NCBI GenBank assembly: GCA_946185345.1 | Contig: CAMHJC010000001.1 | Coordinates: forward strand, 486 to 64,485 | Length of the DNA stretch: 64,000 bases | Source: an uncultured Clostridia bacterium | Lineage (GTDB): Bacteria > Bacillota > Clostridia > Oscillospirales > Acutalibacteraceae | Reading direction: 5' to 3' | In this document: one piece after another, positions 1 to 64,000 of the stretch | Position numbering within the stretch: position 1 is the stretch's first letter | Layout: each line of letters starts with the position of its first letter | Translations under genes and position numbers: made by a program | Notes under the pieces: generated by a model | What the model was told of the DNA's origin: nothing | The model's input: only the letters and a program-made list of their open reading frames with translations | Database searches by the model: none

Positions 1-195
1 GCTCTCACTGGTCGAGATGCTTTCACTGGTGGAAATGCTTGCACTTGTGGAGACGCTTTCACTTGTGGAAATGCTCTCGCTTGTAGAAACGCTTGCACTG
101 GCGGAGATACTTGCACTGGTCGAAATGCTCTCGGATTGGCTCTTTGATACGCTGTCACTGTTCGAAGTGCTCTCAGAAGTGCTCTTGGAGGTAGA
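1..195. repeat. Coding tandem repeat (12/18-nt periodicity) specifying the Ser-x-Ser-x repeats of the SRR adhesin
   Basis: Reiterated gctttcactggt / ggaaatgcttgcacttgt units. The minus-strand translation is STSESISTSASIS-type. Confidence 0.8.
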
Positions 196-1104
196 ATCAG
201 ACATGCTGCCTTCCTTCTCCCAAGCTTCGATATCTCTCCACCACACCTTGAAGTTGAGTCTGTTGTTGAAAAGTTTTTTCTCTTCGTAGAGCGTTTCCTG
301 TGTGACGTACTTATATGCCTTACCGTCTTTTACGATGGTATACTCTACTTCCGCTCTTCCCTGACCGTAGTCTTTAATATCATCAATAATTAACTCGTCA
401 TATTCTCCGTGAATAAAGGAGCTGTAATCATAATCCGCTGCTTTTTTAGCCTCTGCAATCAACTTATTATTGGTATATTGGGTGTATTCTGACGAGGCAA
501 CCGAATAAGAACTGACGCTTGCACTGCGTTTGGTAACATTCGTTGTCTTGACCTCCTCAGCCTTGGTTTCCTCGGTCTTGACTTCCTCGGTCTTGACTTC
601 CTCGGCCTTGGTTTCCTCGGCCTTGACCTCCTCAGCCTTGGTTTCCTCGGTCTTGACTTCCTCAGTCTCGGCTTCCTCGGCCTTGACTTCCTCGGCCTTG
701 ACTTCCTCGGCCTTGGTTTCCTCAGCCTTGGTTTCCTCGGTCTTGACTTCCTCGGTCTTGACTTCCTCGGCCTTGACTTCCTCGGCCTTGGTTTCCTCGG
801 TCAGGGTCACAACATCCTGCTCTGCCAGTGTTTCCTCTGTCTCCAGCTCGGCTGCATAGGCGGTCTGTGAAGGAACCATCATTGCTCCGCCCATCAATAC
901 GCCGGCCGCAACACCGCCTCTGAGAAGCGATTTGCCAAACGAACCGCTCTGTACCGATACTTCATTTCTGGATTCGCTGTTAATGAGGTATGTGACAAAA
1001 CCTGTGATCTTGGACTTCACGTTGTACCACACGCCGTTCTTCTTGCGGAGCTTGATTCTGGTGGTTTCGCTGGTGATCAATTTCTTTGAATTGTTTGATC
1101 TCAT
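1..1104 (-). CDS. Serine-rich-repeat (SRR) surface adhesin, N-terminal part; 3' end lies beyond position 1
   Basis: Absent from the ORF track because it runs off the window. ATG at 1104-1102 (minus) follows GGAGGC (complement of 1111-1116). Translation starts MRSNNSKKLITSETTRIKLRKKNGVWYNVKSK, a long N-region with a KxYKxGKxW-like motif. It continues with hydrophobic core GGVAAGVLMGGAMMV and an AYA site, then (A/T)EE(V/T)K repeats and a unique region. SxSxSxS repeats (SESISTSASIS...) run to the window edge. Confidence 0.8.
   Translation of the reverse strand, partial: MRSNNSKKLITSETTRIKLRKKNGVWYNVKSKITGFVTYLINSESRNEVSVQSGSFGKSLLRGGVAAGVLMGGAMMVPSQTAYAAELETEETLAEQDVVTLTEETKAEEVKAEEVKTEEVKTEETKAEETKAEEVKAEEVKAEEAETEEVKTEETKAEEVKAEETKAEEVKTEEVKTEETKAEEVKTTNVTKRSASVSSYSVASSEYTQYTNNKLIAEAKKAADYDYSSFIHGEYDELIIDDIKDYGQGRAEVEYTIVKDGKAYKYVTQETLYEEKKLFNNRLNFKVWWRDIEAWEKEGSMSDSTSKSTSESTSNSDSVSKSQSESISTSASISASASVSTSESISTSESVSTSASISTSESISTSES
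547..801. repeat. 17 x 15-nt coding tandem repeat
   Basis: Units cttgacttcctcggc / cttggtttcctcggt are repeated head to tail. They encode the (A/T)EE(V/T)K pentapeptide repeats of the adhesin on the minus strand. There are no spacers, so this is not a CRISPR array. Confidence 0.9.
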
Positions 1105-1251
1105 TTTTTTGCCTCCATTTTTTTAATAATTTCTGACATTTTTCAGTCTGCGTCATACACCATTCCGTTTACGGCACAGGCCGCAAATGTCATTTTCATC
1201 AAGAAGTTTCATGTTATTTTAAATTATTTCTTTGTCATATTGCAATAAAAC

Positions 1252-1285
1252 TGGGATAAGCCGCAAAAAAGTGGGATAAACCGCA
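1252..1285 (+). promoter_or_regulatory. Candidate LytTR response-regulator binding site (imperfect direct repeat)
   Basis: TGGGATAAGCCGCA (1252-1265) and TGGGATAAACCGCA (1272-1285) lie 20 nt apart start to start. They sit in the divergent intergenic region between the adhesin gene and the LytTR/HK operon. TATAGT follows at about 1291-1296. Confidence 0.4.
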
Positions 1286-1504
1286 GTTTTATAGTGTCGT
1301 CGGCAGGTCATTTTGTCTTTTTATTATATTTCGTTCAAAAATTCATTACAAAAAAATCATGTGGCGGTCCTTTTGCCTGTGTCAGCTGCCGCTGACAATC
1401 AGGCACTGATTCACTCACAAATTTTTAAAACATATGGAAAACTCACGCAAAGTGTGATATAATATACGTAAAGGAAAATTCAACTGCAAAGGAAGTGATC
1501 CGCT

Positions 1505-2254
1505 GTGAATATTGCCATTGTGGATGACAATCCCCTCGACCTTGAGACCCTGGACAGAATACTGAAGGAATACTGTGCGGTCAACGCCATTGACGCCGAG
1601 ATTTCTGTTTTTGACGACGCACAGAAGCTGCTCGACGGCTACCGTCCGCTGCAATACACTGTCATTTTCCTCGACATTTACATGAACAGCATCACCGGCA
1701 TAGAGGCGGCCCGTTCGGTCAGAAACGCCGACCCTGACACGCTGCTGGTTTTTCTCACTTCCAGCACCGACCACATGTCCGAAGCCTTTACGCTGCACGC
1801 TTTTGACTATATTCAAAAGCCTGTCAATGCCTGTCAGATCTTCCGCGTGATGGACGATATTCTCAAACGCCGCACCGAATCGGAAAGCAACCGCCTGTCA
1901 TTCTACAGCAACAAACGTGACTACAGCCTGCCGTACAGCGAAATTGTCACCGTGATCACCAACGCCAATTACCTCGAAATCACCGACTGCCACGGCAACA
2001 CCTACAAAACCCGAATGACCTTTGTTGCGGCGAGCACCCAGCTCGAACAGGACAAACGGTTTCTCAGGCTGCTGCGAGGCGTGCTGGTCAATATGGATTT
2101 CATCGCAAGCTTCGGCAGCGACACCTGCCGCATCAAGGGCGGAGATGAACTTCCTATCAACATCAGAAGCCGCAAGAGCATTGAACAGACCTGGCGCAAC
2201 TACCTTTTCAGCAAAATACGCGGCGAATCTATGAGAAGAGGAGGAAATCAATGA
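1505..2254 (+). CDS. LytTR-family response regulator (CheY receiver + LytTR DNA-binding domain)
   Basis: GTG start. Receiver motifs are IAIVDDNPLD, FLDIYM and LTSSTDH. C-terminal LytTR-like segments are YLEITDCHGNTYKTRMTF and RGVLVNMDFI. The stop overlaps the next start (ATGA). Confidence 0.9.
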   Translation: MNIAIVDDNPLDLETLDRILKEYCAVNAIDAEISVFDDAQKLLDGYRPLQYTVIFLDIYMNSITGIEAARSVRNADPDTLLVFLTSSTDHMSEAFTLHAFDYIQKPVNACQIFRVMDDILKRRTESESNRLSFYSNKRDYSLPYSEIVTVITNANYLEITDCHGNTYKTRMTFVAASTQLEQDKRFLRLLRGVLVNMDFIASFGSDTCRIKGGDELPINIRSRKSIEQTWRNYLFSKIRGESMRRGGNQ

Positions 2255-3585
2255 CACTGCATCAATACACAGTCACCCTCTTCACTTATATGACATTGAT
2301 TCCCGCCGCTGTGATCTGCTTTTTTCCCATGAAGAACCGCATCAGACACAGCATGAGCTATCTGATCATCTACTCGGCGCTGCTTTTTGGCATCACCCTG
2401 CCGGCAGCGGCTCTTGTCAGCTGTGCTTTCAATGTTCCTTTTGACATTTTGCTGGTGGTGCTGCTGCCGACCTACTTTCTGACATACCATAAAAACATTC
2501 AGACCAACTTCAGCAAATCCATTGCGGTATTTGCGTTTGTCTGTGCTCTGATGAGCGTCAGCTCCAACATTACCGTTATCTTTGACGCCCTGTTATTCCC
2601 TCAGTCAGATCCCAATACATTCAGATTCAGTTCCGCCGCCATTCAGTTCGTCACCAACATCATCATAGCGGCGATGCTTTTCATTCCCATGGTCAACTAC
2701 GGCAGCAGGCTGATTGACAGTCTGGATGTCGACAGCGTGTGGTATGCCACCGTGCCGATTTCGCTGATTTTCCTCACGATGAACATCATGATACAGCCCG
2801 TTCATTACAGCACACTCTATTTCAACAATATCTATAAGACATTCATCTGGTCCATCGCACTGCTGTTTTCCATGATGATTCTGCTGCTCGTCATGTTTTA
2901 TTTCATCGTCAAATTCATTCTCAGCTACGTCAGTACAGAGCAGCGGAACCGCATTCTGGAAATGCAGGAGCGTCAGTACATAACCCAGCGCAGATATATA
3001 GAGGAAAGCGCCAGAGTGCGCCACGATTTCAAGCAGACCATCGCCGCGCTCAAATCGCTCTCCGACGCGAAGGATTATGACGCCATCGGCAGCTACCTGG
3101 ACAAATACGTTCAGTCTGTCCCGATAAGGGAGATAAAGGATTACTGCCAGAACAATGCGGTCAACGCTCTGCTCAATTACTATATGCAGCAGGCCGAACA
3201 GGAAGGCATTAAGACCAGCCTTCGCATAGATATTCCCGAAAATCTCCCCTTCAGCGATGTGGATCTCTGCGACATCATCGGCAATATTCTCGAAAATGCC
3301 ATTACCGCCTGCCGCAAGCTCGACGAGCACAAACGTTGGATCCAGCTGGCCGCCATCATTCAGAATGATTCACAGCTTTGCATCGTCGCCACTAACAGCT
3401 TTGACGGCCATGTGCGCAGTAAATCCGGCCATTATTATTCCACACGGCACAGCGGCAAGGGCATCGGACTGCTCTCCATCGCCTCCACTGCCGAAAAGTA
3501 CGGCGGCACCGCTGAATTCTCCCACGAGGGCGGCGAATTTTACACCGACATCATGATGCCGATAAACGACCATTACAACGATTGA
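2251..3585 (+). CDS. AgrC-like (HPK10-type) membrane sensor histidine kinase, GHKL ATPase
   Basis: About 6 N-terminal TM helices. H-box is VRHDFKQTIAAL, N-box is GNILENAITA, G-box is GKGIGLLSI. Translationally coupled to the LytTR regulator. Confidence 0.9.
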   Translation: MTLHQYTVTLFTYMTLIPAAVICFFPMKNRIRHSMSYLIIYSALLFGITLPAAALVSCAFNVPFDILLVVLLPTYFLTYHKNIQTNFSKSIAVFAFVCALMSVSSNITVIFDALLFPQSDPNTFRFSSAAIQFVTNIIIAAMLFIPMVNYGSRLIDSLDVDSVWYATVPISLIFLTMNIMIQPVHYSTLYFNNIYKTFIWSIALLFSMMILLLVMFYFIVKFILSYVSTEQRNRILEMQERQYITQRRYIEESARVRHDFKQTIAALKSLSDAKDYDAIGSYLDKYVQSVPIREIKDYCQNNAVNALLNYYMQQAEQEGIKTSLRIDIPENLPFSDVDLCDIIGNILENAITACRKLDEHKRWIQLAAIIQNDSQLCIVATNSFDGHVRSKSGHYYSTRHSGKGIGLLSIASTAEKYGGTAEFSHEGGEFYTDIMMPINDHYND

Positions 3586-3615
3586 CGGCCCGCATGGATC
3601 CGCCGTCAATACATA

Positions 3616-3794
3616 ATACTAATTTTCGGCTAAAATCAGACATTCTTTGCGGCCTATTTTGCGCCCTGCGGCGTCATCGTCCTAGGCAGGCGCCAGCCTG
3701 CCGTCGTCCTGCTGTCGACGAGTCGACAGCTATTCCTTGCAGGACACAAAATATTCTCCCAAATAATTGTCTACTTTCAACCGAAAATTAGTAT
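3616..3794 (+). mobile_element. MITE-like structured intergenic repeat, copy 1 (long form, 179 bp)
   Basis: 14-bp perfect terminal inverted repeat ATACTAATTTTCGG...CCGAAAATTAGTAT. Internal hairpins are GGCAGGC-GCCA-GCCTGCC and GCTGTCGAC-GAG-TCGACAGC. Near-identical copies are at 30815-30980 and 58169-58347. Confidence 0.85.
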
Positions 3795-3796
3795 AA

Positions 3797-3836
3797 ATCC
3801 CCGAAGCGCCTCTTTTCAGGGCTTCGGGGATTTTTG
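3797..3836 (+). terminator. Rho-independent terminator downstream of the HK operon
   Basis: Stem ATCCCCGAAGC (3797-3807) pairs with GCTTCGGGGAT (3821-3831) and is followed by TTTTT. Confidence 0.75.
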
Positions 3837-3991
3837 CGTCAATCGGACTTATTCAGTTCAAACAGCCTGCACTCCGGTTCCTGGCGGATTGCAGAGCGCA
3901 GGCTGTTGAGGTTGTAACGCCGTCTCACTGTACGGTGCGGTGATTCAATGAATCGGACGCTTCCTTCCGCCGGTCATCGTGAAATGAAGGC

Positions 3992-6900
3992 TTATTCCTC
4001 CGACTCGGACTTTCTTCTTCTGCCAAAGAGCAGGAAGATGATCAGACCGAGGAGAAGAACGGATACGCCCACGATGGAGCCGATGAAGAGAGGCGTATTG
4101 TTATACCAGCGCGCAAAGATGTTGGTTGTGATAAGGAATCCTTCCACATTCTCAAACTTGGTGCGGCCGGATCTGTCCTTGGCGACAATCATAAGGGTCT
4201 GCTTTTCTGTGGACTGAGGAACGTTGAATTTGTACAGATCGCCGACGGTCTCGTACTTCACTTCGTTGCCGGAGGTACACCTTGTGTCATCCGCCTTATC
4301 TCCCTTGATGAGATAAATTCTGACTGTGTCAAGCGCAATGTTATCCTTGATCTCAATAGCGACGTTTCTTCCGTCGGAAGCGTAGGTCTCTCCGCTTTCG
4401 ATGTTGGTCGGAATGATGCTCGGGGGCAGTTTGTCGATGATGAAGGAAATCTCGGCATCCTTGCCTTCGTCGATGTTTTCGTTCGAGTTGCCTGCGCTGT
4501 CTTTGGAGGAGAAGAACAGGGTGTACTTGCCGTTGTCCTCAAAGAGATCGCGATGAATCGAATAGGTGTAGCTGGATCTGCCGCCCTTATCGATGACGTT
4601 CAGATCGTAATCGGCATCTTCTTCAAGTACAAAGTGCTCGTCATTCTTGACAAGTTCCAGCGAGTAATCCGTCAGCTTGCCGAAAACGCTCTCGGTGACG
4701 ACAAGATCCTTGCCCGCCTGGTTGTAGTTGTTGTTGATATCTTCGATTCCGCTGAGCTCATAGACCGAACCGAATCTGTTGACATAGAATACCTTGGAAT
4801 CGGTCTTGCTGTTGCCGGCTTTGTCCTTGGCGGTCGCAGTAATCTTGTAGATGCCGTCAACCGACTGTTCCTCGGTGAAATTGTCGTAGTTGATGTCATA
4901 CTCATATTCACCGTTGAACTTAGCGCTTCTGGAGTAGCTGACCTTCTTCTGTTTATCCATCTTGGTCAGGACGACCGAGATGTTATCTTTGTTCAGGTTG
5001 GTATCCTTCACTACCACACTGGGTCTGACATCGCCGTTGGACGGCTTGGCAGGAACGGAAATAATGACTTCCGGAGAAGTTCTGTCCACATAGAACGAAT
5101 CCTTCTCGTAATCCTTGGCCGCATTGCCCGCCAGATCGGTGAAATCAATATCGAATGTGTAGTGGGCGTCATTGGAGAATGTGACGGTGGCGGTGTGAAC
5201 ATCGCCGTTGTTTCTCCAGCCGCTTACAGAAGGAGCCGCCTTGCTGCTGCCTCTGTCGATGGCTGTAATTTCGGTCTTGATGCGATCGGTGCTGAAGTTA
5301 TGCTCCTTGATCGTGATGGTGGCGGTTACCACGGTGCTGAAATAGCTGTCTTTCTTGGTGCTGCCGCTGACATTGTAGCTGACCGAAACAACCGGAATGG
5401 TCTTGTCGACGGTGAATTCCGTCGGAACAACGCCGTTGTAGCTGACCTTGTCATTGAAGTTGCCCGCAAGATCGGTGCAATTCATCGAGAAGGTATAATC
5501 GCCGTCCTCGCTGTAAACCAGCGTCGCTGTGTGGGTAGTGCCGTCTCCGTTGCCGCCTGCCGTGACCGTCTTCCAGCCGGAAAGCTTGGGAATAAAGCCG
5601 TGGGGATTGGAAATGGAAAGCTTGACAGCATTGGGATCGAAGTTTCTCTCCTTGACGACAATGGTCGCAGTGCGGTTGGCCTTGAAGTACTTGCCGCTGT
5701 CCACGTTGTTGTTGTCATAGGATACGGTCATTTCAGGCTTGGTGATATCGATCTTGACATCGACCGACTTCTCACTCTTGTTGCCTGCGTTATCCACGGC
5801 GTAAACGGTGATTCTGACATTGTTGCTGTTGTTCTTGTTCTTGTCAACGTTGATGAAGTTGTCGTTGGTGGTCTTGAACGTCCGGGCAGCGGAAATGCTG
5901 CTCTGGGTCAGTGTTCCTTTGAATTCAAAGAGCTTGCCTTTCTGGGTTTCCTGATTGTTTTTGACGTTGTCAAGATTCTCCACCTTGTAGGTGACGGACT
6001 TCAGACCGGAATAAACATTGTCCTTGCTGGGATCGACAACGGTGACATCCACTCTCACATCGTCATTGTAGATGCCGTTGACAGGCTGCTTTCTGGGTTC
6101 CAGAGTGATGATCGGAGCAACCGATTCAAACTCCGGCAGCTGGTCATCGACGATCAATCCGTCTGTGGAGAGATAGATGAAGTTGCCCGAACGGTCTGTG
6201 ACCTTGAGATAGACCACAAAATGTCTATTGCCTTCCTTGGCCTTGATCGAGAAGTCCTCATAATCCATCCATTCGATCCTGCCCGACTTCTCCAATGCCG
6301 TAAGTTCTTCGTCGCTGTACTTCGACTCGGCTTCGCCGTTGAGTCTGGTACCGTTCTCGAAATAGTCGATGTAGTACTTGACGCTGTCAACACCGGCAGT
6401 CAGATCGGAGGCCTTTTTGGTGAAGGAGATGCTGATGGTAGACCACAGGCTGAAGAGCATCTCGGTGCTGTTTTCGATCCAGCTCTGAGGCTTGGTTCCC
6501 TCTTCGCCGGCCTGAGCGATAATGGTGCCTTCCGGATCGGTCTTGTCAACGGTGAACAGGCTGTTGTATTTCTCCACGACAGGATTCTTGGCCATATCGG
6601 TGAAATCAACGCCGAAGGTGTAATTGGCATCGCCGCTGAAGTTGATGACAGCCACATGGGTGTCTTCATCGGGTGTGGCGCCCTTAGTGGTGACCCACTT
6701 GACGCCGCCGTCGTCATTCTTGACGATCTCGTAGGTGTTTTCTACGTCGTTTTTCTTGTAATCTTTGGCTTCAACAGTGATCACGGCGGCATCCGGGTCA
6801 AAGTGGTTGCTGCGCTCCGTGATGGTGACTGTTGCGGTTCTTTCAGCGGCAAAATAGCTTCTGCCGTCGATTACCTGATAAGGTGCTTCGTTGTTGAATT

Positions 6901-9900
6901 TGACGCTGACGGTAGGATTGGTCACGTCGATGTCGAGAGCCAGCTCCGCACTGCTTATGTTGCCTGCGTTGTCCATGGCTTCCACATAAACGACGACATT
7001 GCTGGAGTTGTTGAGCTGAGAATCGACGGTGATAGTAAAGGCGTCTTCATCGCTGTCCGGCGCTCTGGTGACGGACTGTGTTGCCTCTTGGTCGTCGGGA
7101 ATTACTTTGTAGGAAATCTGCTTGATGCGGGAACTGGGCAGATTGTCAAACAAATCGCTCGCAGCAATCTTCACTTCCACATCGCCGTTGTAAATATCCT
7201 GTTTTTCGACAGGCTCCACCGTGAGGGTCGGAGCTTTGTTGTCGACGGTGAATGATTCTTCGAATGACTCTGCGGCGTTGCCTGTGTTATCGGAGAAGCT
7301 GACACCGAAGGTGTATTTTGCGTCCTTGTTAAATGTGACGGTTGCCTTGTGTGTCGCTTCATCAGGCTTTCCTGCGACTTCTGTGGTCTCCCACTCGCTG
7401 ATTTCATAGGCGCCGTCAATGACGTTGCCATTGTGATCAAGGGCTTTGGTTTTGTTCTTGATGCCCGATGTAGCGGTTTCGGGATTGAAGTGAACGGTAC
7501 GCTCGGTAATGGTAACTTCAGCGGTTCTTCCGGTGAAATATCCGTCGGAAGCATCTTCGTTCTTTCTGTCGTCGGTAAATTGGACGTCAATCACGGGAGC
7601 GGTGGTGTCTATGTCAAGACCGAACATCGCTTCCTTGGAAGTATTGCCGCAATAATCCGTTGCCAATGCGTGTACCACAACATCGGAGGAATTGTTGGAA
7701 TCGGCTGATACAACCAGATTGACTGTATATTTGCCGGGCTTCTCTGTCTGAAGATCAATGGTTTCTTTCTCCTGCGTTGTCTGGCCATCGGCGGTCACCC
7801 AGTAGGAGATCGTTTTGATGCCGGAATACGCCTGAGCGGAGTGCTGGTCAACAACATCAATAATAACATTGACATCGCCGTTATAGCTCTCCTTGCTTTC
7901 TTCCGGAGTAATTGTCACGGAAGGCGGATCGTTGTCGATAATGAAGCCCTGGTCCGGAATGATGTACCGGTAGTTGCCCACCGTGTCGGTCAGCTTCAGA
8001 TAAACGATGAAGTTTTCCTTCTCCTTGGAGCTGTCAAATTCGAGGGGTGCTTTATACTCTTTGAATGTGAGCTTGTCGAGCGCTGCTCTGGCACTCTCCT
8101 CGGTATCGGCAACGACAGGAGTATTGGTCTTGCAGTATTCGATTCTGGCGGTGGTGGTTGCGTCCTCCGCTTCCGCTGTGACGGTAATGGTGTCGTGGCT
8201 GTAAAGACCGAAGGTGACAAACGATACAATGGCATCCCATGTCTTTTCCCAAATGGATTGTTCATCCTTGGTTTTGCCCTTGACGGTCATCTTGCCTGTC
8301 GGAGCGACGGTGTCCACCGTAAAGGGAGTGACGACCGGCTCCTTGACGAGCGATACATCCGCCTTGTTGGTGTAGGAAACCTTGACGGTGTAATTGGCGT
8401 CGGCCTTGAATCTGACGGTTGCGGTATGAGTTTTGCCTTTGTTTTCCCAGCTGATCATGGAGGCTTTGTCGATTGCGACAGTCTTGCCGGCCGCATCAAG
8501 CGCCGTTATGACAATGCCGTCCTGGGCGGCCTTCTGATCAAAGGTGAATTCTTCGTCGGTATAGGTGAGAACAAGCGTTCTGCCGTCTTTGTAATAATCT
8601 ACCCCATCGACGGAGGTCACCTTGCCTTTGGTGTCAAAGGAAGCGGTCACTTCGGGTTTCTGGGAATTGATGGCCACCGCATCGGAAGCCGAAACGATCA
8701 CGTTGCCGGCTTTGTCCTCCGCAACGACTACCACTCTCAGATTGCGGGTTGTGTTGTCATCGGCGGTGACGACAAGCGATTCATCCACCAGCAGGGGATC
8801 ATCAATCTTCACTTCGCCGGTTTTGGTGGCGGATTTGATCTGATCCTTGGCGGTCTTGCTTTCATCGTAATCCTTGATGACATAGTACCTGACGGATTTG
8901 ATTCCCGAGTGAGCCTTGTTCTCTTCGGGATCCTGAACCGTCAGTCTGAAATTCACATCGGAATGGAAGAATCCGTTGGAATTGGGTTCTTGGAGCTTCT
9001 TGATGGAGACGGTAGGCTTTGTCATGTCGATAATGACGCCGCTGGTGCTGATGTAAAGGGTATTGCCTGCCTTATCCGTGATACGGGCATAAACGGTGAA
9101 CTGTTCATCCTGTGTAAAGATGAAGGAATCATCGCTGAACTTGCCCTCTTTATACAGGGTCTCGAGATCCTCACCAAGAATGGCCTCCTCGGCGTCGGTT
9201 TTGTAATACTTAATGTACTGTATTTCGGAAAGATCGTCCTTCGCGTCGGTGACCTCAGCGGTGACCGGCTTGTTAACGAAAACATCGTATTGGAATTCGC
9301 CCGCAGCGGCAATCTTTGACCAGGTGAGACCGTTGACCGAGATGCTGCCTGTCGGAGCGGTCTTGTCGATGACGAAGGTCGCTTGGCTTACCGGATCGGC
9401 GGACATGCCTGCCTTGTTTGTGTAGGTGACGGTAAAGTCGGTGTACTTGCCTTCTTCGGAAAGGGTGAATGTACCGACCTTGTCTTTCCAGGTGACAACC
9501 ACATCGTGGCTGGCATTGTTGATTTTGGCGGTAACTTTAACGGCCGAAGGATTGAAGCAGTCGTCACTGTCGGTAATCGTTACGGTTCCGGTGCGTTCGC
9601 CGTTGTAGTAATTGGCAAGACCTTCCTCGTGCTTGCCGCCTTCCACGGAAACGGCGATTTCCGGCTTCTTGCTGTTGATATGGACGGCCTGCTTGGCTGT
9701 GACGACGTTTCCGGCACGGTCAGCCGCTTCCACGTATACAACCACGTTTTCGACGTTTCCGTATTCGGCTTCTGACAGGGTGACGGAATCCTCAAACACG
9801 CTGACTTCTTCGCCGTCGTAGGTAAAGAGTGTAGTCGCCTCTGTTTTCCCGGCGCCGGTTTCTATCCAGTACTTGACATAACTCAGATCGGAAGAAATCT

Positions 9901-11554
9901 CTCTGTCAGTAACCTTGACGGAAAGCTCCGCACTGCTGTTGAAGTATCCTTTTTCACAGTCGGCGGGAGAATTGGGATCAATCACTGCCTCCGGCTTGGT
10001 CTTGTCAAAGGCGATAACGAGATTGACCGACTTACCGTCAACCTTTACTTCACGCCAGCCAAAGTAGAAAATTCTGATTTTTTTGACGGTGCAGTCAGAT
10101 GTGATGACATACGAATTGTTTGCGCCCAAAAAATTGTGGATTTTCTTTGTTTCCTTGTCGGTGGTAACCTCAAACGCCACGTAATCCTTTGCGTTGAAGG
10201 TGACCTGCTTATCCTTGGCAAAAACATACTGGTTCTTGGCGCTGTTGAATTTGATACATTCGCTGCCGTTCCACTGAATCTGGCTGAAATCCATCGCCTC
10301 GGCTTTTTCAAACTTCACAGTGACAGCCTTATCCTCTGTTATTTTGCTGAGCTTGAGGGTCAGGTTGTTGTTGGCAAAATTCTCGTCAGGAGAAAGACTG
10401 TCCAGTTTGACCGCCTCTCCGTTGACGGAAACCGAGCTGACAACATAACCCGAATCAGGGATCAGTTTGACTGTAACCTCGGAATCGTCCCCATGCTCGA
10501 TCTGATTTCTGTCAATGGACACTTTGCCGTGTTCGCCCGATTCGGCGGTGATGTAGTACAGCTTGGCAACAAATCTGACTCTGACGGAAAAGTCCTTGTC
10601 CGAAGGCATGGAGAATTCATACTCGGTCTTGTTTCTGTCGGAATTTTCATTGTCGTCTGACTTCTTAAAGAGATCCTGGCCTTCGGGATGCGCTTCGTTA
10701 TAAACGATCACTCTGGAGATGCGCTTGCCTGCCTTTGCGGCAACCTTGACTTCGACTTCAGAGCCGGCCTTGGCGGAAACGCTGCCTATAGGACAATTGG
10801 CGGAATAATCGACAATTGTACCCTTCTGGCTGTCATATCGGATAGCGGCAACGTCTGTCTTCTCAAATTCCGTCTTGACCGTGGTATCGTCCGTTACGGT
10901 CAATGTTTCCTCGTACTTGGACTCGCCAAAGGTTTTGTCCTCGCCGTTGACTCTGATGCGAACGATGCGGTAGCCTTCCTTGGCGGTGACAGTCACCTTC
11001 GCCTTGACTCCGGTTTCGGATTCAAGCACGAAATCCTTACTCTTGGCCTCGCTGCCGTCTATCGCAAATGTACCCTGATCATCATTGCCCGTGACGGTCA
11101 GTTTGACATCTTTGGTAAACTTCACATCGACCTGCGTATCGGATTCCGCCTTGAAGCTGACTTGATTATCCTCAACCTTCAGGCTTTTGTCGCCGACGGT
11201 AACGCCTGCGATTTTCCATCCGCTGTCAGGTGTGAGCTTAAGCAGAACATCGGCGTCCTTCTGTAAGTTGGAAAGATCTGCGGTTTCACCGTTGACCGTC
11301 GCGGTAACAGAGCCTTTGCCCGTCTTATTCACGGTAACCTTCACCGCTGCCGAGACTTCAGGTTCTCCGCCTTCAGCAGGCTGGATTTCCGGAGTTTCTT
11401 CGGCATTGGCTTCTTTGGCTTCCTCTGTGGCGGGAGCCAAAGGTTCGGTGTCCGGACTTGCCCAGACTGTCGAAGGCATTGAGCCGACCAGCAGCATGAG
11501 AGCAAGCGCCGCAGACAATACCCTGTGAACAGTCTTGAACTTCAGTTCCTTCAT
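3992..11554 (-). CDS. Giant (2520 aa) surface protein with many Ig-like fold repeats, N-terminal signal peptide and C-terminal membrane anchor
   Basis: ATG 11554 follows GAGGAGA (complement of 11561-11567). The track start at 11620 adds 22 aa and has no RBS. Signal peptide is MKELKFKTVHRVLSAALALMLLVGSMPSTVWA. The linker motif [VI]D-x-[TKD]-x-P recurs at least 14 times (VDKTAPTG, IDMTKPTV, IDTTAPVI, IDVTNPTV and others), separating beta-rich modules with D.AGN motifs. C-terminal TM is LFIGSIVGVSVLLLGLIIFLLF followed by RRRK. No LPXTG motif. Confidence 0.85.
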   Translation of the reverse strand: MKELKFKTVHRVLSAALALMLLVGSMPSTVWASPDTEPLAPATEEAKEANAEETPEIQPAEGGEPEVSAAVKVTVNKTGKGSVTATVNGETADLSNLQKDADVLLKLTPDSGWKIAGVTVGDKSLKVEDNQVSFKAESDTQVDVKFTKDVKLTVTGNDDQGTFAIDGSEAKSKDFVLESETGVKAKVTVTAKEGYRIVRIRVNGEDKTFGESKYEETLTVTDDTTVKTEFEKTDVAAIRYDSQKGTIVDYSANCPIGSVSAKAGSEVEVKVAAKAGKRISRVIVYNEAHPEGQDLFKKSDDNENSDRNKTEYEFSMPSDKDFSVRVRFVAKLYYITAESGEHGKVSIDRNQIEHGDDSEVTVKLIPDSGYVVSSVSVNGEAVKLDSLSPDENFANNNLTLKLSKITEDKAVTVKFEKAEAMDFSQIQWNGSECIKFNSAKNQYVFAKDKQVTFNAKDYVAFEVTTDKETKKIHNFLGANNSYVITSDCTVKKIRIFYFGWREVKVDGKSVNLVIAFDKTKPEAVIDPNSPADCEKGYFNSSAELSVKVTDREISSDLSYVKYWIETGAGKTEATTLFTYDGEEVSVFEDSVTLSEAEYGNVENVVVYVEAADRAGNVVTAKQAVHINSKKPEIAVSVEGGKHEEGLANYYNGERTGTVTITDSDDCFNPSAVKVTAKINNASHDVVVTWKDKVGTFTLSEEGKYTDFTVTYTNKAGMSADPVSQATFVIDKTAPTGSISVNGLTWSKIAAAGEFQYDVFVNKPVTAEVTDAKDDLSEIQYIKYYKTDAEEAILGEDLETLYKEGKFSDDSFIFTQDEQFTVYARITDKAGNTLYISTSGVIIDMTKPTVSIKKLQEPNSNGFFHSDVNFRLTVQDPEENKAHSGIKSVRYYVIKDYDESKTAKDQIKSATKTGEVKIDDPLLVDESLVVTADDNTTRNLRVVVVAEDKAGNVIVSASDAVAINSQKPEVTASFDTKGKVTSVDGVDYYKDGRTLVLTYTDEEFTFDQKAAQDGIVITALDAAGKTVAIDKASMISWENKGKTHTATVRFKADANYTVKVSYTNKADVSLVKEPVVTPFTVDTVAPTGKMTVKGKTKDEQSIWEKTWDAIVSFVTFGLYSHDTITVTAEAEDATTTARIEYCKTNTPVVADTEESARAALDKLTFKEYKAPLEFDSSKEKENFIVYLKLTDTVGNYRYIIPDQGFIIDNDPPSVTITPEESKESYNGDVNVIIDVVDQHSAQAYSGIKTISYWVTADGQTTQEKETIDLQTEKPGKYTVNLVVSADSNNSSDVVVHALATDYCGNTSKEAMFGLDIDTTAPVIDVQFTDDRKNEDASDGYFTGRTAEVTITERTVHFNPETATSGIKNKTKALDHNGNVIDGAYEISEWETTEVAGKPDEATHKATVTFNKDAKYTFGVSFSDNTGNAAESFEESFTVDNKAPTLTVEPVEKQDIYNGDVEVKIAASDLFDNLPSSRIKQISYKVIPDDQEATQSVTRAPDSDEDAFTITVDSQLNNSSNVVVYVEAMDNAGNISSAELALDIDVTNPTVSVKFNNEAPYQVIDGRSYFAAERTATVTITERSNHFDPDAAVITVEAKDYKKNDVENTYEIVKNDDGGVKWVTTKGATPDEDTHVAVINFSGDANYTFGVDFTDMAKNPVVEKYNSLFTVDKTDPEGTIIAQAGEEGTKPQSWIENSTEMLFSLWSTISISFTKKASDLTAGVDSVKYYIDYFENGTRLNGEAESKYSDEELTALEKSGRIEWMDYEDFSIKAKEGNRHFVVYLKVTDRSGNFIYLSTDGLIVDDQLPEFESVAPIITLEPRKQPVNGIYNDDVRVDVTVVDPSKDNVYSGLKSVTYKVENLDNVKNNQETQKGKLFEFKGTLTQSSISAARTFKTTNDNFINVDKNKNNSNNVRITVYAVDNAGNKSEKSVDVKIDITKPEMTVSYDNNNVDSGKYFKANRTATIVVKERNFDPNAVKLSISNPHGFIPKLSGWKTVTAGGNGDGTTHTATLVYSEDGDYTFSMNCTDLAGNFNDKVSYNGVVPTEFTVDKTIPVVSVSYNVSGSTKKDSYFSTVVTATITIKEHNFSTDRIKTEITAIDRGSSKAAPSVSGWRNNGDVHTATVTFSNDAHYTFDIDFTDLAGNAAKDYEKDSFYVDRTSPEVIISVPAKPSNGDVRPSVVVKDTNLNKDNISVVLTKMDKQKKVSYSRSAKFNGEYEYDINYDNFTEEQSVDGIYKITATAKDKAGNSKTDSKVFYVNRFGSVYELSGIEDINNNYNQAGKDLVVTESVFGKLTDYSLELVKNDEHFVLEEDADYDLNVIDKGGRSSYTYSIHRDLFEDNGKYTLFFSSKDSAGNSNENIDEGKDAEISFIIDKLPPSIIPTNIESGETYASDGRNVAIEIKDNIALDTVRIYLIKGDKADDTRCTSGNEVKYETVGDLYKFNVPQSTEKQTLMIVAKDRSGRTKFENVEGFLITTNIFARWYNNTPLFIGSIVGVSVLLLGLIIFLLFGRRRKSESEE

Positions 11555-11684
11555 TGTTTTTCTCCTCACTTTTAGATTTTTTTGTACCGGGTTTCCGAAA
11601 AGCCGGCATGCGCACGACAAAACCTGCGGCGGGCAACCGCAAGCCTGTCACGGCCATTCTGCCGCTTTTGGAACATGAGCCGGG

Positions 11685-12206
11685 CTATCTGCGCCACAGC
11701 CTTCGCGCAAAAGCGGCAAGCTTTTCAAAAATCAGTACTGTATACTTATCATTTCTTCCGCTGTGCAGGATCACTCCCTCGAGCGAAAGAAACAAAAGCC
11801 ATAAATCAAGAATCACGGGTGTTATCCCGCTGACATTTTTCGCAATCATCACCGCCAGGATGAAGACCGCGGATACGAGCAAAAGTCCCCATGACATGGC
11901 CCGTCGGCCGGGCATGCGGAAGGCCGCTCCGGCATGTGGATGACCGGACGCTTTCGGTTCGGTCAGACGGCGCAGTCTGACGGTGGCGGCGCAGAAAACG
12001 GTGCCGCAGATCAGTCCTGCCCAGAAGATGCCGGCCGCAATGTACAACGCGGCGGAATGTTCATTGGTTTCCACCGAAATCACCAGCGGAATCAGCAGAA
12101 TCGAACAAACCGATACAAAATAGCCTGCCGCGGCAAGGGCATAATACAGCAGATGCCGCCTTTTGAGGGAGGATTCACTCTTATTGGTTTGATTGCTCAA
12201 GCGCAA
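11685..12206 (-). CDS. Hypothetical polytopic membrane protein (about 4 TM)
   Basis: 173-aa ORF with hydrophobic segments YYALAAAGYFVSVCSILLIPLVI, LYIAAGIFWAGLICGTVFCA, WGLLLVSAVFILAVMIA and ILDLWLLFLSL. It begins 4 nt after the upstream gene ends. No family recognised. Confidence 0.55.
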   Translation of the reverse strand: MRLSNQTNKSESSLKRRHLLYYALAAAGYFVSVCSILLIPLVISVETNEHSAALYIAAGIFWAGLICGTVFCAATVRLRRLTEPKASGHPHAGAAFRMPGRRAMSWGLLLVSAVFILAVMIAKNVSGITPVILDLWLLFLSLEGVILHSGRNDKYTVLIFEKLAAFARRLWRR

Positions 12207-12210
12207 CGCC

Positions 12211-13017
12211 TCATTCTATAACTTCGTCAGTGTGTATTTCCACCATGCTTCTCACTATGCGGAAGGAAACGGCGGCAGGATTGACGGGCTGCTCGGATAC
12301 GCCTTCCAGCACGGTAGTGCCTGCGCCCCGGTCTTCCCCGGAAAGCTCCGTGAGCTCCACGGCATCCGAGCCGGTGAGCAGAGCGGTTCCCTCTTCGTGG
12401 AGAGCCTCTTTGCTTCCCGTGAGAAGGGCGGTTCCTTCATCGGAGCAGATGCCTTTGGTGCTGTTGCCCGTGAGCAACGCCGTACCTTCCTGATCGTCAT
12501 CCGGCGCACCCATCGTTTCATATTCATTAGGTTCGGGAAGCTTCTGTGTCGGGGGACGGTTGGAAATTGCGGACTTTTCTCCGTAAAGCTCGCCGGTGGT
12601 CGGCTCCTCTTCCTCCGCAGAATAACCCGCCTGTTTAAACGCCTGCGGATTCAGCGATTCGCTGGTCTTGTCGAGTCTCTTTGAAGCGTGCGCAACAGGA
12701 ACGGCGCCGGGGGCCGGTACTCCGTATGCCTGAACGGAAGGCGCGGACATATTGGACGGCATGGCGCCTGAATTGCCGACCTGCTGTGTCAGCTTGCCTC
12801 TGGCAGCATTGACGCTGCTCGGACGGTGAAGCTTGGCGCCGCTCGCCGAATTATTCTCACGCATGGCCTTGATCTCACGGGCGACTGTTTTGCCCGTAAG
12901 ATCACCGATAACGGACGGAATCTTAAGCTTGATGAATATCAGGATTGCCGCTATCAGCGCTATTCCCGACAGCAAAAAGCCTACTATCGAAATGATATTC
13001 CAGGTTTGTGCGCTCAT
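12211..13017 (-). CDS. Bitopic membrane protein with a disordered tail carrying reiterated E-G-T-A-L-L-T-G motifs
   Basis: N-terminal TM is IISIVGFLLSGIALIAAILIFI. The Pro/Ser-rich tail has 3 x EGTALLTG and 1 x AGTTVLEG (aa 177-239). It is 2 nt from the kinase gene stop. Confidence 0.7.
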   Translation of the reverse strand: MSAQTWNIISIVGFLLSGIALIAAILIFIKLKIPSVIGDLTGKTVAREIKAMRENNSASGAKLHRPSSVNAARGKLTQQVGNSGAMPSNMSAPSVQAYGVPAPGAVPVAHASKRLDKTSESLNPQAFKQAGYSAEEEEPTTGELYGEKSAISNRPPTQKLPEPNEYETMGAPDDDQEGTALLTGNSTKGICSDEGTALLTGSKEALHEEGTALLTGSDAVELTELSGEDRGAGTTVLEGVSEQPVNPAAVSFRIVRSMVEIHTDEVIE

Positions 13018-13019
13018 AA

Positions 13020-14783
13020 TCAGTTCTCCTTATTTTTAAATGCGTTGGCAATGGCTTTTCTGGCGACGGGCAGTTTCTCCTTGACCTTGTCTACTTTAGG
13101 ATTAAAGCTCTCGTCGTTGGACGTTACTTCGTCAATCTCCCTCAGATAATCCTCCACAGAATCCAGAAGATCGGTCATTTCTTTCCTGGACACGTTATCT
13201 CTGCTGAATTTATGGGCATACTGAATGATGGTCGACACCGTCAGACGGCAGGCCTCCAGATCCATTACCTCATCGTCGGCATTGTCTTTTCTGGCTTCTT
13301 CCACAATCAGGCTGATATTCTTCCACTGATTTTTAAAGGTATTCTGCGGAATATCTCCTTCTTCAAGCTGGAACTCGATCGAAGAGATGAAATCACCGGT
13401 CTGGTTAAAGAGCTTTGCCTTGTAATAAAATTCGTCGCTCTTGGAAGAATGTGATACGGCTTCGCCGAACCAATAGGTGGCGCTTTTTCTGCGGGTGATA
13501 TCGTTTTCGGAACTGTTCCCGTTCTCATCCTGGCCGTAATCATAATAACCCCAGTACAGCTTTCCGATCTCATAAGAAAGCTTGCCGTAAAAATCGGTTT
13601 TATTGAGCCAGCTGAGGCTTCCCTGTTTATTGTCGGATTGATTGGTGTCCTGATTTTCGTCATCCTTGAGGTGCAGCACATTCAGCAGCACCTTCTCCTC
13701 ATCCTGGGTGAAGGATCTGTCTGCCTTAAAGGTATCGATCAGTGTGAAATAGGCATCGCTTCTGTCGGGAATGATTTTGATGGCGTTGGTGTAGTACTCC
13801 ACCTTTTTATCGTAATCGCTTTCCTCATTGCCGAGCCGGAAATTATTGTCGTAGTCCTTGTCGTTGATATATGTCTTCATGACAAGACCGACAATGCCCA
13901 CTATCAGAAACAGCAGGCAGGCGGCAGAAGTCGCAATGAAGGCCCCCAGCTTTTTCTTTTGAATTTTTCTGTACGCTGCGCCGTTTTCATGATAATGCTG
14001 CAGCGCATAAAGCAGCTCGGCGCATGACTGGTATCTGTCATTGGGATTGAGCTGTGTACACTTTTCGATAATGGCCTCAAAGCCCGGATCGAGCTGCGGA
14101 TTCCAGTATCGGATGGGATAGATTTCATAAGGCGGTTCACACGGATTTTTACCGGTAACCAGATGATACAGCGTAACGCCGAGACAGTACACATCGGTAC
14201 GGGCATCGGTCTGGCCCTTGCCTCCGAACTGTTCCGGAGCGGCATAGCCCTTGGTGCCGAGACTCACCGTATCGGCAAGGCTGTGATCCTTGTATTCACG
14301 GGCGATACCGAAGTCGATGATCTTGATGTTGCCGTCAGGTCTGAGCATGACGTTGGACGGCTTCATATCACGGTAAATGATAGGAGGCTTGCGGGTGTGG
14401 AGATACTCGAGCGCTTCGCATATCTGCATGGCCCACTCGATAACAAGCTCCTGAGGCTGCGCACCGTTCTGCTTGAGAATGGTGTTGAGCGTTTCGCCTT
14501 CTATGTAGTCCTCGATGATGTAAATGTAATTCGGATCCTCTAAGATATCCACGATTCGCACGATGGCGGTATGATCCAGCTGCTTAATCATATTGGCCTC
14601 GGCAATGGCGCTCTGGACAACGATTTCGTTGGCCTTGTCCCTCGTCTTTTTCGGCACTATCTTGATGGCCCACTGTTTATTGAGGCGCCTGTCTCTTGCG
14701 AGAAACACCTCGGACATGCCGCCTTTGCCTATCGACGTAAGTATTTCGTACTTGTCGTCAATGACTTGTCCCACAAAGTTCAA
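13020..14783 (-). CDS. Transmembrane Hanks-type Ser/Thr protein kinase with helical (TPR-like) extracytoplasmic domain
   Basis: G-loop GKGGMSEV, WAIK lysine, catalytic loop YRDMKPSN, DFG, AAPE. One TM (FIATSAACLLFLIVGIVGLV). About 290-aa C-terminal non-PASTA domain. Confidence 0.9.
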   Translation of the reverse strand: MNFVGQVIDDKYEILTSIGKGGMSEVFLARDRRLNKQWAIKIVPKKTRDKANEIVVQSAIAEANMIKQLDHTAIVRIVDILEDPNYIYIIEDYIEGETLNTILKQNGAQPQELVIEWAMQICEALEYLHTRKPPIIYRDMKPSNVMLRPDGNIKIIDFGIAREYKDHSLADTVSLGTKGYAAPEQFGGKGQTDARTDVYCLGVTLYHLVTGKNPCEPPYEIYPIRYWNPQLDPGFEAIIEKCTQLNPNDRYQSCAELLYALQHYHENGAAYRKIQKKKLGAFIATSAACLLFLIVGIVGLVMKTYINDKDYDNNFRLGNEESDYDKKVEYYTNAIKIIPDRSDAYFTLIDTFKADRSFTQDEEKVLLNVLHLKDDENQDTNQSDNKQGSLSWLNKTDFYGKLSYEIGKLYWGYYDYGQDENGNSSENDITRRKSATYWFGEAVSHSSKSDEFYYKAKLFNQTGDFISSIEFQLEEGDIPQNTFKNQWKNISLIVEEARKDNADDEVMDLEACRLTVSTIIQYAHKFSRDNVSRKEMTDLLDSVEDYLREIDEVTSNDESFNPKVDKVKEKLPVARKAIANAFKNKEN

Positions 14784-14798
14784 TGCTCTTCAACCTCC

Positions 14799-15572
14799 TC
14801 AGACTGCCTTAATCAGCAAAGCCGTTATGTTGTCGTTTTCGTGACGGTATTTATTCAGATCAATCAGCTGCACGATATGCGACTCCATCTCCTGCTCTGA
14901 GTGATTGACAGACGGGCCGAGTGTCCTGGCAATTTCCTCCGCCGTGATCTCGTGGCGGAAGCCGTCCGAACAGAGCATATAACATTCTCCGGAATTCGCC
15001 CTGCCGTAATAGAAGGCCGGCTCGACTGTCCTTGAAGCGCCTACGCACTGAAGAAGCACATTCCGGCGGGGATCCTTTTCGGCCGCTTCGGGAGTAAGTC
15101 TGCCCTTCTGAATTTCTCTGGCGACAAGGGTCTGATCCTCGGTAAGCACTTCGGCGTTGGAATCGGTGATGCGGTAGGCTCTGGAATCGCCCACATGACC
15201 GATAATATACCTTCCGTTTTCGAGAATCAGCATGGCGGTCACGGTAGAACCCAGCTGAATGCGAAAACGCTCACCGTATTCCGAAATAATCTGATTCTGC
15301 TGCCGGATCATCCTTCCCCATGAATAGGCCACGTCTCCGATGACGTTATCGCCTGAGAGAAATGCAGGGAATTCATTTTCGAACCAGTCGCAGAAAGCTT
15401 TGATCACGGCAGCGCTCGCCACTTCGCCCTTGGACAATCCGCCCATACCGTCACAAATGACTGCGAGAAGGATATTTCCCTTGTCGGTGACGGCCTGCTT
15501 GATGCAGCAGCTATCCTGATTTGTTTTTTTCTGAATGCCTACGTCTGTACTTAACGAGAGGTTAAATTCCAT
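14799..15572 (-). CDS. PP2C-family Ser/Thr phosphatase
   Basis: Motifs TDVGIQKKTNQDS, CDGMGG, VGDSRAY, LCSDGF and DNITALLI. Confidence 0.9.
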   Translation of the reverse strand: MEFNLSLSTDVGIQKKTNQDSCCIKQAVTDKGNILLAVICDGMGGLSKGEVASAAVIKAFCDWFENEFPAFLSGDNVIGDVAYSWGRMIRQQNQIISEYGERFRIQLGSTVTAMLILENGRYIIGHVGDSRAYRITDSNAEVLTEDQTLVAREIQKGRLTPEAAEKDPRRNVLLQCVGASRTVEPAFYYGRANSGECYMLCSDGFRHEITAEEIARTLGPSVNHSEQEMESHIVQLIDLNKYRHENDNITALLIKAV

Positions 15573-15584
15573 TTAAACACCTGC

Positions 15585-16892
15585 TTATTCAACGTAAAAT
15601 GTAAATTTTTCATTTGCCAGAAGTATCTCAGAACCCGAAAAGACTTCCACTTCGGTTTCTCTTTTAATCACTCTGCCGTCAACATAGGTTTTGTTGGTGG
15701 AATTTTTATCCACCACATAGAAGTGATTTCCTCTGGTGACGATATCCGCATGGCTTCTGCTGACATAACTGTTGTCCGACACGAAATAATCGCAGTACTC
15801 TCTTTCGCTGCCTATGCGGAACACCGGTTTATCCACCGGTATTTTCTCACGGCTCTTTTCCCTGATAAGGTAAGGATAAGCCGGCGCAGGCAGTTCGTCA
15901 CACCCCAGCACCACGGTGCCTCGTCTCTCGTTGTATCCAAGAACAACCGTACCCGAAGGAGGCGCCTGGCCGGCCGCCGGATCGGGATCAATCTGATCCC
16001 GGACAGGTGTCGGAACCTGATTCCGTGTCTGAACAGGAGACGGAGCCGGAGTCTCAGCCGGAGTCTGAGCGGCGCCTTTGTCGGATACTCCGCCGGCGGT
16101 TCTGCCGCCGTTGACGCCGTTCGGTTTGACCAGCGGCTTGCCGCAGAAGGAACAGTAGCTGGATTCGATGGTGTTTTTTGTGCCGCAGTACATACAGAAA
16201 AGCGTGCGTCTTTTTTCTTCGATGATCTTTATCCTTCGCTTTTCGTCAAAGGGGTTGTATTCGATTCCCTGAGGAGTCTCACGGCTTTTCTGGTCCTTCG
16301 GTTTTTCTCTGAGCTGATCGGAAGGCGCCTGATAACTGTATTCTTCTTTTCTGCCCATCAGATACTTAATCAGACGCTGGAAATTATTGATGGAAAAAGG
16401 CGCTCCGCTGCTGAAGAAGGCGTAATAGCTGTTGAGAAAGCCCATGTTTTCTCCCGGAATGAAGCTGAAAAACCCCGGCAGCTGATGAAAGAACAAGCCC
16501 TTTTCCTCGTAATTATAATTATTCAGAACCGGCCAAAGTATACATCTGACGGTACCCTGCGGATCAAGAAAAATTCTGTCCGGATCCAGGTCAATATGAT
16601 TGCTGCTCAGTCCCAGATCCTCACATTTTTTGATGATATTGATCAGCTGATCCACTACCTTGAGGAAGTAGGTTTTGTTGACAGAGTACCCGTTATTGTG
16701 CGACACAGGATTCAGTCCCTGCACAATACACTCAAGCACGGTTGTCTTGCCGCTCTTTTTTACGATGACCGGCAAAAAGGCCCCCAGCGAAGAGCTTACA
16801 TTCAGTTCCCGTTCATATAATACTTCAGGATATGTAAATTTATTTGTTATGATGATTCTGCCTGATGTGATTTTTGTCGTTATTTTACTCAA
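15585..16892 (-). CDS. Pseudokinase-like N-domain + zinc-ribbon + Pro-rich linker + C-terminal FHA domain protein
   Basis: The N-domain has a degenerate catalytic-loop-like stretch NHIDLDPDRIFLDPQGTVRCILWP. Zn ribbon is CMYCGTKNTIESSYCSFCG. The linker carries SGTVVLG and RGTVVLG. FHA motifs are FRIGSE, SRSHA and STNKTYVDG. Confidence 0.8.
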   Translation of the reverse strand: MSKITTKITSGRIIITNKFTYPEVLYERELNVSSSLGAFLPVIVKKSGKTTVLECIVQGLNPVSHNNGYSVNKTYFLKVVDQLINIIKKCEDLGLSSNHIDLDPDRIFLDPQGTVRCILWPVLNNYNYEEKGLFFHQLPGFFSFIPGENMGFLNSYYAFFSSGAPFSINNFQRLIKYLMGRKEEYSYQAPSDQLREKPKDQKSRETPQGIEYNPFDEKRRIKIIEEKRRTLFCMYCGTKNTIESSYCSFCGKPLVKPNGVNGGRTAGGVSDKGAAQTPAETPAPSPVQTRNQVPTPVRDQIDPDPAAGQAPPSGTVVLGYNERRGTVVLGCDELPAPAYPYLIREKSREKIPVDKPVFRIGSEREYCDYFVSDNSYVSRSHADIVTRGNHFYVVDKNSTNKTYVDGRVIKRETEVEVFSGSEILLANEKFTFYVE

Positions 16893-16952
16893 TGGACATC
16901 ATCATTCCTTTATTCTGGCCTATAAATAGAGTTTGCCTGTCTTTCCGATCCG

Positions 16953-17270
16953 TCAGAACCATCTTCTGGACAGTCTTTCCGCTCTGTTGATCGCATTGAT
17001 CTGCGCATTCTTATACTGAGCGGCGGCAAACCGGAGGTATTCCGCATACGCAGTCAATGACTGTACCATAGCGGCATGCACTGAACTGCTATCATCTATC
17101 GTGTGCCATTTGGCCATGAACGCATCGTAATCAGAGCCTTTCCAGCCCGAAGAAAGCTCCTCCGCCGCCTGATTGGCTCTGTTCATGCCCTGATCGAGTT
17201 TTCTGACATATTCTTCAACTGCCTTGGCGGCGCCTTCAAAACAGCTGTGATCCACATAAATACTTGCCAT
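16953..17270 (-). CDS. WXG100-like small helical protein
   Basis: SGWKGS motif at mid-length. About 105 aa, predicted helix-turn-helix hairpin. ATG at 17270 is preferred (GAGGTG upstream); the track start is 17279. Confidence 0.7.
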   Translation of the reverse strand: MASIYVDHSCFEGAAKAVEEYVRKLDQGMNRANQAAEELSSGWKGSDYDAFMAKWHTIDDSSSVHAAMVQSLTAYAEYLRFAAAQYKNAQINAINRAERLSRRWF

Positions 17271-17296
17271 TTCATTCACCTCATATATATGCTGAA

Positions 17297-17602
17297 TTAC
17301 TTAAACGCATCCGCCAGGGATGTATTCTGCTCTTCAACGCTCACATAGCCTTTGGCTATCAGTTCATGAAGCGCATTGACATAATTCTGCATCGTATTGT
17401 ATCTCGGCTGGCGACAGCTTTTCATAATGCTTTTGAATGTCCCTATAGCGTGCTCCGCTGCGGGACCCTGCCATGATGAATCGAGCCTTGCCATACTATT
17501 CCTCATCACAGAATCGACATCATCGTCAAGCCTGCTGTTGATGACATCAATCGTACTTGCCGTAGAGTCAACAATGTCTGTATTGACATACATTTCGTCC
17601 AT
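17297..17602 (-). CDS. WXG100-like small helical protein
   Basis: SSWQGPAAE motif. The C-terminal EEQNTSLADAFK resembles the tail of the EsxA-like protein (AEAQNISIAEAFR). ATG 17602 follows GGGAGG. Confidence 0.7.
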   Translation of the reverse strand: MDEMYVNTDIVDSTASTIDVINSRLDDDVDSVMRNSMARLDSSWQGPAAEHAIGTFKSIMKSCRQPRYNTMQNYVNALHELIAKGYVSVEEQNTSLADAFK

Positions 17603-17748
17603 GATAATACCTCCCGTCAGTATTATTATCATACTTAATAACTATATCACAATATATCTGTTTTACTGTAAAATCGTATCATTGAATAACCGCATCATGG
17701 CAGCAGGTTATTGTATGCATACCATTTTACTCCAAAACAGCGGCGGAG

Positions 17749-17988
17749 TCAAGCTTCACTTGTCTCCATATCGGCCATTACTTCTGAAATGTTGATGTTG
17801 CTTAATCTGTTATAGACTTTTTCGTAATTGCGGGCGACATCCGTAATGGCGCCGGCGCACATCTCCGTACCGATTCCCTGAAAATTCTCACCCCGGAGAT
17901 CTTCCGCAATTCCGTAAAGATCTTTGATGATTCTGCTCAGATCATTCTTGATATCACGTATCTGTTCCTTTGCTTCATATTCTGTCAT
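17749..17988 (-). CDS. 79-aa helical hairpin protein (FQG in place of WXG), putative effector partner
   Basis: ATG 17988 follows GGAGG. The track start at 18066 would overlap the upstream gene. Central ENFQGIG turn. Sits directly downstream of lipase effector 2. Confidence 0.55.
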   Translation of the reverse strand: MTEYEAKEQIRDIKNDLSRIIKDLYGIAEDLRGENFQGIGTEMCAGAITDVARNYEKVYNRLSNINISEVMADMETSEA

Positions 17989-18010
17989 ATAAAACAACCT
18001 CCTCGCATCT

Positions 18011-19519
18011 TTACATTGCGCCGGTGATAGTTGATTCCACCGCATCAAATTCCCTCGCCGTATCATTCAGATAGGATACGCACGACGCCAGCAGTCCGCT
18101 TCCGTTGGTTCTGATGTCTGCCGCCATTAGATTCCATTTATCAAAAAGATTCAGGGCGGAATACAGTCTGTCCATCCTGTCGTCTATGGATACCAGTTTT
18201 TTGTTGATTCCGGCCAGTTTAGTGGCATATTTTGTCAGCTTGCCCGTATCCACTCTGATTTCGGTGTAGGACTGGGCGTAGATGTATCCTTTGTTGAAGT
18301 TGGAATTATACCACTCTTTGATGTTATTATAAATAGTCTGGATGGCGTCTTTGAATTCCCTGACTTTTTGCTTTGTCCAGTTGTACGCGGTTTCGAGCAT
18401 ATTGGCAACGCCTTCGATCACGTTGTTGATGAATTCCGTTACCGCCTCGTAAACGTATTCATAGGCATATGCCACAATCGCCGCCACGATGATGGCCGCC
18501 ACCTCCGCCATGATGAGCGAAGTGATATTGAGTTCCGTGAGAACAAGAATGGTGCCTATCAGATTAATCACGCCGTTAACCGAAATATTGCCGTCTTCAT
18601 CATACAATATATCAAGTCCGGCGGTTGTGACAATCATCAGATCAGCCGCAATCCATTTGATCTTGTTTCCGATAATCGAAGGCATATGGTCCACGCCGAG
18701 GGAAATCTTCTGCGTGATCCTGGAAAGGGTGTCCTGTTCGCCTTCGACCAGCGAATCGCCGTCGTAATCAAGATATTTTGTATCATGCCGGTTAAATGAA
18801 TTATATTTGTCGTCGTCCCTGTTTCTCACAGCCACATAGTGATACTCGCAATCCGGCAGGTCATTGAGCAGGTTGCCGACAAAGCTCCACCGGTAATGCT
18901 TCATTTTGGGACTCATATGGGCGATCTTATCCTTGTATTTTTTCAGAAACTCGCCCGAAAAACCAGGGCCGTCGAGACTGACGCACTGTGTGATATTTCC
19001 GTCGAGGCCGTACTCTTCCGAGACGATGGTGGCGTATTCCGCCAGATTGCCGCCCAGTGAATGGCCGGTCATACAGAGTTCATTATATCGGCTCAGAAGC
19101 TCCTTGTTTCTCTTCAGAAAATTTCTTACCTCACGCTGCTGCTTTGTGCAGGTCTCATTGATCAGCAGGATATCGGCTTCCGTCCAATCATGGATACCGT
19201 TGGCCAGTGAGGTGAGAGCTTCACTTCCTCTGAAGCCGACCACGCCGGCGCCGTCCGGCGTCTCCATCACGCAGCAGCTGAAGCCGTTTTTGTCATTGGT
19301 ATCGTGAACGGCGACGATTTTCCAGTCGTCGATATCACTGGCAAGCTCGTTTTTGATATAGTTGTAAATCCTCAGATTGTCTCCTGTCAGTCTTTTGGCA
19401 ATTTCCTTGAAGGTGAAGCTGGCGTTTTTTCCCATTTTTTCCATTGCTTCCTGAAAGAAGGAATCGAGATGCATATACGCCACCTGAGAGGCGGCCACCA
19501 TTCTTTTATCCGACTGCAT
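18011..19519 (-). CDS. Putative T7SS lipase/esterase effector 2: N-terminal alpha/beta-hydrolase (DUF2974-like, GHSLGG) + hydrophobic middle + C-terminal LXG-like helical domain
   Basis: Nucleophile elbow is GHSLGGNLAEY. Hydrophobic stretch is IMAEVAAIIVAAIVAYAY. The C-terminal about 110 aa (IRVDTGKLTKYATKLAGINKKLVSIDDRMDRLYSALNLF...) is homologous to the tail of the 20262-21773 product. Confidence 0.7.
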   Translation of the reverse strand: MQSDKRMVAASQVAYMHLDSFFQEAMEKMGKNASFTFKEIAKRLTGDNLRIYNYIKNELASDIDDWKIVAVHDTNDKNGFSCCVMETPDGAGVVGFRGSEALTSLANGIHDWTEADILLINETCTKQQREVRNFLKRNKELLSRYNELCMTGHSLGGNLAEYATIVSEEYGLDGNITQCVSLDGPGFSGEFLKKYKDKIAHMSPKMKHYRWSFVGNLLNDLPDCEYHYVAVRNRDDDKYNSFNRHDTKYLDYDGDSLVEGEQDTLSRITQKISLGVDHMPSIIGNKIKWIAADLMIVTTAGLDILYDEDGNISVNGVINLIGTILVLTELNITSLIMAEVAAIIVAAIVAYAYEYVYEAVTEFINNVIEGVANMLETAYNWTKQKVREFKDAIQTIYNNIKEWYNSNFNKGYIYAQSYTEIRVDTGKLTKYATKLAGINKKLVSIDDRMDRLYSALNLFDKWNLMAADIRTNGSGLLASCVSYLNDTAREFDAVESTITGAM

Positions 19520-19523
19520 GCCG

Positions 19524-20243
19524 TCACGCTCCTATTGATTCTTCCATTTCGGCAGGCGTCACCGAACTGACGCCGTTATCTATCAGCACATTCTGCATTC
19601 CGAGCGGATCATAATTCTGAATGGCTGCCAGCGTCACGCCGGGATAATCCTCCATCTCCTGCCGGCAGGGTTCATAGGCATCCTCCCGCATGGCAAAAAC
19701 CAGTGCGCCCAGGTCGATCTCCAAAGATTTCCCTGTGTCGATCAGAGCGTTCAGCACCTTTTCGCCGTAATTATCTCCCGGAATAAATATCAGCCGCACA
19801 TGGAACCGCTCTATGCCGTGCCTGCTTAAGAATTCACTGACGCTGATGCCGGTATCGGTTTCACTGACGCTGTCGGCTATATACACTTCAGAAGCGCCGG
19901 TCAGGCCTGACTTCTGAAGATGGCCGTCAATCACTCTCTCCACTTCACGGCATTTGAGAGCGGTGACGTAATTTTCCGTAATGGTGCCGTCCTTGTCAAT
20001 GGTGGCGGTAAACACCAGATCGGGGTCGTTTTTGGGAACAATGTAAAGAAGCGCATGGCTTGTATTCAGTCTGTCGCCGATGTGTGTCGCGGTAAATTCG
20101 CAGCCATAGACATTTTCCAGATAACTGCACACCTTGTCAGCCGTAGGTTGATTGATTTCCAGACATGCGCCCATTCCGATCATCATGCCCAAAGCCATAA
20201 TAATTCCTCCGATACGAATGATAATCCGACTCATTTTTTTCAT
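19524..20243 (-). CDS. Lipoprotein, putative immunity protein (paralog of 21787-22446)
   Basis: Lipobox in signal MKKMSRIIIRIGGIIMALGMMIGMGAC. Shares YLENxY..(K/E)F and GT(I/F)(T/S)(E/D)NY motifs with the other lipoprotein. Its stop is 4 nt from the effector 2 start. Confidence 0.65.
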   Translation of the reverse strand: MKKMSRIIIRIGGIIMALGMMIGMGACLEINQPTADKVCSYLENVYGCEFTATHIGDRLNTSHALLYIVPKNDPDLVFTATIDKDGTITENYVTALKCREVERVIDGHLQKSGLTGASEVYIADSVSETDTGISVSEFLSRHGIERFHVRLIFIPGDNYGEKVLNALIDTGKSLEIDLGALVFAMREDAYEPCRQEMEDYPGVTLAAIQNYDPLGMQNVLIDNGVSSVTPAEMEESIGA

Positions 20244-20261
20244 AACAAGTCCCTCGTAAGA

Positions 20262-21773
20262 TTAACCAAATGATTTGATGATGTTGTTTTCCACATTTTC
20301 AAATTCCTGCGCCACATCGTTAAGATAATCGCCGCAGGCCTTCAGCTTTCTGCTGTACTCAGTGGTAACATCCGCGCTGAGAAGCTTGAGCCCGTCAAAC
20401 AGATTGAGCCTGAAATACAGTCGGTCCATATCACGGTCAATGGTATCCAGCTGACCGTTAATTTCCGCAATTCTGTCACAGTAGCGATAGAGCTTGCCGG
20501 TATCCACCCGAATCACCGTACCTGCCTCTGCGACCATCCGCTCGATCCTTCCGGATTTTTTATTATACCAGTCTACTACCTTGTTGAAAAAGTCGGTAAT
20601 TTTTTTCACATTCTGCTTGATCACATCAAAGGGAAGTTTCACGATATCGACTACCAGATTTTCAACCAAAAGCGAAAGGTTGTCAATTTCGACTCTGAGA
20701 TTGACCAGTGTTTTATCGTCAATCGTAAAAGGACTTGTCATGACGATGCCCAGAATGATTCCGCCGATGTCCGCCAGCGTATTCGTTATCGTACCGATCA
20801 CCGGTATGTCGGAAACCAGCGCCAATCCCACTGTAATATTATGGAGCCACTTGCAAACCTCTTCCTGCTCCACATACGCTTCCTCCCGGAAGTTGCCGTT
20901 TTCGTCAAAGCTGCCGTTTCTGTCGGCATAGGTGAGTATGCCGTAGCTGCCGTGATTGAATATGGCGTCTTCGGCTCTTTCGTTGTCCGTCATATCCTCC
21001 TTGTGCTTTTTATTCCGATCGGGAATGCCGGTATGGGCATCTTCCAGATCGGACTTGGAGCCATGACCGCTGTCGCTCTTGACATATACGGTTTCTCCGG
21101 CTATATCTATCAGCAGGATATCGACAAAATCCTTGGAGCCGTTGATATTTTTGATCTTGTCCTTGTTGCGCGCGATCTGCCGGTCATAGCCCTGGACAAA
21201 CTCCTTGCTGAATCCCTGGCCTTCATACGAAACGCACCTGTCAATCTTGTCTCCGCAGACAATGGTCACATACATCGCCTGATTGCCGCCGTTTGAATGG
21301 CCTGTGACATCCATATGGTCATACGGAAGCGATCTGATGTACTCCGCCGCGGCCTCCTGCGATTTCTGGGACATATCCCCGTAACCGTGCGTATTGTTGT
21401 TCCATTGTTCGCTTGATCCGCCGGTGCCTCGGAAGGCCACCGTCACATCCCCCGAAGGCTCAACAAAACAGGCGGCACGTATTCCGCCGTAATCCTTTTG
21501 TGTAGGATACGTGACCTTCAGACTGCACAGCTTGTCGTCCTTCAGAATCTCCTCGAACAGGTGCTTGACAGCGGGAAGATCCGATTCCAGACCTCCCGAA
21601 AGGCTCCTGGAGCGACTGCCGAAAATCTTTTCGATCTTCTCCATGGAAACGCTGCCGTCCTCATTCTGGAATTCCGCCAGAATCTTGCCGAGAGGCTTAT
21701 TGTAATGGCAGTCTGTAAGATCGGTGTACATCAATGTATCAAGTAAAAGCATCTGTCGTTCTGACAAAGCCAT
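20262..21773 (-). CDS. Putative T7SS lipase/esterase effector 1 (same architecture as 18011-19519)
   Basis: Nucleophile elbow is GHSNGGNQAMY. The C-terminal tail VIRVDTGKLYRYCDRIAEINGQLDTIDRDMDRLYFRLNLF... is paralogous to effector 2. Confidence 0.7.
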   Translation of the reverse strand: MALSERQMLLLDTLMYTDLTDCHYNKPLGKILAEFQNEDGSVSMEKIEKIFGSRSRSLSGGLESDLPAVKHLFEEILKDDKLCSLKVTYPTQKDYGGIRAACFVEPSGDVTVAFRGTGGSSEQWNNNTHGYGDMSQKSQEAAAEYIRSLPYDHMDVTGHSNGGNQAMYVTIVCGDKIDRCVSYEGQGFSKEFVQGYDRQIARNKDKIKNINGSKDFVDILLIDIAGETVYVKSDSGHGSKSDLEDAHTGIPDRNKKHKEDMTDNERAEDAIFNHGSYGILTYADRNGSFDENGNFREEAYVEQEEVCKWLHNITVGLALVSDIPVIGTITNTLADIGGIILGIVMTSPFTIDDKTLVNLRVEIDNLSLLVENLVVDIVKLPFDVIKQNVKKITDFFNKVVDWYNKKSGRIERMVAEAGTVIRVDTGKLYRYCDRIAEINGQLDTIDRDMDRLYFRLNLFDGLKLLSADVTTEYSRKLKACGDYLNDVAQEFENVENNIIKSFG

Positions 21774-21786
21774 TGTTACACACTCC

Positions 21787-22446
21787 CTATCTTATTACAG
21801 TATTCAAAGGCGGTACGGAACTGTAGCTGTCAACATACTGATCCACGCTTTCCTGACTGTCCAGCGCTCCGTACTGCTCCGGAGCAAGCGGATATAACGC
21901 CACATAGCCCCCGAAATGCTCCGACTGAAGATCAGAACAGACAGCATCAAAAAGCTTCTGATCCTGTCCGGCTGACGACGGAACGAGAATGTGGATGTCC
22001 GTCCTGAAATGCTCGGGATATCTGACACGATAGCTGTCGAAGTCGTCCATATCCACCGCTTCGTCCGGAAAATAGGACGAAGTGAAATAAAACGTAAATT
22101 TCGCATCCTGTATATGCCTGTTCAGGATGGTCTGTATTCTGTCGCGGCAGACGGCTTTTGCCATAATGCCGTAATAATTATCTGAAAATGTCCCGGAATC
22201 CCGACACACTACTATTTTCTCGTTTGGATATGCGTCAGAAGAAAAAAGGATCTCAGCGTAAGGTATATCCATGCTCGGATAAATCACCGTCACCAGGTCA
22301 AACTTCTGATGGTATTTGTTTTCCAGGTATTTCTGCGCCTCACCCGCAAAATCGTAATTCTTATCCATACAACCGCTCACTCCCGAAATCAAAATTATCG
22401 CTACGGTCAGAAAAATACTTATGATTGATTTTCTTGCCAAATTCAT
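21787..22446 (-). CDS. Lipoprotein, putative immunity protein
   Basis: Lipobox in signal MNLARKSIISIFLTVAIILISGVSGC. Lies immediately upstream of effector 1. Confidence 0.65.
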   Translation of the reverse strand: MNLARKSIISIFLTVAIILISGVSGCMDKNYDFAGEAQKYLENKYHQKFDLVTVIYPSMDIPYAEILFSSDAYPNEKIVVCRDSGTFSDNYYGIMAKAVCRDRIQTILNRHIQDAKFTFYFTSSYFPDEAVDMDDFDSYRVRYPEHFRTDIHILVPSSAGQDQKLFDAVCSDLQSEHFGGYVALYPLAPEQYGALDSQESVDQYVDSYSSVPPLNTVIR

Positions 22447-22575
22447 ACTCCGACATTCCTATCCGTTACTTCATCATAAGGCTGCTTACAGGCATACAGG
22501 CAACAGCCGGGAATTACAGCTTAGGTAAAACTTCCCGACTGTCGCCAATACGTGTAGAATAATCGAGGATGCTGA

Positions 22576-22884
22576 TTATCTGAATGCTTCAGCAATGCTG
22601 ATATTCTGTGCTTCAGCGGCGTCATAACCTTCGGCTACATTGGCTCTGAGGAATTTGACATATTCGTTGATGATATCCTCGTACAGCTGGAAGAACTTTG
22701 AGGCAAACTCATTGTATGCGTCAATGGTGGAAGCGGAAGCTTCACCTTCCCAGATATTTGCCAGATGATCTACGGTTTCCTTGCTGCGCTGGAGCTCTTC
22801 TGTGAGCTTTTTATTCAGACTTTCAAGCTGGCTTGCGATCTCAAGCACTTGATCTGTACTTATTCTGATACTGTTACCGGCCAT
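22576..22884 (-). CDS. esxA: WXG100 protein (EsxA-like)
   Basis: 102 aa. Central IWEGEA (WXG) motif, two-helix layout, GGAGG-type RBS. Confidence 0.85.
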   Translation of the reverse strand: MAGNSIRISTDQVLEIASQLESLNKKLTEELQRSKETVDHLANIWEGEASASTIDAYNEFASKFFQLYEDIINEYVKFLRANVAEGYDAAEAQNISIAEAFR

Positions 22885-22906
22885 GTAATTTCACCTCCGT
22901 AAAAAA

Positions 22907-23212
22907 TTAGTTTGTCAGCTTACCTACCTGTGTGATGTTGTCATCCTGACGGGCAACATAGTTGGCTCTCTGCTTGTCAAGCGCTTCGCTTGCAAGAGCG
23001 AGCTTCTCCGCCATTTTCTTCAGCTCCTCGGTAAAACCGGTAATGCGCTGAACATAAGCGAGATTGTCAGCACCGTCCCAGGCGCTGCCCATGGTGCTTG
23101 CAGCCTGCATCAGCTGAGTGTAAATCTGTGTATAATTCTCGGAACTTGCGCGAAGCTTCTGCGACGCGGCAGCCATCTCCTCAAATGATGCAACATAGAT
23201 TGTTTTTCCCAT
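22907..23212 (-). CDS. WXG100 protein (second paralog)
   Basis: SAWDGAD motif. ATG 23212 follows AAAGGAGAA; the track start is 23233. Confidence 0.8.
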   Translation of the reverse strand: MGKTIYVASFEEMAAASQKLRASSENYTQIYTQLMQAASTMGSAWDGADNLAYVQRITGFTEELKKMAEKLALASEALDKQRANYVARQDDNITQVGKLTN

Positions 23213-23241
23213 AACAAGGTTCTCCTTTCGCAAAAATTGAA

Positions 23242-23499
23242 TTATATCAGCATGAGCCGGGAGCCGTTATGTATGCCAAGCTCCGCAACAATCATGTTAA
23301 TATTGTAAATAATGCCTGTGTCGGCGTCGCACAATACCGCATCACGCGACGCCTTGTATTCTCCTCCGGAGAGATCGCTGAGCGCGCTTGCGACAAGCTG
23401 CACAACTTCGCTCATTCTGCTCTCGAGAGGAATGAACACGTCAAATGTTTCTCCCGACGCGGGAACGGATATTTCAACCAAAGCTTTGTTACTCAGCAT
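23242..23499 (-). CDS. esaB: YukD/EsaB-like ubiquitin-fold T7SS protein
   Basis: 85 aa. The pattern ...FDVFIP....M.EV.......L......(long loop)....L.ELGI.NGS.LMLI is typical of YukD. Overlaps the essC stop by 11 nt. Confidence 0.75.
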   Translation of the reverse strand: MLSNKALVEISVPASGETFDVFIPLESRMSEVVQLVASALSDLSGGEYKASRDAVLCDADTGIIYNINMIVAELGIHNGSRLMLI

Positions 23500-26400
23500 C
23501 TTCTTCCTCCGTTTTGCTCTTCAGCAGCTTAATCTTGACGCACTTGCCCTTCTGCATGACATAGCCGAAGCCGGAGCCGATCGGTTTGCGCAGCTCAGGC
23601 GTCATGGTGGTCGGCTTCAGATAGAACTGGTCAGAGAAGCCGTTGCCTATCCATATGCCGTCCACCTGCGATACATTCTGTTTGTACCACTTCTCGTACG
23701 ACACAGCTGAAATGGCGTTGATCTGCTCGGCGATGACGATATTGATCCTGTAATCGACACTGCCTTTTTCCAAAATCAGCGACAGCCGTTCGTTGGCGTC
23801 CTGACTGAGCACGCCTTTGAGGGCGGCCAGCGAATTGATGATGACAAATACGCTTTCAAACGCCTCGGGATCCTGTCCCGCCGCCAGAGCATCCTTGTAG
23901 GTGTTGTTTCTGTAGAGCACCAGATCAAAGAGCTTTCGCACTTCGCTCTCGCAGTCCTTGGCCGAATTGCAGAGCGTCAGCGTGCCGGTGGGAACGGAAA
24001 CGGATTTGGGCGCATCAAAAACGACGCCCTTTACCACTTCGGTTGTACCCGCCAATTCCGCAAAATCGGCGATAAAATCCTGATATTCATTGCCGGAGGA
24101 ATGAACCATATTGATATAGGCCGCTCCGAAGGGGTAATAGCAGACATTGAGGGTGCTTTTTTCCATACCGACAGGAATCCGGATCCTGTCATTCGGGCGG
24201 ATATATCCCCGCAGGAATTCAACATCCACCTTCTCGGGGAGAATGGGAACCCTCTTGGCGACTTCGCCTTTCCACGAGGCGCTGACCTTGCGGCAGTCGT
24301 CACGGATAAAGGCAAAGGGTACGCTCTCGTCGGTCAGGCTGGCCGCCTGGAATTCATACAGCGCTTCCTGCCGGATAAGGCCTCTGCCCTTGATTTTGGC
24401 AGGATAAAGACCCTCGGTCTTGCCCACAACGGAGGAATAATCCGATTCGTCGTTGAGCTGCATTACCAGGAGCTGCTTGAAATTCTGAAGCATTCTGAAT
24501 TTGACACTCGTTGTGCCGAGGGCGGTGAGTACAAAATAAATGCCGTACTTGGTGCCTTCACGGGAAAGGAATGCCACGGCCTCCTCCCGGTCGCTGTATG
24601 TCTCGGTAAACGCGGAGAAATTGTTGATGGCCACCACTATGGACGGCAGAGTTTCTCCCGAAGTGCCGATATAGGAGCTGTAATCGCCGCCGTAATTGGC
24701 AAAGAGCTTTTTGCGCCGTCCGGTCTCTTCGAGCAGCATCTTGAAGAGATTGCCTACCTTCTCGGCTTCATAGGAAAGGATCACATCGCCCACATGAGGC
24801 GCATCGGCAAATGCCCTGAGCGTCTCGGATGCGAAATCGAGTATGTAAAGGTTGACTTCGTCGGGCGTGTGCTCGTGAATGAGCGAATAGATCATTGCGT
24901 TGAGGAATGTGGTCTTGCCGCTTCCCGCAACACCGTAGACCACGGCGTTGCCTTCTTCGGATATGGGAAGCCGCAGCACGCACTGCCTCTGGTTGGCCGG
25001 ATCGTCAAGCTCGCCGATGACGGGATTGAGCTTGAATCGTTCGGATACGACCGAGTATTTCTTCTTGACGTCTTCCATCATGATCACGGCAGGAATAGGC
25101 TCGAGCCAGAGCGGTCTGATCTTAATGCCTTCTTCCTCGGCGGTTTTCTTCAGATATTCAGTGATAACGTCAAGCTGCTTTTTGGCGTTGCCTCCGGCAT
25201 TCTTTCTGCCGGGCTTTACTTCTTTGATAACGTGTCCGTTGCGGTCGATGACGGCAACGCTGTTGTCTTTTTCCTTGACGACCGTTTCAGAGGGATAGTA
25301 CGGCGCTCCCGACCATGCAGACTGTCCGAGTTCAAACAGCTCGTTATAGCCGACCTGAAGATAGAAACGTCCGGTATCGGTCAGCTCGGCGGCGTCGGGA
25401 CGCTTGAGCATATCCATACTGTCGGCACGCTCCTGCACCTTGAGACACACACGGAACTTACTGTTGCTCCATATCTGATCGTCAACCACGCCGCTCGGCT
25501 TCTGGGTCGCCAGTATCAGGTGAACGCCAAGGCTTCGGCCGATACGGGCGGCACTGACCAGCTGGGTCATGAATTCCGGCTGCTGGGTTTTCAGCTCGGC
25601 GAACTCGTCGGAGATGATAAACAGATGCTGCAGCGGCTCCTCCACGGTGCCTTCCCTGTAGAGCTTCTGATACTTGTAGATATCGATGTTGCTGACGCCG
25701 ACCTTCTTGCTGGCGTCGGCAAAAATCGCCTGTCGGCGCTTCAGCTCACTCTCGATGGAAACGAGCGATCTCTTGATGGCGGCGCCGTCGAGATTGGTGA
25801 TAATGCCGGCGGTGTGCGGCAGATGTTCAAATGACTTCGCCATGCCGCCGCCCTTGTAGTCGATGAGGATAAAGGCCACCTCGTTGGGGTGATAATTGAC
25901 GGCCAGCGAAAGAATATAGGTAATGATAAACTCGGATTTACCCGAACCGGTCATACCCGCGACCAGACCGTGAGGGCCGTGGAATTTTTCGTGCAGATCA
26001 AGCTTGAAGGTCTCGCCGAGGGTATCCACACCCACAGCGGCTTCAAGAGATTTGGTGGGATCATTGTCTCTCCATCTCGCCAGGGCGTTGAGATGTTCGA
26101 CCATGCCGACTCCGAACATTTCCAGGAAGGTCAGCGTTCTGGGCAGCTTAAAGCTTGTCGCGCTGTTATCCAGCGTGATATTGGCAAGTCTCACGCTCAG
26201 GTCGAGCGGATCCTGCAGCGGCTTTATGTCAGGGAAAAATTCCGTGCTCTTGCCGGAAATGTCGTTTTTGTCAAAGAGTCTCGCTCTGTTGCCCGACAGC
26301 TCGACCACCATGGAACATTCCTTGGGCAAATCCTTCAGCTCGTCATAGATGGATATCACGCTGATGTTGAGATTTTCCTTCTTGGCGAGCACCTGTTTGA

Positions 26401-28042
26401 CCACTTCCGTGTGAACCGCCAGCGTCTTGCTCATGGAGAATATGATGAAATAAGGAGATGTGTCCTTGAGATCATTCTCATTCATGGCAATGCGGGCCTC
26501 GACAATATTCTCAAGATAGGCGGAAAGTTCCTTCGCCTCGTTGTTGTTGGTGGCGATAAAGCGGAATTTATTGTCGTCGTTCCAGACATGCGGGAGCCAT
26601 TTGACAAATCCGAATTCATCCTCATCATCAATGTCATACAGGAACACCAGCTTGACTTCGTCATAGCTGTAGAGAGCCGACAGCTGAATAATCAGTCCCT
26701 TGGCGAATTCAGCCGCCTGCTGCTTCTGGCCTATGATACCCGAAATGTGATCTTCCGCCAGTGAATAGGTAATGGGTATGTTGTGAAGCTCCTTGGGTCT
26801 TTCGCACAGGATGTACATTTCCTCTTCCAGAATGTCGTCATCCGTGGAGAACCTGCGTTCGGAATAGGAAAACTCGGCGTCAAGAAGTCCGCTGCCGTGG
26901 CCGACTCTCACTCTGAGAAAATCATTCTGTCCCGGAGCGCGTTCCCACAGATTTCTCTGGACGTTTCTGATGCGGTTTTCACACTCCCCGACGGTAATGC
27001 AGTTCTCATTGAGGATGGAAACCTGTTCCTGGCTCGCCTCGTTGATTTTAACGGAGAGATGATTGAGGTATTCCCTGTATTTTTTCTGCCGGATGACTTC
27101 CTTTTCCTTTTTCCTCCGGCGCTCATATGTCTTGATCAGCATCGGCATGAGCAGCGTGCCGATCATCATGCTTCCGCCCATTACCATAGACATCACATTG
27201 CCGGTAATCGCGGCGTTTGTCACTGTCACTACCGACATCATGCCCATGGCCATCGAGGAACCGATCACCAGAGGCCACGGCATTTCCTCCGTAACGGGAC
27301 TGCTGGGAGGAGAATCAATTTTGAATTCCGCCGTTTCAATGTCTCTCTTGAATCTCGGGGAACGGTAAAAGAAATCCGGATCCCTGAGCTCGTATTCCTC
27401 CTCGTCATCCGACTCGGCTACCGGCTGGCTGATATACCGCTGCAGCTTGGCCGAAGCGGTAACCCTGCCGTCAGGATTATTAAATGCGATAAAATTCTTT
27501 CCTATTATAATCTTAAGGCCCATAATAAAGACCACATCGCCCACATAAAGCTCCGCTTTTTCTATTCTGGCCTTATTGACGAATGTTCCGTTGGTACTGC
27601 CGTTGTCAAAGATGTACCAGTGGCCGGACTTATAGGACAGCACCGCATGCCCGGAAGAAACAAAACTGTTGCTGAAACAGATATCGTTGCGCTCGTTTCT
27701 TCCTATAAAGATATCGACATCGTTTTCCACCAGATATTTGCTGAATTCCTGTCTGTCATCGGTAACAGGCTCGGTAAACACAAAAATCTTTTCTTTATTC
27801 TGCTTGGAAAGCACGTAAATACTCATGGGCTTTGCCACTGTATTCTTAAGCACGTTCTCCTTGCCGTCAGTCACCTTTACGGTGCGGTTTGACTTGAGCA
27901 CCCACTTGTCGCTGATGCCTTCAATGCCCACCAGTCTCATCGGGCCATTATCGGTTTCCTCATACAGCCAGTATCTGCCGGTAATTTTGTCAGGCAGCGA
28001 CACCGTATTCAGATATGACTTGGTAATCGTAGTAACAATCAT
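23489..28042 (-). CDS. essC: EssC/YukB-type FtsK-SpoIIIE T7SS ATPase with N-terminal FHA domains
   Basis: N-terminal FHA (GRNERNDICF...SSGHA...STNGTFVN), then 2 TM helices, then three P-loop ATPase domains (GMTGSGKSEF, GVAGSGKTTF, and a degenerate third). ATG 28042 is preferred (MIVTTITKSYL...; GGAGAAG upstream). The track start is 28114. Confidence 0.9.
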   Translation of the reverse strand: MIVTTITKSYLNTVSLPDKITGRYWLYEETDNGPMRLVGIEGISDKWVLKSNRTVKVTDGKENVLKNTVAKPMSIYVLSKQNKEKIFVFTEPVTDDRQEFSKYLVENDVDIFIGRNERNDICFSNSFVSSGHAVLSYKSGHWYIFDNGSTNGTFVNKARIEKAELYVGDVVFIMGLKIIIGKNFIAFNNPDGRVTASAKLQRYISQPVAESDDEEEYELRDPDFFYRSPRFKRDIETAEFKIDSPPSSPVTEEMPWPLVIGSSMAMGMMSVVTVTNAAITGNVMSMVMGGSMMIGTLLMPMLIKTYERRRKKEKEVIRQKKYREYLNHLSVKINEASQEQVSILNENCITVGECENRIRNVQRNLWERAPGQNDFLRVRVGHGSGLLDAEFSYSERRFSTDDDILEEEMYILCERPKELHNIPITYSLAEDHISGIIGQKQQAAEFAKGLIIQLSALYSYDEVKLVFLYDIDDEDEFGFVKWLPHVWNDDNKFRFIATNNNEAKELSAYLENIVEARIAMNENDLKDTSPYFIIFSMSKTLAVHTEVVKQVLAKKENLNISVISIYDELKDLPKECSMVVELSGNRARLFDKNDISGKSTEFFPDIKPLQDPLDLSVRLANITLDNSATSFKLPRTLTFLEMFGVGMVEHLNALARWRDNDPTKSLEAAVGVDTLGETFKLDLHEKFHGPHGLVAGMTGSGKSEFIITYILSLAVNYHPNEVAFILIDYKGGGMAKSFEHLPHTAGIITNLDGAAIKRSLVSIESELKRRQAIFADASKKVGVSNIDIYKYQKLYREGTVEEPLQHLFIISDEFAELKTQQPEFMTQLVSAARIGRSLGVHLILATQKPSGVVDDQIWSNSKFRVCLKVQERADSMDMLKRPDAAELTDTGRFYLQVGYNELFELGQSAWSGAPYYPSETVVKEKDNSVAVIDRNGHVIKEVKPGRKNAGGNAKKQLDVITEYLKKTAEEEGIKIRPLWLEPIPAVIMMEDVKKKYSVVSERFKLNPVIGELDDPANQRQCVLRLPISEEGNAVVYGVAGSGKTTFLNAMIYSLIHEHTPDEVNLYILDFASETLRAFADAPHVGDVILSYEAEKVGNLFKMLLEETGRRKKLFANYGGDYSSYIGTSGETLPSIVVAINNFSAFTETYSDREEAVAFLSREGTKYGIYFVLTALGTTSVKFRMLQNFKQLLVMQLNDESDYSSVVGKTEGLYPAKIKGRGLIRQEALYEFQAASLTDESVPFAFIRDDCRKVSASWKGEVAKRVPILPEKVDVEFLRGYIRPNDRIRIPVGMEKSTLNVCYYPFGAAYINMVHSSGNEYQDFIADFAELAGTTEVVKGVVFDAPKSVSVPTGTLTLCNSAKDCESEVRKLFDLVLYRNNTYKDALAAGQDPEAFESVFVIINSLAALKGVLSQDANERLSLILEKGSVDYRINIVIAEQINAISAVSYEKWYKQNVSQVDGIWIGNGFSDQFYLKPTTMTPELRKPIGSGFGYVMQKGKCVKIKLLKSKTEEEDAE

Positions 28043-28530
28043 TATACCTGCTTCTCCAATCGCAACTATCAGTATGAACGACGTACAATCATACAACGCA
28101 TTATTCAGAGACATGCTTATACATTCTCAATTTTATATTTTACATCGAGTTGCCAAAAATGTCAATATCTTTATAAAAGAAAGCATAATGTCGTAATTAT
28201 CGCAAGACTTCACTTATTAGACATAATTCACTCAATAAATACTGCTCAAATTTTAATAATCAAACTAACAAATCATCTTCAGACTTTCCTTTTTCTGCGG
28301 ATTAATCAAAAAAAAGCAATCAAAATCCGGCGATATTTTTGCACAGTGTCATATATCTTCGCTGTTTCCCATAGTTGCGTTTTTACAATCGGCTAGTTAA
28401 TTCATGAAAAAGAGGTGCGGTTTACCATCATTATTCATTTTTCAGTCTTAAGTTTTCCGTCTTAAGTTGGAAAATCCTGTCTTGGAAACCGAAGAATGAA
28501 AACTTAAAACTTAAAAAAGAATAATACAAA

Positions 28531-28570
28531 GCAAAAAATCCCATCGACGTTAGTCGACAGGATTTTTTGC
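28531..28570. terminator. Bidirectional hairpin terminator downstream of the tRNA cluster
   Basis: GCAAAAAATCC...TCGAC-GTTA-GTCGA...GGATTTTTTGC, with A/T runs on both sides. Confidence 0.6.
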
Positions 28571-28572
28571 TT

Positions 28573-28665
28573 TGGCGGAGAAGGAGGGATTTGAACCCTC
28601 GCGCCAGCGATTAACCAGCCTACTCCCTTAGCAGGGGAGCCTCGTCACCACTTGAGTACTTCTCC
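28573..28665 (-). tRNA. tRNA-Ser (anticodon GCT)
   Basis: Manual cloverleaf: acceptor GGAGAAG/CTTCTCC, anticodon arm CTCCC-CTGCTAA-GGGAG, long variable arm, T-arm GAGGG-TTCAAAT-CCCTC, encoded CCA. Confidence 0.9.
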
Positions 28666-28711
28666 GAATGTGCTGACACAAAGTCAATATTATTAAATAA
28701 AAGAAAGGGTG

Positions 28712-28800
28712 TGGCGGAGGGGAAGGGATTCGAACCCTTGGTAGGTTGCCCTATCACTAGTTTTCAAGACTAGCTCCTTAAACCGCTCGGACACCCCTCC
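28712..28800 (-). tRNA. tRNA-Ser (anticodon TGA)
   Basis: Acceptor GGAGGGG/CCCCTCC, anticodon arm CTAGT-CTTGAAA-ACTAG, long variable arm, TTCGAAT T-loop, encoded CCA. Confidence 0.9.
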
Positions 28801-28805
28801 ATAGT

Positions 28806-28892
28806 TGGTGCGGATAACAGGACTTGAACCTGCATGAACTTGCATTCACTAGAACCTGAATCTAGCGCGTCTGCCAATTCCGCCATATCCGC
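28806..28892 (-). tRNA. tRNA-Leu (anticodon CAG)
   Basis: Acceptor GCGGATA/TATCCGC, anticodon arm CTAGA-TTCAGGT-TCTAG, long variable arm, TTCAAGT T-loop, encoded CCA. Confidence 0.9.
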
Positions 28893-28953
28893 ATAAAGTG
28901 GCTAACCCGGTTTGCTCTAACTCAGTTAGTCGCTAACTCAGTTAGCAAGAATT

Positions 28954-28982
28954 ATATTATCATACCGCAGGCGATTTGTCAA
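28954..28982 (-). promoter_or_regulatory. Sigma-A type promoter of the tRNA cluster
   Basis: On the minus strand, TTGACA (28982-28977), a 17-nt spacer, then TAATAT (28959-28954). Confidence 0.6.
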
Positions 28983-29128
28983 GGTTTTTTTTTAAATTTA
29001 TCCGATAATTTTTTTGTGTGCCAAAAGGTTAAATCATAATTATTTGAACTAAGTTTACATATTCGTAATAAAGCAGTCCAAAAACTGTGCCATAATGTTT
29101 TATATAATGTAAATTGAGGGGCAGAATA

Positions 29129-30079
29129 TTGTTCGGATATGTACGCATTTTTAAACCGCAATTGAGAATATGCGAATATGAAACCTATCGCTCTGTGTAC
29201 TGCACGCTGTGCAGGCATCTCGGAAAGCAGATGGGGCCGGTTTCCAGACTGCTGCTCAATTACGACTACACATTCATGACCATGCTCATGATCGCGCTCA
29301 GCGGTGAAAAGCCGGAGTTTGTTCCGGGCAGATGCGCCGTGAATCCAGCCAAGAAATGCGGCCTGTGCCGGACGCACAATGACGCTTTTGCGTACACCTC
29401 GGCGCTCACCGCCATCATGTTCTATTATAAACTCAAAGACAACATCAGGGATTCCTCTCCCGGCAAGCGGCTCTTATGGCGTACTCTGACGCCTTATGCC
29501 TCGCATGTGCGCAAAAAAGCCAGTAAGCTTTATCCGCAGGAGGACGCCCTGGTCAGCGAATACATAACACGGCAGTTCGAGGCGGAGAGCAAAGCCGTCC
29601 CGGGCGGGGAACTGGTGATTGACGAGCTTTGTGAACCGACCGCCGATGTGATTTCCTCATTTGCCGTCAGACTCTCCGACAGGGAAAGCGACAAGGTGAT
29701 TTTAAAGCACTTCGGGTATTTTCTGGGCCGGTGGATCTACATGATAGACGCACTGGACGACCTGAAGGACGACCTGGAGGACGGCTCCTTCAATCCGCTT
29801 GTACTTAAATTCGGCCTCACTCCCGAAGACGCCGCCACGAAGAGCGAACGCTGGGAGCAGGCCAGATGCTACGGCAATGACAGCCTCAACATGTCGGCCG
29901 CCCAGGCGGTCAAGTATTACGAACTGCTTGATCTAGGCGAATTCAAACCCATCACCGACAATATCATGTATCTCGGCATCTCCGAGGCACAGCGAACCGC
30001 ACTGTTTCCGCCTGCCAAAAAAAGGCGCAGACGTTCAGATAAGAATCAAATTGATACAGGAGTTGAAGAAAATGAATGA
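29129..30079 (+). CDS. DUF5685-like protein (MFGYV... N-terminus, Cys-containing)
   Basis: TTG 29129 follows GAGGGG; the track start is 29114. The N-terminus [31 protein letters not shown] matches my recollection of the DUF5685 family, which is commonly adjacent to a J-domain protein. Confidence 0.6.
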
Positions 30080-30740
30080 TCCATATTCCGTACTGGGTGT
30101 TTCTCCGAACGCATCCGATGACGAGGTAAAGACAGCCTACAGAAACCTCGCCAAAAAGTATCACCCCGACAATTACGCCAATACCCCGGACGTTGCCGAG
30201 CTTGCCGCCGAGAAGATGTCACAGGTCAACGAAGCCTATGACATGATTGTCACGTCACGCAAAAACGGCACACCTGTCGGCGGTTCCTCCTCCAATGCCG
30301 GCACAAGCGGCACCAAAACCGCCAACGATCACAGCTCCTTCTCCGGCACGCAGCACACGGATTTTGCCGATGTGCGCAACCTTTTCAGCGCAGGCAGAAT
30401 CACCGACGCGGAAATGGTGCTCGACGGCGTGCCTAATTCCCGCAGAAACGCCGAATGGTATTTCCTCAAGGGAAGCGTGCTTTACCGCAGGGGCTGGATT
30501 GATCAGGCATACGCCTACTTCCAGACAGCCGTCAACAAGGCTCCCAACAACGCCGAATATCGCGCTGCCTACACGCAGGTTTCACAGCAGCGCACCGGAA
30601 GGACTGCCGGCTACAACTACAACAACGGCGGCGGTTCCTCCTGCGCAAGCGGCTGCGGTCCCTGCTCCACCTGTATGGGTCTGCTCTGTGCCGACTCCTG
30701 CTGCGAATGCTTCGGCGGCGACCTCATCACCTGCTGCTGA
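30072..30740 (+). CDS. J-domain protein with TPR-like middle and Cys-rich C-terminal tail
   Basis: J domain is [31 protein letters not shown]. The tail [34 protein letters not shown] has 10 Cys in 33 aa. ATG 30072 follows AGGAG. Confidence 0.85.
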
Positions 30741-30814
30741 GCCTTCGGCAAATCTGTTTTTCATCGCAAATCATTTACCAAGGCAGCACCGTGCGGATTG
30801 TACGGTGTTGCCTT

Positions 30815-30980
30815 ATACTAATTTTCGGCTAAAATCAGACTTTCTTTGCGGCCTATTTTGCGCCGTCCTAGGCAGGCGCCAGCCTGCCGTCGTCCTGCTG
30901 TCGACGAGTCGACAGCTATTCCTTGCAGGACACAAAATATCCTCGCAAATAATTGTCTACTTTCAACCGAAAATTAGTAT
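30815..30980 (+). mobile_element. MITE-like structured intergenic repeat, copy 2 (short form, 166 bp)
   Basis: Same termini and internal hairpins as copy 1. It lacks a 13-nt segment (CTGCGGCGTCATC) present in copies 1 and 3. Confidence 0.85.
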
Positions 30981-31004
30981 TAATTTTTAGAGGAGGTACC
31001 TTTT

Positions 31005-31547
31005 ATGAATTCAGGCTCTGTTTCCTCCAAAATTGCACTGTGCGGAATATTAACCGCACTGAGCGTTGCGGCAATGATTGTCGCTGGATTTATGGGAATC
31101 CTGACCTACGCTGCGCCGATGATCGCCGGAGGAGTGCTGATCGTGCCGGTGAGGCAATACGGAACCGGCACGGCGCTCACTATGTTTGCCGCCGTATCGC
31201 TGCTGGGTCTGATGCTTATTCCCGACAAGGAGATGGCTCTGTTTTATCTGCTGCTTTTCGGGCATTACCCCGTCATTCAGCCTTTGCTCAACCGGATCAA
31301 CAAAAAGCCGCCCAGGGTTCTGGTAAAGGCTTTGGTATTCAACTGCGGTGCGGTGCTTTCCGTTCTGCTGGCAAAGCTGATTTTTGCCGTGCCGGTTTTT
31401 GATTCCGATAAGCCGGTATGGATACTGGCGGCGGCCTATCTGATTGCCGCCAATGTCTGCTTTGCGTTGTACGACCGCGCACTGCTGGGTTTTTATACGC
31501 TGTACGACGTGCGGATAGGCCCTTTGCTCAACAAGCTTTTCAAATAA
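31005..31547 (+). CDS. Polytopic membrane protein (function unknown; possibly a small-molecule transporter component)
   Basis: 180 aa, about 5 TM helices, strong RBS AGAGGAGG. No confident family assignment. Confidence 0.6.
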   Translation: MNSGSVSSKIALCGILTALSVAAMIVAGFMGILTYAAPMIAGGVLIVPVRQYGTGTALTMFAAVSLLGLMLIPDKEMALFYLLLFGHYPVIQPLLNRINKKPPRVLVKALVFNCGAVLSVLLAKLIFAVPVFDSDKPVWILAAAYLIAANVCFALYDRALLGFYTLYDVRIGPLLNKLFK

Positions 31548-31554
31548 ACAGACA

Positions 31555-31597
31555 GACGGGCGGATTTCGGTTGATTCCGGAATCCGCCCGTCCTTTG
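31555..31597. terminator. Bidirectional terminator between convergent genes
   Basis: Stem GACGGGCGGATT (31555-31566) pairs with AATCCGCCCGTC (31581-31592). T-rich sequence follows. Confidence 0.75.
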
Positions 31598-31598
31598 A

Positions 31599-32588
31599 TT
31601 ATTTGTATTTTTTGGCGACCTGCTCGGCTCTTACGAGATAGCTGAAGCCTTTTGCCATCAGGGATCCGCTCACACGGAGCCGGTTCAGCTGAAGGAAATC
31701 ATCTCCCCGTCTCACCACTCCGCTGGTTGTGGTAAACGCCAGACGGAATCCGGCCTGTCTGAGTATTTCCTTTGAATTTCCTCCGTAGGTGCCGTACGGA
31801 TAGGCGAAGTATTTGGATCCGTTCAGTTTTGCGGAGGATTTTTTCAGATCCTTCACACCCGCTTCCACCGACACGCCCTGCATCATTCCCCTGTTGGTGG
31901 GAACGCCGCCGCTCTCGACGGTACCCTTGTGCATATTGTGGGTATGAGAATGAAGCTCCACATTCGGCAGAGTGAGTTTGTAGGGAAGATTCTTGCGCCA
32001 TCCGGTAATGACAAAGGATGTGGCGACAAATCCGTACTTGTGAAGCTCCGGCTGAAGCAGATCGAAGAAATTATCCTGTCCGTCATCCGAAGTAAGCAGC
32101 ACGCATTTGGCAGGAATTTCAATATTGCCCTGGAGCCATTCGTAAAGCTCGTCCATGGTCAGGGTGACATATCCGTTTTCCCATAGCCACTGAAGGTGAG
32201 TTTTCACCGCCTGAATGGCATGGCTGTTATTACCTTTGGTCGGTTTTTCCGTGGCGGCGTCGTAAAAGAAGTGGTACATCAGCACCGGAACGAAATCCGC
32301 TTTCGGGCCGTTATACCCGCGGAAACGCTGGACATATTCCGGTTCTCTGGGAACAAAATCAGAGTCAAACGCCGACTGCTCCATCGAAATATCAGAGCCG
32401 GAAACAATCCCGCAGCACAGAAGCGCCATTCTGTCGGCAGCGCTTCGGGCGTCTTTTGACCCGTCCGGGAGACCGCCTTCAGAGGCAGCCGAGACATGTC
32501 CCGTGAAAATCACCCCGCAAACGGCAAATATCGCCGCCGCAAGAGTGATGGCGGTGAAAAACGCCGCAGATTTATTCTTCATATTCAT
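31599..32588 (-). CDS. Polysaccharide deacetylase (NodB homology) family protein, membrane-anchored/secreted
   Basis: N-terminal TM/signal sequence. Motifs LTSDDGQDN and HSHTHNMH. Confidence 0.8.
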   Translation of the reverse strand: MNMKNKSAAFFTAITLAAAIFAVCGVIFTGHVSAASEGGLPDGSKDARSAADRMALLCCGIVSGSDISMEQSAFDSDFVPREPEYVQRFRGYNGPKADFVPVLMYHFFYDAATEKPTKGNNSHAIQAVKTHLQWLWENGYVTLTMDELYEWLQGNIEIPAKCVLLTSDDGQDNFFDLLQPELHKYGFVATSFVITGWRKNLPYKLTLPNVELHSHTHNMHKGTVESGGVPTNRGMMQGVSVEAGVKDLKKSSAKLNGSKYFAYPYGTYGGNSKEILRQAGFRLAFTTTSGVVRRGDDFLQLNRLRVSGSLMAKGFSYLVRAEQVAKKYK

Positions 32589-32634
32589 ACATCCCCCTTA
32601 ATCCGGATAATTCCCGGCCGATAAATCGGCCTGA

Positions 32635-33369
32635 TCATACAACATATCCGCCGTTCGGACAGAGCACCTGACCCGTGATGAAGGAGGCTTCGTCCGATGA
32701 CAGAAAGTAAATCGCCCTGGCCACTTCCTCAGGAGTGCCGAGACGCATAAGCGGCGTGCAATCCGCCAGCTCACGCAGATCCTCCACGCTGAGGTGTGAA
32801 TTCATATCGGTATCAATGACGCCGGGCGCCACACAATTGACCCGTATGCCGCTGGGGCCGACTTCCTGCGCAAGCGCCTTTGTCAGGCCGATCACGGCGG
32901 CTTTAGTGGCGGAATAAAGCGTTTCGCATGACGCTCCTACCTGTCCCCACATGGAGGATAGGTTGACAATGCTGCCGCGATGCTCCCTCAGCATTGACGG
33001 AAGGGCCGCCCTGGCGCAGAGGAACATGCCGTCCACATTGACCGCGAAGGTGGAACGCCATTCGTCATAGTCGATGTCGGTGAAAAGGCTCTGCCGGGCA
33101 ACCGCCGCATTATTGACCAGAATGCCTACGCCGCCAAGCTGCCCGTTGATTTTGTCAAACATGGCGGCGACCTCCTCCGGCCGCGAAACGTCTGCCTTGA
33201 CCGCCATGGCGACTCCGCCGGAAGCGTTGATCTCACGGGCCGCTTCCAGCGCCGGCTCACGGCTGCGGTTGTAATTGATGACGGTCGGGTGTCCTTTGGC
33301 GGCAAAGAGCCGTGCCGCAGCCAGACCGATTCCCCGTGAAGCGCCTGTGACCAGCACTGTCGGTTTCAT
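32635..33369 (-). CDS. SDR-family oxidoreductase (FabG-like 3-oxoacyl-ACP reductase)
   Basis: TGASRGIG, NNAA and the YSATKAA catalytic motif. Confidence 0.85.
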   Translation of the reverse strand: MKPTVLVTGASRGIGLAAARLFAAKGHPTVINYNRSREPALEAAREINASGGVAMAVKADVSRPEEVAAMFDKINGQLGGVGILVNNAAVARQSLFTDIDYDEWRSTFAVNVDGMFLCARAALPSMLREHRGSIVNLSSMWGQVGASCETLYSATKAAVIGLTKALAQEVGPSGIRVNCVAPGVIDTDMNSHLSVEDLRELADCTPLMRLGTPEEVARAIYFLSSDEASFITGQVLCPNGGYVV

Positions 33370-33528
33370 CCGGCACGCCTCCCTCGTTTTTGTTTTGATT
33401 TTTGTTGATTGTTAAACAGTAAAAGCTACGAAAATCAGGGATTTACAGTATTTGAAACAGCAAGCTTTTCTCCATTCAGGGGAAGGCAAAGCTTAAACAT
33501 TTCCCTTATCGGTTGTGCCCTGATTGAT

Positions 33529-34125
33529 TCATTGATGTGATTCTTCTTTGATCAGTTTTTTAAAATCGATCTTCCCGAATCTGCCGAAAAAACGCTCCCT
33601 GTCAAAGCCTTCCGGCTCCAGACGGCGGCACATGAAGCTCATGGTCCAGATATCCTCGGCAACGCCGTCGGTCACAACACCGTCGGAAGTGTAGGATATT
33701 TTGACAAATCCCAGCCGCGTATAGGTGCGGATGGCATTGTAGTTGGAAGCCCGCACCTCCAGACGAATCTCATTGAAGCCGCACTTTTTGGCGTCGTCGA
33801 TGGCGGCGGTCATCAGACGTGATCCCCAGCCGGCGCCCCTGTAGGGTTTGTCGATTCCTACCCCCAGATATCCCACGTCGTCCGGTTCGTCAACACGTCG
33901 CACAATGTCGCACCAGCCGACCGCTCTTGAGTCGGGAGCAATCAGCAGAAACTGTGGATAGCCGCATTCACGGCATGCCCTGATGAATCCGATGATATCC
34001 TCCAGCGGATATCCTCCCGAAATGGACAGGAATTTGCCTTCCCTGGCCACCCGGTCAAATGTCTCGCAGTAGGAAACGGCGTATTTTTCGGAGGAACGCA
34101 CGATCTTAAGCTTGTCCATAATCAA
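33529..34125 (-). CDS. GNAT-family N-acetyltransferase
   Basis: YRGAGWGSRLM acetyl-CoA loop; LEVRASNYNAIRTYTRLGF. Confidence 0.8.
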   Translation of the reverse strand: MIMDKLKIVRSSEKYAVSYCETFDRVAREGKFLSISGGYPLEDIIGFIRACRECGYPQFLLIAPDSRAVGWCDIVRRVDEPDDVGYLGVGIDKPYRGAGWGSRLMTAAIDDAKKCGFNEIRLEVRASNYNAIRTYTRLGFVKISYTSDGVVTDGVAEDIWTMSFMCRRLEPEGFDRERFFGRFGKIDFKKLIKEESHQ

Positions 34126-34132
34126 ATGTCCG

Positions 34133-35488
34133 TCAGTCGGCCAAAGCCGCCTGCATCATGATGGCACATTCCAGACGCTTTTTTTCCATCTCGCAGTAGA
34201 GACTGTAGGGCTCCAGAATGTCGCCGTTCTTTTCGTTGTTGATGGCGTTGCAGCCGCCGCTGCAATAGAATCTTGCCCAGCAGTCACGGCACTTTTTCTT
34301 GTTGTAGATAGTGGTGCGGGCGAATTTCTTTTTGATGTCGGTGTTGAAGGTGCCGTCATTGAGATTGCCCATCTTCCACTCGTCGTGACCCACAAACTGG
34401 TGGCAGGGGAAGATATCTCCCTGAGGGGTAATGGCGACGTATTCATTGCCGCAGCTGCATCCTCTCAGACGGCGGATGGCGCAGGGGCCTTGATTCAAGT
34501 CTATCATAAAGTGGAAGAAGTTGATCTTCTCCCCCGCCTTCTTCATCTCAATGAGCTTCTGCGCGAGCGTCTCGTACTCCTCGAATATCCTCGGCAGGTC
34601 GGACTCCTGAATGGAGAAATCCAGCTTGGGATCCGAAACGACAGGCTCCTCCGAGAGCTGATCGAATCCCTGCTCGTAGAGATACATGATGTCGTTTGTA
34701 AAGTCGAGATTGTAGCGTGTGTAGGTGGCCCTGGCATAATAGTCCTTGTCGCCCCGCTGCGCCACCAGTTTCCTGAATTTGGGCAGGATCCGGTCGTGGC
34801 AGCCCTTGCCGCCCCAGTCGAGACGAAGCCGGTCGTTGACTTCCTTGCGGCCGTCAATGGAAAGCACGCAGTTGTGCATTTCACGGTTGATGAAGTCGAT
34901 CTTGTCGTCGTCGAGCAGCAGTCCGTTGGTGGTGATGGTGAAGCGGAAATTCTTGCCGAATTCAGCCTCCTTGGAACGAGCGTACTCTACTGTTTTTTTG
35001 ACCACTTCAAAATTCATCAGCGGTTCTCCGCCGAAGAAATCCACTTCCAGATTGCGTCTGCCCACCGATTTGTCGATGAGGAAGTCAATGGCCTTGCGGG
35101 CAATCTCCTCGCTCATCAGGCAGCGTTCGCCGCCGAATCCTCCCTTGCTCGCAAAGCAGTATTCGCAGGCGAGATTGCAGTCGTGGCTGATGTTGAGACA
35201 CATCGACTTGACCGAAGCGTTGATCATCATATCGGCGAATTTCTCATAATCGTCCGCGGCGTGAAGCTGGCCCATGTCAAAGATTTCGTAAAGCTCGGCG
35301 TAAGCCGAATCGATTTCCTCACGGCTGTAATCGCCGAGCGCTTCATACGCTTCGGCAGGAGTCTGAGCGGTCATATTTTCGTCTGTGAAATCGACCAGTC
35401 TGTATGTGAGATCGTCCACAACATGCACCGCTCCGCTGTACACGTCAAGTATGATGTTGTAGCCGCCTAAACTGTATTTATGTATCAT
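34133..35488 (-). CDS. scfB: Radical SAM/SPASM thioether-forming SCIFF peptide maturase
   Basis: CNLACEYCFA (CxxxCxxC) cluster. SPASM motifs are CAIRRLRGCSCG and CRDCWARFYCSGGC. N-terminus is MIHKYSLGGYNIILDVYSGAVHVVD. ATG 35488 is preferred; the track ORF extends to 35653 across a terminator-like hairpin. Confidence 0.85.
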   Translation of the reverse strand: MIHKYSLGGYNIILDVYSGAVHVVDDLTYRLVDFTDENMTAQTPAEAYEALGDYSREEIDSAYAELYEIFDMGQLHAADDYEKFADMMINASVKSMCLNISHDCNLACEYCFASKGGFGGERCLMSEEIARKAIDFLIDKSVGRRNLEVDFFGGEPLMNFEVVKKTVEYARSKEAEFGKNFRFTITTNGLLLDDDKIDFINREMHNCVLSIDGRKEVNDRLRLDWGGKGCHDRILPKFRKLVAQRGDKDYYARATYTRYNLDFTNDIMYLYEQGFDQLSEEPVVSDPKLDFSIQESDLPRIFEEYETLAQKLIEMKKAGEKINFFHFMIDLNQGPCAIRRLRGCSCGNEYVAITPQGDIFPCHQFVGHDEWKMGNLNDGTFNTDIKKKFARTTIYNKKKCRDCWARFYCSGGCNAINNEKNGDILEPYSLYCEMEKKRLECAIMMQAALAD

Positions 35489-35564
35489 TTGGCAAATATC
35501 CTTCCGTCGGGATAAAATAACGGATTTCCGTCGGTCTTTCACGGTTCCGTTACTTAAAAATTTT

Positions 35565-35608
35565 AAATAAAAGAGTACAAAGCCGCCGGACCTTTCTGAT
35601 CCGGCAGC
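35565..35608 (-). terminator. Intra-operon attenuator/terminator between SCIFF precursor and maturase
   Basis: Minus-strand RNA GCUGCCGGA-UCAGAAAGG-UCCGGCGGC (one G-U pair) is followed by UUUGUACUCUUUUAUUU. Confidence 0.6.
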
Positions 35609-35670
35609 CTTGTAAAACACTGCGCACAAATTCGCAAAAAATCTGTGCCGCACAGAAATTACGTCAAAAA

Positions 35671-35811
35671 TTACTTCTCACACTTCTGATTTGCCACTGT
35701 GCAGGAAGTTTTGCATGCGGACTGGCAGGAAGCCTGGCACTCGCCGCAGCCGCCTTTGACAGCGCTTTCCTTCAGATTGGCCTTGTTGAGAGTCTTGATG
35801 TGCTTTTCCAT
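35671..35811 (-). CDS. scfA: SCIFF (six cysteines in forty-five) RiPP precursor peptide
   Basis: 46-aa ORF below the track cutoff: MEKHIKTLNKANLKESAVKGGCGECQASCQSACKTSCTVANQKCEK. It has six Cys and RBS GGAGG. It lies directly upstream of the radical SAM maturase. Confidence 0.9.
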   Translation of the reverse strand: MEKHIKTLNKANLKESAVKGGCGECQASCQSACKTSCTVANQKCEK

Positions 35812-35844
35812 GGTTTAACCTCCAATCGTATAACGAATAAAGAT

Positions 35845-35873
35845 ATTATAACAAATATTTTTTTATATTTCAA
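35845..35873 (-). promoter_or_regulatory. Sigma-A type promoter of the SCIFF operon
   Basis: On the minus strand, TTGAAA (35873-35868), a 17-nt spacer, then TATAAT (35850-35845). Confidence 0.65.
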
Positions 35874-35985
35874 CCTATAAATGCATAAATTTACACATCA
35901 CATTTTTTGGTCTTTTATACAACTTCATTACTGAAAGTATTGAAAAACCGAATTGACGGCCTGCCGGGCTTTTCCTTCTCCGGAC

Positions 35986-36435
35986 TCAGTGCGAATACTT
36001 CCTGCGCGGCCTGACACGATTGGAGCCGAGCCAGCCGCCGCATCCTCCCGCAAGCAGAAGGAGTACCAGCTTGACGGCCACCAGAAGGCTGAAGGCGTCC
36101 TCGTCCATGGCAATGCCGATGATCCACGCACCGACGAACACTGCCAATCCTATGGCAAGGCCGTAGAACAGGCCTCTTTCACGGGAAATCGACCCGCAGA
36201 TGTATCCGCCCGCAAAGCAGCCCAGCATAAGCGCCACCACCGACAGCGGAATGACCGCCGATGAAACGATGGACTTCATCACGACAAACACCAGCGCAAA
36301 AATCATCACAAATGCCATCGCAACCACCAGCGCCGCCGTCAGTCCGATCAGAAATGGTTTGGCGATTCTGATCGCCGGATTCCGGCCGCCGCAGGATCTG
36401 GAATACCTGAGTTTTCTCGATTTTACATGTGTCAT
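35986..36435 (-). CDS. Small polytopic membrane protein (TIGR04086-like, commonly next to yajC in Clostridia)
   Basis: ATG 36435 follows GGAGGT. About 4 TM helices. Gly-rich ICGSISRERGLFYGLAIG motif. Confidence 0.6.
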   Translation of the reverse strand: MTHVKSRKLRYSRSCGGRNPAIRIAKPFLIGLTAALVVAMAFVMIFALVFVVMKSIVSSAVIPLSVVALMLGCFAGGYICGSISRERGLFYGLAIGLAVFVGAWIIGIAMDEDAFSLLVAVKLVLLLLAGGCGGWLGSNRVRPRRKYSH

Positions 36436-36538
36436 AAAAAATACCTCCCGGCTCTCTGAGCAATTTACTGGTAAATAAATACTCAAAGATCCGGGAGAAT
36501 ATGCCTATGTTCTGCTTTGTGAAAAAGACAAAAAGCGA

Positions 36539-36922
36539 TTACTTCTTGAGGAAGCCGAAAAGGCCCTTCTTTTCCTTGGCGTTATCCTTCTTATCCTCGG
36601 TCTTAGGCGCTGTGCGGCGTGTCTCGTTGCTGCCGATAGCCCACTTCTTGATCTTGACCTTGTTGCGGTCGGCACCGGTTTCAATGACGATGTCGTCATC
36701 CTTGATGCTGACCACTCTGCCGATGATGCCGCCAATGGTCACGATGGTGTCGCCGACTTCAAGTGTGTTTCTCATTTCCTCTTCCTTTTTCTTCTGCTTG
36801 GACTGAGGTCTGATGAGAATGAAGTAGAATACAGCAATGATAACGCCGTAGAGAAGTATCATGGTGATCATGCTGCCCGAATTGTTGCCGCCTGCGCCTG
36901 CGCTGAATCCTATAAGGTTCAT
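36539..36922 (-). CDS. yajC: Preprotein translocase subunit YajC
   Basis: TM followed by FYFILIRPQSKQKKKEEEM...LEVGDTIVTIGGIIGRVVSI, the signature YajC layout. Confidence 0.85.
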   Translation of the reverse strand: MNLIGFSAGAGGNNSGSMITMILLYGVIIAVFYFILIRPQSKQKKKEEEMRNTLEVGDTIVTIGGIIGRVVSIKDDDIVIETGADRNKVKIKKWAIGSNETRRTAPKTEDKKDNAKEKKGLFGFLKK

Positions 36923-37043
36923 ATTGAATTACCTCCAAAAGAAAAAATATAAATCATTATATCAATTAAAATACAAAAGTGCAAGTCAATTTTTGAATAA
37001 ACAAGCCATAAATGTAAATATTCCGTAAACGCACCGCCCGATA

Positions 37044-38174
37044 TTACAGCCGTCTGCCCAGAATTTCTCTCTGTTCACGGTAGAATTCCTCAAAACGTCC
37101 TTCGCTGAGCGCCTGACGGATTTTTTCCATAAGGGTGTTGTAAAAATACAGATTGTGCATCACGGTGAGCCGCATGGCAAGCATTTCGCCGCTCTTGATG
37201 AGGTGGTGAATATACGCCCTCGAATGTCTGCGACAGGTCGGACAGTCGCAGGCTTCGTCCAGCGGACGTTCATCCAGACGGTACTTGGCGTTGTTCATAT
37301 TGATGACGCCCCGGGAAGTGAAGATATGTCCGTGCCGTGCGTTCCGGGACGGCATGACGCAGTCGAACAGGTCAACTCCTCTATAAACCGCCTCCAGAAT
37401 ATTCACCGGCGTGCCGACGCCCATAAGATATCTCGGCTTGTCCTTTGGCATGAACGGCTCCACCGTCTCAATGATGTCATACATCACCTCCGCCGGTTCG
37501 CCGACGGCCAGGCCGCCGATTGCGTAGCCGTTCAGGTCAAGTCCGGCTATTGCCTTCATGTTGTCGATGCGGATATCCTTGTAAGTGCCGCCCTGATTGA
37601 TGCCGAAGAGCATCTGGCTTTTGTTGATGGTGGTTTCAAGCGAATTGAGCCGCTCCATCTCCGCCCGGCAGCGCTTCAGCCAGCGGATGGTGCGGTCGGA
37701 GCTTTGTTTGACATACTCGTAGGGCGAAGGATTCTCCACGCACTCGTCGAACGCCATGGCGATGGTCGAGGCGAGATTCGACTGAATCCGCATACTTTCC
37801 TCCGGTCCCATGAAGATTCTGTGTCCGTCGATATGGGAGCGGAAATGGACGCCTTCCTCGGTGATCTTTCGCAGCTGCGAAAGCGAAAACACCTGGAATC
37901 CTCCGCTGTCGGTGAGAATCGGCCCGTCCCAGCCGGTGAATTTGTGCAATCCTCCCAGCGTGTGGACGTTTTCATCACCCGGTCGCAGGTGAAGATGGTA
38001 GGTATTGCAGAGCTGCACCTGACAGCGCAGCTCCTTCAGGTCGTAGGCCGACACGGCGCCCCGGATGGCGCCCGTGGTGGCGACATTCATAAACGCCGGC
38101 ATATGCACCGTGCCGTGAACCGTCTCAAAATCGCCCAGCCGGGCGTGTCCTTCCTGTTTGATGAGTTTGTACAT
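37044..38174 (-). CDS. tgt: Queuine tRNA-ribosyltransferase (tRNA-guanine transglycosylase)
   Basis: NTYHLHLRPG, ILTDSGGFQVFSL, and Zn site CDCPTCRRHSRAYIHHL. Confidence 0.95.
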   Translation of the reverse strand: MYKLIKQEGHARLGDFETVHGTVHMPAFMNVATTGAIRGAVSAYDLKELRCQVQLCNTYHLHLRPGDENVHTLGGLHKFTGWDGPILTDSGGFQVFSLSQLRKITEEGVHFRSHIDGHRIFMGPEESMRIQSNLASTIAMAFDECVENPSPYEYVKQSSDRTIRWLKRCRAEMERLNSLETTINKSQMLFGINQGGTYKDIRIDNMKAIAGLDLNGYAIGGLAVGEPAEVMYDIIETVEPFMPKDKPRYLMGVGTPVNILEAVYRGVDLFDCVMPSRNARHGHIFTSRGVINMNNAKYRLDERPLDEACDCPTCRRHSRAYIHHLIKSGEMLAMRLTVMHNLYFYNTLMEKIRQALSEGRFEEFYREQREILGRRL

Positions 38175-38256
38175 AGATTAATAGCAAACCTTTCCTGTAG
38201 TTATTCTTTTCCTCCGTCAATATTTCTCCTGATTCTTCCGAATACTTCCTCATGTG

Positions 38257-38406
38257 TCATTGTCTCATCTGTATTTCTTGCAATCTCAGGACAAGCATCG
38301 TTCCATATCCGTTCTCTGTCAGATAAACAGGATGGCCGCTTTGAACTGTATTCTCTATCTCGGAAAAATAGTCCCTTAAATCTGTTACGGGTCGGATCCC
38401 AATCAT
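38257..38406 (-). CDS. Phd/YefM-like antitoxin, short or frameshifted, orphan
   Basis: Below the track cutoff. Sequence is MIGIRPVTDLRDYFSEIENTVQSGHPVYLTENGYGTMLVLRLQEIQMRQ. A second frame continues ...PEIARNTDETMTHEEVFGRIRRNIDGGKE, a typical antitoxin C-terminus. No toxin gene follows. Confidence 0.5.
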   Translation of the reverse strand: MIGIRPVTDLRDYFSEIENTVQSGHPVYLTENGYGTMLVLRLQEIQMRQ

Positions 38407-38498
38407 TCTTCTTCCTCCAACGCTTTCGGGTTACAGCCCCTTTTTATCGCTATCTTAAAATCCTTCTTGAACTGACCGATAAATTCTATACTAAGCAT
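38403..38498 (-). pseudogene. Truncated YafQ/RelE-family toxin stub (31 aa)
   Basis: MLSIEFIGQFKKDFKIAIKRGCNPKALEEEE matches only the N-terminus of YafQ-type toxins. The start overlaps the DinJ-like stop, and the stop overlaps the next ATG (ATGA). Confidence 0.55.
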
Positions 38499-38757
38499 TG
38501 AGTGCCTCCATCAGTTCCTCCACACTGTCAAAAGTTCCGTAAAGGTCTTCCCACTTTTCAGCTGCATCCATTGCAGCTGAAGTTGCTTCATTCGGTGACT
38601 GACGTGTGATTTCAAAAGGCATGGCGTGTTCCCAGATCGCCTGACGGAAGAATATAGTGACTGCTGTGGATAAATCCATTCCCAATTCCGCGAAAAGCTC
38701 CTGCGCCTGCCGCTTGGTCTCCGCGTCTATGCTGATGTTGGCTGTTGTTTTCGCCAT
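38491..38757 (-). CDS. RelB/DinJ-family antitoxin
   Basis: MAKTTANISIDAETKRQAQELFAELGMDLSTAVTIFFRQ is a ribbon-helix-helix DinJ signature. Confidence 0.8.
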   Translation of the reverse strand: MAKTTANISIDAETKRQAQELFAELGMDLSTAVTIFFRQAIWEHAMPFEITRQSPNEATSAAMDAAEKWEDLYGTFDSVEELMEALNA

Positions 38758-38844
38758 AATGATAACCTCCTGTCTTTTTCTATCATTATATATGATTCAC
38801 CTGAAATTGTCAATCATTATGCGCATGTTATGAATATATTATAA

Positions 38845-39870
38845 TTATAAAATGGCCATTGCATCGCCGAAGGAAAAGAATCTGTATCTTTCCTCGACGG
38901 CGACCCTGTAGGCGTTCATCACATTGTCAAAGCCGGCGAAGGCTGACACCAGCATGATGAGAGTGCTCTCCGGCAGGTGGAAATTGGTGATCAGTCCGTC
39001 AATCACCTTGAATTCATAGCCCGGATAAATGAATATCTGCGTCCAGCCATCGTCCGGCTGAATCTTTCCGTCTGTCACGGGGCAGGATTCCAGCGTGCGG
39101 CAGCTGGTGGTGCCGACCGAAATGACCCTTCCGCCCTGCGAATGGGTTTCGTTGATGAGGTCGGCTGTCTCCTTCGGCAGACAGTAATGCTCGGAATGCA
39201 TCACATGGTTGTTCACGTCGTCCACCTTGACCGGACGGAAGGTGCCGAGTCCGACGTGCAGGGTGACAGTGCCGATTTTGACACCTTTGGCACGGATTGC
39301 GTCAAGCAGTTCATTGGTGAAGTGCAGTCCGGCGGTCGGAGCGGCGGCGGAGCCGAGTTCACGGGAATAGACCGTCTGGTAGCGCTCCCTGTCCTCCAGC
39401 TTTTCGGTGATGTAAGGCGGCAGCGGCATCTGTCCGATTCGGTCGAGCACCGAGAAGAATTCGTCCTCACATTCAAAGCGCACGATCCGGTTGCCGTCCT
39501 CCAGCACTTCGACGACTTCGCCTGCCATCAGGCCTTCGCCGAATACAAACCGTGTGCCGACCCTGGCACGTTTGCCCGGCTTGGTCAGACATTCCCACAC
39601 CTTCTGCTCCTTCTGGGTCAGCAGCAGGAATTCGTTGACCGAATCGCCGCCCTCCTTCACGCCGAATATCCTCGCCGGAAGCACCCGGGAATCGTTGACG
39701 ATCAGGCAGTCGCCGGGATGCAGGCAATCAATGACGTCGCGGAATATTTTATGTTGCAGCGCTCCGCTCTGTCTGTCCATGACCATCAAGCGGGAGGAAT
39801 CCCTCGGTTCCACCGGATGCTGGGCAATCAGTTCCTGCGGAAGGTCGTAATAAAAATCGGAAGTTTTCAT
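38845..39870 (-). CDS. queA: S-adenosylmethionine:tRNA ribosyltransferase-isomerase
   Basis: N-terminus is [30 protein letters not shown]. Full-length QueA-like sequence. Confidence 0.95.
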
Positions 39871-39975
39871 CTTGTTTCATTCATCCTTTTTTGTTCAAAT
39901 TTGTGCGCACAGTCACTAAACCGGCGGCATATTATAGGTAAAAATAAGCAAAATCGGCGATTTGCCGCAAAGCCC

Positions 39976-40003
39976 TTGACATTTGGCGATTATGCGTTAT
40001 AAT
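39976..40003 (+). promoter_or_regulatory. Sigma-A type promoter upstream of the lysine riboswitch
   Basis: TTGACA (39976-39981), a 16-nt spacer, then TATAAT (39998-40003). Confidence 0.65.
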
Positions 40004-40029
40004 AATCCTAAAGACGATAAAATAAACAG

Positions 40030-40330
40030 AATTTCTGATAGAGGTGCGGCATTCAAAAGAGTATCTCCGGCCGAGGCAGCCATTGCCGTCGGCAGGCCGG
40101 TGGGAAAGGTTGTGCCGCCGAAGGGCTTGTCCGTGTATGGCAGGGCATGCGCCTGGGTGTGCGGTCAACAGCCGTACAACTGTCATCATGCGTGATGGAG
40201 TGCTACTCAGATAATATTGCCGTTCGACCGGCGGAAAGACACATTTCAAACGAAGTCTGCACCGCTTTCCGGCAGCGGTTAATATTATAACGCATGGATG
40301 ACCGGTTATCAACCGGTTTTTTGTTTTTTT
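40030..40330 (+). promoter_or_regulatory. Lysine (L-box) riboswitch with terminator expression platform
   Basis: P1 is TCTGA (40034-40038) with TCAGA (40207-40211). Conserved AGAGGTGCG (40040-40048), GCCGAAGGG and TGGAGTGCTAC. Terminator ACCGGTT-ATC-AACCGGT plus a T-run is at 40301-40330. It lies upstream of asd. Confidence 0.8.
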
Positions 40331-40381
40331 GTTTTATTTGTCAACAATATATCATTTATTCTTTTTGGAGGTCTGTAAATT

Positions 40382-41464
40382 ATGAAACAGTCTTACAACG
40401 TAGGTATTATCGGAGCCACAGGCATGGTTGGTCAGAGATTTGCCACTCTGCTGTCCAATCATCCCTGGTTCAAAGTGACCGCTCTCGCAGCCAGCGCACG
40501 CTCTGCGGGTAAAACATACAAAGAAGCGGTCGGCTCCCGCTGGAAGCTGTCCACTCCCATGCCGGCGGAGATGGAGGACATGATCATTCTCGACGCTGAC
40601 GCAGACATCGAAAAGATCACCGCTGCCGTTGACTTCGTTTTCTGCGCGGTCGATATGAAAAAAGACGAGATCCGCGCTCTGGAAGAAAAATACGCCAGGC
40701 ACGAATGTCCCGTTATGTCCAATAACAGCGCACACCGCTTCACCGAGGACGTTCCCATGATCATCCCCGAAATCAACGCAGACCATTCCCAGATCATCGA
40801 AGCGCAGCGCAAGCGCCTCGGCACCAAGCGCGGCTTTATCTCGGTCAAATCCAACTGCTCCATCCAAAGCTATGTTCCTGCGCTCACTCCCCTGCTCGAG
40901 TACGGCGTTCAGGACGTGCTCGCCTGCACCTACCAGGCCATCTCCGGCGCCGGCAAGAATTTTGAGACATGGCCTGAAATGATCGACAACCTCATTCCCT
41001 TCATCGGCGGCGAGGAAGAGAAGTCCGAAAAAGAGCCCCTCAAGGTCTGGGGCCAATATGAGGACGGCAAAATTACGCTGCGTGACGATATCCGCATCAC
41101 CACACAGTGCCTGAGAGTGCCTGTTTCCGACGGTCACACGGCTGCGGTCTTCGTGCGCTTCAAGAACAAGCCCACCATCGAGGAAATCAAGGCAAAATGG
41201 GCGGCCTTCTCCGGCGAACCCCAGAAGCTCGGCCTTCCCAGCGCCCCCAAGCAGTTCATTCACTACTTCGAGGAGGACAACAGACCGCAGGCCAAGCTCG
41301 ACCGCAATCTGGAAGGCGGCATGGCTGTCAGCTGCGGACGCCTTCGTGAAGACACTCAGTACGACTACAAATTCGTCTGCCTTTCCCACAACACCCTCCG
41401 CGGCGCTGCCGGAGGCGCTGTCCTCATGGCGGAACTCCTCTGCGCACAGGGATGGCTGGACTGA
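40382..41464 (+). CDS. asd: Aspartate-semialdehyde dehydrogenase
   Basis: GATGMVGQRF NAD motif; SNCSI active-site Cys. Full length, 360 aa. Confidence 0.95.
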   Translation: MKQSYNVGIIGATGMVGQRFATLLSNHPWFKVTALAASARSAGKTYKEAVGSRWKLSTPMPAEMEDMIILDADADIEKITAAVDFVFCAVDMKKDEIRALEEKYARHECPVMSNNSAHRFTEDVPMIIPEINADHSQIIEAQRKRLGTKRGFISVKSNCSIQSYVPALTPLLEYGVQDVLACTYQAISGAGKNFETWPEMIDNLIPFIGGEEEKSEKEPLKVWGQYEDGKITLRDDIRITTQCLRVPVSDGHTAAVFVRFKNKPTIEEIKAKWAAFSGEPQKLGLPSAPKQFIHYFEEDNRPQAKLDRNLEGGMAVSCGRLREDTQYDYKFVCLSHNTLRGAAGGAVLMAELLCAQGWLD

Positions 41465-41466
41465 AC

Positions 41467-41560
41467 GCGCAGCGGAGCTGCGCTTAGAGAATAGAGAATA
41501 GAGAATAGATAATAGATACTAGTTTCGGAGCGCTTCGCGCTGGAATATATATTTTTTATT
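41467..41560 (+). repeat. Heptamer-array + GC-hairpin intergenic module (copy A)
   Basis: Hairpin GCGCAGC-GGA-GCTGCGC (41467-41483). Heptamers TAGAGAA x3, TAGATAA and TAGATAC (41485-41522). Then TTTCGG-AGCGC-TTC-GCGCT-GGAATATA. Confidence 0.8.
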
Positions 41561-41643
41561 CGGTACGCTATTTCTTATTTGGAATACAATAGTTAATATA
41601 GGGCTTTTACAAATTACATTCAAAATGAAAGAAGGACTGTCGC

Positions 41644-42531
41644 TTGAAGAACACAATTTTTACCGGTTCCGGCGTTGCCATCGTCACTCCTATGAACGAG
41701 GACGGCTCCGTTAACTATGAAGCTTACGCCGATCTGATTGATTTCCAGATCGAAAACAAGACCGACGCCATCATCACCTGCGGCACCACAGGTGAATCCT
41801 CCACTCTCAGCGATGACGAGCACTGCGAGGTCATCCGATTCGCCATCGAGCAGACCGCCGGCAGAGTTCCGGTTATCGCCGGAACAGGCAGCAACGACAC
41901 CAAGTACGCCATCGAGCTTTCCAAGGCCGCCGAGGAAATGGGTGCGGACGGCCTGCTGCTGGTCACTCCCTACTACAACAAGACTTCTCAGCGGGGGTTG
42001 GTCGCCCACTTCGGCATGATCGCCGAGAGCGTCAAGACGCCTATCATTCTCTACTCCGTCCAGAGCAGAACCGGCGTCAATATCGCTCCCGAAACCGCCT
42101 ATGAGCTTTCCAAGTACGATACCATCGCCGCCATCAAGGAGGCCAGCGGCAACATCTCGCAGGTTGCCAAAATCAGAGCCATGTGCGGCGACAATCTCGA
42201 TGTCTACTCCGGCAACGACGATCAGATCGTTCCGCTGCTTTCACTCGGCGGCAAGGGTGTGATTTCCGTTCTCGCCAATGTCGCTCCCGAAGTCGCCCAC
42301 AACATCTGCCAGTATTACTTTGACGGCAAGGTCGCCGAAAGCGCCGCTCTCCAGCTTGAATACCTCGACCTCTGCAACGACCTCTTTATCGATGTCAATC
42401 CCATTCCCGTCAAGGAAGCCCTCAATATGATGGGCATGAACGCCGGTCCCTGCCGTATGCCTCTCTACGAAATGACCGAAGCCGCCAAGGATAAGCTCGC
42501 CGCCACTCTCGCAAGACACGGACTTTTATGA
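41644..42531 (+). CDS. dapA: 4-hydroxy-tetrahydrodipicolinate synthase
   Basis: TTG start. GTTGES motif; full-length DapA-like sequence. Confidence 0.95.
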   Translation: MKNTIFTGSGVAIVTPMNEDGSVNYEAYADLIDFQIENKTDAIITCGTTGESSTLSDDEHCEVIRFAIEQTAGRVPVIAGTGSNDTKYAIELSKAAEEMGADGLLLVTPYYNKTSQRGLVAHFGMIAESVKTPIILYSVQSRTGVNIAPETAYELSKYDTIAAIKEASGNISQVAKIRAMCGDNLDVYSGNDDQIVPLLSLGGKGVISVLANVAPEVAHNICQYYFDGKVAESAALQLEYLDLCNDLFIDVNPIPVKEALNMMGMNAGPCRMPLYEMTEAAKDKLAATLARHGLL

Positions 42532-42544
42532 CGCTCGCCTGGGT

Positions 42545-42630
42545 AAAAAACGTTCGCTTAGAGAATAGATAATAGATAATAAAGAATAGATAATAGTTTC
42601 GGAAGCCCTTCGGGCTTGAAAAGTAATATT
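42545..42630 (+). repeat. Heptamer-array + GC-hairpin intergenic module (copy B)
   Basis: CGTTCGCT, then TAGAGAA/TAGATAA/TAGATAA/TAAAGAA/TAGATAA (42559-42596), then TTTCGG-AAGCCC-TTC-GGGCTT-GAAAAGTA. It aligns with copy A over about 65 nt. Confidence 0.8.
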
Positions 42631-42702
42631 TCCACATGCTTTCGGTTGTAATTCCGGCCGGAAGCATGTGTTGTAATTGGGATAAATGGAGCTGAGTGAA
42701 AA

Positions 42703-43184
42703 ATGTGCCTGATCTGTGACAGAATTAATATGATCAAAAAGGGCGTCAATCCTTATTTTGTCAGGGAGCTTGCAACGGGGTACGTCGTGATCGGCGACAA
42801 CCAGCATTTTTATGGCTACACGCTTTTCCTTTACAAGCATCACGGGGACAAGACCGAGCTCTTTCATCTGGATTCCGCTGAACGGGCGAAATTCATGGAG
42901 GAGATGCAAGCGTGGCCGAGTCGGTTTTCCGTGCCTTCGGCGCCGAAAAGATGAATTATGAGCTGCTCGGCATGGGCGACTCGCACCTGCACTGGCATTT
43001 GTTCCCACGCAGAACCGGCGACATTGAAAACTGCGGCAATCACGGCAAAGGTCCCGTCTGGTGGTACCCTATGGAAAAGATGTATGCCGACGACAACCGA
43101 CCTTCCGAGATTCAGCTTGCCGAGATGAAGCAAAGACTTGCCGCTGAGCTGGACAGGCTGCTGCCGGATAAGACTTCCGATTAA
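42703..43184 (+). pseudogene. HIT-family hydrolase interrupted by a 1-nt frameshift (or sequencing error)
   Basis: ORF 42703-42954 (MCLICDRINMIKKGVNPYFVRELATGYVVIGDNQ...FMEEMQ) and ORF 42912-43184 (VAESVFRAFGAEKMNYELLGMGDSHLHWHLFPRR) together form one HIT protein. The frames meet at about 42908-42912. Confidence 0.75.
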
Positions 43185-43190
43185 TCCAAG

Positions 43191-43862
43191 GTGAAACAAT
43201 TGATGGATTTGATAAAAAAATGTAAGGATAAACTGGACGGCATACGGAAACCGGCGCATAACGGCAAACAATCAAACATAGTCACTGACGGAGGAATATT
43301 TCTGCTTATCGGCATGCTGCTCGGGGTATTCTCCAAATGGCTGGACTGTCTCGGCATCAACGACGGCGTGTGGTGGCAGCGTCTTCTGGGCATGATCGAC
43401 CTCGGAAATCTGCTTTCGCTTTTTCCGGTATGGCTTCTGATTGCGCTGGCCATCGCTGTTTACGCCGGATCGCCGCTGAAGGCGGCGCTGCGTGTTTTCC
43501 TCTTTTTTGCCGGAATGTGCGCGGCCTATCACATCTCTTCCATACTCATTGCCGGATTCAATCCTATGGACTACATGATGATCTGGTACGGATTCACAGC
43601 CATTTCTCCTCTGCTCGCCGCTGTCTGCTGGTACGCCAAAGGAACATCCATCCCGTCGCTCGTGATTACCACGCTGGTTCTCTGGAATATGATGTCCTGC
43701 TGCTTTGCGATCGGTTTCTGGTATTTTGATTTCAGAAGCGTCATGGACACGCTGATTTTTATCGGAGCGGCCGTCATTCTCCATGTTTCCCCGAAAAATA
43801 CGGCAATCAGCCTGGCCGGCGCCTTGGCATTGGCTTTGCTGTTCCGGTTGCCTTTAGGTTAA
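43191..43862 (+). CDS. Hypothetical polytopic membrane protein
   Basis: About 6 TM helices. The start may instead be ATG 43203, which follows AAGGTG. No family recognised. Confidence 0.6.
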   Translation: MKQLMDLIKKCKDKLDGIRKPAHNGKQSNIVTDGGIFLLIGMLLGVFSKWLDCLGINDGVWWQRLLGMIDLGNLLSLFPVWLLIALAIAVYAGSPLKAALRVFLFFAGMCAAYHISSILIAGFNPMDYMMIWYGFTAISPLLAAVCWYAKGTSIPSLVITTLVLWNMMSCCFAIGFWYFDFRSVMDTLIFIGAAVILHVSPKNTAISLAGALALALLFRLPLG

Positions 43863-43894
43863 TAAAATCAAAAAACGAAAGGACGTAAAAATTG

Positions 43895-44653
43895 ATGACA
43901 AAAATCATTCTCTGCGGCTGCAACGGAAAAATGGGCGCCGCCATTACGGGTATTGTCAACGAGCGCAGCGACTGCGAAATCGTCGCCGGCGTTGACGTGA
44001 ATACCGCCAACATTCACGGTTATCAGGTGTATTCCGGCATTGCCGACGTGACCGAAAAAGCCGACGTGATCATTGACTTCTCCCATCCCAGCACGCTGGA
44101 TTCCATTCTGACCTATGCGGTGGAAAAGTCGGTTCCCGCCATTCTCTGCACCACCGGCTATTCCGAAGCCCAGATCAGCAGGATCGAGGAAACTTCCCAA
44201 AAGATCGCCCTTTTCCATTCCGGCAACATGTCGCTCGGCATCAACCTGCTGATTGCCCTTTCCCGCAAGGCGGCGCAGATTCTCGGCGGCAGCTTCGATG
44301 TGGAAATCGTCGAGAAGCACCACAATCAGAAGCTCGACGCGCCCAGCGGCACCGCTCTGATGATTGCCAAGGCCATCAGCGAGGAACTTCCCTATGAATC
44401 ACGCTACGAATACGACCGCCACAGCGTCCGCAGAAAGCGTGAGCGCAGTGAAATCGGCATTCATTCGGTCCGGGGCGGCAGCATTGTCGGCGAGCACGAG
44501 GTCATCTTCGCCGGACACGACGAAGTGGTCACCATCGCCCACAGCGCACAGTCTAAGGGTGTATTTGCCGCCGGCGCCGTGAACGCTGCGGTCTATCTCT
44601 GCGGCAAGCCCGCAGGACTCTACGACATGAACGATCTGATTGCCGAAGCCTGA
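43895..44653 (+). CDS. dapB: 4-hydroxy-tetrahydrodipicolinate reductase
   Basis: N-terminus is MTKIILCGCNGKMGAAI. Motifs EKHHNQKLDAPSGTA and HSVRGG. Confidence 0.9.
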   Translation: MTKIILCGCNGKMGAAITGIVNERSDCEIVAGVDVNTANIHGYQVYSGIADVTEKADVIIDFSHPSTLDSILTYAVEKSVPAILCTTGYSEAQISRIEETSQKIALFHSGNMSLGINLLIALSRKAAQILGGSFDVEIVEKHHNQKLDAPSGTALMIAKAISEELPYESRYEYDRHSVRRKRERSEIGIHSVRGGSIVGEHEVIFAGHDEVVTIAHSAQSKGVFAAGAVNAAVYLCGKPAGLYDMNDLIAEA

Positions 44654-44906
44654 ATTTGTTAAGTTTATACAATTTTAATAAATTAGAATTGTGCGATTTG
44701 TGTGAGAGATTGATTGTCATTTCTCCTGCAAATCGCTTTTTTCTTTGTCAAAAATACATATGAATTGTCCGTTCTGTTAAAAGATGTTTTCTACATTGCC
44801 ACAATTAATGGATATCCGGCACATTCGTTAGTTTTACGAATTGACAGGAATGTAAAATAATAATACAATAAGGTCAGAAATCTCATATTGGAAAGGAAGG
44901 ATTATT

Positions 44907-46913
44907 TTGGAAAAATTGATGTATCTCTCAGCCGGAGTCGGCGCTCTCGCCCTGCTTTACGCTTTGTTCCTCACCATGAGGGTCAAGCGTCAGGAGGAAG
45001 GCACCGACAGAATGAAGCAGATTGCCGCCTCGATCAACGAAGGCGCAAGGGCTTTCCTTTTTGCGGAATACCGCATTCTGGTCATCTTTGTGGCGGTGCT
45101 GTTCCTGGCCATCGGCATCGGTCTGAACAACTGGCTGACGGCCGTCTGCTTCCTCTGCGGCTCGGTACTCTCGACCCTTGCCGGATACTGCGGCATGTCG
45201 GTCGCCACCAAAGCCAACGTCCGCACGGCTAACGCCGCCAAAAAGCACGGCATGAGCAAGGCGCTCTCGGTGGCCTTCTCCGGCGGTGCCGTCATGGGAA
45301 TGTGCGTTGCCGGTCTCGGACTGCTGGGCGTCTGCCTGATCTACGCCATTTCGGGCAACACCGACATTCTCTTCGGATTCAGCCTGGGCGCTTCTTCCAT
45401 TGCGCTGTTTGCCCGTGTGGGCGGCGGCATTTACACCAAAGCGGCCGACGTCGGCGCTGATCTCGTCGGCAAGGTGGAGGCAGGCATTCCGGAGGACGAT
45501 CCGAGAAACCCTGCTGTTATCGCCGATAACGTCGGCGACAACGTGGGCGACGTCGCCGGCATGGGAGCCGACCTCTTTGAAAGCTATGTCGGGTCGCTGA
45601 TCTCCGCCATTACACTGGGTGTAGGCATTTCCGGCGGCATGAGCGTCAATGCGGCGCTCTTCCCGGCCATTCTCTCGGCGGTAGGCCTGGTCGCCTCCAT
45701 TATCGGCACCTTCTTCGTGCGCGGCAAGGAAGGCGGCAACCCCCAGACAGCTCTGAATATTGGCACCTACGTCGCTTCGGGCGCCGTGATTGTCGTTTCT
45801 CTGATTCTCAGCAAAACCCTTATGGGCAGCCTGAGATATTCCATTCCCGTCATTGCGGGTCTGGTAGTAGGTCTGCTGATCGGTATTATCACCGAACTTT
45901 ACACTTCCGATCAGTTCCTTTTCGTCCGCAAGATTGCCGACCAGTCCAAGACCGGCCCGGCTACCACCATCATCAGCGGCATTGCGGTGGGTATGCAGTC
46001 CACCCTCTTCCCCATTATCCTTATCGGAATCGGCGTGCTGGCGGCGTACCGTTCCTGCGGCGGCGGATACAACGGACTCTACGGCATTGCTTTGGCTGCC
46101 GTGGGTATGCTTTCCACCACAGGCATTACGGTGGCGGTTGACGCATACGGCCCGATTGCGGACAACGCCGGCGGCATTGCCGAAATGAGCGGCCTAGACG
46201 AATCGGTCCGCAAGATCACCGACAGCCTGGATTCCGTCGGCAATACCACCGCCGCCATCGGCAAGGGATTTGCCATCGGTTCCGCAGCACTCACCGCATT
46301 GGCGCTGTTTGTTTCCTATGCGCATGCGACAGAGCCGGTTCTCGGCGCCATCAATATTCTCGACCCGAAGGTCATCGTCGGTCTGCTCGTGGGCGGTATG
46401 CTGCCCTTCCTTTTCTCGTCGCTCACCATGGACAGCGTTTCAAAGGCGGCCAATGAGATGATCGAGGAAGTCCGCAGACAGTTCCGTGAGATGCCGGGTC
46501 TGCTGGAAGGCACGCAGAATCCCGATTACAAGACCTGCGTCAGCATTTCCACACACGCGGCACTCAAGCAGATGCTCATTCCCGGCATTATCGCCATTAT
46601 CTGCCCGCTGGTGGTAGGCTTCCTGCTCGGTACCGAAGCGCTCGGCGGAATGCTCGCCGGTGCGCTTGTCACAGGTGTGCTGCTGGCCATCTTCATGTCC
46701 AATTCCGGCGGTGCGTGGGATAACGCCAAGAAATTCATCGAAGGCGGCGGAGAGGACGGCAAGGGCAGCGAATCCCACAAGGCCGCCGTTGTCGGCGATA
46801 CGGTCGGCGATCCCTTCAAGGACACTGCCGGTCCCTCCATCAATATTCTCATTAAACTCATGACCATTGTTGCGCTTGTCTTTGCCCCGATGTTCGGCGG
46901 CGGATTCTTTTGA
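44907..46913 (+). CDS. hppA: Membrane-bound ion-translocating pyrophosphatase
   Basis: 668 aa, polytopic. Motifs [28 protein letters not shown] and GGAWDNAKK. Confidence 0.95.
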
Positions 46914-46923
46914 TTAGCGTGAA

Positions 46924-49805
46924 GTGAGTTGCTTTCATCCTAAGAAGGTTTTCATCTTGCAACTATCCAATTATCTTTCTCTCCCTGCCCGTTTCAGACT
47001 GCTGAAACCGAAGCAGAAACGGCTCGTCAGACTGGGCTGCGCAGCGCTTGCGCTGACGCTCTCGGTGGGAGCGGTTTCCTTTCTGACCACACGCGCTTCG
47101 GATGATGTCGTCACCAATAGCGATGTCAATGTGGTTACCAACAGCGATGCGGAAATGCCCGCCAAGAACAGCGTGACCTTCACCCGCTCCGCAGAACCGG
47201 TGCGTACTCTCAGCAGCATCGTGGAAGAAGGCAGCTGCGGCGACAATGCCACCTACACGATTGACAGCAACGGTCTGCTGACCGTCAGCGGTTCCGGCGC
47301 AATCAATCGTGAGGCATTTATTAATCCGGCAATAAAATATCTATAAACCAATTTCTGCTAAATGCCGTTAATTTCGAAATACGAATTATCAACATTTAAT
47401 TGCCGGAGTAATAATAACAAGACCAATATCACCGCTGTCTCCTTTGGGAACGGCATCACAACTGTAAACGCCTTCGCATTCAAAGGCTGTACCGGACTTA
47501 CATCCGTCACATTTCCAAGCAGCATAACAACCATACAAATGGCTGCGTTTTATGGCTGCAGCGGTCTGCAATCCGTCACCTTTAATGGCAATGTAACCGC
47601 AATGGGCAACAGTGCGTTTGTGCAGTGTAATAACCTGAACGCCCTGACCATCGAGGGAATGTCATTCGGAGGCGCGAGTTTTCCGTATTTAAAAACCGGC
47701 ACCATTGTAACACTTACCAAGGGTTTCACATTTAACGGTACCGAAGTGACGCAAGATAACGCCGAAAGTTATTTCGGCAATGCAACTGTCAATTTCCGTG
47801 TGCCCGTCACCGGCGTAACGCTGAACAAGAACAGTATGACTCTACCCATTGGCAGTTCCGAAACGCTCACCGCGACGATTTTGCCGGAGGACGCGACAAA
47901 TCAAAACGTCACATAGTCGAGCAGCAATACCAACGTGGCAACCGTTGACCAGAACGGCAAAGTGACAGTTAATAAGAAAGGCAGAGCGACCATTACCGCC
48001 ATTACCGCCACTACCGAAGACGGGGCATTTACTGCCGCATGCGAAGTGACTGTGACCGTGCCGGTCACGGGTATATATCTAAGAAGAAGCAACGGTTATC
48101 TGAGAAAAGGTCATACCAGAAACTACAGCGATTATGTTGTGGTGGAGCCGGGGTATGCCGACAACCAGAATGTCACATGGTCAAGCAGTGATACAAGCGT
48201 GGCAACCGTTGACCAGAGCGGCAATGTAACACTCGTTGAGGAAGGAACCGCCACCATTACCGTTACCACCGTGGACGGCGGCTATCAAGCCTCCTTCGAG
48301 TTGGGAGTGTACATTCCTCCCACAAGCGTATCGCTGAATAAGAGCAGTATGGATCTTTATGTGGACGAAATCCAAACCCTCACCGCAACAGTAGAGCCGG
48401 AAAACACCGCTTGTCTCATAGATTGGTGCATTGAAGCAAATTATTGTCCAAAAGATATATATTATGCGGCAGATATTACCGGCAACGGCAGGTCATGCAC
48501 GGTAAGAGGAATTACCGCTAGTGGTATACTTAACACTAATTACATCATTGTTGTGCTTTACTGCTTGACCCTGAAACAATGGAACCCCTCTTGACGGATA
48601 GCTGCTATGTAAAAGTTTACGATCTTGCTGCGGGCATAACACTGAACAAGAACGAGTTGAATCTGAATAAGGGCGAATCCGAAACCCTCACCGCAACGGT
48701 GGAAACAGATGATTGCTATGGCCACCCCAACCCAAACGTCACATGGTCGAGCAGTAACGCAAATGTGGCAGCCGTTGATCAGAACGGTACTGTGACAGCC
48801 GTTGACAGAGGAACCGCCACCATCACCGCCACGACCGCGGACGGCGGCTTTACCGCCTCCTGTCAGGTGACCGTTGCCGCTCCTGTCACAGGCGTAAAAC
48901 CGAACAAGGACGAACTGAAGCTGCATACGGGCAATTCGGAAACGCTCACCGCAACGCTTGTGCCGCAGAACGCCAACAACCAGAATGTCACATGGTCGAG
49001 CAGCGATCCTTCTGTCGCTACGGTTGATCAAAGCGGCAAGGTGACAGCCGCTGGCGTTGGCACGGCTTCCGTTACCGTTACCACCGAGGATGGCAGCTTC
49101 ACCGCCTCCTGTCAGGTGACGGTGGTCATTCCTGTCACGGGCGTAACGCTGGACAAGAGCGAACTGCATCTGATCAAGAGCGAATCCGCAACCCTCACAG
49201 CGACGGTTGAACCGGAGGACGCCACCGATCAGATTGTCACATGGTCGAGCAGCAATACAACCGTGGCTGCCGTTGACCAGAACGGCAAGGTGACAGCCAA
49301 GAACGCAGGCAGCGCGACCATTACCGCCGCTACCGAAGATGGGGCATTTACTGCCGCATGCGCAGTGACAGTCAAGGAAGCCTCCTACGTGGTTCAGCAG
49401 GAAAGCGTCCTGGATTGGACAAAGGGCAGCGGAAAGGATATGATCGTTGTCATCAAGAACGCCGAAAACGACAAAGAAACGCATTTGAAATTCACTGCGC
49501 TGTATGTCGATGACGCCGCAGAAGCAGTTGCCCCAAGCAATTATGAAACGGCAAAGGGCAGTCTGCGGCTGACGCTGAAAGCGTCCTATCTGGAAACCCT
49601 GAGCGTCGGAGAGCATACCTTCACCGTAGAATTCAAAGACGGTTCCGTCAGGCAATCCTTCACGGTTCATGCTGCCTCCGCCGGCAATGATTCTCCCGGC
49701 ACAGGCGAGAGCAACACATTTGCGATGCTTTGCCTCATTATGCTGGCCGTTTCCGGTGTGTGCGCAGTTTCTGTGGTCATTCGCAGAAAACTCTCCCGAG
49801 CATAA
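46924..49805 (+). pseudogene. Disrupted cell-surface protein (signal peptide, BspA-type LRR, multiple Big_2 domains, sortase-type C-terminal signal)
   Basis: Four track ORFs (46924-47346, 47362-47916, 47935-48594, 48579-49805) belong to one gene. The first three share a frame and are separated by in-frame stops TAA 47344, TAA 47359 and TAG 47914. The last needs a frameshift near 48540-48580. Repeats VTGVTL.K..L.L..G.SETLTATV.PE.A..Q.VTWSSS are Big_2-like. The C-terminus is SPGTGES followed by a hydrophobic segment and RRK. Confidence 0.8.
47320..47412. mobile_element. 93-nt inverted-repeat-bounded insertion inside the surface-protein gene
   Basis: ATTAATCCGGCAAT (47320-47333) and ATTGCCGGAGTAAT (47399-47412) match 12 of 14 as an inverted repeat. 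The AT-rich insert carries both TAA stops. Conceptual removal restores ...GSGAINREAF|NNKTNITAVSFGNG in frame. Confidence 0.5.
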
Positions 49806-49913
49806 GAGCAAGGGTCTACCCTCTGCGGATAAAGCATAAAAATTAAAGACGCCCGACACGTTTCCGATGGACGGAAAAGTGCCGGGCGTTTTTTGATGTC
49901 GTAATAGTGTTCA

Positions 49914-50816
49914 TCAGCAGAGATAACTGTCAATAAATTCCATATAGGGATTGCGCCGGTAAACACTGTCGGGATGGTCTTTGTACCATTCAAATTCTTC
50001 CTTAATTCCCTGCTCCAGCGGCATTGTTTCGGGCATCAATTCGCTTTGCCGGCTGACGTCCAGCACATATTCGTAATCGTGGAAGCAGAAGTATTTCCGC
50101 TGGAACACCGATCTGTCCACGCTGACGAATTCCGGCGTTTTTCCTGCCGCCCTGTAGCAGATGTCCACCCATTCCTTCACGGTCACGGTTTCCCGATTGC
50201 CGACGTTATAGACGGTTTGATCCGGATGCTTTTCGAGAAGAATCTCTACAAAGCGGCACAGATCGCGGACGTGGAAGAATTGCAGCTTCATTCCGCCTTC
50301 GCCCGGAAGACAGAAGGTTCTGTCCTGCATGGCGCAGTCAAAGACAAACGCCTCCCGGTAAAGATTTTCGTATATTCCATAGAAATACGGAGGACGGAGG
50401 ATGTATGCGCCGGAAACATTCCCGGCTAAATATTGCTCCGCCGCCAGCTTGTTGGTGCCGTAATCGCCCCAGACCGAATTGCGGCCGCATTCCTGCTCCT
50501 CGGTGAATGGCTGGGGATTGGTTTCGGGATAGACCGCACTGGAACTGATCAGAATATAATCGTCAAACGCAATGCCTGATTCCACCAGTGTCCTGACATG
50601 CTCCTCCGTGTAGGCGGTAATGTCCAGAATCACGTCGAAATGCTTTCCGCTGAGCATTTTTCCCAATTGCGTGCGGTCGCATTGGATGTGCGTCACACCG
50701 CTGACCTGCGGTCTGCTTCCCCGGTTGAGAACGGTGACCTCATTGCCTTTTGACAAAAAATATTCCGCGGCGTATCGGCTCACAAATGTAGTGCCGCCTG
50801 TGATAAGAATCGTCAT
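49914..50816 (-). CDS. NAD-dependent epimerase/dehydratase family protein
   Basis: The N-terminus ILITGGTTFVSRY is a Rossmann motif. 300 aa, extended-SDR-like. Confidence 0.75.
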   Translation of the reverse strand: MTILITGGTTFVSRYAAEYFLSKGNEVTVLNRGSRPQVSGVTHIQCDRTQLGKMLSGKHFDVILDITAYTEEHVRTLVESGIAFDDYILISSSAVYPETNPQPFTEEQECGRNSVWGDYGTNKLAAEQYLAGNVSGAYILRPPYFYGIYENLYREAFVFDCAMQDRTFCLPGEGGMKLQFFHVRDLCRFVEILLEKHPDQTVYNVGNRETVTVKEWVDICYRAAGKTPEFVSVDRSVFQRKYFCFHDYEYVLDVSRQSELMPETMPLEQGIKEEFEWYKDHPDSVYRRNPYMEFIDSYLC

Positions 50817-50831
50817 TTTTTTCAGGCTCCT

Positions 50832-51074
50832 TTAGACAACGGATTCAAAAAGTCGGTCGGCTGATTCCTTGGTGGCGTATTCGCTGACTTCCAGCACGCG
50901 GATTTTGACGGAGCGCGCGCCGAGTGTCACTTCTATAATATCGCCCACCTTCACATCATAGGATGCTCTCGCAATCTTGCCGTTGACCAGCACCCTTCCG
51001 GCGTCGCAGGCTTCATTGGCCACCGTGCGGCGTTTGATGATGCGGGACACCTTCAGATATTTGTCAAGTCTCAT
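50832..51074 (-). CDS. rqcP: S4-domain RNA-binding protein, RqcP/YabO-like
   Basis: MRLDKYLKVSRIIKRRTVANEACDAGRVLVNGKIARASYDVKVGD closely parallels B. subtilis YabO. Confidence 0.75.
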   Translation of the reverse strand: MRLDKYLKVSRIIKRRTVANEACDAGRVLVNGKIARASYDVKVGDIIEVTLGARSVKIRVLEVSEYATKESADRLFESVV

Positions 51075-51202
51075 ATTGTTTCCTCCTAGCAGAAAATAAC
51101 AGGTATGTGCTTTGTTTCTTCATTATACCATACCTTCATCAAAAATGCGAGGATTATTTCATTCTTAAGCAATTCTTAATCTTCGCCTGTCTCCTCCTTT
51201 TT

Positions 51203-51522
51203 TTCCTGAAAAAATTTAGATGATTGTAAAACTTGATTGACAGCGTAAATCAGGGCTTTTACACTTGATACTATTAATCCGGCAATAAAATATCTATCCA
51301 TTTTTTCTTCAGCCGAGGGAAGGATTTTTTTGGTTTTTGCCTTTTGCGTATTCGCCTGACTGCATTGCTTTTCCCAGTGCGTCGCAGCGAGGGGCGCTGC
51401 CCTTAACCTGCGAGGAGGTCCAGATCCCCTCGACTCCCACGCTCACATTCGTTCGCTAGTTGTGCGCTGCGCTATGCTTTTTTTCTATTTCTTTTACAAT
51501 CGCCTATTCCTGAAAAAATTTA
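51203..51522. mobile_element. Possible ~280-bp miniature insertion with inverted ends and flanking 16-nt direct repeat
   Basis: The direct repeat TTCCTGAAAAAATTTA occurs at 51203-51218 and 51507-51522. The inverted repeat is GATTGTAAAA (51222-51231) with TTTTACAATC (51492-51501). The interior holds the 25-nt sequence (51273-51297) also found at 47320-47344. Confidence 0.4.
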
Positions 51523-51586
51523 CAACTCATCGGTTGACAAATTCCGTTTTTTACATCATGATATAGTATATAAAGTATGCATTGCG

Positions 51587-53491
51587 GTGATAAATCAAAT
51601 GAGAAACCTGAAACAAGAATTCACCCGTGTCGGCAGACAGCTGCTGGACGCATTTTATGCCGGGCGAGCGCTGGTGGCGCACAATCATCTCGGAGCGCAT
51701 TTTTCCCTTGAGGACGGCGTGCAGGGCGTGCGATTCACGATTTTCGCCCCTTACGCCGTGAAGATTGCCGTTCTGGGCGACTTCAACGGCTGGAATGAAA
51801 ACGCTCACACGATGCGCAAAATAGACAACCTCGGCATGTATTCGGTATTTGTTCCGGGTGCGGTCAGAGGACAGTTATATAAATACCGTATCTGGCAGGC
51901 GGGCGGATCGGTCTGTGACAAGGCCGATCCTTATGCCCAGATGGGACAGCGCAGACCCTACAATTCCTCGGTCATCATGGAAGTGGACGATTCCTCCTTT
52001 ACCGACCGTGAATGGATGCGCAGCCGCTCCCGATGCTTCGAAAAGCCGCTGAACATCTATGAGGTGCATCTCGGGGCGTGGTGCCGCAAGCCCGGCCTGA
52101 GCACCGAGCAAAGCTGGCACACCTACGACGAAATCGCCGAACGTCTGGCCGATTACGCTCTCGACAACGGCTTCACCCATATCGAACTGATGCCCCTGAC
52201 CGAACATCCCTTCGACGGCTCCTGGGGTTACCACGTCAGCGGCATGTTCGCCGCCACTTCACGCTACGGTTCTCCGCAGCAGCTTATCAGGATGATTGAT
52301 ATCTGCCACAACAAGGGCATCGGCGTCATTCTCGACTTCGTGATGGTGCATTTCGTGAGGGACAGCTTCGGACTGGGCCGCTTCGACGGCACGCCGCTTT
52401 ACGAATATCCTCTTGACTTCATGGCCAACAGCGAGTGGGATTCCTACAATTACGATTTTTACAAGGGACACGTCCAGAGCTTTCTGCTGTCGGCGGCTTA
52501 CTTCTGGCTGAGCACCTACCACATCGACGGACTCCGCATTGACGCGGTGAGCAATATCATCTACTGGCAGGGACAGAGCGAGAGAGGCGTCAATCAGGGC
52601 GCCGTGGAATTCATGCGGCGGTTCAACGATGAACTGCATGCGGTCTGCCCGGAAGTGATGATGATTGCGGAGGATTCCAGCTCCTATTACAATGTCACCT
52701 CCAGATATTCCGACCACTGGCACCTGGGATTCGACTACAAATGGGACATGGGCTGGATGAACGATACCCTCAAATATTTTGCGCTCGATCCTTTCTTCCG
52801 CCGCGGAAGCCACGAGAAACTGACCTTTTCCATGGATTACTACAGCGCCGAAAATTACCTTCTGCCCTTTTCACACGACGAGTCCTCCCACGGCAAGAAA
52901 TCCATTCTCGGCAAAATGTGGGGAAACACTGGGCAGAAATTTGCCCAGTGCCGCACGCTTTATGTGTATATGTTCACACATCCCGGCAAAAAACTCAATT
53001 TCATGGGCAACGAACTGGCCCAGCTCGACGAGTGGAAAATCACCGAGGAAATCCACTGGTACGAGCTTCAGAATGAGTACAACGGCAAATTCCACGCCTT
53101 TTTCCGTGAGATGAGCCAGATTTACCGCTGGTATCCTTCCCTGTGGGAAATGGATTACAACGGCGTCGGCTTTGAATGGATAGACCGCACCGACGCTTAC
53201 AACAATATTTTCGCCTATATCAGACGGGGCGGAGGTCAGGAGACCGTGGTGGTGCTCAATCTCTCGACCAATCCCCAGTACAAATACGTTCTCGGACTAC
53301 CGCACCAGGGCGTCATCAGGGAGATTATGAACAGCGACGCCGTGGAATACGGCGGACAGGGACTTGCCCGCAATGAGGAACAAAGTATTTCTCCCTATCC
53401 TCACGGTGAAATGCCCTGCAGTGTGACGGTGCAGATTGCGCCGCTTTCGGGGCATGTGTTTGTTATTGAAGAAGAGAGGAAGCCGGATTAA
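51587..53491 (+). CDS. glgB: 1,4-alpha-glucan branching enzyme
   Basis: GH13 motifs DFVMVHF, GLRIDAV and FSHDES. The start is uncertain (GTG 51587 or ATG 51599). Confidence 0.9.
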   Translation: MINQMRNLKQEFTRVGRQLLDAFYAGRALVAHNHLGAHFSLEDGVQGVRFTIFAPYAVKIAVLGDFNGWNENAHTMRKIDNLGMYSVFVPGAVRGQLYKYRIWQAGGSVCDKADPYAQMGQRRPYNSSVIMEVDDSSFTDREWMRSRSRCFEKPLNIYEVHLGAWCRKPGLSTEQSWHTYDEIAERLADYALDNGFTHIELMPLTEHPFDGSWGYHVSGMFAATSRYGSPQQLIRMIDICHNKGIGVILDFVMVHFVRDSFGLGRFDGTPLYEYPLDFMANSEWDSYNYDFYKGHVQSFLLSAAYFWLSTYHIDGLRIDAVSNIIYWQGQSERGVNQGAVEFMRRFNDELHAVCPEVMMIAEDSSSYYNVTSRYSDHWHLGFDYKWDMGWMNDTLKYFALDPFFRRGSHEKLTFSMDYYSAENYLLPFSHDESSHGKKSILGKMWGNTGQKFAQCRTLYVYMFTHPGKKLNFMGNELAQLDEWKITEEIHWYELQNEYNGKFHAFFREMSQIYRWYPSLWEMDYNGVGFEWIDRTDAYNNIFAYIRRGGGQETVVVLNLSTNPQYKYVLGLPHQGVIREIMNSDAVEYGGQGLARNEEQSISPYPHGEMPCSVTVQIAPLSGHVFVIEEERKPD

Positions 53492-54394
53492 ATGTCACAG
53501 ATCTATTCCAAAATCGACCGAATTCCCTCAGGGCAGGCCTCCGAAAAGCTCGTCGAAGGCTGCCTTGTGCTGGAGGGCGGCGCTTTCCGGGGATTGTATA
53601 CCCAGGGTTTTCTTGATGCCATGATGCTGAACGACCTCAATCTCAGCTGCGTCATCGGCGTTTCCGCCGGCGCGCTGGGCGGCCTGAATTATGTATCGGG
53701 TCAGATCGGCCGGTCTGCCCGCATCAATCTCAGCTACCGTCACGACAGCCGATACATCGGCGTCAAGGCCCTGATACACAGTCACAGCATACTGGACGTA
53801 GGATTTCTCACAGAGGACAGAGGCATTATCTCCGAGCCTTTGGACGAGCAGAGATTCTACCGTCCCGAACAGCGTTTCGCAGCAGTGGCGACAAACTGCG
53901 TTTCCGGCAAGCCCGTGGTCTTTGAAAAAGGCAAATGCGGCGATTACCTTCTGGATGGCGTGAAGGCCTCCGCTACCATGCCGTATATTTCCCCTATGGT
54001 GCAGATCAACGGCATCCCGTATCTTGACGGAGGCTGTTCCTGCGCCATTCCCTACCGCTGGGCGATTAAACAGGGGTTTGAAAAAATCATCGTCATCCGC
54101 ACACGGGATCCGCTTTTCCGCAAGAAGGATACCCGCATCTCACCGGCGCTCCGCATTTACAGCCGTTACCCCGCGCTGGCGTTGAAACTCATACAAAGCA
54201 ACAGCAGATACAACCGCCAGTGCGATGAAATAGAGCTTCTCCACAAAAACGGACGGCTGCTCCGTCTCGCTCCCTCAGAACCGGTCACTGTCGGCCGAGT
54301 GGAGCCGAATCTGGAAAAACTCGGAGAACTGTACTGGCTCGGCTACAACGACTGCCTTTCACATCTGTCACGTATAAGAAATTATCTGTCCTGA
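53492..54394 (+). CDS. Patatin-like phospholipase family protein
   Basis: LEGGAFRG oxyanion motif, GVSAGA (GxSxG), and DGG at the catalytic Asp. Confidence 0.85.
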   Translation: MSQIYSKIDRIPSGQASEKLVEGCLVLEGGAFRGLYTQGFLDAMMLNDLNLSCVIGVSAGALGGLNYVSGQIGRSARINLSYRHDSRYIGVKALIHSHSILDVGFLTEDRGIISEPLDEQRFYRPEQRFAAVATNCVSGKPVVFEKGKCGDYLLDGVKASATMPYISPMVQINGIPYLDGGCSCAIPYRWAIKQGFEKIIVIRTRDPLFRKKDTRISPALRIYSRYPALALKLIQSNSRYNRQCDEIELLHKNGRLLRLAPSEPVTVGRVEPNLEKLGELYWLGYNDCLSHLSRIRNYLS

Positions 54395-54436
54395 GATTTC
54401 CGAGTGTTCAGAACAACGGCAAACGGAAGGTTAGAT

Positions 54437-54627
54437 GAGTGTGGAGTGTGAAGTGTGGAGTGTGGAGTAAATGAGCGCCTGTGACGCTGGAATATAAACG
54501 CTCACTTGGAAAAAAGACGTTCGCTTTTATAGTGAAACCCAATCAGTCTGAGAAAAGCCATTAAGCGAGCTTGCGAGCGTATATTTTTCAAGCCCGCAGG
54601 GCTTCCAAAACTCCACACTCCACACTT
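54437..54627. repeat. Heptamer-array inverted-repeat structure (copy C) enclosing two hairpin modules
   Basis: Heptamers GAGTGTG/GAGTGTG/AAGTGTG/GAGTGTG lie at 54437-54468. An 18-bp perfect inverted repeat pairs AAGTGTGGAGTGTGGAGT (54451-54468) with ACTCCACACTCCACACTT (54610-54627). Inner motifs CGCTGGAATATA and AAGCCC-GCA-GGGCTT match copies A and B. Confidence 0.8.
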
Positions 54628-54688
54628 AAGCACAGCTCCGCTGTGCGTTTTACGGTCTTCGGATAATGGAAGCAGAGAAGGAGATACA

Positions 54689-55672
54689 ATGAGCAACATA
54701 AAAATATTTCTAAAAAACTTCACCGCCGGCAGGAGGGCGCTTTTCAAGCGCATGGGAATCTATCTCGGATCGGCGCTGGCGGTCTTTGAGGCCGCCAATA
54801 TCCTGCTTGAGGACGGAGCGGTCGCCAATTGGTGCGCCGGAATGACCCTGGGCGGAATCAGTCTGCGCTCGGTGCTCACCAATGTCTTTGTCTATCTCGG
54901 TGCGGGAGCGGTTCTGGCGCTGCTGCGTCAGGGATCCTTTGCGCATTACTGCATGAATATCATCGGCACCGACGTCAAAATCGAAATCGCCATGTCGGAC
55001 ATCTTCTCCAACCGGGGAGAAATCGTCGTGCCGTGCAATACCACTTTTTCCGGCCGCAGGGAAGTCATCGGGGGCAGAAGCATTCAGACACAGATGACCG
55101 AGCGTCTCCGCCTGCCGAAAGACGAAAACGGTTCGGCGGAAAACGGCGGCGAATACTTCGAGAACGCCGTGAAGCAGGCGCTTCAGCGTCCCGAGTGCCG
55201 GAAACGGCGCATCGAGGGACAGAAGGAGCTTGCCGGCCGGCTGTACGACATTTACCAATACGGCACCATGGCGCCCGTGACATTCCCTGTGGACGGAAAG
55301 CAGCGCAATGTCATTTTGTTAGCGGTCGCCGAAATGCTCGAGCCGGACAAGCCCAAAACCGACGGGCAGCATCTGATGAAGAGCATTGACGATATGTGGG
55401 AGCAGATTGCCGCCTGCCGCACCCGGGAACAGACACTTGTTGTGCCGATTCTCGGCACCGGAAGCGCAGGCATTACCGACAAGCCGCAGCAGACGGTGGC
55501 AAGGTATATTCTGCGCACATTCGCCGACAACGCCCACAGGCTCGGCATCAAAAAGCTCATTCTCAGCGTTTATCCGCAGGATTATCTGGACGACAAAATC
55601 AATCTGGAAGAGCTGCGCTGCTACGCCGATTACCTGTGCAGATTCCCCGACAGCGATTTTAATATTTCGTAA
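54689..55672 (+). CDS. Hypothetical protein: N-terminal 2 TM helices + C-terminal macro-like (DUF6430-like) domain
   Basis: RBS AGAAGGAG. TM helices are IYLGSALAVFEAANILL and LTNVFVYLGAGAVLALL. Motifs VVPCNTTF...IGGRSIQ and LVVPILGTGSAG resemble macro-fold phosphate-binding loops. Family assignment is tentative. Confidence 0.5.
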   Translation: MSNIKIFLKNFTAGRRALFKRMGIYLGSALAVFEAANILLEDGAVANWCAGMTLGGISLRSVLTNVFVYLGAGAVLALLRQGSFAHYCMNIIGTDVKIEIAMSDIFSNRGEIVVPCNTTFSGRREVIGGRSIQTQMTERLRLPKDENGSAENGGEYFENAVKQALQRPECRKRRIEGQKELAGRLYDIYQYGTMAPVTFPVDGKQRNVILLAVAEMLEPDKPKTDGQHLMKSIDDMWEQIAACRTREQTLVVPILGTGSAGITDKPQQTVARYILRTFADNAHRLGIKKLILSVYPQDYLDDKINLEELRCYADYLCRFPDSDFNIS

Positions 55673-55711
55673 CGCGGCAGCATTCTCTTTCAACGGAGGT
55701 ATTTTGAAAAC

Positions 55712-56584
55712 ATGTCATCATTGTCAGACATAGGCACCATCAGGGACATCATGCAGCGCCACGGGTTTTCTTTTTCCAAGGGACTCGGACAGAACTTCCT
55801 GGTCAATCCGTCGGTATGTCCCAGAATGGCCGAAATGGGCGGCGCCAAGCCGGATGCCGGCGTGCTGGAAATCGGCCCGGGCATCGGTGTATTGACCGCC
55901 GAGCTGGCCTGTCGTGCCAAAAAAGTAGTGGCGGTCGAGCTTGACGACCGCCTGATTCCCGTGCTTAGCGAGACGCTCGGGCAGTTCTCCAACGTAAAGG
56001 TCATTCACGGAGACGCCCTCAGGCTCGACCTCGCCTCCATTATCCGGGAAAATTTTGCCGATTGCGGCAGCGTCGCCGTATGTGCCAATCTTCCCTATTA
56101 CATCACGTCTCCCATTATCATGGCGCTGCTCGAAAGCAGGCTTCCCATCGAATCGGTCACCGTAATGGTGCAGAAGGAGGCCGCCGACCGCATCTGTGCG
56201 CCTGTCGGCAGCCGTGAAAGCGGCGCATTGACCGTGGCCATCAATTATTACTCCGAGCCGCACATGCTTTTCCGTGTCAGTCCCGGCAGCTTCATGCCGC
56301 CTCCCAAAGTGACTTCCGCCGTGATCCGTATGGATATTCTGCCCGAACCCGCATACGACGTGGGCGACGAAAAGGTATTCTTCCGCATGGTCAGGGCAGG
56401 ATTCTCCCAGAGGCGCAAAACGCTGACCAATGCCCTTACATCGGGAGGCTTCCTTACAAGGGAAGAAGCAGCGCAGGCGCTTGCCAATGCGTCCATCGCT
56501 CCTTCCGCGCGAATAGAGGCTCTGAATATGGACCTGCTCGCATCGCTTTCCAGAAGCATTTGTCAGTTGAATAATAAAAAGTGA
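55712..56584 (+). CDS. rsmA: 16S rRNA (adenine1518/1519-N6)-dimethyltransferase
   Basis: GQNFLVN, LEIGPGIGVLT, and NLPYYITSPI. Confidence 0.95.
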   Translation: MSSLSDIGTIRDIMQRHGFSFSKGLGQNFLVNPSVCPRMAEMGGAKPDAGVLEIGPGIGVLTAELACRAKKVVAVELDDRLIPVLSETLGQFSNVKVIHGDALRLDLASIIRENFADCGSVAVCANLPYYITSPIIMALLESRLPIESVTVMVQKEAADRICAPVGSRESGALTVAINYYSEPHMLFRVSPGSFMPPPKVTSAVIRMDILPEPAYDVGDEKVFFRMVRAGFSQRRKTLTNALTSGGFLTREEAAQALANASIAPSARIEALNMDLLASLSRSICQLNNKK

Positions 56585-56684
56585 TAAAATTGATAAAAAG
56601 ACTGTACAATTCGTGATAAGTGTTGTATAATAAAATGCAGCCGGTTTTGTCAAGCTTTTTTCATATGCAGGGAGGATTACAATC

Positions 56685-57620
56685 GTGAACAACGACTTCA
56701 AAAAATCGTCTTATCTTTTGACCTTTCTTTTCTTTTTCATTGGTGTCATCGCTCTGGTCGGTGTATCAGCCGCTAAATATTTTACCTTTGATGAACTCGT
56801 GGTGACCGTCTGCCAGATCGTTTCCTTGCTGTCATTCTTCATCATGTTTATCAACTGCGTCTATTCCAAGAGCAAATACAACAGCGCTTGCATCAGATTC
56901 GCCGACTATCTCATCGCCAACCGCCGCAAGGAAGCCGAGAGAAGAGCCGCCGACAACGAACGCATGAAGGAAATGCAGAATATCCGCGCGGCAGCCGAGA
57001 AAGACAGGGAAAAAGCCGTGGCGGCAGCCCTTCAACAGGGACGCAGCGAGGGCGCGCAATCGGCCGGCTTCACGCAGACGCCCCGTCAGGCCGCTCCTGC
57101 TCCGGCACCCGTACAGCAGAACGCCATGCCGATGCCTCAGCAGATGCCCGTACAGCAGAATGCCATGCCAATGCCTCAGCAGATGCCACAGGCTCACGTA
57201 CAGCCACCGGCTCCCGTTCAGACTCAGAACCGCATGCCCGTTGCACCCGTTGCACCCGTTGCACAGCCCGTTGCACCCGTTGCACCCGTTGCACAGCCCG
57301 TTGCGCAGCCGGTTCCCCAGAGAATTCCCCAGCCGGCCGTTCAGAAGGTCATTTCCGAGAACCGAGAACCGGTCGGTATGCCCAACGAAGAGGTACTCTA
57401 CAACGAATACGGCGAGCCGGTAATGGTGCGCCGCCGTGTGCGCAAGTCCGCATTTTCCCCTGACGGCGAAATGCTTTACGACAGCCACGGCAATCCTGTT
57501 ATCCGCCGCAATCAGGGATTGTGGGAACCGCTGGAACAGAGGCATGAAATCGTCGTCAAGGTCGAGACGGCTCCCGGCATGACAGTGTCACAGCCTTCCG
57601 AAAGGGATCATCAGCAATGA
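56685..57620 (+). CDS. Membrane protein with Gln/Pro-rich low-complexity repeats
   Basis: Two N-terminal TM helices, a coiled Lys/Glu/Arg-rich stretch, then QQNAMPMPQQMP x2 and (VAP/VAQP)n repeats. Confidence 0.65.
   Translation: MNNDFKKSSYLLTFLFFFIGVIALVGVSAAKYFTFDELVVTVCQIVSLLSFFIMFINCVYSKSKYNSACIRFADYLIANRRKEAERRAADNERMKEMQNIRAAAEKDREKAVAAALQQGRSEGAQSAGFTQTPRQAAPAPAPVQQNAMPMPQQMPVQQNAMPMPQQMPQAHVQPPAPVQTQNRMPVAPVAPVAQPVAPVAPVAQPVAQPVPQRIPQPAVQKVISENREPVGMPNEEVLYNEYGEPVMVRRRVRKSAFSPDGEMLYDSHGNPVIRRNQGLWEPLEQRHEIVVKVETAPGMTVSQPSERDHQQ
57111..57309 (+). repeat. Coding tandem repeats (39 nt x2; 30 nt x2 built from 9-nt CCCGTTGCA units)
   Basis: The 39-nt unit is duplicated at 57111-57149 and 57150-57188. 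The 30-nt unit is duplicated at 57238-57267 and 57268-57297, with a partial unit after. Confidence 0.85.
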
Positions 57621-58045
57621 GCCGCCCGGTCGTTCCCTATCTCCACACCGCCCAGTATTATGAAACGGACTGCATGGGCATTATTCATCACTCCAATTAC
57701 ATACGTTGGATGGAAGAAGCGCGCATCGACTTTCTCAGGCAGTTCGGACTGAGCTATGCGACACTCGAGGCAGACGGTCTGCTTTCTCCCATCTTTGAAG
57801 TCAGGTGCCAATACCGGCGCATGGTGAAGTTTGAGGACGTGGTGGCCATTGAAGTCGGTATCGTAAAATACACCGGTGTCAAGCTGATTCTGTCCTATCG
57901 CATGACCAACCGGTCTTCCGGTGAACTCTGCGCCGAAGGTGAAAGCACCAGCTGCTTCGTGAATTCCGAAGGAAAGCTGATTTCACTCAAAAAGGAGTAT
58001 CCCGATCTTCACAGACTCTTTGAGGAGCTTGTCCCTGTTCAATGA
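57617..58045 (+). CDS. Acyl-CoA thioesterase (YbgC/4HBT hot-dog fold)
   Basis: YYETDCMGIIHHSNYIRWMEEAR signature. 142 aa. The start overlaps the upstream stop. Confidence 0.85.
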   Translation: MSRPVVPYLHTAQYYETDCMGIIHHSNYIRWMEEARIDFLRQFGLSYATLEADGLLSPIFEVRCQYRRMVKFEDVVAIEVGIVKYTGVKLILSYRMTNRSSGELCAEGESTSCFVNSEGKLISLKKEYPDLHRLFEELVPVQ

Positions 58046-58168
58046 TTCTACTAAAAATAGTATAACAAAAGCCCGTTGACGCGGCTTGATTGAATTTCTC
58101 GGTCACCCCCTGCGTTCTTCGGGCTTTTTTTGCATATTTTGCATATACTATCAACAGGAATCCTATTC

Positions 58169-58347
58169 ATACTAATTTTCGGTTGAAAGTAGACAATTAT
58201 TTGCGAGGATATTTTGTGTTCTGCAAGGAATAGCTGTCGACTCGTCGACAGCAGGACGACGGCAGGCTGGCGCCTGCCTAGGACGATGACGCCGCAGGGC
58301 GCAAAATAGGCCGCAAAGAATGTCTGATTTTAGCTGAAAATTAGTAT
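58169..58347 (-). mobile_element. MITE-like structured intergenic repeat, copy 3 (long form, inverted orientation)
   Basis: Reverse complement of copy 1, including the 13-nt segment. There is one mismatch in the terminal repeat (TAGCTGAAAATTAGTAT). Confidence 0.85.
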
Positions 58348-58371
58348 CAGCTTTCTCGGAGGTACTGCCAT

Positions 58372-58509
58372 ATGCATGAAGCGGTTTGTGTTTTTATCGG
58401 TCTGTTTGTCGGAGGTATTGTCGGCGTTGTGACAATGTGCCTGGTTCAGGTCAATCACTGCAAGGACTGCCCTCACCGCAAAAGCGTCCTCAACCGGGGC
58501 GGCAGGTGA
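58372..58509 (+). CDS. 45-aa small membrane protein (DUF3789-like)
   Basis: Below the track cutoff. GGAGGT lies 8 nt upstream of the ATG. Sequence is MHEAVCVFIGLFVGGIVGVVTMCLVQVNHCKDCPHRKSVLNRGGR. It overlaps the convergent gene end by 20 nt. Confidence 0.45.
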   Translation: MHEAVCVFIGLFVGGIVGVVTMCLVQVNHCKDCPHRKSVLNRGGR

Positions 58510-59065
58510 CCTTAAGGCCTGCCAGCGCAGCAATGCCGGCGGCTTCGGCATAATCCGCTATACGGGAGGCGCCCATTGCCGCCGCTTCTCCGTACAGGTC
58601 GATAAAATACAGCGTAATTCCGGACTGACCGGCATATTCATTGAATAATGCCGCCCATGAGGCAAGATCCTTTTTCGGATCAAAACACAGCCTGTCAAAG
58701 GAAAAAACCATCCCGGCAGCCCTGAGCACTTCCCTGAGCGCCGAGGTAAATTCATCAGCGGAACAACCGGCATCCATCAGCCTCATATATCCCTCCGTCA
58801 CGGCCGAACCTACGGCGGCAATCACGCAGAGCCACGGCTCGGCTTCGGATGAATATTTCAGCCCGAATCTGTCAAGCAGCTCTCCCCGGGAGGAAAAATA
58901 GTCACGGGTATCGGCAAGGCAGCCGGCAATATCCGCCGCAACGGCTTCATTCTGACATGTGAGCATGCCGAAGGAGGTCTTAAGCGCCTCTGACGGCTGC
59001 ATGAATTCCTCTGCGGCAGTTTCCGGCAGATCGCCGCCCGATAATAACAGTTCGATGAGTTTCAC
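58490..59065 (-). CDS. Hypothetical cytoplasmic protein
   Basis: GTG 59065 (VKLIELLLSGGDLPE...) follows AAGGGTGA; the track start is 59137. No family recognised. Confidence 0.5.
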   Translation of the reverse strand: MKLIELLLSGGDLPETAAEEFMQPSEALKTSFGMLTCQNEAVAADIAGCLADTRDYFSSRGELLDRFGLKYSSEAEPWLCVIAAVGSAVTEGYMRLMDAGCSADEFTSALREVLRAAGMVFSFDRLCFDPKKDLASWAALFNEYAGQSGITLYFIDLYGEAAAMGASRIADYAEAAGIAALAGLKVTCRPG

Positions 59066-59297
59066 GTCTATCACCCTTTCATGACAATTTTTTGCCGTAA
59101 TCATTCTATCACATTGCCATGACGATTGCAAGATCAACAGAATTTTTCACCCGACATTCATCTGTCACGCTATTCTTTTAATTGAATGTTCACATAACAG
59201 TCAAACAATCGGTTGACTTGATAGTCAGAATGTGCTATTATTTAAGGAACGCCGCATGCTTACTGATCGGCAATCCATTTCTGAGAAGGTATGTGTT

Positions 59298-60518
59298 ATG
59301 AGAACATTTCATAAATCGCACAAGCTGGATAATGTGTGCTACGACATAAGAGGCCCCGTCATGGACGAAGCCAACCGCATGATCGCCGCCGGAGAGACCA
59401 TACTCAAGCTCAACATCGGCAATCCGGCTCCGTTCGGCTTCCGCGCACCCGATGAAGTCATTGAAACCATGCAGTCCAATCTCACCTCCACTGAGGGATA
59501 TTCCGACTCAAAGGGTCTGTTCGCGGCACGTCAGGCGATAGCGGACTACTGCGTGAATGTCAAGCATATCGAAGGTGTAACGCCGGACGATGTTTACACC
59601 GGAAACGGCGCCAGCGAATTGATCACGCTCTCGATGCAGGGCCTGCTCGACAACGGCGACGAAGTGCTCGTGCCTGCGCCGGACTATCCCCTGTGGACGG
59701 CTTCCGTCACGCTGGCCGGCGGCAAGGCGGTGCATTACATATGCGATGAGAGCGCCGACTGGTTCCCCGACATAGACGACATCCGCTCCAAGGTCACTCC
59801 CAGAACCAAGGGCATCGTCATCATCAATCCCAACAATCCAACGGGTGCGCTTTATTCACGTGAACTGCTGGAAGAAATTGCGCAGATCGCCCGTGAAAAC
59901 GGCCTCATCGTATTCTCGGACGAAATCTACGACCGACTTGTGATGGACGGTCTGGAGCACACTTCCATTTCCTCCATCGCGCCGGATATTTTCTCCGTTA
60001 CCTTCAACGGACTTTCCAAATCCCACCTTATCGCAGGCTACCGCTGCGGCTGGATGTCTCTCTGCGGCGAGAAATCGCATGTCAAGGGCTACATCGAGGG
60101 CATCAATCTGCTCTCCTCCATGCGCCTCTGCTCCAACGTGCCTGCGCAGTCGCTCATTCCCGTGGCGCTCAAGAACGCTTACACGGCAAAGGAACTGCTC
60201 GTTCCCGGCGGCAGAATTTACGAACAGCGCGAATTCATCTGCAGCGCCATCAACGACATTCCCGGCATGAGCGTTGTCAAGCCCAAGGCGGCCTTCTACA
60301 TCTTCCCCAAAATGGATATCAAGCGGTTTAACATCACCGATGATGAGAAATTCGTGCTTGATTTCCTCAAACAGAAAAAGATTCTGCTCACCCACGGAGG
60401 CGGCTTCCACTGGGAAACGCCCGACCACTTCCGCATTGTCTACCTGCCCCGGCTCGAGGAACTCAGGCAGGCGGCCGAAGGACTGCGTGACTTCCTGGCG
60501 GATTACCGTCAGAATTGA
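59298..60518 (+). CDS. Class I/II pyridoxal-phosphate aminotransferase (AlaA-type)
   Basis: N-terminus is MRTFHKSHKLDNVCYDIRGPV. NIGNPAPFGF motif. SKSHLIAGYRCGW carries the PLP lysine. Confidence 0.9.
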   Translation: MRTFHKSHKLDNVCYDIRGPVMDEANRMIAAGETILKLNIGNPAPFGFRAPDEVIETMQSNLTSTEGYSDSKGLFAARQAIADYCVNVKHIEGVTPDDVYTGNGASELITLSMQGLLDNGDEVLVPAPDYPLWTASVTLAGGKAVHYICDESADWFPDIDDIRSKVTPRTKGIVIINPNNPTGALYSRELLEEIAQIARENGLIVFSDEIYDRLVMDGLEHTSISSIAPDIFSVTFNGLSKSHLIAGYRCGWMSLCGEKSHVKGYIEGINLLSSMRLCSNVPAQSLIPVALKNAYTAKELLVPGGRIYEQREFICSAINDIPGMSVVKPKAAFYIFPKMDIKRFNITDDEKFVLDFLKQKKILLTHGGGFHWETPDHFRIVYLPRLEELRQAAEGLRDFLADYRQN

Positions 60519-60548
60519 TTTTTTTTGAATAATAGCATTGACCGTTTG

Positions 60549-60591
60549 AAACCGGACGAGAGGCAGTTTCACTGTTCGTCCGGTTTTTTTT
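60549..60591 (+). terminator. Rho-independent terminator
   Basis: AACCGGACGA ... TCGTCCGGTT followed by TTTTTTT. Confidence 0.8.
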
Positions 60592-60712
60592 GCATGTGTG
60601 GATAAATATTTTTCAGCAAGAAATATTTATATAATTTAAGAATTATTCTTGGCAAAATATTGGTTGCTTGTTAAGATGTATTTATAATAAAACAGGAGGA
60701 CAACATGCATTA

Positions 60713-60925
60713 CATATTTACCATTGCAGCCGGTATCTGGTGTCCGCCTACAGGCTCAGCTCGGACGAAGTTACGGTTGACGCCGGGGAATTCACACGGT
60801 ATCTGCTTGAAAACAACGATTTTGCCGACAAGGACGGCATTCCCGTGACCGAGGTCACAAATCCCGCCGGGATTTCATCGCAGCCGTATCAAGGGCGGCA
60901 ATTGACTGACGGTTCATGCCATTAA
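60713..60925 (+). pseudogene. Fragment of a paralog of the downstream lipoprotein gene
   Basis: HIYHCSRYLVSAYRLSSDEVTVDAGEFTRYLLENNDFADKDGIPVTEVTNPAG aligns with TYYTCGRYLVAALSYNVAGIDADAAEFGNSLLEDSKYTTADGQPVTEVQSIGDG of the 61059-61961 product. It lacks a signal peptide and an N-domain. Confidence 0.6.
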
Positions 60926-61058
60926 GGATAAAAGCCGTACAAGCTTAATATTATTTGTTGATTGTTTTTATTTTTAAAAGCGAAAAATAAACTCTTGACA
61001 AAATTTTAATAATCTGTTACAATAGTATTATCAAAATACCGAATGGAGGAATACACCA

Positions 61059-61961
61059 ATGAAAACAGCAAAAAGACTCATCACACTGACTGCCGTGCTG
61101 GCACTGCTCCTTTGCCTGGCCGCTTGCGCCAAAAAACCGAATTTCACCCAGAAAATCACCGCAGGCAACATCGAGGTGACCGTTCGTGACGACATGAAGG
61201 AGGATCCTTCCATCACCTCAAAGGCGGAATCCTACATCACATGCTATTTCTGGAACGGCTACGGCGTCAATGTGGGTTCCGTCAAATCAACTGACTACAA
61301 AATCAAGGGTATGACTGCCGAGGATTTCCTTCAGGATGCGCTCAAGGACCAGAAGAACGTCTCAGGTATTATGAAGTACGGCGAGATACCTTATATGGAA
61401 TACACTATCGTTGACGACGGCAAGGATTATCTCTTTACCAACTTCGTTCTGGAAGAAGGCTATGAATTCTATCTGCTGGAGTTCTACACGCTCTCCAAAA
61501 CATCCGACAAATACATGGATCAGTACAAAACCATCCTGAACAGCGTCAGAATGATCGAAGAACCTGCCAAGACGACTGATATCGTCATCAAGGGAGTAAA
61601 ATTGACCGTTGACGGCGATGCTTACACCGATGATGATACGTATTATACCTGCGGCAGATACCTGGTAGCCGCACTCAGCTATAATGTAGCAGGCATCGAT
61701 GCGGACGCCGCAGAATTCGGCAATTCCCTGCTGGAAGACAGCAAATATACCACTGCTGACGGACAGCCTGTCACAGAAGTCCAGTCCATCGGCGACGGCA
61801 TGGCATACTTTGAAGGTATTGAAGACAATATGGCCTCTTATCACTATATCAGGATAGTGGACGACACACTGGTTTATGTCATCTTCTTCACCAACCAGCC
61901 TGTCGATACAGCGATGAAGGCTGAATTCTCCTCTATTGCCAGCTCCGCAACACTTGCGTAA
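61059..61961 (+). CDS. Lipoprotein of unknown function
   Basis: Signal MKTAKRLITLTAVLALLLCLAAC with lipobox LAAC. RBS GGAGGA. Confidence 0.75.
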   Translation: MKTAKRLITLTAVLALLLCLAACAKKPNFTQKITAGNIEVTVRDDMKEDPSITSKAESYITCYFWNGYGVNVGSVKSTDYKIKGMTAEDFLQDALKDQKNVSGIMKYGEIPYMEYTIVDDGKDYLFTNFVLEEGYEFYLLEFYTLSKTSDKYMDQYKTILNSVRMIEEPAKTTDIVIKGVKLTVDGDAYTDDDTYYTCGRYLVAALSYNVAGIDADAAEFGNSLLEDSKYTTADGQPVTEVQSIGDGMAYFEGIEDNMASYHYIRIVDDTLVYVIFFTNQPVDTAMKAEFSSIASSATLA

Positions 61962-61999
61962 GTTGCTATTGAGAGCCGGTTGATTCGGTAAGACATCAA

Positions 62000-62046
62000 A
62001 AACCGCAGACATCCTTCCGTTATCGGAATGTGTCTGCGTTTTTTTG
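62000..62046. terminator. Bidirectional terminator between convergent genes
   Basis: AAAAACCGCAGACA ... TGTCTGCG followed by TTTTTTT. Confidence 0.75.
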
Positions 62047-62084
62047 GGTTGTATCGGAGCAGGACTGCCCGGATTCCGTCAGAT

Positions 62085-62357
62085 TCAGTTTTCCAGCGCG
62101 GAGAAGAACATTTCGTAGGCGTCGTCCCAGCCGTCAGGGCCTTCCACGCCTCCGCCGTTGACGCTGCGCAGCATGGCGGCATTGAATTCCTCCCCCATAG
62201 TGAATAATTCGCCTACCGTCACGGGATATCCCAGCGATGTGGCACATTCGCAGAACGCCGCAGACGGATCGGGGGCATTTCTTGTGGCAAGCAGCGCCGA
62301 CTTGATGCTTTCATCATGAAGCGCCGCAACAAGCAGTTTGTTCAGAGTTTCATTCAT
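62085..62357 (-). CDS. Nif11-domain-like small protein
   Basis: ATG 62357 follows GAGAGG. MNETLNKLLVAALHDESIKSALLATRNAPDPSAAFCECATSLGYPVTVGELF resembles the Nif11 N-terminal domain. It is followed by ...SVNGGGVEGPDGWDDAYEMFFSALEN. Confidence 0.5.
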   Translation of the reverse strand: MNETLNKLLVAALHDESIKSALLATRNAPDPSAAFCECATSLGYPVTVGELFTMGEEFNAAMLRSVNGGGVEGPDGWDDAYEMFFSALEN

Positions 62358-62629
62358 ATGGTTCGCCTCTCGGTTCATTCAGTATTTTCGGCATGTTTAC
62401 ATATTAACCGACTGAATGTATTATACCACAAGGTCCGCCGTTTTTCTACCGTTTTGCGCCCAATAATATTGATTTTTTTGTGATTGAAAGGTATAATACG
62501 GAGTGTGGATTTCATAAAAAAAGTGCGGCTCATCCGCCAATCTGACAGGCGGAGTGATGGAAGGCGCATGCGCTCCGCACTCCGCAATGAAAAAAATCCA
62601 CGCTCCAATCCGAATCAGGGAGGAATATC

Positions 62630-63112
62630 ATGCTCACCGTCAATATCATCTGCGTCGGAAATCTGAAGGAACAGTACTGGCGGGACGCCTGTGCCGAATA
62701 CGCCAAAAGGCTCGGCGGCTTCTGCAAATTTTCCATTGCGGAGGTGAGCGAGAGCCGCCTGCCCAAGTCTTATTCCGACGCCGACATCGCAAAGGTCATC
62801 GAAAGCGAAGGCGCGAGAATTCTTGAAAAAATCCCCTCAGGCAGCTTCGTCGCCGCAATGTGCATAGAAGGCAGGGAACTCAGTTCCACACAGCTCGCCG
62901 CCCGTCTGGAGCAGATCGCTCTGAACGGCAAAAGCCGTGTGGATTTCATTATAGGCGGCTCCTACGGCCTGAGCGAAAGCGTCAAAAGACGTGCCGACCT
63001 GCGGCTCTCCATGTCGCCCATGACCTTTCCGCACCAGCTGGCCAGAGTCATGCTTTGCGAGCAGATCTACCGTGCGTTTTCGATCAACGCCGACACCAAA
63101 TATCACAAATAA
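62630..63112 (+). CDS. rlmH: 23S rRNA (pseudouridine1915-N3)-methyltransferase
   Basis: N-terminus is MLTVNIICVGNLKEQYWRDACAEYAKRL. The SPOUT C-terminus has IGGSYGL and the tail PHQLARVMLCEQIYRAF. Confidence 0.9.
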   Translation: MLTVNIICVGNLKEQYWRDACAEYAKRLGGFCKFSIAEVSESRLPKSYSDADIAKVIESEGARILEKIPSGSFVAAMCIEGRELSSTQLAARLEQIALNGKSRVDFIIGGSYGLSESVKRRADLRLSMSPMTFPHQLARVMLCEQIYRAFSINADTKYHK

Positions 63113-63126
63113 CCGCTGTCTTCCGC

Positions 63127-63582
63127 CTATCGCACCGTGGTGAACATCCAGTAGATGATCCCGTAGATCACCGAAGCGGATATGCCGAACACCAGCACAG
63201 GCCCGGCTATCTTGAACATATTGGCGCCGATGCCGAATACATGTCCCTCCGATTTGAATTCGATGGCGGGTGACACGATGGAATTGGAAAATCCCGTGAT
63301 AGGCACAAGCGTTCCCGCACCGGCGAATTTGGCTATTTTGGCAAACAGTCCCAACGCGGTCAGAATCGCCGCCGCCGCTATCAGGGCAATGGAGGCGGCG
63401 GTCTTTGAGGTATCCTGCGCAAATCCGGCCTTCATCATGACATCGGTCACAAGCTGTCCGACGCAGCACACCAGGCCGCCGATGACAAAGGCATAGACAC
63501 AGTCCTTGATCACCGGAGAGGGAGGCACGGCCTGCCGGGTCATCTTTTGGTATTCCTGGGGTGATATCTTTATACTTGACAT
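63127..63582 (-). CDS. spoVAC: Stage V sporulation protein AC
   Basis: 151 aa. Motifs KDCVYAFVIGGLVCCVGQ and GAGTLVPITGFSNSIVSPAIEFKSEG are typical of SpoVAC. Confidence 0.9.
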   Translation of the reverse strand: MSSIKISPQEYQKMTRQAVPPSPVIKDCVYAFVIGGLVCCVGQLVTDVMMKAGFAQDTSKTAASIALIAAAAILTALGLFAKIAKFAGAGTLVPITGFSNSIVSPAIEFKSEGHVFGIGANMFKIAGPVLVFGISASVIYGIIYWMFTTVR

Positions 63583-63889
63583 TGATCTGTCAGCTCCTTT
63601 CAGGGATTATTTTTCCCGTGGCGGCCGGATTTATTTTTTTATCCCGCAAAAAAATCCCATGAGTCAGACAAGGGGAGCATCGCTTTACCGCAATAATATG
63701 TCAGATTGCTAAAAGATGGGCCGTAATATTGATTTTATAGTAAAAATAATCATAAATTTTTGTATGGTATGTGAAAATAGTATGATGACGCTTTACAAAT
63801 AAAAAAGCTTGATGTATAATATATGGTAGGATTTATGTAAATAATTAGTTCTATTCTTTCATATTTTATTTGAATGGAGGCCAATTGAC

Positions 63890-64000
63890 ATGGCATGTAC
63901 AGATACAGAAATGAAGCTCTATGAAATTTGGAAAACCAAGGCGGCGGACGGTGATATCCTCGCCGAACTCAATGAAGTCGAAGGCAAGGACGAAGAAATA
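63890..64000 (+). CDS. Phospho-sugar mutase-like protein, N-terminal fragment (continues past the window end)
   Basis: ATG 63890 follows GGAGG. MACTDTEMKLYEIWKTKAADGDILAELNEVEGKDEEI resembles the N-terminus of Firmicute PgcA-type mutases. Only 37 codons are visible. Confidence 0.45.
   Translation, partial: MACTDTEMKLYEIWKTKAADGDILAELNEVEGKDEEI

Follow-up and report, generated by a model that had tools for sequence, protein, structure and literature searches.

The 64-kb window (the whole stretch of DNA that was analysed, 64,000 nucleotides in length) carries a nested-palindromic block between two co-directional genes, which encode a patatin-like phospholipase and a membrane protein with a ThsA_Macro domain. 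GlgB and KsgA complete the immediate neighbourhood. The features of the locus are as follows, all evidence being computational.

53492–54394, plus strand: patatin-like phospholipase gene, upstream flank, outside the element (neighbour annotation).
54404–54677, no strand: entire inserted block, ~270 bp long, which seven congeners lack at the corresponding patatin/ThsA-macro gap; the flanking GATTTCCGA and AAGGAG can be aligned with the empty sites.
54421–54436, plus strand: outer module AAACGGAAGGTTAGAT, inverted at the outer edges of other copies (C66, C133, C21 and C115 end in AAACGGAAAGTTA / TAACTTTCCGTTT).
54437–54468, plus strand: left arm, a tandem heptamer array (GAGTGTG)4.6 (sequence, repeat search, TRF).
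54474–54488, plus strand: hairpin module 1 (AGCGCC-TGT-GACGCT, one mismatch), followed by GGAATATAA at 54489–54497 (hairpin survey of 23 elements).
54498–54526, plus strand: inner-stem module X (ACGCTCAC...GTTCGCTT); X/X′ pairing in 16/16 aligned copies.
54506–54533, plus strand: promoter-like match TTGGAA-16-TATAGT within X, which the family as a whole does not conserve.
54527–54562, plus strand: asymmetric central loop with a CCAATCAGTCTGAGAAAAGCC core, the source of element polarity (family alignment).
54563–54580, plus strand: inner-stem module X′ (AAGCGAGCTTGCGAGCGT); the same module lies directly 3′ of the stop codon of a four-helix-bundle gene at C117.
54590–54604, plus strand: hairpin module 2 (AAGCCC-GCA-GGGCTT), between ATATTTTTC and CCAAAA (motif search, hairpin survey).
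54610–54627, plus strand: right arm (ACTCCAC)2.4, exact complement of 54451–54468 (repeat search, TRF, simulations).
54630–54652, plus strand: outer hairpin GCACAGC-TCC-GCTGTGC plus GTTTTA, part of the repeat; the same hairpin occurs in C21, C66, C133, C83 and C13:13222.
54689–55672, plus strand: membrane protein with ThsA_Macro domain, downstream flank; the native RBS AAGGAG (54678–54683) is retained after the insertion.

Architecture of the stem-loop

A repeat search of the window confirmed the claim of an earlier note on this DNA that a perfect 18-bp inverted repeat (54451–54468 and 54610–54627) encloses 141 nt of hairpins. The repeat can be extended to 53-nt arms with 72% complementarity, and it is the sole perfect inverted repeat of at least 16 bp within 250 nt in the whole window. 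It lies far above chance: across 40 first-order Markov simulations of the window, 18-bp repeats never arose and 14-bp repeats averaged 0.075. The unit is bounded by a pair of oppositely oriented tandem heptamer arrays, and TRF delimits the right-hand array at 54610–54626. In predicted folds, either strand forms a long imperfect hairpin (−84.9 and −83.6 kcal/mol) that is far more stable than dinucleotide shuffles (z = −7.0 and −7.7), which answers the earlier proposal to fold the region on both strands. The left hairpin carries one C·A mismatch relative to the family consensus. The outer hairpin is terminator-like and falls below the scan threshold, and no canonical terminator was called; the promoter-like match sits in a 10-nt insertion found in one subfamily only.

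The likeness to the dapA modules of the same window, also pointed out earlier, is exact and non-random: GCTGGAATATA occurs at 41539 and 54486 only, and GGAAGCCCNNNGGGCTTGAAAA at 42601(+) and 54585(−) only, with 0 expected, and the hairpin and inner-stem modules are common to both loci. The open reading frames 54502–54753(−) and 54408–54542(−) have no Pfam match and are located in DNA absent from congeners, in agreement with the non-coding reading of the block and with the dismissal of the former frame as spurious.

A multicopy mosaic family

The assembly, 93% complete, totals 2.5 Mb over 176 contigs, and its relatives bear the names of uncultured rumen 'Ruminococcus' RUG MAGs. Searching the genome for further members, as had been advised, uncovered a multicopy family. 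BLAST and alignment identified ~15–20 copies in this rumen Clostridia MAG (11–12 full-length, plus many half copies and fragments), several of them at contig ends. The closest copies are 92–94% identical over 177–214 bp, the non-repetitive core included, and at least 15 gene-less copies have one arm word in common together with extra conserved modules. The heptamer is thus not locus-specific, as had been thought, since GAGTKTG arms give 43 pattern matches in the genome. GAGTKTG arrays are present in 7 of the 20 genomes of the genus (6 of 19 congeners and the present genome), and the reversed-pattern control gave 0.

Family members follow a common order: outer words (AAACGGAAAGTTA; GCACAGC-N3-GCTGTGC hairpin), array H, hp1-GGAATATAA, X, loop, X′-ATATTTT, hp2 and the inverted array H′. 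In the consensus, X reads ACGCTCRC...GTTCGCTT and X′ reads AAGCGARC...GAGCGT, and the asymmetric loop between them measures 40–50 nt. The inner length is 122–142 nt in 17 of 23 elements, in which perfect 6–7-bp GC hairpins occupy 38 of the 46 equivalent positions, built from four interchangeable stem sequences (AGCGCC, AAGGCGC, AAGCCC and AGCGGC). RNAalifold recovered the nested stems, including the X–X′ pairing, across the aligned copies. The insertion sites include the operon spacers of housekeeping genes such as atpG–atpD, dnaK–dnaJ and asd–dapA, as well as the patatin–macro gap.

The modules are recombined among these copies. The dapA modules are solo units of an array plus a hairpin, C5:22830–22980 is a permuted version of the element, and one family word, TGAATAA, lacks AG. 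Two chimeras, C13:9172–9350 and C43:17690–17850 (the latter in the dnaK–dnaJ spacer), combine a GAGTGTG arm with a TAGAGAA-type arm. The notion of a conserved core with variable but self-complementary arms consequently survives as the rule of a wider class, which includes the four-helix-bundle loci described below and one orthologous copy in which both arms have changed, and does not hold as a requirement. Judged from these alignments, complementary arms are usual in the family, not obligatory.

Insertion, inversion and arm turnover

The patatin-to-ThsA-macro gap measures 294 nt here and 27–51 nt in seven congeners with the same synteny (L035–L040 and L043), where it ends in the same AAGGAG RBS. 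The shortness of the gap in these congeners indicates that ~270 bp (54404–54677) was inserted in the present lineage, and by this comparison of filled and empty sites the block is a recent, lineage-specific insertion between two co-directional genes. G213 (= RUG10784; 87% protein identity), the nearest relative, is without the block at this gap and has 36 arm pattern matches elsewhere, and we judge it likely that the insertion into the patatin/macro operon gap postdates the split from this relative. In G205, the same gap holds a different palindromic element with 9-mer arms. A second copy, on contig C21, has an empty counterpart in G213, G207 and G211, and in G216 that site is occupied by an unrelated mosaic insert of 840 bp.

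Orthologous filled sites reveal internal rearrangement. The atpG–atpD gap contains the element in three species with orthologous outer flanks, and the hairpin modules of the present genome (G000) are swapped and reverse-complemented relative to those of L001/L002 (alignment scores 28 versus 1 and 19 versus 0). At the C5 site in G213, the modules are inverted and both arms read GAAGTGT/ACTTCAC instead of GGAGTGT/ACTCCAC. Inverted interiors together with jointly changed arms indicate that the arms act as recombination partners and evolve together. The recombination-substrate half of the earlier alternative, 'structured RNA or recombination substrate', is directly supported by the inverted interiors.

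Both interior orientations at orthologous loci, albeit between species, would also be expected of phase-variable invertons, in which a trans-acting site-specific recombinase flips the 141-nt interior and switches the downstream gene on or off. A short segment between perfect 18-bp inverted repeats and a promoter-like match inside the 54437–54627 copy agree with this explanation. However, the interior is itself nearly palindromic, so that a flip alters little, and the promoter-like site is confined to the 10-nt insertion of a single subfamily. Moreover, copies also lie between convergent genes and at gene 3′ ends, and there is no recombinase beside the element among the GlgB, patatin, ThsA-macro and KsgA neighbours. 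We regard a dedicated inversion switch as quite improbable.

Searches for RNA families and enzymes

A structured RNA, acting either as an sRNA or as a cis 3′/5′-UTR element bound by a periodic RNA-binding protein (TRAP/HutP-like, beside a terminator hairpin), would accord with the highly stable predicted fold, with hairpin stems maintained through four alternative sequences and with a position within what is probably an operon transcript. NAG words at a 7-nt period are also reminiscent of HutP sites. As candidates for HutP/TRAP-like NAG-N4 sites, the arrays fit in period but were rejected, as some family words, TGAATAA among them, contain no AG and the arms lie on both strands. Searches against Rfam, at the gathering threshold and at E = 10 and with the Gut-1 motif included, returned no match, only noise at E ≥ 4.5. 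The element is co-oriented with flanking genes in four cases and anti-oriented in three, and further copies lie in convergent and divergent contexts; the four-to-three split implies that orientation is random relative to transcription. Across the family alignment there is no conserved promoter or terminator, and both strands fold equally well. The covariation term for 16 copies is −0.05, that is, ~0, which lends the RNA reading no support and is uninformative either way, since the stem pairs are nearly all invariant. Finally, the site is empty in seven congeners, so the element is not needed for these genes. A dedicated structured RNA, the other half of the earlier alternative, is thus not favoured, and we consider it unlikely.

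The small size, terminal inverted repeats and presence/absence polymorphism of the element recall a classical MITE moved by an IS transposase, and its short GC-rich palindromes, mosaic combinations and multicopy intergenic distribution recall a REP/BIME-type element moved by a RAYT (Y1) transposase. Yet no Y1_Tnp (RAYT) match was found in the 93% complete genome, with controls positive, and the family search returned no longer copy with a transposase. No target-site duplication is visible at the boundaries of two filled/empty pairs (patatin/macro and C21), and the arms consist of tandem heptamers, unlike known IS ends. Mobilization of either kind is accordingly very unlikely. The genome contains no reverse transcriptase (RVT_1), which speaks against a retron or a DGR (Avd-like) system, and our searches found no enzyme associated with the family. 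The RNase III gene (rnc) is present.

Link to four-helix-bundle genes

The genome has a single PF05635 match, C117:52–315 (93.5 bits), which also matches TIGR02436 and PDB 2RLD (E = 2e-28), a structure with five chains. The stop codon of this gene is followed directly by X′, AAGGCGC-GAA-TGCGCCTT and (CTCCACA)4, that is, by a right half-element with the same heptamer as the 54437–54627 copy. Homologues of the gene occur in 75 of 201 genomes of the bacterial family, and we derived array statistics from 55 four-helix-bundle loci. Period-7 arrays reach a density of 2.76 per kb up to 300 nt from the PF05635 genes versus 0.079 per kb over the remainder of these loci, a 35-fold difference. Eleven non-redundant loci have arrays on either side of the gene, and in 9 of them the two arms are mutual reverse complements with at most one mismatch per heptamer (permutation p ~5e-5). 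The heptamer words differ among the loci (GAGAGTG, AATTAGG, GAATTGA, AAATGCA, GTAATGC and others): homologues 61–75% identical to the C117 protein carry GAGTGGA, GAGTGAG or GTGAAGT-type words and remoter ones AT-rich words, and a 74% identical homologue in G215 is followed 3′ by tandem X′+CCACTCT units. We found no paper joining S23p-family genes to heptamer arrays outside rRNA.

An unrelated MITE interrupts the C117 gene at about codon 22, and the 5′ side of the gene is lost to this insertion and the contig end. The MITE has at least 60 copies in the genome, including one in the window from 51273, with insertions in two elements as well as in the gene. The product of the truncated gene would be without the basic N-terminus (pI 5.0 versus a family median of 8.7), and the gene may be inactive. 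A tblastn search for the missing 5′ part with the N-termini of homologues returned only a chance match in the dnaK–dnaJ spacer. The sequence ATGGATAGATAT...TTGCCGGATTAATA at C117:25–54 and C160:3770–3814 was rejected as a gene start or remnant, and so was the apparent C117 N-terminus MDRYIIAGLI; both represent the terminus of the same MITE. The supposed gene remnant, being a MITE end, is no proof that internal deletion gave rise to the gene-less copies.

Between the arms of the 54437–54627 element, no PF05635/TIGR02436 gene is present; the interval measures a mere 141 nt, and the open reading frames have no Pfam match. G213 and G210, both rich in GAGTKTG elements, contain no close homologue of the C117 gene, their best matches being 51–53% identical, which suggests that copies persist, and perhaps spread, without the cognate protein. 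Such survival of gene-less copies where no cognate gene is apparent agrees with the reductive evolution described for the Coxiella S23p ORF (PMC4990558).

The arrays also appear to be limited in size. Copy numbers of period-7 TRF arrays are bimodal, with one peak at 2, the level expected by chance, and another at 4–5.4 units, and fall sharply past 5.5: arrays of 5–5.5 and 5.5–6 units number 23 and 2 in this genome and 30 and 7 at the four-helix-bundle loci. In the same TRF counts, periods 6, 8 and 9 decay monotonically. In X. campestris, S23p assembles into a homopentameric toroid (PMC4990558), and the match between about five words and five subunits is suggestive.

These distributions bear on whether the locus could have grown in place, with replication slippage building heptamer microsatellites beside existing terminator hairpins and neither an element nor mobility involved. 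The excess of heptamers in many bacteria has been attributed to polymerase slippage (PMC4692102), and array lengths and words do vary among species at one site. But slippage accounts poorly for array sizes that are peaked and capped near five units rather than geometric, for arms that match as reverse complements on the two sides, and for a block that is 92–94% identical to other copies through its non-repetitive core and outer hairpin, yet missing in seven congeners. Growth in place is strongly disfavoured, and we consider it highly improbable.

Proposed mechanism and significance

The layout of the element is the same as that bracketing PF05635/TIGR02436 genes in related genomes, and the element is best read as a miniature of those cassettes. 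We propose that it is probably a gene-less, non-autonomous copy of a mosaic nested-palindromic repeat family, a miniature of IVS-like four-helix-bundle cassettes, and that the family likely invades the short intergenic gaps of these rumen Clostridia and undergoes turnover there. In DNA, the inverted arms would promote inversion, and probably gain and loss, through host recombination, with no element-encoded enzyme. At the RNA level, read-through of the patatin and macro genes would yield a predicted long hairpin with an 18–26-bp basal duplex. By analogy with the IVS stems that bear S23p genes, host RNase III may cut this duplex and so uncouple the two cistrons, and the proposed cleavage would leave the native RBS (54678–54683) intact.

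The inverted arms are putative recognition or docking sites of a pentameric four-helix-bundle protein, at about one heptamer per subunit, a step that we consider much less probable than the identity of the element. Docking by a pentamer would explain both the occurrence of the same word on the two arms and the halt of the arrays near five units. In an extension of this idea, which we put forward as possible but rather doubtful, heptamer arrays would dock homopentameric S23p-type toroids with the word co-evolving with the protein, and the gene-less copies would be dispersed sites in either a transposase-free, protein-guided mobile-DNA system or a post-transcriptional regulon.

S23p/IVS four-helix-bundle proteins are widespread, and many bacterial genomes contain an excess of heptamer repeats. 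To our knowledge, neither has a known function. The present locus offers a clean natural experiment on a link between the two, combining a dated operon-gap insertion, a gene-less form in many copies, inversions, concerted arm changes and a size ceiling that matches a pentamer. If true, either reading of the dispersed docking sites would explain both an orphan protein family and the long-noted excess of bacterial heptamers. The elements also reshape the spacers of housekeeping operons in rumen Clostridia, and MAG assemblies break at their copies.

Comparison with known systems

The closest parallel is the intervening sequence (IVS) of 23S rRNA that bears an S23p gene, described in Leptospira, Coxiella burnetii, Xanthomonas and Brucella, and regarded as a selfish insert whose ORF is often decaying (PMC4990558). 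There, a PF05635-family gene lies between long terminal inverted repeats, and here the same protein family is found between inverted arms in related genomes. The Coxiella IVS has a 28-bp terminal stem that is cut by RNase III (PMC4990558), and the present genome has an rnc gene. The 54437–54627 element differs in being located between protein-coding genes and not in rRNA, in being gene-less and in belonging to a family with many copies in a single genome; tandem heptamers make up its arms, and it carries extra hairpin and inner-stem modules.

Neisseria Correia elements, bacterial MITEs and E. coli REP/BIME sequences are likewise small, modular intergenic palindromes that are multicopy, co-transcribed with their neighbours and present or absent between strains. 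Correia hairpins are RNase III substrates. Unlike these elements, the present family ends in tandem heptamers, and neither a target duplication nor a transposase or RAYT was found for it.

Intergenic heptamers have been described in Xanthomonas (GGGAATC) and Nostoc (GGGGAYT), where they also form convergent pairs (Rehm et al. 2015, PMC4692102), and the cyanobacterial STRR heptamers are akin to them. The Xanthomonas arrays mostly have four units and form ~70 convergent pairs per genome that are capable of stem-loops; these repeats have been read as G-quadruplex formers and tied to no gene (PMC4692102). The present arrays resemble them as tandem 7-nt repeats of about four units that lie in intergenic DNA near gene ends, form inverted pairs and vary among related species. 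By contrast, the words here are not G4-prone, conserved modules join them into a 190–270-bp unit, and the arrays are statistically tied to four-helix-bundle genes. Inverted heptamer arrays (PMC4692102) and S23p genes in rRNA inverted-repeat stems (PMC4990558) are thus already in print, and what is new here is the multicopy, gene-less mosaic form with its extra modules, insertion, inversion, concerted arm change and size ceiling.

Insertion sites and their occupants in other species

The gene downstream of the heptamer element (window 54689-55672) encodes a protein of 327 residues in which a ThsA_Macro domain is recognised (E = 1e-20). Because this gene is kept beside the patatin gene throughout the genus, the pair looks like a resident two-gene unit, and not a mobile defence island. 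Another species (locus L041, contig G205:C45) has a different, 313-nt palindromic element between its patatin and ThsA_Macro orthologues, with arms built from 9-mers, (GCATACCCT)3 and its complement; this gap was struck independently in G205. At the position corresponding to C21, another element copy in the genome of the window (G000), the genome G216 carries an 840-bp mosaic insert (L085, G216:C38:2410-3251). This insert comprises AT-rich arrays, an X′-like inner-stem module (AGCGAGCGAACGCGAGCGT) and GC-rich hairpins, along with five units in tandem, each of about 75 bp.

Further element copies and modules in G000

At locus L082 (G000:C115:3340-6920), an Smr-domain gene and a 143-residue open reading frame of unknown function lie between two element copies that are almost identical; this stretch is flanked by a TIR-domain protein gene and, at its other end, by a DUF6062 gene. 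The spacer between dnaK and dnaJ (G000:C43:17690-17850) contains a chimeric module with arms from two different heptamer families, in which an X module is followed by AT-rich heptamers (TAGAGAA/TAGATAA), two hairpins and (CTCCACA)n. Elements on C115, C160, C21, C36 and C133 share the words TTTACAATCGCCTGT and AAATTTCCGTTTA at their outer edges, and both words are also found, together with a solo X module and without any heptamers, upstream of glgB (window 51441-51560).

Solo X module upstream of glgB
Window 51441-51459: ACGCTCACATTCGTTCGCT

A high-copy MITE and the four-helix-bundle genes

A high-copy MITE, which terminates in ...ATGGATAGATATTTTATTGCCGGATTAATA, is unrelated to the heptamer elements, two of which it interrupts. 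Numerous contigs stop within it, and the only four-helix-bundle gene of the genome carries one copy inserted in the gene.

MITE copies (with about 60 further places in the genome)
Window 51273 to ~51440
C117:1-54
C160:3770-3814
C83:1-52

Among congeners and across the family, many four-helix-bundle genes lie directly 3′ of a tRNA gene (L013, L016, L019, L022, L025, L053, L057-L061 and L066-L071). At these loci, a compact palindrome of array, hairpin and inverted array precedes the gene and does not surround it, and gene and palindrome sometimes occur as tandem cassettes.
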